Shown here: piece after piece, positions 1 through 29,947 of the stretch
Numbering within the stretch: position 1 is the first letter of the stretch
Layout of the letters: the number at the start of each line of letters is the position of its first letter
Translations under genes and position numbers: made by a program
Notes under the pieces: generated by a model
The model's database searches: none
Told to the model about the DNA's origin: nothing
What the model saw: only the letters and a program-made list of their open reading frames with translations
Virus record (IMG/VR): IMGVR_UViG_3300041402_000544
Span: 1-29,947 of that record
Source of the DNA: a virus
Taxonomy: Duplodnaviria > Caudoviricetes
Length of the DNA: 29,947 nt
Direction: 5' to 3' (one strand)

Positions 1-563
1 TTAATGTATCCATTCAAATCCCAACTATGCCGGTTCTCTACCAAATACTTCCATTCCCGCATACCAATCAGAACATTCTCAAGTCCGCTAATGCCGGTGT
101 TGTGCAGAATACACTCTTTGCATTCACCCGGACCAAACTGTGGAACAGGAACGCCAATGTTATCTTCGGTATCCCGGTATTCCAATTGCCTCCAGTCCTG
201 TCCCGGCTGTCCATATAGATAGTCAATTGTAGGTGTGCCGGTAGGAGCTGAGGCAAACGTGATGCTGTAGACGCCCGTTGCATAGGTGATTGAACCAATC
301 GTAATCTGCGGTCCTTCTATATCACCGGCACCATTGTCCACCGCCTGATAAGGTGTCCCGGCGATAGTATAGTCAATGACTACACGTCCTAATCCAACTG
401 GGGAATTGGCAAGTGTTCCAGCCCAACTAACTCCCGCTCCAGCTAATGATTCACCGGTGACTTCCGTACCTACAATGAACGCAAGCAAAGTTTGCAGTAA
501 TCCACTTGGACCATCAAACCCTGCAACCGTACCGGATTCAAATGCTTGATCTTCGATACCCAT
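1..563 (-). CDS. Putative tail protein downstream of tape measure (truncated at window edge)
   Basis: Not in ORF track because it runs off the window. ATG at 563 follows the tape-measure stop; manual translation MGIEDQAFESGTVAGFDGPSGLLQTLLAFIVG... is open to the window edge. Product inferred from position. Confidence 0.7.
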   Translation of the reverse strand, partial: MGIEDQAFESGTVAGFDGPSGLLQTLLAFIVGTEVTGESLAGAGVSWAGTLANSPVGLGRVVIDYTIAGTPYQAVDNGAGDIEGPQITIGSITYATGVYSITFASAPTGTPTIDYLYGQPGQDWRQLEYRDTEDNIGVPVPQFGPGECKECILHNTGISGLENVLIGMREWKYLVENRHSWDLNGYI

Positions 564-564
564 C

Positions 565-3210
565 TTATTCTCCTAAAACAATTTGTTTAACTGCAAATTG
601 GTTTTGACTCATTACATTCAGTATGTTGCGCTGTCCCGGTTTACTTGCAACATACTGATCCATCATTTGCGGATCAATAATGTTATTTATATTAATAGGT
701 GTTTGTCCAGCCCCTGCTCCCGCGCCCTCCGCTGTTGTAGGCGGTTTAGGACCACGTCCCGCAGAACCCCTTGATGCTTGTGCGGCAACCGCGCCACCTG
801 TTTGGAAAGCATAAGCCGGAGTTGGAATATTTGGAAAATTAAAACCGGAAAGTACTTCTCTTGGAATTAGACGCCGGCGAATTGCCTCCATTGCAGATTT
901 GCCATAATACCTCACCGTCCGCACCGGATGCACAAATTCATCGGCCGTCAGCATTGCCGGTATATTATCTGATTTACTCGTGGGCGAATAACCTTTTACT
1001 GGACCGCCCTCTGCCAGACTCTGATTTCGGATGGCCGCGATCCGCGCCAGACCTGCCGCTATTGCAACGCCAGCGAAGATCGGAGCTAAAATAAAGCCGA
1101 CATACGGAATTTCTAAACCACGTTGATAAGCAAGTACCGCATTTTGATAGGTTGCTATTCCAGCTTGAGCAATTGCCACCGCTTTTTGCAAGTAGAAAAA
1201 TTCCTTTATGGTCTGTCCGCTTGCGGCATAGGCATCTCCAAAGGCTTGATTCAAACTATTAAGACCTCCCTCTATACTTTCCATTACTAATTGGTTGATT
1301 GCTACTCTTTGATCTGCCGCTTGCTGATCTCTTTCGAGTTGTTGCAATCTATACTGCTCCTCGATCTGCGCCATAGTTGCATTTTGTTCTACTAAAGAAG
1401 TTATCTCCTCTTCCTGTCGTGTTCGTAATTGCTCATCTTCCATAGCGAAAACTGCAAGCATATTCCCGCCTCGCTGACGAGCTAAGTCAAGTTCCTGATC
1501 CTTTTGTGCTTGCCCGATTGCGGCTCGTCCTACTTCTAAAGCATCTTCCGCCGTCTTGCGGTCAGCGGCTAATTTAAGCATCTCATCGTGGTGCTTTGCC
1601 TCAGCCGCTCTTATCTGATCATTAATTGCTAAACGCTTTCCAGGATCTTTTTCCAATGCCTCAAGCTCCCGCAGAAAGCCAACTTCATTTGCAAGATTTT
1701 CTTCGGCCAATGCCACTCTCTTATCGTAGTACTCCGCAAGTTTTACTATGTTTTGATCATAAGCAATTTCCACTTGTACTAATTCAGTATTAATAATCGC
1801 TGTCGCCCGAGCCAAAGCACTCTTCAATCGGGCGGCAAGTGGTGCTTCCGCGGCCTCGGCCTCTCCCGCTAACTTCGAAGTCTCTACCGTGGCTTTCCCA
1901 ATTTCTTTCGCGTACTCTGTAGCACGATTCCGTAGATTAGTAATAAACTTATCTGCACGTGTCCAATACAATTCCTGATTCGATAATTCTACAATCTGTT
2001 TAGAAGTAGCACTTGTGACGTCAAACCAATATTCCGCGTGTTTTCTTAACTCCTTTCCGGTGGCACCTAACTCAACGTTTCCTTCTTCCAATGCCAAAAG
2101 GTATCTACCTAATGACCGTGTCGCCGCGTCTGGAGCAAATGACAATACCTTTCCCAATGTCTTCGCGTCGCCAATCCATTCCGACCACTTCTCGCGTACC
2201 TTATCAATCCCATCCGCTAATAGCGCCATTCCACGGAGAGTAAATTCAGTCATTAAACCGAATGCCGCTTTTAACCCGAGATAAATTAATTTCAGACCAC
2301 GGAATGAGTCAATCAGGACTGCGACACCTTTAACTACAACTTCAACAAAAGTAAGAACCGCATCAGATGATTCTCTTGCCCACTCGTCAAGGGTTCCTTC
2401 ATCCTTTAATTTGGCAAGGTAGTTATTCAGTTTATTTATTTCATCTGCAATCGCCCGAACGGTGGGCTCTATAGCAGTCTTAATAAATTCTCCGGCCTTT
2501 TCCTGCACGTCTCCCCAAGCATTTCCAAGCCCAATGAGTGATCCTGTCGCACGACGTTGTGCTTCTGCCTGACCACCAACTTGGGATTCGATCTGATCCA
2601 GCAATGCCGAGTATCCACCCATCTTGAAAGTAGTTGAGTCAACCGTAATTCCAACTCGGCGCAGGGATCCGGTCATGCCAAGGGATGCCTTGCCTAAAAG
2701 GTTCGCGGCCTGAACCATGTCACCGCCCATCAACGTGGCAAGGTCTGCCATGATTTTTATGGAACGTGGAAGTGTTTCATTTGTGATGGCGGTGTAGGTG
2801 GCAAGGAATTTCGTTCCTTCAAGAGTTGCCTCATCTCCGAAGTTAGTTACTTCTTGCAGTTGTGTAGCAACATCTTGAAGACCTTGAGCTAACTCAGGTG
2901 TGAATCTTCCCATAGCACGCAAGGCCTGATTCAATCCTTCGACAGCCTTTGCCTGTTCGTCCGCGGCATTTATGAGTCTACGGCCGAGGAAGAGCGCACT
3001 GATAGCGACTCCTGCCGCAATCATTCCGGTCCGCATATTAAACACGGAAGCGCGAATCCGAGATAAACCCGCACCGAAGCTTCTCATAGCCCTCCGCGCT
3101 CTACCTAATCTGGTTTCCGTACCTTTTAATGACTTATTTAATTTTTCAAGGTTGCGCCTTGCCTCATCACGGAGCCGGATGATTATTTCTAATGTTTCAG
3201 ATGCAGGCAT
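565..3210 (-). CDS. Tail tape measure protein
   Basis: 881 aa, Ala/Leu/Glu-rich helical composition, N-terminal LEIIIRLRDEA, C-terminal LAEGGPV...SDNIPAMLTADEFV motif typical of tape measures; follows tail tube and chaperone genes. Confidence 0.92.
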   Translation of the reverse strand: MPASETLEIIIRLRDEARRNLEKLNKSLKGTETRLGRARRAMRSFGAGLSRIRASVFNMRTGMIAAGVAISALFLGRRLINAADEQAKAVEGLNQALRAMGRFTPELAQGLQDVATQLQEVTNFGDEATLEGTKFLATYTAITNETLPRSIKIMADLATLMGGDMVQAANLLGKASLGMTGSLRRVGITVDSTTFKMGGYSALLDQIESQVGGQAEAQRRATGSLIGLGNAWGDVQEKAGEFIKTAIEPTVRAIADEINKLNNYLAKLKDEGTLDEWARESSDAVLTFVEVVVKGVAVLIDSFRGLKLIYLGLKAAFGLMTEFTLRGMALLADGIDKVREKWSEWIGDAKTLGKVLSFAPDAATRSLGRYLLALEEGNVELGATGKELRKHAEYWFDVTSATSKQIVELSNQELYWTRADKFITNLRNRATEYAKEIGKATVETSKLAGEAEAAEAPLAARLKSALARATAIINTELVQVEIAYDQNIVKLAEYYDKRVALAEENLANEVGFLRELEALEKDPGKRLAINDQIRAAEAKHHDEMLKLAADRKTAEDALEVGRAAIGQAQKDQELDLARQRGGNMLAVFAMEDEQLRTRQEEEITSLVEQNATMAQIEEQYRLQQLERDQQAADQRVAINQLVMESIEGGLNSLNQAFGDAYAASGQTIKEFFYLQKAVAIAQAGIATYQNAVLAYQRGLEIPYVGFILAPIFAGVAIAAGLARIAAIRNQSLAEGGPVKGYSPTSKSDNIPAMLTADEFVHPVRTVRYYGKSAMEAIRRRLIPREVLSGFNFPNIPTPAYAFQTGGAVAAQASRGSAGRGPKPPTTAEGAGAGAGQTPININNIIDPQMMDQYVASKPGQRNILNVMSQNQFAVKQIVLGE

Positions 3211-3480
3211 TTATCCTTTTCTCCTCATGTATCTTCTCCATTCTTTTTTGTCTGCGTATTGCGCTATCCGTACGGCAATTGCGGTTTCACGCTGTCTGAA
3301 AAAACTTAACTTCTGGTTTTCGTTTAACGCATCGACAAAGAATGAGTAACCGTAATCTAAGATTCCGGTGTGTCCTGATTCGATGAGTCCACAACATAAC
3401 TTGAAAAGTCCGCGATGAGTGCTTCCTTTAATCTCGCTAATATCTTGTCCGCGCCCGCCTTGCGGGCTATCACGAAAAAA
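3211..3480 (-). CDS. Frameshift extension of tail assembly chaperone (lambda gpGT-like)
   Basis: The -1 frame is open from slippery heptamer T TTT TTC (3480-3474) to TAA at 3213-3211, abutting the tape-measure ATG; it encodes ...FKLCCGLIESGHTGILDYGYSFFVDAL...YMRRKG. Confidence 0.7.
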   Translation of the reverse strand, partial: FFRDSPQGGRGQDISEIKGSTHRGLFKLCCGLIESGHTGILDYGYSFFVDALNENQKLSFFRQRETAIAVRIAQYADKKEWRRYMRRKG

Positions 3481-3743
3481 TCTGAGTTAACCTCTTTGAA
3501 TTTTTCCCAGACTAACTTTAATTCACTGGGAGCCATATCTTCAAGATCACTCATTTTGATATTGCTACATAGTGGAAGTAGACGCGTCTCAAAATTTTCC
3601 TTTAACTTGGCAAGGTCTAAGTTATCGCCTTTGCCGCCAAGAGTTTCTTCCTGCATGAGTGAAATGATTTCCTTTATGGTTAATTCATTAACCTTAAAGG
3701 ATTTGTCATAACCCTCAATTTCAAAGGTATTGGTTTTACGCAT
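3357..3743 (-). CDS. Tail assembly chaperone (gpG-like)
   Basis: 128 aa, lies between tail tube and tape measure, GGAGG RBS, overlapping -1 frame downstream. Confidence 0.8.
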   Translation of the reverse strand: MRKTNTFEIEGYDKSFKVNELTIKEIISLMQEETLGGKGDNLDLAKLKENFETRLLPLCSNIKMSDLEDMAPSELKLVWEKFKEVNSDFFVIARKAGADKILARLKEALIADFSSYVVDSSNQDTPES

Positions 3744-3789
3744 TTTTTACCCCTCCAAGATTTATTGCGTTACTTTTTCAAGTCCTGTA

Positions 3790-4332
3790 TTAGGTTGTCG
3801 TAGTCGTAGTGGTGGTGGTCGTTACAGACGTTACATCCCAATACGGTGAAGTACTATGATTGGCAACATCCGCCAAACCGTCGCCGGTAAAACTCATTAT
3901 CATCCATTCCTCACCGATTAATTGCAATGCACCGTTTGGAGATAAAGTAACCTTCCAAAACTCCCACGTGTCGTTGGGTCCGGTCGGCCGGTCTGAAACA
4001 AACTTCAGAGCATATTCCTTGTCTATATCTTGCAAGGCATGGAACACGTTTCCGATTTGCGTACCCATGATGAATTTCTTTAAATTGATTGCCGCGAATT
4101 CATCCAAGTCAAAGGTTAAGGTATATTCCGTTTGAATCACGGGATTCTTATCCTTTGTCCGAAATCCTTCCCGAGATGAGTAATGAGGCAAACGCTCAAT
4201 TGCAGGTTCGATCTCAAAACTCGGGCAGTTCCCCATCTCCGCGTAGGCCGGGGATCCAGCACCGGGAAAGTCAGCGGCATACAATTTGCCTTTTCCAATT
4301 GCATAGTTTTCTACATTATGCGGAGTTGGCAT
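3790..4332 (-). CDS. Major tail (tube) protein with C-terminal poly-Thr
   Basis: 180 aa; NYAIGKGKLY...EMGNCPSFEI pattern typical of siphophage tail tubes; position fits; ends in 10 Thr. Confidence 0.82.
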   Translation of the reverse strand: MPTPHNVENYAIGKGKLYAADFPGAGSPAYAEMGNCPSFEIEPAIERLPHYSSREGFRTKDKNPVIQTEYTLTFDLDEFAAINLKKFIMGTQIGNVFHALQDIDKEYALKFVSDRPTGPNDTWEFWKVTLSPNGALQLIGEEWMIMSFTGDGLADVANHSTSPYWDVTSVTTTTTTTTTT

Positions 4333-4334
4333 AT

Positions 4335-4796
4335 TTATATTCCTCCTGTTGTGTGTAAGTAAATAGTGTTAACGATTATGCGGAAGGCCAGGAACGGTTC
4401 CCAATACTCCGGGTCATCTTCGATTTTCAATAATGTCTCCAAGCACAGATCTCCTTTAAGCGGATCAGCGTAAAGGACACGCCAGAGCTCGTCTGCAAGG
4501 TTCGATATTTTGACTTCCGTAGTATCATCTATGACGTCGATCATGTCATAAACGTAAACGTCAATGGCGAGGGAAGATTTAATAAGGTCAACACCGCCCG
4601 GAACACGCCCGGATTTCTTTTCAACCGGACGAGGCAACTTGCCTACAACTGCCGCGACTGGAAATTGAGGCAAAGCAAATTGCTGTAGATCGTGGTGGGT
4701 TTTCTTTCCACGGACTACCGTCTTAATTACCGGGACGGTTTTTATCTCCGAAATAACTCGGCAGATAATTTGTTCCCGTTTACTATTCTCGGCCAT
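4335..4796 (-). CDS. Putative tail terminator/completion protein
   Basis: 153 aa immediately upstream of tail tube; SKREQII start and size fit tail-completion proteins; assignment mainly positional. Confidence 0.6.
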   Translation of the reverse strand: MAENSKREQIICRVISEIKTVPVIKTVVRGKKTHHDLQQFALPQFPVAAVVGKLPRPVEKKSGRVPGGVDLIKSSLAIDVYVYDMIDVIDDTTEVKISNLADELWRVLYADPLKGDLCLETLLKIEDDPEYWEPFLAFRIIVNTIYLHTTGGI

Positions 4797-4799
4797 GAG

Positions 4800-5264
4800 T
4801 TATGTTCCTTCCGATAGTAGTCCCGCCATGTGCTCACTAACCATTTCATTGATTTCTTCCTGCTCCTGCGTGGACAAGGCAAAAAAAAGCCTGTCCTTAT
4901 TTAGAGCAAATGCCTTTAAAGGATTGCTTGTGCCGGAGCGGTCTGTGGTACTTTGGAAAAATACCTTTGACTCACGATCCGTTGCACTAAAAGTCATTGA
5001 GCTCATCATGGAACCGGTGAAAAATAAATTTACTGTGTCGCCGGAGCGACCTCGCTTTTCACGGAATAATTTATACTGAGGAGTATATGGCTTAAATCTT
5101 CGACCAGTTGCATCCACGCCAGATGACGTTCTACGCTGAATCCAAAAGATAACTCGTGTAGCTATTTCGGACATGAGGCTTTTAGAAAATACGTTTTCTT
5201 CGGCTTGCCCGAACCTTTGGATTAACCCTGTTAATCCCCTTATTTCAATAGGATTTACAGGCAT
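4800..5264 (-). CDS. Virion morphogenesis/neck protein
   Basis: IEIRGL start and GVDATGRRFKPYTPQY...VNLFFTGSMMSS...FFALS motifs resemble the phage virion morphogenesis (Mu gpG-like) family. Confidence 0.7.
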   Translation of the reverse strand: MPVNPIEIRGLTGLIQRFGQAEENVFSKSLMSEIATRVIFWIQRRTSSGVDATGRRFKPYTPQYKLFREKRGRSGDTVNLFFTGSMMSSMTFSATDRESKVFFQSTTDRSGTSNPLKAFALNKDRLFFALSTQEQEEINEMVSEHMAGLLSEGT

Positions 5265-5710
5265 CAGGCTCTATAAAGTCTTCGCGTCTGGGGTTGGTAC
5301 GTTTCATCATCTTCGATTGTACCACTTTCATCCCAGTCATAGCTTATTCCTACGCCAAGTACTGTTCGCATTTCGGCGTCGAATAACTTACGGAATAACT
5401 CCATCTCCCGTTCAAAACCGTCGGGTTCCGGCGAATCCTTCATAAGATATAAGTACGCCAATTCCAGCGTCTTATAACTACTCGCCCGTACGAGTTGACT
5501 GGCGTCCACCTTTTCTGGATCAAAGGGTTCTGCACGCCAGTCAAACCCGTTTTCTGTAGCGGCTTGGATGTACCACTTGCTAATGAGCAATCGATTTATC
5601 ATATCAAATGCTTCTTCGTGATGGGCAGTCCAATCGGAAACACCGAGGGTTAGAATGTTTGGCCGGACCTTTGAAAGGTCTTCGTCCACTGAGTAAACTG
5701 TTGTTGCCAT
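5264..5710 (-). CDS. Putative head-tail adaptor/connector
   Basis: 148 aa acidic protein between capsid and neck genes, YSVDEDL start; positional inference. Confidence 0.55.
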   Translation of the reverse strand: MATTVYSVDEDLSKVRPNILTLGVSDWTAHHEEAFDMINRLLISKWYIQAATENGFDWRAEPFDPEKVDASQLVRASSYKTLELAYLYLMKDSPEPDGFEREMELFRKLFDAEMRTVLGVGISYDWDESGTIEDDETYQPQTRRLYRA

Positions 5711-6109
5711 TTACTTCTCTCTCCTCTTTATTTTCCGTCCTTTAACCTTTTTCGGTTTATCTTCCCCATCACCTGCGTCCTCAGATGCCGAGGCATCCTC
5801 TTCAGAGCTCTGCGAATCCGCTACTGGCGGGGATCCAGCGGCACGTTGCTTTGTCTGAGCAAGCGCTTGCTCCTCCGTCTTAGCAGGCTTCGCGTCCGGG
5901 GTAATAATTGGAACAGGTGCGGCAATGATCTCCGGAGGAGTAGTTGCTTCAAGCGACACTTCCGGATAACCGGCAGCGATTAACTTTTCGGCAACTGCAT
6001 CATCATCGGTGTAAAATTGCCCGTCCACAAATTCCGCCAAAGGTTTGTCTTTATCAGGGTCCCATACAATGGTTGCTAATGTCGCCCGATAAAATCTTCG
6101 TTTAATCAT
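5711..6109 (-). CDS. Hypothetical virion-module protein
   Basis: 132 aa, AAGGAG RBS, low-complexity acidic then basic C-terminus (GRKIKRREK). Confidence 0.7.
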   Translation of the reverse strand: MIKRRFYRATLATIVWDPDKDKPLAEFVDGQFYTDDDAVAEKLIAAGYPEVSLEATTPPEIIAAPVPIITPDAKPAKTEEQALAQTKQRAAGSPPVADSQSSEEDASASEDAGDGEDKPKKVKGRKIKRREK

Positions 6110-6146
6110 TTTGATTATCTCCTTCTACGACTTGACTCACCGCCGA

Positions 6147-6308
6147 TTAAGGAACGGTGGTTGTCGTGGTTGTAGGCGGAGCGGTCGTGGTCGTTGTAGA
6201 CCATCCGGTACCCTCTTCAATTGCCTCATTTACGTCCTTCGCCCAGCGACGCAAATACGGAGGCTGTCCAAGAGCATTTTCCATCTTTTCACGATCCCTT
6301 GCACTCAT
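6147..6308 (-). CDS. Small Thr-rich protein directly downstream of major capsid
   Basis: Below ORF-track cutoff. AGGAGG RBS; manual translation MSARDREKMENALGQPPYLRRWAKDVNEAIEEGTGWSTTTTTAPPTTTTTTVP (53 aa). Confidence 0.8.
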   Translation of the reverse strand: MSARDREKMENALGQPPYLRRWAKDVNEAIEEGTGWSTTTTTAPPTTTTTTVP

Positions 6309-6372
6309 AATTTTTATCCTCCTTCTCTTTTAGCTTTTACTTCACAGCAAAAGGTTTAACCGCAAAGAGCGA

Positions 6373-7332
6373 TTATGAGGTTGCCAGACCGGTGATGGTT
6401 CCGTGGTATTCCTCAGGACCGTAGTCCAGGCCGACCTGACCATAGATTTGGCCAGATTCCGATGCGCCCGTTTTACTCAATTCCTCGTAGAAGAGCACGC
6501 CCTTCTCCGGGACCGGCAGGAACACCGGTGAGCAAACGGAAAGATCCGCAATGAGCAATGTTGCCACCGGGACGTTGGGAGCCCAAACGATTCCGAGAAT
6601 TGCAAAATCGGTTTCAATTTGGTTGATGTTGTATCCGCCCACGTTCCGGTCCTGCGGCGCATAACCGTAGATGTCGCTGATCTGTTGCTTCTGAAACGCA
6701 TTGACGAAGATAACGGTATTGACAAACTCTGATCCGTTGGTCGCCATTGCTCGTAGCAATTGATCAATTAACGGTTTACTCAATGCCGCGCCGGAGGCCG
6801 CCACCGTGTTCGTGGTGCAAGCCGTGATAATGCCTCGGGTCTTTGCTGCAACACCGGCATTGATGGCCTTCTGGTACTGACCATTGAGAAAAGTGTAATC
6901 CACGTTAACCGCTATTTGCCTCATGTGCGCGGAGATCTGGAAATCCCGTTCGTTCTGAACCGGCTGAGGATTCGTAACATCAACGTGTCCAGCAGGATCC
7001 ACAAGTACTTGCCCAACAACGGATTGCTTGGCATAACTCACGGTAACTGCACGATGAAAAATCTGGACGGTGTTGATATCCTGATCGCGGACGTAGGTCC
7101 ACGGGGTCGGCGCGGTTAAAGACGCCGTTTCTGTTACTGCCGGTTGAGCGGCAGTTTCCAGACTCCACGGCTGAGCAAGCGGAAATTCAAAGTCCGCCAC
7201 CGTTCGAATTGCTCCACCTTGTAGACCGCCTATCATGTTGAGGAAAGGCGTTTGATTAGCACCAATGAGGAAAAGTTCTCCCGTATAATTGGGACAATTC
7301 CAGACTGTGCCGATTGCGTGTACATTTCCCAT
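6373..7332 (-). CDS. Major capsid protein (DUF5309/SU10-like)
   Basis: 319 aa after scaffold; TPFLNMIGG, NTVQIF...VTVS, KTRGI, IETDF, LSKTGASESGQIYG motifs recalled from this capsid family. Confidence 0.88.
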   Translation of the reverse strand: MGNVHAIGTVWNCPNYTGELFLIGANQTPFLNMIGGLQGGAIRTVADFEFPLAQPWSLETAAQPAVTETASLTAPTPWTYVRDQDINTVQIFHRAVTVSYAKQSVVGQVLVDPAGHVDVTNPQPVQNERDFQISAHMRQIAVNVDYTFLNGQYQKAINAGVAAKTRGIITACTTNTVAASGAALSKPLIDQLLRAMATNGSEFVNTVIFVNAFQKQQISDIYGYAPQDRNVGGYNINQIETDFAILGIVWAPNVPVATLLIADLSVCSPVFLPVPEKGVLFYEELSKTGASESGQIYGQVGLDYGPEEYHGTITGLATS

Positions 7333-7366
7333 TTTTAAGTTTCCTCCATTTTAATTTGTGGGATCG

Positions 7367-8275
7367 TTACGCACTCTGCCGCTTTTTCTTTTCAATCTCA
7401 AACATCCTGTTCTTAAGGGAAATCATAAGTTTATGGTTTCCTGCTTTTTGGGCTTCGGCGTATTGATCCTTAAATTTTTGTAAGTCGTCGGAGTCGCCGC
7501 CTCCATCACCGCCCCCTCCCCCTCCAGCACCCGATCCAGGCTTGCCACCGCGAAGTAATTGGTCTTTTCCGGGGTATGAGTCAAACACAAATCCTATTGC
7601 CTCATGAAATCCTGCAATCTCGCCGGGATTCTCTCGGCTATAATAAGGTTCGTTTTTGTGGTTGTAAGCTACCAACTGCAATATGCCAGTCTTTTCATCC
7701 TCTTCCACTTTGAAGTTCTTCCCAAAATACGTCTCCGCAATTTCGGGTGGAAGATTTGTCTTCGGTTCAGTACCGCTGAAGTAGGGAGAAGTCGCAAATT
7801 GATTGCTCACCATAAGGGTTCTGATCTGGCCATCCTTTTTACCGATGACTACCTTATAGTCATTTTCTTTTTGCTCAAAGGACTTTTTAACGCCCTCCAC
7901 TTGCTCATCGTAGGCGCTTTTCATATCCGCTTTTAACTTATCGACTTTATCCGCTTTCATCCAGTCCTTGTCTTTGAAGTTTTCCACGGTGGTTATTGCT
8001 TCGTCGGCTTTGGTTTTCCATTCCACCAACTCATCAATTCCCTCAAATAACTTCATTGACTTCTCAGCGCCATCTGCGCGTTCCCGGTGTCCTTTTGCTT
8101 CCTTGCCAAGATCGATTATTTTCTGATACATGGCAATCGGGTCTAATGGCACTTCCTTACCATCCGGGTCTATGTAGACCGGCTTGCCGTCTTTAAAGAC
8201 CGGCACTTTTGCCTCATCGTCTCCAACTTTCAATTTCCATTTTTCTTTTGGCATGGCATCCGCCTCCTGCCCCAT
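7367..8275 (-). CDS. Capsid scaffolding protein
   Basis: Charged coiled-coil protein upstream of MCP with EAKGHRE and Gly-rich GSGAGGGGG near the C-terminus; true start may be MPKEKW at 8254. Confidence 0.78.
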   Translation of the reverse strand: MGQEADAMPKEKWKLKVGDDEAKVPVFKDGKPVYIDPDGKEVPLDPIAMYQKIIDLGKEAKGHRERADGAEKSMKLFEGIDELVEWKTKADEAITTVENFKDKDWMKADKVDKLKADMKSAYDEQVEGVKKSFEQKENDYKVVIGKKDGQIRTLMVSNQFATSPYFSGTEPKTNLPPEIAETYFGKNFKVEEDEKTGILQLVAYNHKNEPYYSRENPGEIAGFHEAIGFVFDSYPGKDQLLRGGKPGSGAGGGGGGDGGGDSDDLQKFKDQYAEAQKAGNHKLMISLKNRMFEIEKKKRQSA

Positions 8276-8325
8276 CCGGGGTCGTTAGTAGTAAAAATCT
8301 TTTGACTCATCCGAGCCGCTCTTGC

Positions 8326-8760
8326 CTATGGCTTAAAAGTTAATAAGCCTAAAGTATCTTTGGAATGATTCCGCACATCAAAATGAAGCCATGAGATATT
8401 CGTCTCTATTGCCGTTATGTATTCGTACGTTGCCTCATTAGGCTTTGCAATAATGTCTTCCCGTACCTCTTCGGCTGTTACGTCTTGCGGATCCATATCC
8501 AATGCCCGACCGAAGCGATGTTGGCTATAAGCCGCGCCAACCGTGCATCCAGACGGTCGATATCCTCTGAAGTTAAACTTTCCGCCCCACTCCCAGTCGT
8601 TTACTATAATTGGACCGAAGCGTTTCCGTAGGCGGTCAGCAGTTATCAACACTCTGTCATCGTAGATGATGAAAATCCGGCCACCAAGATCAGAAAGTAT
8701 TTCATGATAGTAATCCTGATCAAATAACTCATAACCGCCAAAGTGTTGTGGTTTATACAT
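8326..8760 (-). CDS. Peptidase M15-family (D-Ala-D-Ala/L-Ala-D-Glu type) cell-wall hydrolase
   Basis: GYR...SQHRFGRALD...WLHFD Zn-binding H/D/H pattern of the M15 family. Confidence 0.85.
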   Translation of the reverse strand: MYKPQHFGGYELFDQDYYHEILSDLGGRIFIIYDDRVLITADRLRKRFGPIIVNDWEWGGKFNFRGYRPSGCTVGAAYSQHRFGRALDMDPQDVTAEEVREDIIAKPNEATYEYITAIETNISWLHFDVRNHSKDTLGLLTFKP

Positions 8761-8935
8761 CCTTTATACCTTTATTATAATGCCTGAAAAGCATAAATAA
8801 TTTTCTAAAGATGCTGATAGCAATTTTTCTGTTTATACGTCCAGTTGAAGTATCCTTTGAAATAAATTCTTTACTATAACTCGTTTGTCCAAAGGTTTTT
8901 TCAAATACCGTCATTTTAATTTTAACATACGGCAA
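8753..8935 (-). CDS. Hypothetical protein
   Basis: 60 aa, TTG start with AGGAGG upstream, overlaps the next start. Confidence 0.55.
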   Translation of the reverse strand: MPYVKIKMTVFEKTFGQTSYSKEFISKDTSTGRINRKIAISIFRKLFMLFRHYNKGIKDV

Positions 8936-8947
8936 GTGACCGGCCTC

Positions 8948-9169
8948 CTAAGGAATCTCTCTTGAGTCCTCTTCATAAATAATATTATTTCTTTGCTTTG
9001 GGAATCTCTTCGTATGCAAGTTATCTCCATAAGCAATTTCCTCTGGGATACCGGCACCATCTGGGAATGCGACACAAATTACATACTCCCCGACTTCCTC
9101 TTCATCCTTCTGTGCCGCGCCAATGAAGTGTTTGCATTTTCTCGCGTAGCATCTGGGTTCCTCAATCAT
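8948..9169 (-). CDS. Small Cys/His protein, candidate partner/immunity of MuF extension
   Basis: 73 aa with C-x4-CKH...CVAFPDG-x-GIPEEI-x2-G-x3-H; directly downstream of MuF-metallopeptidase gene. Confidence 0.65.
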   Translation of the reverse strand: MIEEPRCYARKCKHFIGAAQKDEEEVGEYVICVAFPDGAGIPEEIAYGDNLHTKRFPKQRNNIIYEEDSREIP

Positions 9170-9173
9170 TTTA

Positions 9174-11042
9174 TTACTCTCCGAATAGCTTTTTCATGTA
9201 TGCCTCAACGTCCTTTGGTAGCATACCTGTTTTATAGTTCGGATTCACGTATGTCGCAAAGGATTCTGCAAATAACTCTTTGCCGTTTGTGGCACCATAC
9301 CTTGATATAGCTTTTTCCCAGAACTCATCCCCATGTGCATTCCAAATCTTATTCCATTCCCGAGACAAACTATTATTAATGGTATCCAAAATATTTATAT
9401 GGACATGGTGTCCCAATTCGTGGCGGAAGTTCGCCATAGTACTTTCACCCATTATCCATTCACCGGGAAGTACTCCATCCGCCTGACCACTTATCAGCGC
9501 ATTGCCTCTTACTCCTAATTTTATTTCTCCAGCCTTCTTAGTCGGGGAAGGCGGTTTATAACTCCCCATTGGTTTTGCTCTACCAGGAGCCGGGATATAC
9601 GAGTCATTATAAACCCGCATCCTTAGCTTTCCCACACTTGTGTTCATACCTTTTTTAATGAAGCCATTACCACGGTTTGCTAACCGATTCATTTCATCAG
9701 CCAATGGCTCAATTACTTGTTTCTGATAATCCTTATATACGTTATAGGATCTTCCGTGTGCTTCGCCAACATCAACTATATTTAAGACGCCGTTTGACTC
9801 AAGACTTTCAGCGGCAGATACTTCCCCTACTGGTACGGGTTTAGGCGCTGTCTTGGCTGTCGTTCTTACAGGTTTTGCCTTCAACGTTTTCTTCGATAGC
9901 GCTTTTGGCTTTATGCCTTCACGGGTATCCTGCTTTAACTTCTTTCCTTGTTTACTCAGATCACCTTTTAACTCCTTGATCTGATCACTCCATTCCCGTC
10001 TTTCATTCTTAAGTGGTACGAGTGCTTTATTTATTTCCTTTTTCCGTGTGGCAGATGCACCCTTGCGCTCATCCTTTAATGCCTTAGATTTTTCTTGACT
10101 TGCCTGATGCTTTGCTTTCAGCCCATCCATTTCTGTTACGGCACCACCGATTATTGGGAACTCATCCGCCTGAGCCATTGCGTATAACTCATCATCGGTT
10201 GTCTCACCAAACTCATCGTCAAGCCATTCCTTACGGATGGGTCGCCAGTGATGCCTACAATTATAGCCTCCACGGTATTCGTAGGCCGGACCGCTTTTCC
10301 CTTGCCAGTCGTGCGTCCATGAGTCAATTTGATTTCGGGTGTATGTCTTCATGGCACGGACTTTACAGAAGTGCCTCGTCTTCCCAATAATATCACCGAC
10401 ATACAGAAACTCATTCATACCTAAATCTTCGCCCTTTTTCAGATTGAGTTCATTATGGAAATTCATAACGGCGTCGTTGGCGAACTGTTTTGTATATGCA
10501 GTCATTGGGCGTCCGCGTGCATCCACGTGTCCTGTAAGTATTCCTTCCACCGCAGTCGTAAGGGCGCTGAATCGGCCACCACTAACGACTTGCGCGTACA
10601 TCGCATCTGCAATTTGATTGGTTGCATCATCCCCAAATGCCTTAAACTGATCCCACGTGGATGCCTCAAGTGTACTGATCATGTCCTTGTCTATCGCCGT
10701 ATATGCCGCCGATTCACCGAGGTCCTTCCACGATCTTTGAATGAACCGAGATATTTGAGAGAAGTCCCCAATTACTTCATCAACTGCCATACCATATTCC
10801 TGCTCCATTATTTTCAGCAGGTCTTTATGGTTTCTCTGCGCCTGTTTTAAATTTATCTTTACACCCTCTAATCGCCCGGAGGTGTTGGTTTCCAACTGTT
10901 GCATAAGGTTTACTATACGCCGCTGTGACCCCTGAACCGCTGTCGCTAAACGCCTCTCTACCGTACCGATAGAAGTGTTTAAAAAACTATCGGTTGCATC
11001 GACGTTTTCGAGTAATTGCGTTACGCGGCTTTTAACTACCAT
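9174..11042 (-). CDS. Minor head (MuF-like) protein with C-terminal zincin metallopeptidase
   Basis: N-half has YVG...TRHFC...RGGYNCRHHW head-morphogenesis motif; Lys-rich linker; C-terminal HELGH plus ISRYGATNGKELFAESF. Confidence 0.85.
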   Translation of the reverse strand: MVVKSRVTQLLENVDATDSFLNTSIGTVERRLATAVQGSQRRIVNLMQQLETNTSGRLEGVKINLKQAQRNHKDLLKIMEQEYGMAVDEVIGDFSQISRFIQRSWKDLGESAAYTAIDKDMISTLEASTWDQFKAFGDDATNQIADAMYAQVVSGGRFSALTTAVEGILTGHVDARGRPMTAYTKQFANDAVMNFHNELNLKKGEDLGMNEFLYVGDIIGKTRHFCKVRAMKTYTRNQIDSWTHDWQGKSGPAYEYRGGYNCRHHWRPIRKEWLDDEFGETTDDELYAMAQADEFPIIGGAVTEMDGLKAKHQASQEKSKALKDERKGASATRKKEINKALVPLKNERREWSDQIKELKGDLSKQGKKLKQDTREGIKPKALSKKTLKAKPVRTTAKTAPKPVPVGEVSAAESLESNGVLNIVDVGEAHGRSYNVYKDYQKQVIEPLADEMNRLANRGNGFIKKGMNTSVGKLRMRVYNDSYIPAPGRAKPMGSYKPPSPTKKAGEIKLGVRGNALISGQADGVLPGEWIMGESTMANFRHELGHHVHINILDTINNSLSREWNKIWNAHGDEFWEKAISRYGATNGKELFAESFATYVNPNYKTGMLPKDVEAYMKKLFGE

Positions 11043-11841
11043 GAGATTTCCTTATCACTTCATGAGCAATTGCCAATGCGTCCCTTGCCTGTTGTGCTTT
11101 GCCGGAGAATCCATTTAGGAAATATAATAACTCATCCTGCAAAGTGTCGTTTTCCTTCTCCATGAAATTATAGGTCTTGCCGGCGATAGTCATCTGTGCC
11201 TTCTGATTTTTACTTACTCGCTCTACCGAAAGGTCGGCAGTTATATTATCCACAAAATGCAACCGTGTAACTGCAATAAAGTTTTTGCCTCTTTTGTCAC
11301 GCATACCACTTGCAATCACCCGATATACGCGGGATTGCGTTAAGTCAAGTAGTAAATCGATGTCGTGAATCATAAGATCCATTACAATATCCGCATCCCC
11401 CCTGCAATAGCAACCATTTGACCGTTCCATTTTCACTTTGTCAAAACTGTTTAACTCATTATGCGCTCTTAGGTAAACGCTATTAAACCGTTCCAAGTGG
11501 CCGACGTGCAGATGTAATTTATTCTCCTTAGCTTTCCGTATAAGGTAGTCAGCCTGGACCAAGGTTGTAGTCATTGGCTTTTCAACCAAAACGTGTGTCC
11601 CATTCTGAAGGAAGTGGCGTGCCACCTTATAATGACTGGCATCGTCAGTGACTACACTTACAAATTCCGCTTCCACGTTTTTATAATCATTTGTTGCGCG
11701 GCAATTTAACCGACTCGCTAAGTCCGCGGCAATCAACTGATTATGGTCACATACGGTTAACTCCACGTCTGACATCGCCGCATACTTCTCAGCATGGTAC
11801 GTTCCAAACGTGCCGACGCCTATGACTGCAACCTTTTTCAT
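11032..11841 (-). CDS. Gfo/Idh/MocA-family NAD(P)-dependent oxidoreductase
   Basis: Rossmann VAVIGVGTFG, HVLVEKP, VGHLERFN and DLMIHDID motifs. Confidence 0.92.
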   Translation of the reverse strand: MKKVAVIGVGTFGTYHAEKYAAMSDVELTVCDHNQLIAADLASRLNCRATNDYKNVEAEFVSVVTDDASHYKVARHFLQNGTHVLVEKPMTTTLVQADYLIRKAKENKLHLHVGHLERFNSVYLRAHNELNSFDKVKMERSNGCYCRGDADIVMDLMIHDIDLLLDLTQSRVYRVIASGMRDKRGKNFIAVTRLHFVDNITADLSVERVSKNQKAQMTIAGKTYNFMEKENDTLQDELLYFLNGFSGKAQQARDALAIAHEVIRKSHGS

Positions 11842-11960
11842 TCTTTACTTGGCTTCTTCTTCGTATTGCTTACAATACGGGGTCGTTTGCCACTCTTATC
11901 AATTTTAACCCATCGGCCTTTTACTTTCCTCACGGAATATTTTTGTTTTTTCCTTGGCAT
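11838..11960 (-). CDS. Small basic protein (40 aa)
   Basis: Manual translation MPRKKQKYSVRKVKGRWVKIDKSGKRPRIVSNTKKKPSKE; TAATG and ATGA overlaps couple it to both neighbours; GGAGG RBS. Confidence 0.72.
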   Translation of the reverse strand: MPRKKQKYSVRKVKGRWVKIDKSGKRPRIVSNTKKKPSKE

Positions 11961-13477
11961 TATACCTCCTCTTCTTCTTCCTCTTCTTCCGGTGCGCCGA
12001 CCTCAGTACCAAACGCGGCTCCCGGGGTTATTGGTGGTGTAGCCGGTGATGCCTCAATTTCTTCATCTATTTCTTTTATCTGATCGTCATCAGCCGCCGG
12101 GAGCATCGCGCGTGCCACGGATTTTTGAATTGCCTCATTAAATTTCTTTGACTTCACTATCGTTTGTGCAGTCAGTGCATTTTCAAGGTCTGAGGCAAGG
12201 TTTTCCACATCATAGGTGCGGCTCCGCTCTATACTTATGTCTGCAATTATATTTTTATAGTCCTGCTCTTCCCACCGCAACCAATATTCGATAATTTGCT
12301 CTTCGGCTTTTTCAAGGTTCGTTGCCTTGCGGACAAGATTAGCATTGAGCAATTGGAACTCTGCTTTAAGCGCCGCACCACTTTTCGCTTCCGTCGATAT
12401 TTCAGTACTCGCCATTCCACCGGCATTTACGGCTCTATAAATTTCTTGCACCTTGCGTGCTATCCATCCCAGTATTGCATCAATTGGCTCTGCCACCTTT
12501 GCCTCAAGCCAGTCCGGTTTACTCTCCGGATGGTTCGGGTCAAACTCAAGGATTGCAGTTACCGCCGCGTGATCTTCTTTCGCGGGTACTTGTGCGCCAT
12601 CTGGGTGGGATTCCTTCATTGGCTTCCGCATCATCGGAAATGCGGCATAAGTAATTACTTCTTCTCCTTCGCTTAGATTGCTTAATATAGATACGTCTAT
12701 ACGGGCGACATCATGGATATCACTCATACCGATAGGCCGTTTTTTACTTCGCAGGTTTTGCAACCATACAAACGGAATCTCCCCAATTGGATTATCTCCT
12801 TCAAGAACCATTAGCGCGTCTGAATCATCCTTAATTTTTTGATCGTCAGTTTCCAACGGTATTTCCCATACTTCAAAATGATCAGTCCACCAGAGCCGGT
12901 ATTGCACAACGTCTTCATCCGAGTCATCCAGTAATTTAAGGTATGCCAAATACGGTCGGTTGTTGTCATCCCGTTTATATTCCCAGTCCAGTATAGCCGT
13001 GGGAAAATAACTCGCCACATACGGATAAACACCTTGCTCCAATTGCTCCTTGCGGTTTTCGAACGTTACAGACGCCTTATCTACAAGGATCCCCATGTGT
13101 CCTTCAATTGAGGCATAGCGCCCCTGCTCTGTTAAGAAATTATCAAAGTCATCCCCATATAGATTGCAGTCTTTCATGAATGCTGTCCATAACTCATCTC
13201 CTTTAAGGGTTGCCATATCTCGCTTTACAGGCTTTTTAAATAGGTAGAAATTAAAAAGGTCTACTACACTCTTTGAATAACTGAATCCGTATGCCTCACT
13301 TTTACGTCTGGCATAATTGGTATCGCTTTCCCGTTCATTTTGCCTCAGGTATCCAAGGCGCACTAATTCTTTCGCGCCCTCATAACTCGCCATTAGAAAA
13401 AACCACTCGGGTGCATTTGCCCGATACAAAATGTGTGTTCCCCTCAGATCACCGACCGTTAATTGCTCCTTTGGCAT
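11960..13477 (-). CDS. Portal protein
   Basis: 505 aa downstream of terminase; RESDTNYARRK, NPIGEIPFV and KSGAALK motifs of SPP1-like/DUF4055 portals; acidic tail. Confidence 0.88.
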   Translation of the reverse strand: MPKEQLTVGDLRGTHILYRANAPEWFFLMASYEGAKELVRLGYLRQNERESDTNYARRKSEAYGFSYSKSVVDLFNFYLFKKPVKRDMATLKGDELWTAFMKDCNLYGDDFDNFLTEQGRYASIEGHMGILVDKASVTFENRKEQLEQGVYPYVASYFPTAILDWEYKRDDNNRPYLAYLKLLDDSDEDVVQYRLWWTDHFEVWEIPLETDDQKIKDDSDALMVLEGDNPIGEIPFVWLQNLRSKKRPIGMSDIHDVARIDVSILSNLSEGEEVITYAAFPMMRKPMKESHPDGAQVPAKEDHAAVTAILEFDPNHPESKPDWLEAKVAEPIDAILGWIARKVQEIYRAVNAGGMASTEISTEAKSGAALKAEFQLLNANLVRKATNLEKAEEQIIEYWLRWEEQDYKNIIADISIERSRTYDVENLASDLENALTAQTIVKSKKFNEAIQKSVARAMLPAADDDQIKEIDEEIEASPATPPITPGAAFGTEVGAPEEEEEEEEV

Positions 13478-13496
13478 TTACTTTACTCCTTAAGAA

Positions 13497-13661
13497 TTAT
13501 CGTCGTCTTTGACTAAGGATTATTGCGGTGTGCATGGCATTTGCCTTTTTTTTACTACCGAAGCATTTGATTACTGTTCCAACTGGTTTGTCGCGTTTGC
13601 TTCCCGGCTTCCTGGGATGCCCATGGACAACTCACCACTTGCCTCCGCGTTTTCTAATCAT
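13497..13661 (-). CDS. Small basic protein with in-frame TGA at codon 10 (selenocysteine, readthrough or pseudogene)
   Basis: MIRKRGGKW*VVHGHPRKPGSKRDKPVGTVIKCFGSKKKANAMHTAIILSQRRR fills the gap before the portal; TGA at 13634-13632. Confidence 0.55.
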
Positions 13662-13694
13662 TTGCCGCCGACCTTTTGGAATACATTATAGGTT

Positions 13695-14027
13695 TTACTC
13701 CTCTTCGTTTTCGTTATCCCCAAATATATCAACACCGTCCATATATAAATCAAGTATATGAGATAAGCGCTTGACCATTCCCATTAAGGATACTACATGA
13801 TCTTCGCCGAAAAAATAGTATTGCGTTACAATGTCTTTATCGGTTGCGGGTTTATCTTCCTCTTTTCCAAATGTAGATATTTCGCCGCTACCGTCCTTTT
13901 GCAATATAACTGCAAAATTCCTTATCTGCTTATTCCGAATAGCTTCAATTATATCATTTAGCGTACCTATGGAACCGCCCTCTTCAAAGAGCTGGACAAC
14001 TTTTTCTTTTTGCTTTACTTGCGCCAT
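13695..14027 (-). CDS. Hypothetical protein
   Basis: 110 aa in operon context, AAGGA RBS. Confidence 0.75.
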   Translation of the reverse strand: MAQVKQKEKVVQLFEEGGSIGTLNDIIEAIRNKQIRNFAVILQKDGSGEISTFGKEEDKPATDKDIVTQYYFFGEDHVVSLMGMVKRLSHILDLYMDGVDIFGDNENEEE

Positions 14028-14218
14028 ATCTTTTCCTTTGGATGGTGCTTTTTGAGTAAATGCAGAATATGCCTCTCATTGCCGTTCTTAGGCACATAGT
14101 CCATTTCCAAATCAAAGCGTTCAGGGGCAAACACCGCAGTCACCTGCAAACTAAGGGATCGCCGCATTGACTCATAATCATTTACCTGATATATGCCTGC
14201 AAATTGCTTCATTTCCAA
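14015..14218 (-). CDS. Hypothetical protein
   Basis: 67 aa overlapping the TerL stop and the next start. Confidence 0.6.
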   Translation of the reverse strand: MEMKQFAGIYQVNDYESMRRSLSLQVTAVFAPERFDLEMDYVPKNGNERHILHLLKKHHPKEKIWRK

Positions 14219-15576
14219 TGTATATCCCCACTTGGCACATACTTCACCACGGGATATTCCCTGTGGATGTAGTATCCAACGCTGTCTGTTAAATGAGTCA
14301 ACATCTGATCGCGTTTTTTATCAATTTCTCCTGTTCCGCCTTCTATAACACGCACGCCCTCGAAGTCTTTAATGGTATTGGTACATGAGGCATCCACACC
14401 CAGATACGTCTCATTATACATATTAAACAAACGACTGTTCATACTATTAACACGGACACGTTCGCGCGGATTTGCATTTGGAACTTTCCAATGTAGGCGT
14501 GCGCCAAAGTGTGGAGTCAAAACCTTTTTGACTAAATCCCAGTCGCTTCCTTCTACTTTCGCTGATCCACCGGCTCCACCAGTTGCATCACCGTATATAA
14601 ACACTTCTCCTTTGTGCTTTCCCCAGTCATGTAGCAATTTTTTGCAGACACGGATCGTGTTGCTATTGCGCGGTATGAATACTTCGCCAATGACAGCGGT
14701 GGTTGTACGCCCGACAAGAGGCGTTTGATGCCTGTAGAACCGCTTCATCTCTTGGATTATAGTTGCTACTCCGGGTGATTCATTAAAATCAAGCGCAAAA
14801 ACAAGTGGTCTTTGTGGATCGTAGTCTTTTAGCCATCTGCCTACATTGCGGTTATCGGAAAAATTGTAATATGCCATCCCAGCGAACATTACGAACGATC
14901 CTTCAAATTCCTGCTTATAAGTTAACTCATCAAGATCGCGTTTGGCTTGTGCAATTTCTTCGGCATCCAGTATGTCCGCGCTGAACCAATGGTAATATCC
15001 CCATGTACCTGAGTCATCCGCTTGGGCATATTTGGCTAAATCGTAGTAATGGTTACGTCCTTCTGGAACACCTATAAAATCACAACTACCTTTTCGGTCT
15101 GCAAGTGCCGGTCTGACGTGCTCCCGCCACGTCTGTGCTTTCATATTGCCAATTTCATCAAGGCATCCGTGATCCCACGGCGTCCCCTCAATACGTTCTG
15201 GCTTGTCCATGCCTAAAACGTGTATTTCACTCCCGTTTATTAAAGGTATAAAAAGATGGGATTCACTCGGTGAGCCATAGATGAAATTCTTTGGAACCAT
15301 TTTCTTTAGATCAGACCAATAGATGCGCTTTGCTTGGTCGCGTGTAGGTGCCGCCGCAAACACTCGGCAATCTGGGTAATTACTTCCCTTCATTGCCTTT
15401 AAAACTAACTTCCTCTTTCCGCATATTTCAGTTTTACCAGAACGGCGACCGGCTGGAACCACATTAAAACGGGAAGTGGACGCCCATAGAGCCGCTTGAG
15501 TAGGGTGATACCGCAGGGGATACCACCTTTTCCGAGTCAATTCCATTGCATTTATGGTTGGATGCTGTTTAGTCAT
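14209..15576 (-). CDS. terL: Terminase large subunit
   Basis: Walker A AGRRSGKT, APTRDQAK, Walker B LDE, coupling motif GVPEG, YKQEFEGSF, nuclease ALDFN and HLTDSVGY. Confidence 0.95.
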   Translation of the reverse strand: MTKQHPTINAMELTRKRWYPLRYHPTQAALWASTSRFNVVPAGRRSGKTEICGKRKLVLKAMKGSNYPDCRVFAAAPTRDQAKRIYWSDLKKMVPKNFIYGSPSESHLFIPLINGSEIHVLGMDKPERIEGTPWDHGCLDEIGNMKAQTWREHVRPALADRKGSCDFIGVPEGRNHYYDLAKYAQADDSGTWGYYHWFSADILDAEEIAQAKRDLDELTYKQEFEGSFVMFAGMAYYNFSDNRNVGRWLKDYDPQRPLVFALDFNESPGVATIIQEMKRFYRHQTPLVGRTTTAVIGEVFIPRNSNTIRVCKKLLHDWGKHKGEVFIYGDATGGAGGSAKVEGSDWDLVKKVLTPHFGARLHWKVPNANPRERVRVNSMNSRLFNMYNETYLGVDASCTNTIKDFEGVRVIEGGTGEIDKKRDQMLTHLTDSVGYYIHREYPVVKYVPSGDIHWK

Positions 15577-15877
15577 CGTCCTTTGGCACTATTAAAGGTA
15601 ATTTGCAAATGTCATACATCCAATAATCTTCCCGGCCATCGTACTTCTTACATAACTCAGGCCTCTTTTCATAAATTTCGCATCCGTGCGCCTTTAAGTG
15701 TTGGCACGTTTGGGGAACCATGACTGCAATCCGGGTTCCAAGGTTTTCATCCCTGACGATGCACCCTCTTACCTCATAAAATTCTTTAAATGCCTTTTTA
15801 TCTGGTACATCCAGTACGAAAGTTACCCATTGACAGCATTCCTGACATCCTATGCACACTTCCTGATCCGGTGTCAT
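15569..15877 (-). CDS. YkgJ-like CxxCxxCC Zn/Fe-S cluster protein
   Basis: CIGCQECC...CQHL...CEIYEKRPELCKKY signature. Confidence 0.85.
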   Translation of the reverse strand: MTPDQEVCIGCQECCQWVTFVLDVPDKKAFKEFYEVRGCIVRDENLGTRIAVMVPQTCQHLKAHGCEIYEKRPELCKKYDGREDYWMYDICKLPLIVPKDDD

Positions 15878-16413
15878 ACGGTTGTCTCCTCTTCACCGTT
15901 AACTGGTACGCTTTCCCACAATTCATCTGTTGCCGCCTTTATCTCAGCGGCTAATTCTTCAGGGGTTTTCTTCTGTAATTCATCCACGCTTTCCCTGCCG
16001 TATTCATCCTTGTGTCGACGTTCCAAGTACCATGCCGCCGCTTGCCAAACTGGAGCCTTTGTAGTTACTTTACGACTTATGGTATGTCCCTTTGGAGACG
16101 TTTCAATTCGGGTTTCCGTAACCTTATAATTGCCTTTGGCTACTTTACGGATCACACGCAATGCCTCGCGCTCGTGGTCTGCCTGGATTGTTTTGATTGT
16201 CTTGCGGAATGTTGCATGGATTGGATGCGCGTCTGGGTTCCTACCTTTAATCATCCAGTCGCGATAAGTTTTGCGGTTTATACCGGCAAGCTCAGCGGCA
16301 CGAGTTATTGGTAATCGTGCGCGAAGTGCTTCGTATATCAGGTTGCGTAATTTCCTATTAAACTTTGACGCGGGAGGTATTCGACGCCTTGTGATTATGC
16401 GCCTTTGTCTCAT
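15874..16413 (-). CDS. Terminase small subunit-like HTH protein
   Basis: HTH AAELAGINRKTYRDW and WQAAAWYLERR motif; upstream of terL. Start uncertain (ATG 16413 chosen; ORF track extends to TTG 16500). Confidence 0.72.
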   Translation of the reverse strand: MRQRRIITRRRIPPASKFNRKLRNLIYEALRARLPITRAAELAGINRKTYRDWMIKGRNPDAHPIHATFRKTIKTIQADHEREALRVIRKVAKGNYKVTETRIETSPKGHTISRKVTTKAPVWQAAAWYLERRHKDEYGRESVDELQKKTPEELAAEIKAATDELWESVPVNGEEETTV

Positions 16414-16594
16414 TTGCCTTAAACCATTTTTCCCTTTTCCTTTGTTATAGTTAACTGCTAAATTGGGAACACTATATAATATGCGCGGTTTATAGCGCAA
16501 GCTATATTCCTTGCATTTCCCAGTATTGCCAGTATTCGCCTGACTTAATTAGGCCAGAGCCCTTTTTAGTGTTACATTTGGGGCGCTTGCCAAG

Positions 16595-17240
16595 TCCCTC
16601 CTGGTAGGGGATTTAGCGGAGTTAGGAGCACGCTACTTCCCTGCTATACGGGGATATAGGGACATTGCGTGTAGAACGCCTATCTACGGTGATAGTGTCT
16701 GGTTGCCTGTAAACCCCTATGGACAGGGGATAGTGGTTCGTGGCTAAGTGCCTGTAATCATTAGGGAATGTGTAGCACCGTAAACCACCTCCCTGAGTCC
16801 CCTATATCCGTACGTTTACAGGCGTAGATAGGTGTCCCTAAAACCCCTGTAATCCCTTGGTATCCGTGGGGCGCTATGTGTGTAGATCGGCGTAGATAGG
16901 GGGATCACAGGCACGATTATACCGAATAGGCCAATAGGCCGAAAACGGCCATTTTTGGGGACTCCAGAGGCCATCTACCTTATCCCTTACCCTCCGTGCA
17001 TCTACGGCAGTTTTTAATGGCCGCAATCCCTTCGTATTAGGGGATCTCGTGTGAACCCCTGAAAAACCCCTTTACAGGCGGATTATTCCGGTTAGCTATA
17101 TATATAGTTGAATAGTCCATTCACCCGACTTTGTGTCTGTAGATCCCCGGTATCCGGGGGACTACGCGGCGGGTGCGGCGGGTACGCCGGTTTGCCCTAA
17201 ATACCTGTTTTGATAAGGAATAATCCTTGTATTGCAAGGT
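16595..17240. repeat. Dispersed imperfect palindromes, 17-bp core TCCC-N9-GGG(A/G)
   Basis: Cores at 16595-16611, 16638-16654, 16714-16730, 17027-17043, 17144-17160 and a weaker one at 17224-17240; some flanked by CTGTARA. Confidence 0.65.
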
Positions 17241-17591
17241 GTATGTGTTAGTATATATATAGGGGGTCAGTTACCAGTGACCGCCGGTTTTGGCTGGATG
17301 CAAGGTGTCCGGTAAATGCCGCACAAAAACTCTGGTAGGTTCTTTGGTATAACGGCGTCGGTTGGTTTTCAATAGTAAAGGTTGCGATTGCTGTCCCGGT
17401 ATAAAAGCCTGCATTTAATTGCAAGGGAATTCCGGAAAGCAATACTTGGGATTGAAATAAAAACCGTCTGACCATTTAACTTTATAAGCGCTTTGCTTAT
17501 TTCAGAAAGCGCTTTGCGAACTCCTTGCCGTTTAAACTGAAAACATACTTTCGGATAATATACCTTCCGGTCAAAAGAAGTCACTTCGGTT

Positions 17592-17620
17592 TTTACAATG
17601 TTTATTTTCGCGGCTAAAGT
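17592..17620 (+). promoter_or_regulatory. Candidate sigma70 promoter for early transcript
   Basis: TTTACA-17 bp-TAAAGT; a TATAAT also occurs at 17680-17685 without a good -35. Confidence 0.35.
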
Positions 17621-17959
17621 TATTTAGGATTGCCTTGGATGAAAGTTCTCCCAGTTAAATCTGGTGGTTTAACTTTAACTATAATGGCGTGGAGTGGGAA
17701 CAAAGCGCCAAGGATCAAAAGGCAAATTGTGCCCGATACCTTAAAAGTTAATTTACCATACTTCATCGAATCTGTGTTGTAAAGTCAGCCACGTTTCCTA
17801 AACCCGTTAACTATCAGGTGCCAAGTTAACCGCCTTGAATCACGTCTGCATTAAGTGTGCTAAGTAAAGGCGCGACACCATAACGGACATACCACTTTGA
17901 ATAAACATAGTAAAAGCGCAGGGACGTGCATAGCTTCTAATCCTCCTCCTTTAAATGAA

Positions 17960-18034
17960 GCCGAAACCACTTGTGCCTTTCGGGGCGCAAGTGGTATGCC
18001 ATCCATGGCAGGATGGTACTGATGAGGCAAGCTA
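17960..18034 (+). ncRNA. Type II hammerhead ribozyme HH1
   Basis: GCC GAAA; stem III CCACTTGTGCC/GGCGCAAGTGG; GUA site (cleavage 3' of 17996); stem I TGCCATCC/GGATGGTA; CTGATGA 18019-25; GGC; loop TGGC pairs with tail GCTA. Confidence 0.93.
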
Positions 18035-18061
18035 ATAACTAATTTAATGGAGGGTACTACA

Positions 18062-18277
18062 ATGACAAAAGCAAGAATGGGAAAAGAGTTTGAAAAAGCC
18101 GTTATGCGTTTAAGCAACATCGAAAACAAGTTTGCAGGCAATGAAGACAAGATTTTTCAACATATTATGCTTCGTGCCGACCGCATGACCAAAATTGAAA
18201 AACTTAAAATCTGGAAAAAGGTTCTGTGGCAGATGGGTCACCGTAAAGCCGCAAATTTCATTATGGTCGATATGTAA
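18062..18277 (+). CDS. Hypothetical early protein
   Basis: GGAGG RBS precedes ATG 18062 (ORF track starts 18047); bracketed by HH1 and HH2. Confidence 0.8.
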   Translation: MTKARMGKEFEKAVMRLSNIENKFAGNEDKIFQHIMLRADRMTKIEKLKIWKKVLWQMGHRKAANFIMVDM

Positions 18278-18279
18278 AA

Positions 18280-18360
18280 GCCGAAACGTGCCGGTCTCTG
18301 GAATACAGGGACTTGCGCGTATGCCGCATTTGACAACGCGGTACTGATGAGGCAAGTCAA
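18280..18360 (+). ncRNA. Type II hammerhead ribozyme HH2
   Basis: GCC GAAA; GUA site (3' of 18321); stem I TGCCGC/GCGGTA; CTGATGA 18344-50; loop TTGAC pairs with tail GTCAA. Confidence 0.93.
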
Positions 18361-18389
18361 CCCATTAATTACTTAAAGGAGGATTAAAT

Positions 18390-18779
18390 ATGTCTGGTTT
18401 AACTTTTATCATTACTGACACGAAGTATGACACGGCAAAAACGGATGACATTTTAAGCAAGATTGGAGAAGTTTTACCGCATGGTTCCGGTATTAACAGC
18501 GACTGGAACATTATGATGGCAAGTAACACACGTGTCCGGTGCCAAAGTTCATTCCATTGCATGGATGAAAATGGTATGTATGATGGTCACGCGGACTTTG
18601 TTTTTCTTTTCGATCTGCGGGATGCGCTCCATGGTGGTGATTATACCCGTTTAATGTTTATCGGCCGTGAATCGCAGTACAAAGCTAAAAAATATGATCT
18701 GCGGGATTACCTTTGGGACCTGTTATGTGAAACTTTGTATTATGCTTTCGGTGGCGAAGACATTCGCAAAGCATTTTAA
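18390..18779 (+). CDS. Hypothetical early protein
   Basis: 129 aa, AAAGGAGG RBS; LPHGSGIN...FHCMDENGMYDG. Confidence 0.85.
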   Translation: MSGLTFIITDTKYDTAKTDDILSKIGEVLPHGSGINSDWNIMMASNTRVRCQSSFHCMDENGMYDGHADFVFLFDLRDALHGGDYTRLMFIGRESQYKAKKYDLRDYLWDLLCETLYYAFGGEDIRKAF

Positions 18780-18860
18780 GCTGAAACCTTGTAAATCGCC
18801 TATTTTAGCCGGTTTACAGGGTCTGCGCGGTTTGGTCACCGCGTACTGATGAGGCGACCA
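18780..18860 (+). ncRNA. Type II hammerhead ribozyme HH3
   Basis: GCT GAAA; stem III CCTTGTAAATCG/CGGTTTACAGGG; GUC site (3' of 18823); stem I TGCGCGGT/ACCGCGTA; CTGATGA 18846-52; loop TGGTC pairs with tail GACCA. Confidence 0.92.
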
Positions 18861-18893
18861 TTTTATTAACTTTATTTTATAGGAGGATTTATC

Positions 18894-19274
18894 ATGACGA
18901 AAGCTAACAAGAAAATTGACAAGAGCCGTAAGACTGTTGTAAAGACTGCCAAGAAAGCCATTAAAAAGGCTGTCAAAAAGGCTATCAAGGCAACGCCGAA
19001 GAAAAAACCGGTCGTTACCATTAAAGCCAACGGCGTCAACAAAATGAAAAGCAGTCTGAAGATCCAAAAAGCATTGGCTCCCAAAGTAACGGAAGCAATG
19101 CGGGAAAGCGAATACGAGCGCTTTATTGATCTGGACGAAAAGCAATTGCTCAGCCGGATTGACCGCCTTAAAAGCGCTGTCAGGCTGGAAGTAATGCGGC
19201 AAATTGCCAAGATGTGTGGCGAAAAAAAGCTGATGCGTATCGCACGTGCGAAACGTAATGAAGTTTTTGCTTAA
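18894..19274 (+). CDS. Lys/Ala-rich basic protein (histone H1-like N-terminus)
   Basis: KTAKKAIKKAVKKAIKATPKKK repeats; AGGAGG RBS. Confidence 0.82.
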   Translation: MTKANKKIDKSRKTVVKTAKKAIKKAVKKAIKATPKKKPVVTIKANGVNKMKSSLKIQKALAPKVTEAMRESEYERFIDLDEKQLLSRIDRLKSAVRLEVMRQIAKMCGEKKLMRIARAKRNEVFA

Positions 19275-19276
19275 GA

Positions 19277-19359
19277 GCCGAAATGCTGTGGATCCCCGGT
19301 TATTAGGGGTCTACAGCATCTATGCAGGATGGTTTCCTGCATACTGATGAGGCAAACCA
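19277..19359 (+). ncRNA. Type II hammerhead ribozyme HH4
   Basis: GCC GAAA; stem III TGCTGTGGATCCC/GGGGTCTACAGCA; AUC site (3' of 19320); stem I TATGCAGGA/TCCTGCATA; CTGATGA 19344-50; loop TGGTT pairs with tail AACCA. Confidence 0.94.
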
Positions 19360-19378
19360 CTATAAAGGAGGATTAAAT

Positions 19379-19765
19379 ATGGACTTTGAAAAAGTCAAAG
19401 AGATCGTAGTAAAGGTTTTATCCAATTACGGATTAACCAATGAAGTAGAATTAAACACCGAAGATGATGCTTTTCCCTATTTGCAAATCGGTAAGGAATT
19501 CAGCATTGAGTTAAGCAAAGCAAATGAAAACAAATTTCAATTGACTTTGTGGGAACACATTCCAGCCACACGGCACGAGCCGGAAGACGTAAATGAGAAA
19601 ACCTTATTGCAGGATACTGATTTGACTCAGGCAATCCTGCGAATCATCAACGAATGGCACCACAATTTATTTCAAAACGCTTGGGAATATGCGGATATGC
19701 TAATTGAAGATGCCGAAGATGATGAAACGGGAGCAAATTGCCCGATTTGTACGCCGAATGAATAG
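19379..19765 (+). CDS. Hypothetical acidic early protein
   Basis: Start reassigned to ATG 19379 after AAAGGAGG; the ORF-track extension runs through HH4. Confidence 0.82.
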   Translation: MDFEKVKEIVVKVLSNYGLTNEVELNTEDDAFPYLQIGKEFSIELSKANENKFQLTLWEHIPATRHEPEDVNEKTLLQDTDLTQAILRIINEWHHNLFQNAWEYADMLIEDAEDDETGANCPICTPNE

Positions 19766-19846
19766 CCGAAACCCTGTAAATCCCCTACAATTGGGCGTCT
19801 ACAGGGTCTGCATAAGATGACTTCTTATGTGCTGATGAGGCAAGTC
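19765..19846 (+). ncRNA. Type II hammerhead ribozyme HH5
   Basis: GCC shares the G of the upstream TAG; GAAA; stem III CCCTGTA/TACAGGG; GUC site (3' of 19808); stem I TGCATAAGA/TCTTATGTG; CTGATGA 19832-38; loop GACT pairs with tail AGTC. Confidence 0.92.
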
Positions 19847-19879
19847 TATTTATAAACCATTTAACAGGAGGATTTAAAA

Positions 19880-20224
19880 ATGCTAAACTTAACACCATTT
19901 CAGGACATCGACTGGGATTGCTATGCCGGATGCGAAGACAAAAATCCGCTTATAGCAGATGACGTAATTACCATTGACTTGAACGGTTGCGGTTATGTCG
20001 GGCAAGTAATTGTAGATGGCTTTTTTGTAGTCATCCACATTGATCTTGCAAGTTATTTGGAAAACGATGACATTTCTTCGATTAAGGATCATCCTGTTTT
20101 AAATCAAGAAATGTCAATCATAAGCGAGCACATGACAAGGGAATTTGCCGTTAATATGGCAAAATCAATTCCTGACAAACCGACCGCAGAATGGCTATTT
20201 TTAAACGGTTTTAAATTGAGTTAA
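19880..20224 (+). CDS. Hypothetical acidic early protein
   Basis: 114 aa, AGGAGG RBS. Confidence 0.82.
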   Translation: MLNLTPFQDIDWDCYAGCEDKNPLIADDVITIDLNGCGYVGQVIVDGFFVVIHIDLASYLENDDISSIKDHPVLNQEMSIISEHMTREFAVNMAKSIPDKPTAEWLFLNGFKLS

Positions 20225-20235
20225 TGGAGGTCAGT

Positions 20236-20529
20236 ATGGATCGGTTAAAAGTATTTTTGGTTGGAGCAGGAATCCTTATGCTTTTCCTTATTATGGTCAT
20301 GTTGCAAAGTTGCAAAACCTTAAATACCGATGGGTATCTGCAAAAAAGTAACATAGATCCCCGGAAGACGGTCGTTTACGACAAGGACGCTAAGGATCAA
20401 GGTTATTTACAGGAATCATATCTTGATCGCCGGCGGACAACGCAATATGATAAAAAAGGGAACATAAAAGGATACTGGCAACAAGACTATGTGGATCCGC
20501 GTAAAACGCGGTTCTACAAGAAGAAGTAA
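20236..20529 (+). CDS. Putative lipoprotein with three internal repeats
   Basis: GGAGG RBS; signal MDRLKVFLVGAGILMLFLIMVMLQS-C (lipobox-like); repeats GY(L/W)Q-x4-D-x-R-x-T-x2-Y-x-K three times. Confidence 0.75.
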   Translation: MDRLKVFLVGAGILMLFLIMVMLQSCKTLNTDGYLQKSNIDPRKTVVYDKDAKDQGYLQESYLDRRRTTQYDKKGNIKGYWQQDYVDPRKTRFYKKK

Positions 20530-20600
20530 GCCGAAACTGTCGCTTGTAGATCGGCGGCAGTCGGGTGATTGTGGCAAATCACTCCTGATGAGGCAAGCCA
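20530..20600 (+). ncRNA. Type II hammerhead ribozyme HH6
   Basis: GCC GAAA; stem III CTGTCGCT/GGCGGCAG; GUC site (3' of 20562); stem I GGGTGATT/AATCACTC; CTGATGA 20585-91; loop TGGC pairs with tail GCCA. Confidence 0.93.
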
Positions 20601-20626
20601 AAAAACCTAATTAAAGGAGGATTATT

Positions 20627-21043
20627 ATGTCAAGAATTAAAACAAACCCGAAAAAGAAGAAGAGTATTATGCCAAAAGTCGAATTTGAAGTTGAAATTTT
20701 AGCCGACCTGATTGGTGGGCGTCCTGACAAGTCAAAGTGCATCCGGTTATCTATGAACCCGGAAGCGGTATTAAAGCGGGAATTTGACTTTTTTGATTTA
20801 ACTCCCGACAATGCTTATGCCTTAAAGGAAAAACTGGGAAAAGCCTTGGACCACATTAAAGATGTGGCGGATGCCTACAATACGCTGGATGAAATTGATA
20901 CCCATCTTGAATCCATGCAAAGCACCGTAACAGAGGCGCGGGACCGCATTGCAGATATGGAAAACGAAACTGCAATTGATGATATTTCAAGCGATCTGGA
21001 TGGCGATATGCGAGACCTAACTGAAGCGGTTGAAAGTCTTTAA
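20627..21043 (+). CDS. Hypothetical protein with acidic coiled-coil C-terminus
   Basis: 138 aa, AAAGGAGG RBS. Confidence 0.82.
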   Translation: MSRIKTNPKKKKSIMPKVEFEVEILADLIGGRPDKSKCIRLSMNPEAVLKREFDFFDLTPDNAYALKEKLGKALDHIKDVADAYNTLDEIDTHLESMQSTVTEARDRIADMENETAIDDISSDLDGDMRDLTEAVESL

Positions 21044-21117
21044 GCCGAAACGCCTGCCGATCACCATCTGGTGGGCGTCTACGCAAGGTGGCGCTTGCGT
21101 ACCGATGAGGCAAGCCA
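21044..21117 (+). ncRNA. Type II hammerhead HH7 (core variant CCGAUGA)
   Basis: GCC GAAA; stem III CGCCTGCC/GGTGGGCG; GUC site (3' of 21079); stem I TACGCAAG/CTTGCGTA; CCGATGA 21102-08; loop TGGC pairs with tail GCCA. Confidence 0.85.
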
Positions 21118-21140
21118 ATAACTTATAAAGGAGGATTATT

Positions 21141-21338
21141 ATGGGACGGTTCAAATACTATGCACCATTGGACCCGGAATGCCCGGAAGTAATTGAATAT
21201 CACGAGGCATTTGATGACGACCCAATCATGAAAATGTCAGGATGCGCGGGCGAATTTAGGGAAGACTTTGAAAACAAGCATCGTGGCAATTGCAAACGCT
21301 GTCAGTTATATGGCGCGGCAAATATCGATATCGTGTAG
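21141..21338 (+). CDS. Hypothetical small Cys-containing protein
   Basis: 65 aa, AAAGGAGG RBS, H-x3-CKRC. Confidence 0.8.
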   Translation: MGRFKYYAPLDPECPEVIEYHEAFDDDPIMKMSGCAGEFREDFENKHRGNCKRCQLYGAANIDIV

Positions 21339-21347
21339 GAGAAAATT

Positions 21348-21509
21348 ATGGCGAAAGTAATTAAGATTGCTGAATACCGTGGAGTTAAAATCAGGAGCGG
21401 CGATAAAGCGGTTTTGCACCTGACTGACTCCAAGCTGGAGAAAATCCATTTGCATTTAACTTGGACACAAGTTAAGGCGATATTAAGGGATTTTGGCAAG
21501 GCAAAGTAA
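21348..21509 (+). CDS. Hypothetical small protein (53 aa)
   Basis: Below ORF cutoff; AGGAG RBS; MAKVIKIAEYRGVKIRSGDKAVLHLTDSKLEKIHLHLTWTQVKAILRDFGKAK; stop lies directly before HH8. Confidence 0.75.
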   Translation: MAKVIKIAEYRGVKIRSGDKAVLHLTDSKLEKIHLHLTWTQVKAILRDFGKAK

Positions 21510-21510
21510 A

Positions 21511-21588
21511 CCCGAAACGCCTGTAGATGCACTATCTATAGGCGTCTGCGCGTCTGGTAGGCGGGCGCGTACTGATGAGGACAGCCTA
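21511..21588 (+). ncRNA. Type II hammerhead HH8 (2-bp stem II)
   Basis: CCC GAAA; stem III CGCCTGTAGAT/ATCTATAGGCG; GUC site (3' of 21546); stem I TGCGCGTCT/GGGCGCGTA; CTGATGA 21572-78 then GGA; loop TAGGC pairs with tail GCCTA. Confidence 0.88.
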
Positions 21589-21614
21589 AAACCATTTAAC
21601 AGGAGGATTTAATT

Positions 21615-21827
21615 ATGAGCAAAAAGGTTGAAATTTTGCTTGGCAAAGACGGCTCGATTCGCGTTGAGGCATTTGGCTTTAAAGGTGAATCCTGCGAAGA
21701 GGCAACCGCATTCCTTGATAAAATCTTCGGCAAGGCAAAGAAGGTGGACCACAAGGATTCTTATTATGAAGAAAATACCGTGAAAGACTTCGACGTTGAT
21801 GGTCTTCCCGGTGGACATTGCGGTTAA
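21615..21827 (+). CDS. DUF2997-like protein
   Basis: VEILLGKDGSIRVEAFGFKGESCEEATAFL matches the family pattern from recall. Confidence 0.8.
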   Translation: MSKKVEILLGKDGSIRVEAFGFKGESCEEATAFLDKIFGKAKKVDHKDSYYEENTVKDFDVDGLPGGHCG

Positions 21828-21839
21828 GGAGGTGAAACC

Positions 21840-22208
21840 ATGAGCCACATAAGCGAATATAGCCAAAAGATTAAAGACAAGGATATGTTTTTAGAAATTT
21901 GTGAGCAATTAGGTTATGAGACAAGACGCGGTGATCTAATTGTAAAGCAATTCGGGCGCAACGAAGTCCGCGCCATTGGCTCGGTTAAGCTTCCCGGCTG
22001 GAATTACGAAGTTGCCTTAACTGAAGATGGCAAGTTAAAGTACGACCATTGGGGAAGTGAAAAAGATTCCATGGATTATTTGGGACTGACAATCCAGCGC
22101 TACAATGATGCAAAGGTACGGACTGAAATTCCGTACGATGAAATTGAAGACTGGACAACCGAAGAAATGCCAAATGGCGACAAGAAAATCGTGCTTGAAT
22201 ATGCTTAA
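21840..22208 (+). CDS. DUF1257 (Ycf35-like) protein
   Basis: MSHIS...IKD...LGY start, D-x-W motif, Q-x-Y, and C-terminal NGDKKIVL; adjacent to DUF2997 and near a Ycf46-like ATPase. Confidence 0.72.
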   Translation: MSHISEYSQKIKDKDMFLEICEQLGYETRRGDLIVKQFGRNEVRAIGSVKLPGWNYEVALTEDGKLKYDHWGSEKDSMDYLGLTIQRYNDAKVRTEIPYDEIEDWTTEEMPNGDKKIVLEYA

Positions 22209-22212
22209 ACCT

Positions 22213-22297
22213 GCCGATAACCCTGTAAATCCCCGGTCTACGGGGCTCTACGGGGTCTGCGTATGGGTGGTTCCCTGCGTACTGATGAGGCAAACCA
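22213..22297 (+). ncRNA. Type II hammerhead HH9 (GAUAA insertion variant)
   Basis: GCC GATAA; stem III CCCTGTA..CCCCG/CGGGG..TACGGGG; GUC site (3' of 22257); bulged stem I TGCGTATGGG/CCCTGCGTA; CTGATGA 22282-88; loop TGGTT pairs with tail AACCA. Confidence 0.85.
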
Positions 22298-22323
22298 ATA
22301 ACTCATTTACAGGAGGATTAAAA

Positions 22324-22884
22324 ATGGACAAAGTAGAAATCCAAAGTATTGCGAGTGAAATTGACTCGTGGGTACAGGATGCCGTTGGAGATTGTGCCGG
22401 TCATGATGAAGAATCCTTAAAGGCAAATTTAAGCATGGATTCCAAATGGCTTAAAAAGGTAGCAAAGGCCAAAAAGGACGGCGTGGTGGACATCTGCGGT
22501 TGGTTGGCAGATGAATTATACAACCACGTTGACACCTTATGCGACCTGACCGGCGACCGTATCCATGAAAATGGCAAAGGCGATTATGAGACAATGATTC
22601 ATATCGCCAACGAAATTGCAGTTAAAGGACATCCTGCAATGCAGGAGGCAATGACAAAGCATATCGCGCGGTGGCGTGAAATGTTACCAGTCATTGTTAT
22701 TTGCGTTCATTGCGATGCTGTTTTGAAAAAGATTGGCAATCCTAAATATATCAGTCATTCAGATTGCCTCGGCTACAAGGATAAACCCTGTAAAGCCGGT
22801 CGTTTGTACCATCTGCGGTTAAGCCGTCAGCTTAGATATGAAAAATTTGACGATTATTTGCAGTCATTTAAACGTGAAAAGTAA
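22324..22884 (+). CDS. Hypothetical protein with C-terminal CxxC..H.C
   Basis: Start reassigned to ATG 22324 after AGGAGG; the ORF-track extension crosses the previous gene and HH9. Confidence 0.8.
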   Translation: MDKVEIQSIASEIDSWVQDAVGDCAGHDEESLKANLSMDSKWLKKVAKAKKDGVVDICGWLADELYNHVDTLCDLTGDRIHENGKGDYETMIHIANEIAVKGHPAMQEAMTKHIARWREMLPVIVICVHCDAVLKKIGNPKYISHSDCLGYKDKPCKAGRLYHLRLSRQLRYEKFDDYLQSFKREK

Positions 22885-22885
22885 A

Positions 22886-22961
22886 GCCGAAACGCCTGCC
22901 AGTCCCCGACTGGTGGGCTTCTGCGGAGTGTAGGCAACTCCGTACTGATGAGGCAAGCCTA
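22886..22961 (+). ncRNA. Type II hammerhead HH10 (UUC site, C-U mismatch at base of stem III)
   Basis: GCC GAAA C; stem III GCCTGCCAGTC/GACTGGTGGGC; TTC (3' of 22921); stem I TGCGGAGT/ACTCCGTA; CTGATGA 22945-51; loop TAGGC pairs with tail GCCTA. Confidence 0.85.
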
Positions 22962-22992
22962 TTTTATTAACTTTTTTAAAGGAGGATTAGTT

Positions 22993-24411
22993 ATGGATTC
23001 TGAAAAACTTATTAATTACTTAAGAGCCGGATTCCCATGTTTTTGGATGACGACTTCAGAACCGGATCGAGTGCGGAAGTTACTTTATCCGGCGCTGGAA
23101 GCCTACGAGCTAAAGGATGGCGGGAAGTATAAGGTGCAAGATTGGACGTGCATCAAAGAAAAGGACCCGTTGGCTCCCCTGACTGCGCTAACAGAAGGTG
23201 AGCATAACACGGTTACTTTTCTCTACAACTTCCATTGGTACATCGGCAAGCAACCTGTCATGCAGGCTATCCAAGATTTTGTACCACTATGGTCAAATCA
23301 AGGAAAGGCAATTGTTATCGTTAGCGCAATTGAGAAGATTCCTAAGGAATTGGAAAAAGATTTTACTCTTATTCCATTGCAGTTACCAAAGGAAGATGAA
23401 ATTATACAGGCGCTGGAAACGGTGGCTCCACAAAGCGACTATATGCCAAAGGATCGCGACAGCATTATTCGCGTGTCCAAAGGTTTGACTCGCCGGGAGT
23501 TGGAAAATGTTTTTGCATTATCCCTTGTAGAACATGGAGAGTTTAATATCCAGACGATCAATGACTACCGGTCGCAGATCGTTGCCAAAAGCGGACTCGC
23601 GGACATCCTGTCAACCGATTTAACCTTTGCGGATGTAATTGGTTATCAGGAAATTAAGGATCAGGTTATGGACACAATCCACAAGCCGGATTCGAAAGGC
23701 ATCATAGCAATTGGTCCAGCGGGAACTGGTAAAACAACTCTTATGCAAGCAATTGCAAATGAGTCTGGAAAGTTAGCAGTTAAGGTGCGGACCGGAATGC
23801 TTTTTAGCAAGTATCAAGGCGAAACAGATCAAAACGTGGATGCTTTGATTAATTTGCTCATAGCACTTGGCGATGTTTTTGTGCTTTTCGATGAATTTGA
23901 AAAGCAATTCGCCGGCGTCGGTGGACATGGCGAGATGGATAGTGGTACTACCACGCGGATGGGCGGTCGGTTCCTGGAATTTTTTCAGGACACGCCGTCA
24001 GGCATCTACCGCGGAGCTACCTGCAACTCGTTTATGGGTATTCCTCCGGCATACTTCCGGCCAGGACGGTGGGATTCCTCACCGTTTTATGTTGGTCTGC
24101 CTACGGAACAGGTTAAAACAAAAATTTTGGAATACTATATTTCAAAATTCGACCTGACAAAAAAGCAAATCAAGGAAACGCCTAAAATGGTAGACTGGAC
24201 GGGCGCTGAAATTGAGGCATTGTGCCATAATGCATCCATGCGAGACCTTTCGCTAATGGAGGCAAGCCAATTCGTATTGGCAATGGCGGCAGTCGCTAAG
24301 GAAGATATCCAGGCGCTTGAAAAATGGGCGAAAGGCCGAACAATTAATGCTGAAAAGGTTCCTGCTGTTAAATCGGCGGTATCCGCGGGAAAGCGCAAAG
24401 TTGATCTGTAG
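22993..24411 (+). CDS. AAA+ ATPase (Ycf46-like)
   Basis: Walker A GPAGTGKT, SKYQGETD, Walker B VLFDEFEK, SRH ATCN...RPGRWD, WTGAEIE; degenerate N-terminal AAA domain; start after AAAGGAGG. Confidence 0.9.
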   Translation: MDSEKLINYLRAGFPCFWMTTSEPDRVRKLLYPALEAYELKDGGKYKVQDWTCIKEKDPLAPLTALTEGEHNTVTFLYNFHWYIGKQPVMQAIQDFVPLWSNQGKAIVIVSAIEKIPKELEKDFTLIPLQLPKEDEIIQALETVAPQSDYMPKDRDSIIRVSKGLTRRELENVFALSLVEHGEFNIQTINDYRSQIVAKSGLADILSTDLTFADVIGYQEIKDQVMDTIHKPDSKGIIAIGPAGTGKTTLMQAIANESGKLAVKVRTGMLFSKYQGETDQNVDALINLLIALGDVFVLFDEFEKQFAGVGGHGEMDSGTTTRMGGRFLEFFQDTPSGIYRGATCNSFMGIPPAYFRPGRWDSSPFYVGLPTEQVKTKILEYYISKFDLTKKQIKETPKMVDWTGAEIEALCHNASMRDLSLMEASQFVLAMAAVAKEDIQALEKWAKGRTINAEKVPAVKSAVSAGKRKVDL

Positions 24412-24414
24412 TAC

Positions 24415-24485
24415 TTGAACAATCTTAGGTGCCGCGAGTAGAAATGCTCGCGGCTCCCATAGGATGTTCAATCAAGAACATTCTG
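24415..24485 (+). other. Structured intergenic RNA element (non-hammerhead)
   Basis: Hairpin GCCGCGAGTA-GAAA-TGCTCGCGGC, extended by TTGAAC-A-ATCTTA/TAGGATGTTCAA or followed by alternative hairpin AGGATGTTC/GAACATTCT. Confidence 0.6.
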
Positions 24486-24509
24486 AAAACAAATAAAGGA
24501 GGATTAATT

Positions 24510-25649
24510 ATGAGCAAAGAGTTTATTGGTATCGGTGCAAATCCAGACGTACCGGAGGCTCATGTGCATCTTGTAGCAAAGGGTCCGGGTAAAACCGGAG
24601 TTGCCTTTTGCGATAGGCGCACAACCGGTCTGGTTTATCAAGTGTTAATGACTGCCGCAGATGTTACTTGTAAAAAGTGCATGGAATATAAGGTATTCAA
24701 AGACATGATTGATCCCAGCCGCGCTAAGTCCCCGGATACCGTAGGAATACCGACAGCCAAAACCAAACCACCAGAGAAGAAAACGGAAACGGAGAAAAAG
24801 GCCGAAGCAAAGAAGGCCGCTGACAAGGATCTTGCAGATGACTTTAAAAAGACCAAGAAAGCGGCTGAAAAGAAAAAGGCAACACCGAAGAAAACGATGG
24901 AACCGTATGTTGACTTCGCCGCTGTCCCCAACAAGGATGGCACTTATAAGGTTAAGCACATTCCAAGCGGACGCGATTTCTTCGATACTGTTCCGGCATC
25001 TGTAATTGCCTTTGCTTTAGAGGCAATTAACTCTCTGGAGGACCGATGGGCAGGAGGCGGCAAGCCGATCCCCGAAAATTACGTTGCTACCGTTCGGGAT
25101 GCAGTTAAAAAGGTTTATAAAGATCGGAAAGTTAAACCGCCAGAGCATTTAACGCGGAAGCCTAAAAAGCAAAAGAAGAAAAAGCCACCGAAGGCACCAA
25201 AGGGAATAAAAACTGGCGATCAGGAAAGGCAAAAAGGCATCCTGATGGAATGGAACGGCAACCGCTGGATGCGTATCCAACGGCGTGTGGTTAAGCGCCG
25301 AGGCAAAGCCGAAGAAAAACCAGGAAGAGTTATTAAGCGACGCGGTGAATCCCCGGATACCAAGGGAAAACGCCAAATTAAACGGCGTGAAACACCTGCT
25401 GGACTTAATAAATACGGACAGGTTATGGATAAGCCTCCTGCATTAATCGCTGCCCATCTGCAAAACGGCGTCCATTTAAGTGTAGTTATTTCCGAATTGC
25501 AGGAAAAATTTGGGATGACCGAAAAACGCGCTCACAGTAAATTCCGGGCAATCACCCGTAAAATGGCGCGGCGGTTGGGAATTCAAATAACTCACATTTT
25601 GATGGGCGATCCAAGCAATGATTTTTACCACATTGTGGATGAAGATTAA
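24510..25649 (+). CDS. Lys-rich multidomain hypothetical protein
   Basis: Start after AAAGGAGG; N-terminal H...C...VTCKKC Zn-finger-like motif; basic linkers; possible C-terminal winged helix. Confidence 0.8.
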   Translation: MSKEFIGIGANPDVPEAHVHLVAKGPGKTGVAFCDRRTTGLVYQVLMTAADVTCKKCMEYKVFKDMIDPSRAKSPDTVGIPTAKTKPPEKKTETEKKAEAKKAADKDLADDFKKTKKAAEKKKATPKKTMEPYVDFAAVPNKDGTYKVKHIPSGRDFFDTVPASVIAFALEAINSLEDRWAGGGKPIPENYVATVRDAVKKVYKDRKVKPPEHLTRKPKKQKKKKPPKAPKGIKTGDQERQKGILMEWNGNRWMRIQRRVVKRRGKAEEKPGRVIKRRGESPDTKGKRQIKRRETPAGLNKYGQVMDKPPALIAAHLQNGVHLSVVISELQEKFGMTEKRAHSKFRAITRKMARRLGIQITHILMGDPSNDFYHIVDED

Positions 25650-25699
25650 CTCTGAGTGCCTGTGGATCCCCGTTATTTGGGGATCTACGGGCATCCAAA

Positions 25700-25766
25700 G
25701 CCGAAATGCCTGTTACTGACAGGCATCTACCATGCGTGGCGGCATGGTACTGATGAGGCAATGCCA
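25700..25766 (+). ncRNA. Type II hammerhead ribozyme HH11
   Basis: GCC GAAA; stem III TGCCTGT/ACAGGCA; AUC site (3' of 25727); stem I TACCATGC/GCATGGTA; CTGATGA 25750-56; loop TGGC pairs with tail GCCA. Confidence 0.93.
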
Positions 25767-25794
25767 AAAAACATTTTATCCAAAGGAGGATTCT

Positions 25795-26664
25795 ATGAGA
25801 GTAGAACAATTAGAAGAGGGAGTACTTTGCTCGCTGAAGATGGGACGATGGGCGGCATCTGTTCGTATGCCCAAAAGTAAATTAGGAAAATCGGTCCCAA
25901 AGGAAATCGTACGCGCAATGCAAGATTTGATCTCCGACAGGACATTACTCAAAGACTTAGCAACCATCCGGCGGTCAGCCAAAGGGTTATTGTTAAGGAG
26001 TAGTATCCCGTTTCCAGTCAACGGTGTTTTCTTCGTGCCAAAGGATCAGATTAACAACTTGGATGAATCATTTACTTCATTCATGGCAGAGAAGGAAATA
26101 CGCCTTGAAAAGCTAATCAGCAATTATAAGCGGTTGAAAAAGCAATTCAAGAAAAAGTATCCAGATTATTACAGCGAGAAGTATTATCCCACAGAAGCAA
26201 GACTTCGCAGGAAGTTTTACTTCAGTTGGCAATTCTTTCAATTTACTTTGCCCGATGAAGGCGCAAAGGTACTATCGCCGGCGATCTACAAAAAGGAACA
26301 GGAAAAATTCCAGCAGATGGTCGGGCTAATGGAAGAAATGACGATTTCACTCGTGGGTAATATGCTTCACAGGCGTCTGGATAAACTTGCAAAGCAATGC
26401 GATTCTGGCAAAATTAACGCTGGAACCGTACATTCAGTCGACCGTTTTCTTTCGCGCTGGGATGACTTATGGCGCGGACACGTCGATGACAAGAAAATGC
26501 GTATGATTATGAACCAATTAAAGCGCCAGATGAAAGAGGCGTCCGCGGAACGTTTGAAAAACAACGATGAATTCCGTGGCGAGGTTGGAGACAAAATTGG
26601 TTCATTAATGAGCAAACTCCAGAAATTGCCTAACTTTGAGTTGAAACGTAAACTCGATATTTAG
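25795..26664 (+). CDS. Hypothetical helical protein (DUF3150-like)
   Basis: Start after AAAGGAGG; SIPFPVNGVFFVP and YPTEARLRRKF resemble DUF3150-type proteins (recall only). Confidence 0.65.
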   Translation: MRVEQLEEGVLCSLKMGRWAASVRMPKSKLGKSVPKEIVRAMQDLISDRTLLKDLATIRRSAKGLLLRSSIPFPVNGVFFVPKDQINNLDESFTSFMAEKEIRLEKLISNYKRLKKQFKKKYPDYYSEKYYPTEARLRRKFYFSWQFFQFTLPDEGAKVLSPAIYKKEQEKFQQMVGLMEEMTISLVGNMLHRRLDKLAKQCDSGKINAGTVHSVDRFLSRWDDLWRGHVDDKKMRMIMNQLKRQMKEASAERLKNNDEFRGEVGDKIGSLMSKLQKLPNFELKRKLDI

Positions 26665-26667
26665 CCA

Positions 26668-26720
26668 GTCCACTTTGCCCGAACGGGGTTGAAAAACTCC
26701 GTTCGGGCGGACTTGTTTTT
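26668..26720 (+). terminator. Probable intrinsic terminator ending the ribozyme-containing unit
   Basis: 14-bp stem GCCCGAACGGGGTT-GAAA-AACTCCGTTCGGGC plus AGTCC/GGACT, followed by TGTTTTT. Confidence 0.7.
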
Positions 26721-26792
26721 GTGTAGGCATATTCATTGTCCAGTTTGCTTAGTCCCTTATATACCGCGGACCTACCCGCATGGAGAAAAACC

Positions 26793-26821
26793 TTTACAAT
26801 ATAAAGTAGTTATGTTATAAA
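26793..26821 (+). promoter_or_regulatory. Sigma70-type promoter for replication genes
   Basis: TTTACA-17 bp-TATAAA with extended -10 TGn, upstream of GGAGG and ATG 26858. Confidence 0.7.
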
Positions 26822-26857
26822 TATGCGTGTTTTTCTAATTTTTGGAGGGTACACAAT

Positions 26858-27352
26858 ATGGCAAAAACGCCTTGCATTTACTGCGACTACTTTCCCAGTT
26901 TAAAGATAGTAAAGAAAAGGAATGAGAAGCCGTACATAAGAAGGTGCAACATTGCCAAGCGAAAAGTCACGAGTGAAAGACAACGCGATTGCGCTTATTT
27001 CACCGCGACAACACATCCATTTTACTGCGATAACAATAATTGCCAATTAGATTTAATCAATTGTATTGCGCGTCGGCGCAATCGCTTAGAATTAACGGCA
27101 TGGGATAATTGCAGGAAGTGTAGGCAATGGGATACCGGATTAAGGGAAGTAGTTGAAAGATATTTTTTGGATATGGCGCGGCCTAAACAGCCGATACCTG
27201 ATAAACCCAAACGCAAGATAAAGCGAAGAGTTAAACGCACCATTAAAAGACGAGATAAAAGCCCATTAACAAAGGCTTTAGAAGTACTTCTGCCTGAAAA
27301 GCGCTCCATAAAACGACGCGAAGTAAAGCGTAAAATCAAACGGAGACAATAA
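26858..27352 (+). CDS. Cys-rich, Arg/Lys-rich hypothetical protein
   Basis: CIYC, CRKC and other Cys residues; C-terminal repeated KRxIKRR. Confidence 0.8.
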   Translation: MAKTPCIYCDYFPSLKIVKKRNEKPYIRRCNIAKRKVTSERQRDCAYFTATTHPFYCDNNNCQLDLINCIARRRNRLELTAWDNCRKCRQWDTGLREVVERYFLDMARPKQPIPDKPKRKIKRRVKRTIKRRDKSPLTKALEVLLPEKRSIKRREVKRKIKRRQ

Positions 27353-27717
27353 TGAAACGAGTTATCTGGCATGATTATCTTCGCGCGTTCGAAGTGTTAT
27401 ACGGTTCATACATCTCTATAGACCCCTGTGAAACGTGGGATGACGACGGTGGCAGTTTTATATTACAATCGCCCAGTCTGAATCCCGAAAGATTGCTGAT
27501 TAAAAAACAAGCAATTGAATCGTTAAGCGCAGAGGCATTAGAAATGATTGATACCGTATTAAACGCACCGGACGAAATTCTGGACTTGCTAAAAACCCCT
27601 AAAACTGGTAGGATAACAAAGCCCCGAGTCAAATGGTATTTCTATTCAGTTTGGGATAGCAAGTTTTTTACCAACATTACGATTAAAGAAGTATCAAGAT
27701 GGGTAAACCAATTATAG
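27352..27717 (+). CDS. Hypothetical protein (weak resemblance to sigma factor C-terminal region)
   Basis: 121 aa, translationally coupled; ISID...NPERLLIKKQAIESLSAEA. Confidence 0.6.
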   Translation: MKRVIWHDYLRAFEVLYGSYISIDPCETWDDDGGSFILQSPSLNPERLLIKKQAIESLSAEALEMIDTVLNAPDEILDLLKTPKTGRITKPRVKWYFYSVWDSKFFTNITIKEVSRWVNQL

Positions 27718-29096
27718 AAATATTGGATGCTGTTCACTGTCGCGCTAATAAAAAAGCGCGGTCAGTGATTAAGAATTGCCTCGGCTACAAAAAATCTGTT
27801 TACCGACCGGCTAAATCCGGGTATGGCAGGGAACTACAGATAGTGAAGCAATTCTTAATCACTGGCAGGAAGAATAGTAGCGGTCAGTTCTTAACCGGAC
27901 TTCTACCGCGTGTTTTAAAGCACGCTAAAAAGAGGGACAGGAAGATTGAAGTAATTGGCCGCGAAAACATTGTGCGGATCAGACCCCTGAGTTATCCAGA
28001 ACTTAAAGGCATTACTTTCAGGCCGGATCAGCGCGAAGTGCTTAAAACCGTACGACTACGGCAACGTGGCAGGATTCTCTTTCCAACGGGAACTGGTAAA
28101 ACCATCATAGCACTTGGCATCATGTCCATGTTTCCACAATGTCGAATACTTTTTCTATGCCATACAAAGGACCTAATAGAGCAGACCCGCGAAGAGTTAG
28201 AAAAATATAATTTTGATAATTACTATATATTAGGTGGAGGCCACGGAACGGATGCCTATAATACCATACAAGAACAGGATAGCGCCGTTCTGCTATCCAC
28301 CATACAAACCATGAGCAAATACACGGATATCTTCGGTGCGTTCTTTGACTTAACTATCGTTGACGAATTGCACCATGTAAATTCGACCGACAGCCAATAC
28401 GGGAAATTAATGCAAGCCAATTTATCGCCACGCAGATACGGACTCGGTGCAACAGAACCGACAAAACCTTATGAAGTATTAGTAAACGAAGGGATATTTG
28501 GACCGGTGATTGCTGAAATGACCATAGATAAAGGGATTAGGGAGGGTATTATTGCCAGACCGATAGTAAATTTGGTGAACGTACCTTATAATATAAAGCT
28601 AAACCAAAAATGCGGAAGTAAATACGCGGATTACTACGAATACGGAATAGTGCAAAACCGCGCACGCAATCTGGCGCTACTGAATGAAGTAAATTATGAT
28701 GAAAGTACTTTGATTATTATTGAGCGCACCAACCATGGAGAAATCCTACGCAAGCTATTTAAGCGGATGCACAAAGTAAAAGTCCCTTTCGTGCAGGGGT
28801 CTACTACCCGAGATATACGGTCAAAGATACGCGGCAAACTAAAAACAGGTAAAAGAAGAATCGCAATTTGTAGTAAAGTGTGGAAGGAAGGGATAAATAT
28901 TCCAACCCTGAACCATATTATAATTGCTCATGGTATGAAAGAAGAAAAAATGGTATTGCAAGCGGCAGGACGCGGCCTCCGTACGTCTAAAGGCAAGACA
29001 GAAGTAAAGATAACTGATTTCCTTGATCCATATAGGTATCTGGCGGAGCATAGTATTCAACGGATACAAGTTTATAGGTCAAAGGGGTGGATATAA
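27699..29096 (+). CDS. SF2 DEAD/DEAH-box helicase (UvsW/ResIII-like)
   Basis: RPDQ Q-motif, PTGTGKT, VDELHH, GAT, EGINIP, QAAGRGLR. Confidence 0.93.
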   Translation: MGKPIIEILDAVHCRANKKARSVIKNCLGYKKSVYRPAKSGYGRELQIVKQFLITGRKNSSGQFLTGLLPRVLKHAKKRDRKIEVIGRENIVRIRPLSYPELKGITFRPDQREVLKTVRLRQRGRILFPTGTGKTIIALGIMSMFPQCRILFLCHTKDLIEQTREELEKYNFDNYYILGGGHGTDAYNTIQEQDSAVLLSTIQTMSKYTDIFGAFFDLTIVDELHHVNSTDSQYGKLMQANLSPRRYGLGATEPTKPYEVLVNEGIFGPVIAEMTIDKGIREGIIARPIVNLVNVPYNIKLNQKCGSKYADYYEYGIVQNRARNLALLNEVNYDESTLIIIERTNHGEILRKLFKRMHKVKVPFVQGSTTRDIRSKIRGKLKTGKRRIAICSKVWKEGINIPTLNHIIIAHGMKEEKMVLQAAGRGLRTSKGKTEVKITDFLDPYRYLAEHSIQRIQVYRSKGWI

Positions 29097-29097
29097 A

Positions 29098-29286
29098 ATG
29101 TCATTTGATTCAATAGTAAAATTCGAAGAAATGGATGGTGAATGGCGAGTAGAAATAAGCGACATGATTTTCTTCGCATTTGAAACAGAAGAGGAAGCTA
29201 ATGCCTTTAATCAGTTGATATACACCGATTTACAGCATTCCGCTTGTGGCATAGGCTGGATTGGCGTAATTGACAGCGATAATTAA
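29098..29286 (+). CDS. Hypothetical small acidic protein
   Basis: MSFDSIVKFEE... fills the gap between helicase and primase. Confidence 0.65.
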   Translation: MSFDSIVKFEEMDGEWRVEISDMIFFAFETEEEANAFNQLIYTDLQHSACGIGWIGVIDSDN

Positions 29287-29947
29287 ATGGATATTTTTGA
29301 ATTTTTCGAAGATAACGATTTAGAATACTGGACAGACGGTAAAAACGTATCCGCTGGATGGGTAAACATAGAATGTATTTTCTGTGATGATATGAGTAAT
29401 CACTTGGGAATACGGTTAAATGATATGCGCGTCCATTGCTGGAAGTGCGGTGGTCACCAGATCACAGAGCTCATTAAGGAAATTACTTCATGCACTTGGT
29501 CTGAAGCAAAGCGGATTGCACAATTTCTCGGGGCGGCGGATGCCGATCCTCCAAAAATAGAAAAAACTGCCTCATCAGTTTTATCTAAGGTGTCCCTGCC
29601 CCGAGAATCTTCAAAGTACCCTCCAAAATTGCATACCGATTACTTGCGTGGACGCGGTTTTTTACCACGCAAACTCATACGAAAGTATAAACTCCAATTT
29701 TGCTACACGATAGGAGAATACAAATTCCGTATTATAATTCCCGTCAGGATGAATCGTAAATTAGTTGGCTATACTTCAAGAGCCATTTATAATGACATGG
29801 ATCCCCCATACCTACACGCGAAGAAAAAGGATTGCATTATTGATCCCAGCCGAGCCATCTATAACTACGATAACCTAAAACAAAATTCAGATGCTTTTTT
29901 AGTCGAAGGACCCATAGACGCTTGGAAACTGGGGGATGGCGCGGTGA
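29287..29947 (+). CDS. DNA primase (Zn finger + TOPRIM), truncated at window end
   Basis: Manual translation: MDIFEFF...ECIFCDD..NHLG...HCWKCG...YLRGRG...RIIIP...FLVEGPIDAWKLG. Confidence 0.88.
   Translation, partial: MDIFEFFEDNDLEYWTDGKNVSAGWVNIECIFCDDMSNHLGIRLNDMRVHCWKCGGHQITELIKEITSCTWSEAKRIAQFLGAADADPPKIEKTASSVLSKVSLPRESSKYPPKLHTDYLRGRGFLPRKLIRKYKLQFCYTIGEYKFRIIIPVRMNRKLVGYTSRAIYNDMDPPYLHAKKKDCIIDPSRAIYNYDNLKQNSDAFLVEGPIDAWKLGDGAV

Follow-up and report, generated by a model that had tools for sequence, protein, structure and literature searches.

Hammerhead ribozymes and long hairpins at shared gene boundaries in the early operons of a phage and its relatives

Relatives of the phage described here alternate between hammerhead ribozymes and long hairpins at the same gene boundaries, and this alternation is the new feature of the locus. 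In the window, by which we mean the entire 29,947-nucleotide stretch of viral DNA analyzed, 11 hammerheads and one long hairpin are interspersed among the genes of an early operon. We consider it likely (probability of about 0.78) that these elements cut the early transcript into mRNAs of one or two genes, with a hairpin predicted at each end. Cutting of this kind is the best reading of the array, and it is supported by relatives, in which the corresponding boundaries carry RNase III-like hairpins. Since either element type can occupy the same boundary in relatives, the purpose of the elements becomes testable. An earlier, sequence-only reading had proposed that the transcript cuts itself into hairpin-capped units in the manner of T7 early mRNA. 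The relatives support this proposal, but judging from the sequences the process may not be entirely protein-free.

The array was examined by using cmscan on both strands of the whole window (E ≤ 1). All 11 Rfam matches are to Hammerhead_II (RF02276), lie on the plus strand between positions 17959 and 25769, and fall in intergenic gaps of one 15-gene early operon. The same search revealed no Hammerhead_II match on either strand of the structural and replication modules, and no match was found in any of 14 control genomes. Thus, the 11 co-oriented type II elements of the sequence-only reading, and their absence from the other modules, are confirmed. The Rfam gathering score for RF02276 is 37 bits, which is reached by four of the hammerheads, and the remaining seven score 23.9-35.7 bits and carry long stem III insertions. 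A strict descriptor applied to both strands recovered nine of the 11, whereas 100 dinucleotide shuffles averaged 0.01 matches and never gave more than one. A relaxed descriptor recovered all 11 with no additional match on the plus strand, and placed G12 of HH9 at 22216. The virus record is only about 35% complete.

Loops cap stems I and III, and stem II is open and short in every copy, which is the type II layout. Stem I has 6-10 bp, stem II has 2-3 bp (2 bp in HH8, and with a G-U pair at its base in HH3), and the stem III hairpins span 19-35 nt. The cleavage triplets are GUC (six copies), GUA (two), AUC (two) and UUC (one). The core C3 U4 G5 A6 N7 G8 A9 is exact in 10/11 copies, the exception being HH7 (U4C). 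Likewise, G12 A13 A14 A15.1 and U16.1 H17, with A15.1 paired to U16.1, are exact in all copies except HH9, where a U is inserted after A13 within GAAA (a U13a-type variant). HH10 has a C.U mismatch at 15.2/16.2, adjoining the A15.1-U16.1 pair, as is also seen in L003, L004 and L187. Departures from the consensus in or next to the core of these three copies count against the predicted cutting, as do the seven scores below the gathering threshold. According to the part of Perreault et al. 2011 used here (PMC3088659), U4C slows cleavage in vitro yet leaves enough for viroid infectivity, and insertion of U after A13 is a natural variant on record; neither HH7 nor HH9 would pass the strict first filter described there.

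In all 11 copies, loop I can form a pseudoknot of 4-6 pairs, including G-U, with the 3' tail, and the two partners co-vary. Counting Watson-Crick pairs, the cognate sum is 50 compared with a permuted mean of 36.3 (p=4e-5). When G-U pairs are counted, p=0.023, or 0.007 in an alternative version of the test. Across 61 copies from the group, the cognate sum of 277 exceeds the permuted maximum of 221.

All features of the operon are on the plus strand, and cutting is predicted after N17 of each ribozyme. HH1 (17959-18036; GUA; cut after 17996; 34.5 bits) precedes gene 1 (18062-18277; 71 aa), and HH2 (18279-18361; GUA; cut after 18321; 30.6 bits) precedes gene 2 (18390-18779; 129 aa), which has homologues in L187, L190, L004 and L002. 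These are followed by HH3 (18779-18862; GUC; cut after 18823; 30.1 bits) with the lysine-rich gene 3 (18894-19274; 126 aa), and by HH4 (19276-19361; AUC; cut after 19320; 35.7 bits) with gene 4 (19379-19765; 128 aa). HH5 (19764-19849; GUC; cut after 19808; 26.7 bits) leads a two-gene unit without an internal element, composed of genes 5 (19880-20224; 114 aa) and 6 (20236-20529; 97 aa). HH6 (20529-20603; GUC; cut after 20562; 44.9 bits) is upstream of gene 7 (20627-21043; 138 aa), whose match to DUF5798 is below cut-off. Two more two-gene units follow. HH7 (21043-21119; GUC; cut after 21079; 41.7 bits) precedes genes 8 (21141-21338; 65 aa) and 9 (21348-21509; 53 aa), and HH8 (21510-21590; GUC; cut after 21546; 35.3 bits) precedes genes 10 (21615-21827; DUF2997; PF11211 E=6.6e-9) and 11 (21840-22208; 122 aa). 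HH9 (22212-22299; GUC; cut after 22257; 23.9 bits) and gene 12 (22324-22884; 186 aa) are followed by HH10 (22885-22962; UUC; cut after 22921; 37.5 bits) and gene 13 (22993-24411; 472 aa), which codes for an AAA+ ATPase of the SpoVK/Ycf46 type (PF00004 E=1.9e-12). Beyond the twelfth boundary element (24415-24485) is the lysine-rich gene 14 (24510-25649; 379 aa), and HH11 (25699-25769; AUC; cut after 25727; 54.4 bits) precedes gene 15 (25795-26664; 289 aa; DUF3150, PF11348 E=4.5e-9). Genes 1-4, 12 and 14 match no family.

The operon likely ends at a 17-bp intrinsic-terminator-like hairpin with a U tract (26674-26721). The boundary elements themselves were rejected as intrinsic terminators: none of the 12 window boundaries has a GC-rich hairpin with a U tract, and most of 69 hairpins from relatives have at most four T nucleotides in the next 10 nt. 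Just upstream of HH11, an orphan hairpin of about 17 bp is predicted by folding (25656-25695). It ends in AUC, lacks an upstream GAAA, and closely resembles stem III of HH4, with which it has a stem motif in common. This hairpin is likely a relic of a replaced hammerhead.

HH2 through HH10 start at -1 to +4 nt relative to the preceding stop codon, as the sequence-only reading had described, whereas HH11 starts 50 nt past it. Also in agreement with that reading, a GGAGG is present in 11/11 units downstream of the element, with an intact RBS 45-60 nt and the ATG 58-71 nt 3' of each predicted cut. The recomputed N17 sites and the spacings between them (325, 502, 497, 488, 754, 517, 467, 711, 664 and 2806 nt) are identical to those given earlier. 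Punctuation of the operon gene by gene, as it had been called, is correct in that the elements stand between genes, but three of the 15 genes are preceded by a 9-12-nt spacer without an element, and the 3' boundary of the ATPase gene is occupied by a long hairpin and not a hammerhead.

This twelfth element is an interrupted hairpin of about 24 bp (24415-24471) that was equaled in stability by 0/200 shuffles (z=-6.57). Its lower 3' strand (24460-24469) can pair alternatively with 24476-24485, and the downstream hairpin formed in this way was likewise matched by 0/200 shuffles. A nick is predicted near 24458. Because this hairpin follows the ATPase gene, the 2806-nt unit is probably split in two, and to this extent the ten units proposed earlier need revision. 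Eight other loci also carry a long hairpin at the leader 3' of the ATPase gene.

The 11-mer AUCCUCCUCCU, which resembles an anti-Shine-Dalgarno sequence, is located at 17940-17950 on the plus strand, at the 3' end of a non-coding leader of about 700 nt. A single plus-strand copy is found right before the first element in the window, L001, L004, L187, L190, L143 and L179, and in all seven phages its predicted pairing probability with the RBS of the first gene is 0.96-1.00. In the window, the predicted pairing spans HH1 in uncut RNA. Thus, the motif could conceivably keep the first RBS shut until the first cut, although it may alternatively be a leftward RBS.

Relatives were found by using the ATPase of gene 13 as a marker. 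By descriptor, L187 has 15 hammerheads and L190 has 14, and 13 were counted by eye in L004; an unrelated phage contig has 11. Therefore, a count of 11 is not exceptional, although the sequence-only reading knew of no gene-by-gene punctuation this dense. The closest relatives, L183 and L184 (ATPase identity 75-77%), have one hammerhead-like element in the leader and otherwise tightly packed genes, which shows that members of the group can do without the array. We manually classed 65 orthologous leaders of four genes as hammerhead (22), long RNase III-like hairpin (34) or neither (9). Neither several copies from one phage nor the near-identical phages L185/L186 and L194/L197 count as independent cases. 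Among these 65, both element types are present at one leader only in the window, upstream of the DUF3150 gene.

In the ATPase tree, well-supported branches require the hammerhead-array label to change at least three times. One contrast is between L178, with hairpins, and its sister L179, with hammerheads (support 100/98). In the DUF3150 tree, a single hairpin clade is rejected (p-AU 6.6e-5), and the starred branches alone force only one change. The window is placed differently in the two trees. Therefore, the genomes are mosaic and the change counts carry no direction.

The hairpins of relatives appear to act at the RNA level because the plus-strand fold is more stable than that of the opposite strand in 60/69 cases, with 212 G-U pairs. 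An internal loop or bulge is present in the window element and in L001, L002, L143, L185, L186 and L194-L197, and in its place the stems of L178 are mostly near-perfect (18-21 bp). Upper stems selected by motif have 10-17 bp, with at least 12 in 39/42, compared with at least 11 in 2/120 unrelated motif matches. In 58/70 elements, the alternative downstream hairpin is better than shuffles (p ≤ 0.05), and it co-varies; L178 has it in only two of ten hairpins. One hairpin family, with 24 aligned copies from seven loci, has an invariant CC-GRGCA / CA-GGU core in every copy, pairing in 90% of cells, and 15/22 pairs changed on both sides.

The window element and those of relatives provide the helix expected of an RNase III substrate (about two turns, with at least 11 bp near the cut), and we believe that the long hairpins are probably RNase III sites. 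The invariant CC/GG and AGGU resemble WSSW and Mini-III motifs, though this is a resemblance only. By analogy with Mini-III, which cuts at AGG^U (PMC4357697), the corresponding site of the invariant-core family would lie within the alternative hairpin, 3 nt from its edge, and for this reason its predicted cut site is only loosely placed. A more doubtful option is that the switching hairpins, chiefly this family, represent a self-cleaving ribozyme class not described before, with cleavage at the CA step or close to it and subsequent refolding that keeps the products apart. Like the minimal twister-sister-like ribozymes of Zhang et al. 2024 (PMC11620745), a candidate model for the invariant-core family, these hairpins have two stems and a conserved internal loop with a CA step. 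However, the loop letters in the portion of that text used here (G7 C8 U9 C10 A11 A12; G36 C37 U38 A39 G40) differ from GUUCAG / GAGCA, and eight hairpin loci searched at E ≤ 5 matched none of the Rfam ribozymes, and so this identity was rejected. If the hairpins do self-cleave, the phage group would punctuate its mRNAs entirely with RNA by using two unrelated catalysts, and the first cut would also free the anti-Shine-Dalgarno leader that gates translation.

Hammerheads cut 3' of H17 and produce a 2',3'-cyclic phosphate and a 5'-OH. Given the type II order, each upstream product would end with stem III and each downstream product would begin with stem I. At the long hairpins, a host enzyme of the RNase III family might nick the internal loop on its 3' strand, whereupon the freed strand would refold as a 5'-terminal hairpin. 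With this refolding, the same double-protected products are predicted as for the hammerheads. Both ends would be shielded from exonucleases, and each unit would have a separate lifetime and an independent RBS, such that cleavage would be followed by protection rather than decay.

The opposite outcome, in which cutting serves rapid early shut-off or sets gene ratios through decay, seems unlikely to us. In the part of PMC6765202 drawn on here, cleavage by glmS leads to degradation, and it is put forward as an open possibility that processed transcripts differ in stability. In the window, cutting rates could be adjusted by the core variants of HH7, HH9 and HH10. However, a hairpin is predicted at each new end for both element types, 3' hairpins left by single RNase III cuts are stability determinants (PMC3867540), and an intact RBS is kept past each cut. 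It is even harder to favor the idea that cleavage is incidental and the elements mainly border cassettes, as recombining repeats for the gain, loss and shuffling of small genes. Gene content between elements does vary among relatives, copies within a phage are similar, the closest relatives lack the array, and the orphan before HH11 is likely a relic half-element. Yet stem and pseudoknot sequences vary while pairing is kept, and therefore selection acts on RNA structure and not on DNA identity. Moreover, unrelated structures occupy the same boundaries upstream of conserved genes.

We consider it very improbable that the elements are DNA-level or transcription signals such as internal promoters, operators or terminators. 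In T4-type phages, small early genes are flanked by repeated cassettes of a promoter plus a stem-loop, and TATAAT occurs inside some L002 hairpins. That hexamer is not kept across the L002 copies, whereas pairing is. Promoter-like sites between 16400 and 27000 number 23 (19.5 +/- 4.3 expected), no plus-strand terminator-like site is present at any of the 12 boundaries, and the hairpins favor the plus-strand fold. Signals of this type would also leave complete hammerhead cores with pseudoknots unexplained. Least credible is cleavage in the service of re-ligation, to make circular or spliced gene-sized RNAs or to move cassettes via RNA. Successive type II cuts do give units with 5'-OH and 2',3'-cyclic phosphate ends, and Perreault et al. 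suggest possible spliced or circular products, but neither was detected in the work covered by the part of PMC3088659 used here. Furthermore, RNase III-type ends are chemically different even though they would arise at the same positions, and a scan of 36 window proteins hit neither a reverse transcriptase nor an RNA ligase family, although the record is only about 35% complete.

Cutting into gene-sized mRNAs thus remains our preferred reading, and its outline, whose novelty the sequence-only reading had left to a literature check, had been published by Perreault et al. 2011 (PMC3088659). In the portion of that paper drawn on here, multiple hammerheads flank prophage genes, either singly or in short blocks, processing to operon- or single-gene mRNAs is proposed, and cleavage of tandem arrays is shown both in vitro and in E. 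coli. The window array resembles those prophage clusters (PMC3088659, RF02276) in its type II order, 2-3-bp stem II, loop-I/3'-tail pseudoknot and gene-flanking position. Unlike the arrays tested there, which have two or three ribozymes, the window has 11 and relatives have 13-15. That portion of PMC3088659 does not describe what is seen here, namely orthologous boundaries at which hammerheads and non-ribozyme hairpins replace each other, and we found no report of it in the literature.

The second known system is T7 early mRNA, whose precursor of about 7000 nt has five RNase III signals (PMC3867540, PMC1540722). The minimum for RNase III is an 11-bp helix, and an internal loop limits the enzyme to one cut, leaving a protective 3' hairpin (PMC1540722). 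The long hairpins described here differ from T7 signals in adding a mutually exclusive downstream hairpin and, in one family, an invariant CC-GRGCA / CA-GGU core. Like the T7 signals, they are long interrupted hairpins between early genes with a helix of at least 11 bp above an internal loop, a fit that applies to the twelfth window element and to the hairpin arrays of L001, L002, L143, L185 and L186. Single cuts by RNase III leave 3' hairpins on T7 transcripts, and the same is predicted for the hairpins of this phage group.

An Rfam scan of the whole window at E ≤ 1 returned 11 matches, all to Hammerhead_II and all on the + strand (17959-25769), in agreement with the array (HH1 to HH11) proposed in the sequence-only reading. 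A strict descriptor recovers 9 of these hammerheads, compared with at most one in 100 shuffles, and a relaxed descriptor recovers all 11. Recomputed cut positions and spacings are identical to those first proposed, nine elements indeed start no more than 4 nt from a stop codon, and 58-71 nt separate the predicted cut from the next ATG at each hammerhead. Core and junction are canonical in 8 of the 11 copies, and the variants are HH7 (U4C), HH9 (GAAA interrupted by an extra U) and HH10 (a C·U mismatch at 15.2/16.2 that is also present in the related viral loci L003, L004 and L187). U4C and the U13a insertion are described as natural hammerhead variants in a study (PMC3088659) that also reports that fast cleavage needs a pseudoknot between loop I and the tail. 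Such a pseudoknot is possible in every window copy. Loops pair with their own tails better than with other tails (p = 4e-5 by permutation), and among 61 copies from the group the pairing score is 277, whereas permutations reach no more than 221, with one spurious row from L196 left out. The window hammerheads are structures under selection.

The completeness of the 29,947-base record is about 35%. A leftward module carries terminase, portal, capsid, tail and tape-measure genes, and a rightward module starts with the hammerhead operon and ends with helicase and primase genes. About 700 non-coding bases lead into the 15 genes of the operon (18062 to 26664), which are followed by a 17-bp terminator-like hairpin at 26674. 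The operon is presumably early, because small genes of unknown function precede the replication genes. Three of its genes have families above cut-off (DUF2997, AAA+ ATPase and DUF3150), and no tRNA genes were found in the window. Just 3' of the operon terminator, a promoter candidate recognized by eye on the + strand (26794-26822; TTTACA-17-TATAAA with an extended -10 TG) likely serves the replication genes. Two other genes stand out on the - strand. Between the portal and scaffold genes, positions 9174-11042 encode a 622-aa protein whose C-terminal residues 539-602 match Pfam ATLF (PF07737, E = 5.6e-8), which may be a zinc-peptidase-like domain joined to a head protein, and a GFO/IDH/MocA oxidoreductase gene (11032-11841) lies within the head morphogenesis module. 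Searches of genome contigs with the ATPase and DUF3150 alignments found no relative. Among the matches listed, cultured phages show about 23-25% identity for the ATPase and up to about 39% for the capsid protein. One homologue with 43% identity (P0096) is labelled as a Desulfobacteraceae MAG, a weak hint of the host.

The punctuation is not strictly gene by gene: 11 of 15 genes follow a hammerhead, one follows a hairpin and three follow spacers of 9-12 nt. Its density had been thought possibly new. The kind was described in 2011, and an array of 11 is no record, since relatives carry larger ones. Perreault et al. 2011 (PMC3088659) reported that multiple hammerheads in prophages often lie beside individual genes or short gene blocks, inferred processing into operon- or single-gene mRNAs, and found that tandem arrays cleave in vitro and in E. 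coli; the constructs it tested have two or three ribozymes, and clusters of greater size may already be in the literature. A review from 2019 treats polycistron processing as a suggestion needing work and the roles of bacterial self-cleaving ribozymes as largely elusive (PMC6765202). By descriptor, L187 has 15 hammerheads and L190 has 14 (9 and 8 above the Rfam cut-off), and 13 were counted by eye in L004. Three contigs with 7, 9 and 11 hammerheads were found among 129 loci from 6 of the 64 parts of IMG/VR. The contig with 11 (L038-L040) is from an unrelated phage whose short type II hammerheads have no obvious pseudoknot tail, and it gave no tblastn match to the early proteins of the window. 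The window array is a larger member of the kind described in 2011.

A further boundary element, overlooked in the sequence-only reading, lies at 24415-24485 between the ATPase gene and gene 14. It is a switch hairpin, a long RNase III-like hairpin that can refold into an alternative downstream hairpin (z = -6.57; the downstream hairpin is matched by 0 of 200 shuffles). The spacings of the proposed RNA units stand, but given this hairpin the 2806-nt unit is probably split into about 1540 and 1270 nt. Immediately before HH11 is an orphan hairpin, likely a relic, that closely resembles stem III of HH4. The stem motif CTGTRRA..TYTACRG occurs in three window stems III, in the orphan hairpin and in hairpins of L001, L185, L186 and L195, and is absent from 13 other loci, which hints that the long stems III of the window descend from the hairpins of this clade.

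With the ATPase and DUF3150 as queries, roughly two dozen related loci were identified, which belong to a single uncultured group and show 41-77% identity. They share a common gene order and differ in the boundary element. Hammerheads are used by L003, L004, L144, L179, L187, L188 and L190; no hammerheads are present in L001, L002, L143, L178, L185, L186 and L194-L197, which carry long interrupted hairpins between stop codon and RBS. When 65 orthologous leaders (the regions before DUF2997, ATPase, gene 14 and DUF3150; 15, 20, 15 and 15, respectively) were classed, 22 had a hammerhead, 34 a long hairpin and 9 neither. Some phages are mixed, with a hairpin before DUF2997 in L190 and before gene 14 in the window. 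The closest relatives, L183 and L184, have one leader hammerhead-like element, and most of their other genes are tightly packed. This element (~160-230 in L183, ~7485-7560 in L184) has a U10.1·U11.1 mismatch, and ACTGACAAGGTAA is repeated before the ATPase gene of both loci and before the DUF3150 gene of L183. No paper describing hammerhead/hairpin exchange at orthologous phage boundaries was found in titles and abstract starts, in which subscription journals are scarcely covered.

The ATPase tree has 20 rows, of which L145, L192 and L193 were assigned to neither group; its starred branches require the hammerhead label to change three times, and L178 and L179 are sisters at 100/98. The DUF3150 tree (15 rows) needs only one change among labelled rows on its starred branches, rejects a single hairpin clade (p-AU 6.6e-5) and nests L180, which carries a U3-A8 hammerhead variant, in a 100/99 hairpin clade. 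The direction of the swap is not readable because the two trees place the window differently. The U3-A8 core covaries in L180 and L188. Hammerhead 3' tails in L144 (3282-3356 and 1717-1783), L188 (~250-350) and L180 (~860-960) can pair onto their own core, with compensatory changes, which may be an off-switch after cleavage. L001 has a long Asp/Glu-rich low-complexity coding stretch at ~21000-21425.

One hairpin family is defined by CC-GRGCA and CA-GGU, which are invariant in all 24 aligned copies (chosen from 41 array matches). In this alignment 90% of cells pair and both sides change at 15 of 22 pairs; the family has no Rfam match. Upper stems of motif-selected hairpins span 10-17 bp, with at least 12 bp in 39 of 42, and among unrelated motif matches at least 11 bp are reached in 2 of 120. 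RNase III is reported to require an 11-bp helix and to be restricted to one cut by internal loops (PMC1540722). Alternatively, the lower stem can give up its 3' strand to a pairing with the tail that directly precedes the RBS. The resulting downstream hairpin exceeds shuffled controls (p ≤ 0.05) in 58 of the 70 elements outside L178, and in L178 itself in 2 of 10. These counts overstate independence, since copies from the same phage are related. The aligned family pairs at this downstream hairpin in 75% of cells; its covariation is 0.235 versus 0.149 shuffled and at most 0.135 slid, and the two pair-type measures are not above shuffles. At the boundaries of L178 (3400-13500), a short GC-rich hairpin precedes a near-perfect one of 18-21 bp and a GGCAAWC motif, a layout consistent with double cutting by RNase III and a separate protector of the 3' end. 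In L002 and L196 the loop core CCGAGC / GUCAGG occurs in both orientations within a hairpin, which is what binding by a protein with two-fold symmetry, for example an RNase III dimer, would predict. Matches to CCGAGCAC..GTTCAGGT in 120 viral loci (about 17 of the 64 parts of the collection) are treated as chance because they form no arrays (8 loci have two loose matches) and mostly have short stems. A twister-sister-like identity was rejected on comparison with PMC11620745, and there was no Rfam match. Intrinsic terminators and repeated promoters were also considered and rejected as boundary elements, and likenesses to integron attC and the SRP loop were dismissed by eye against the consensus sequences of those elements.

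The conserved anti-Shine-Dalgarno-like 11-mer ATCCTCCTCCT is present as a single + strand copy at the leader end in seven phages of both element types. A check of 18 loci found it missing from L183, L184 and loci possibly short of the operon start. Its pairing with the first RBS, spanning the first element, has a predicted probability of 0.96-1.00 in all seven and might gate translation, although its complementarity is greater to later RBSs and any nearby SD would pair. A - strand start codon lies at RBS distance from it in all seven, opening unrelated ORFs of 5-126 codons. Outside the 11-mer the leader aligns poorly among relatives; its fold is only modestly stable (z = -2.2), and it matches no Rfam family.

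The motifs, where they sit, their covariation and their exchange for hairpins are demonstrated by the sequences, and hammerhead chemistry is established; cleavage of this transcript, protection of its pieces, a part for RNase III and translational gating are inferred. If the 3' strand of a hairpin's internal loop were nicked, the upstream RNA would end in a hairpin and the downstream RNA would start with one, the product shape of a type II hammerhead cut. That both element types give the same predicted product shape supports a cut-and-protect function. Our favored model, to which we assign a probability of roughly 0.78, has 12 cuts dividing the early transcript into about 13 RNAs that each have their own RBS and are capped by hairpins at the two ends. 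Counting against it are the dispensability of the array in the closest relatives and the three variant cores.

The same cuts could be oriented toward decay of the transcript, which we consider quite unlikely. That the elements are borders of cassettes is distinctly improbable. Even less credible is a role as DNA-level signals; the hairpins are RNA structures of the coding strand, with the + strand giving the better fold in 60 of 69 and with 212 G-U pairs. Cleavage for the purpose of re-ligation is the least plausible of these proposals. It is unlikely that the hairpins include a new self-cleaving ribozyme class. CC-GRGCA/CA-GGU is a clearly delimited motif that could be put through a screen for self-cleavage.

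This phage group amounts to a natural substitution experiment, wherein the same conserved genes lie behind a hammerhead, an RNase III-like hairpin or, in a few cases, nothing. The exchange offers direct swap tests in a reporter operon, and the group's type II hammerheads, about 60 natural copies that differ in their pseudoknots, could serve as insulator parts. The central CC/GG with AGGU of the hairpin family resembles, as a likeness only, the preferences of RNase III in vivo (PMC6212723) and of Mini-III (PMC4357697). Single RNase III cuts are described as leaving protective 3' hairpins (PMC1540722, PMC3867540), and T7 early mRNA carries five RNase III signals of this kind (PMC3867540).
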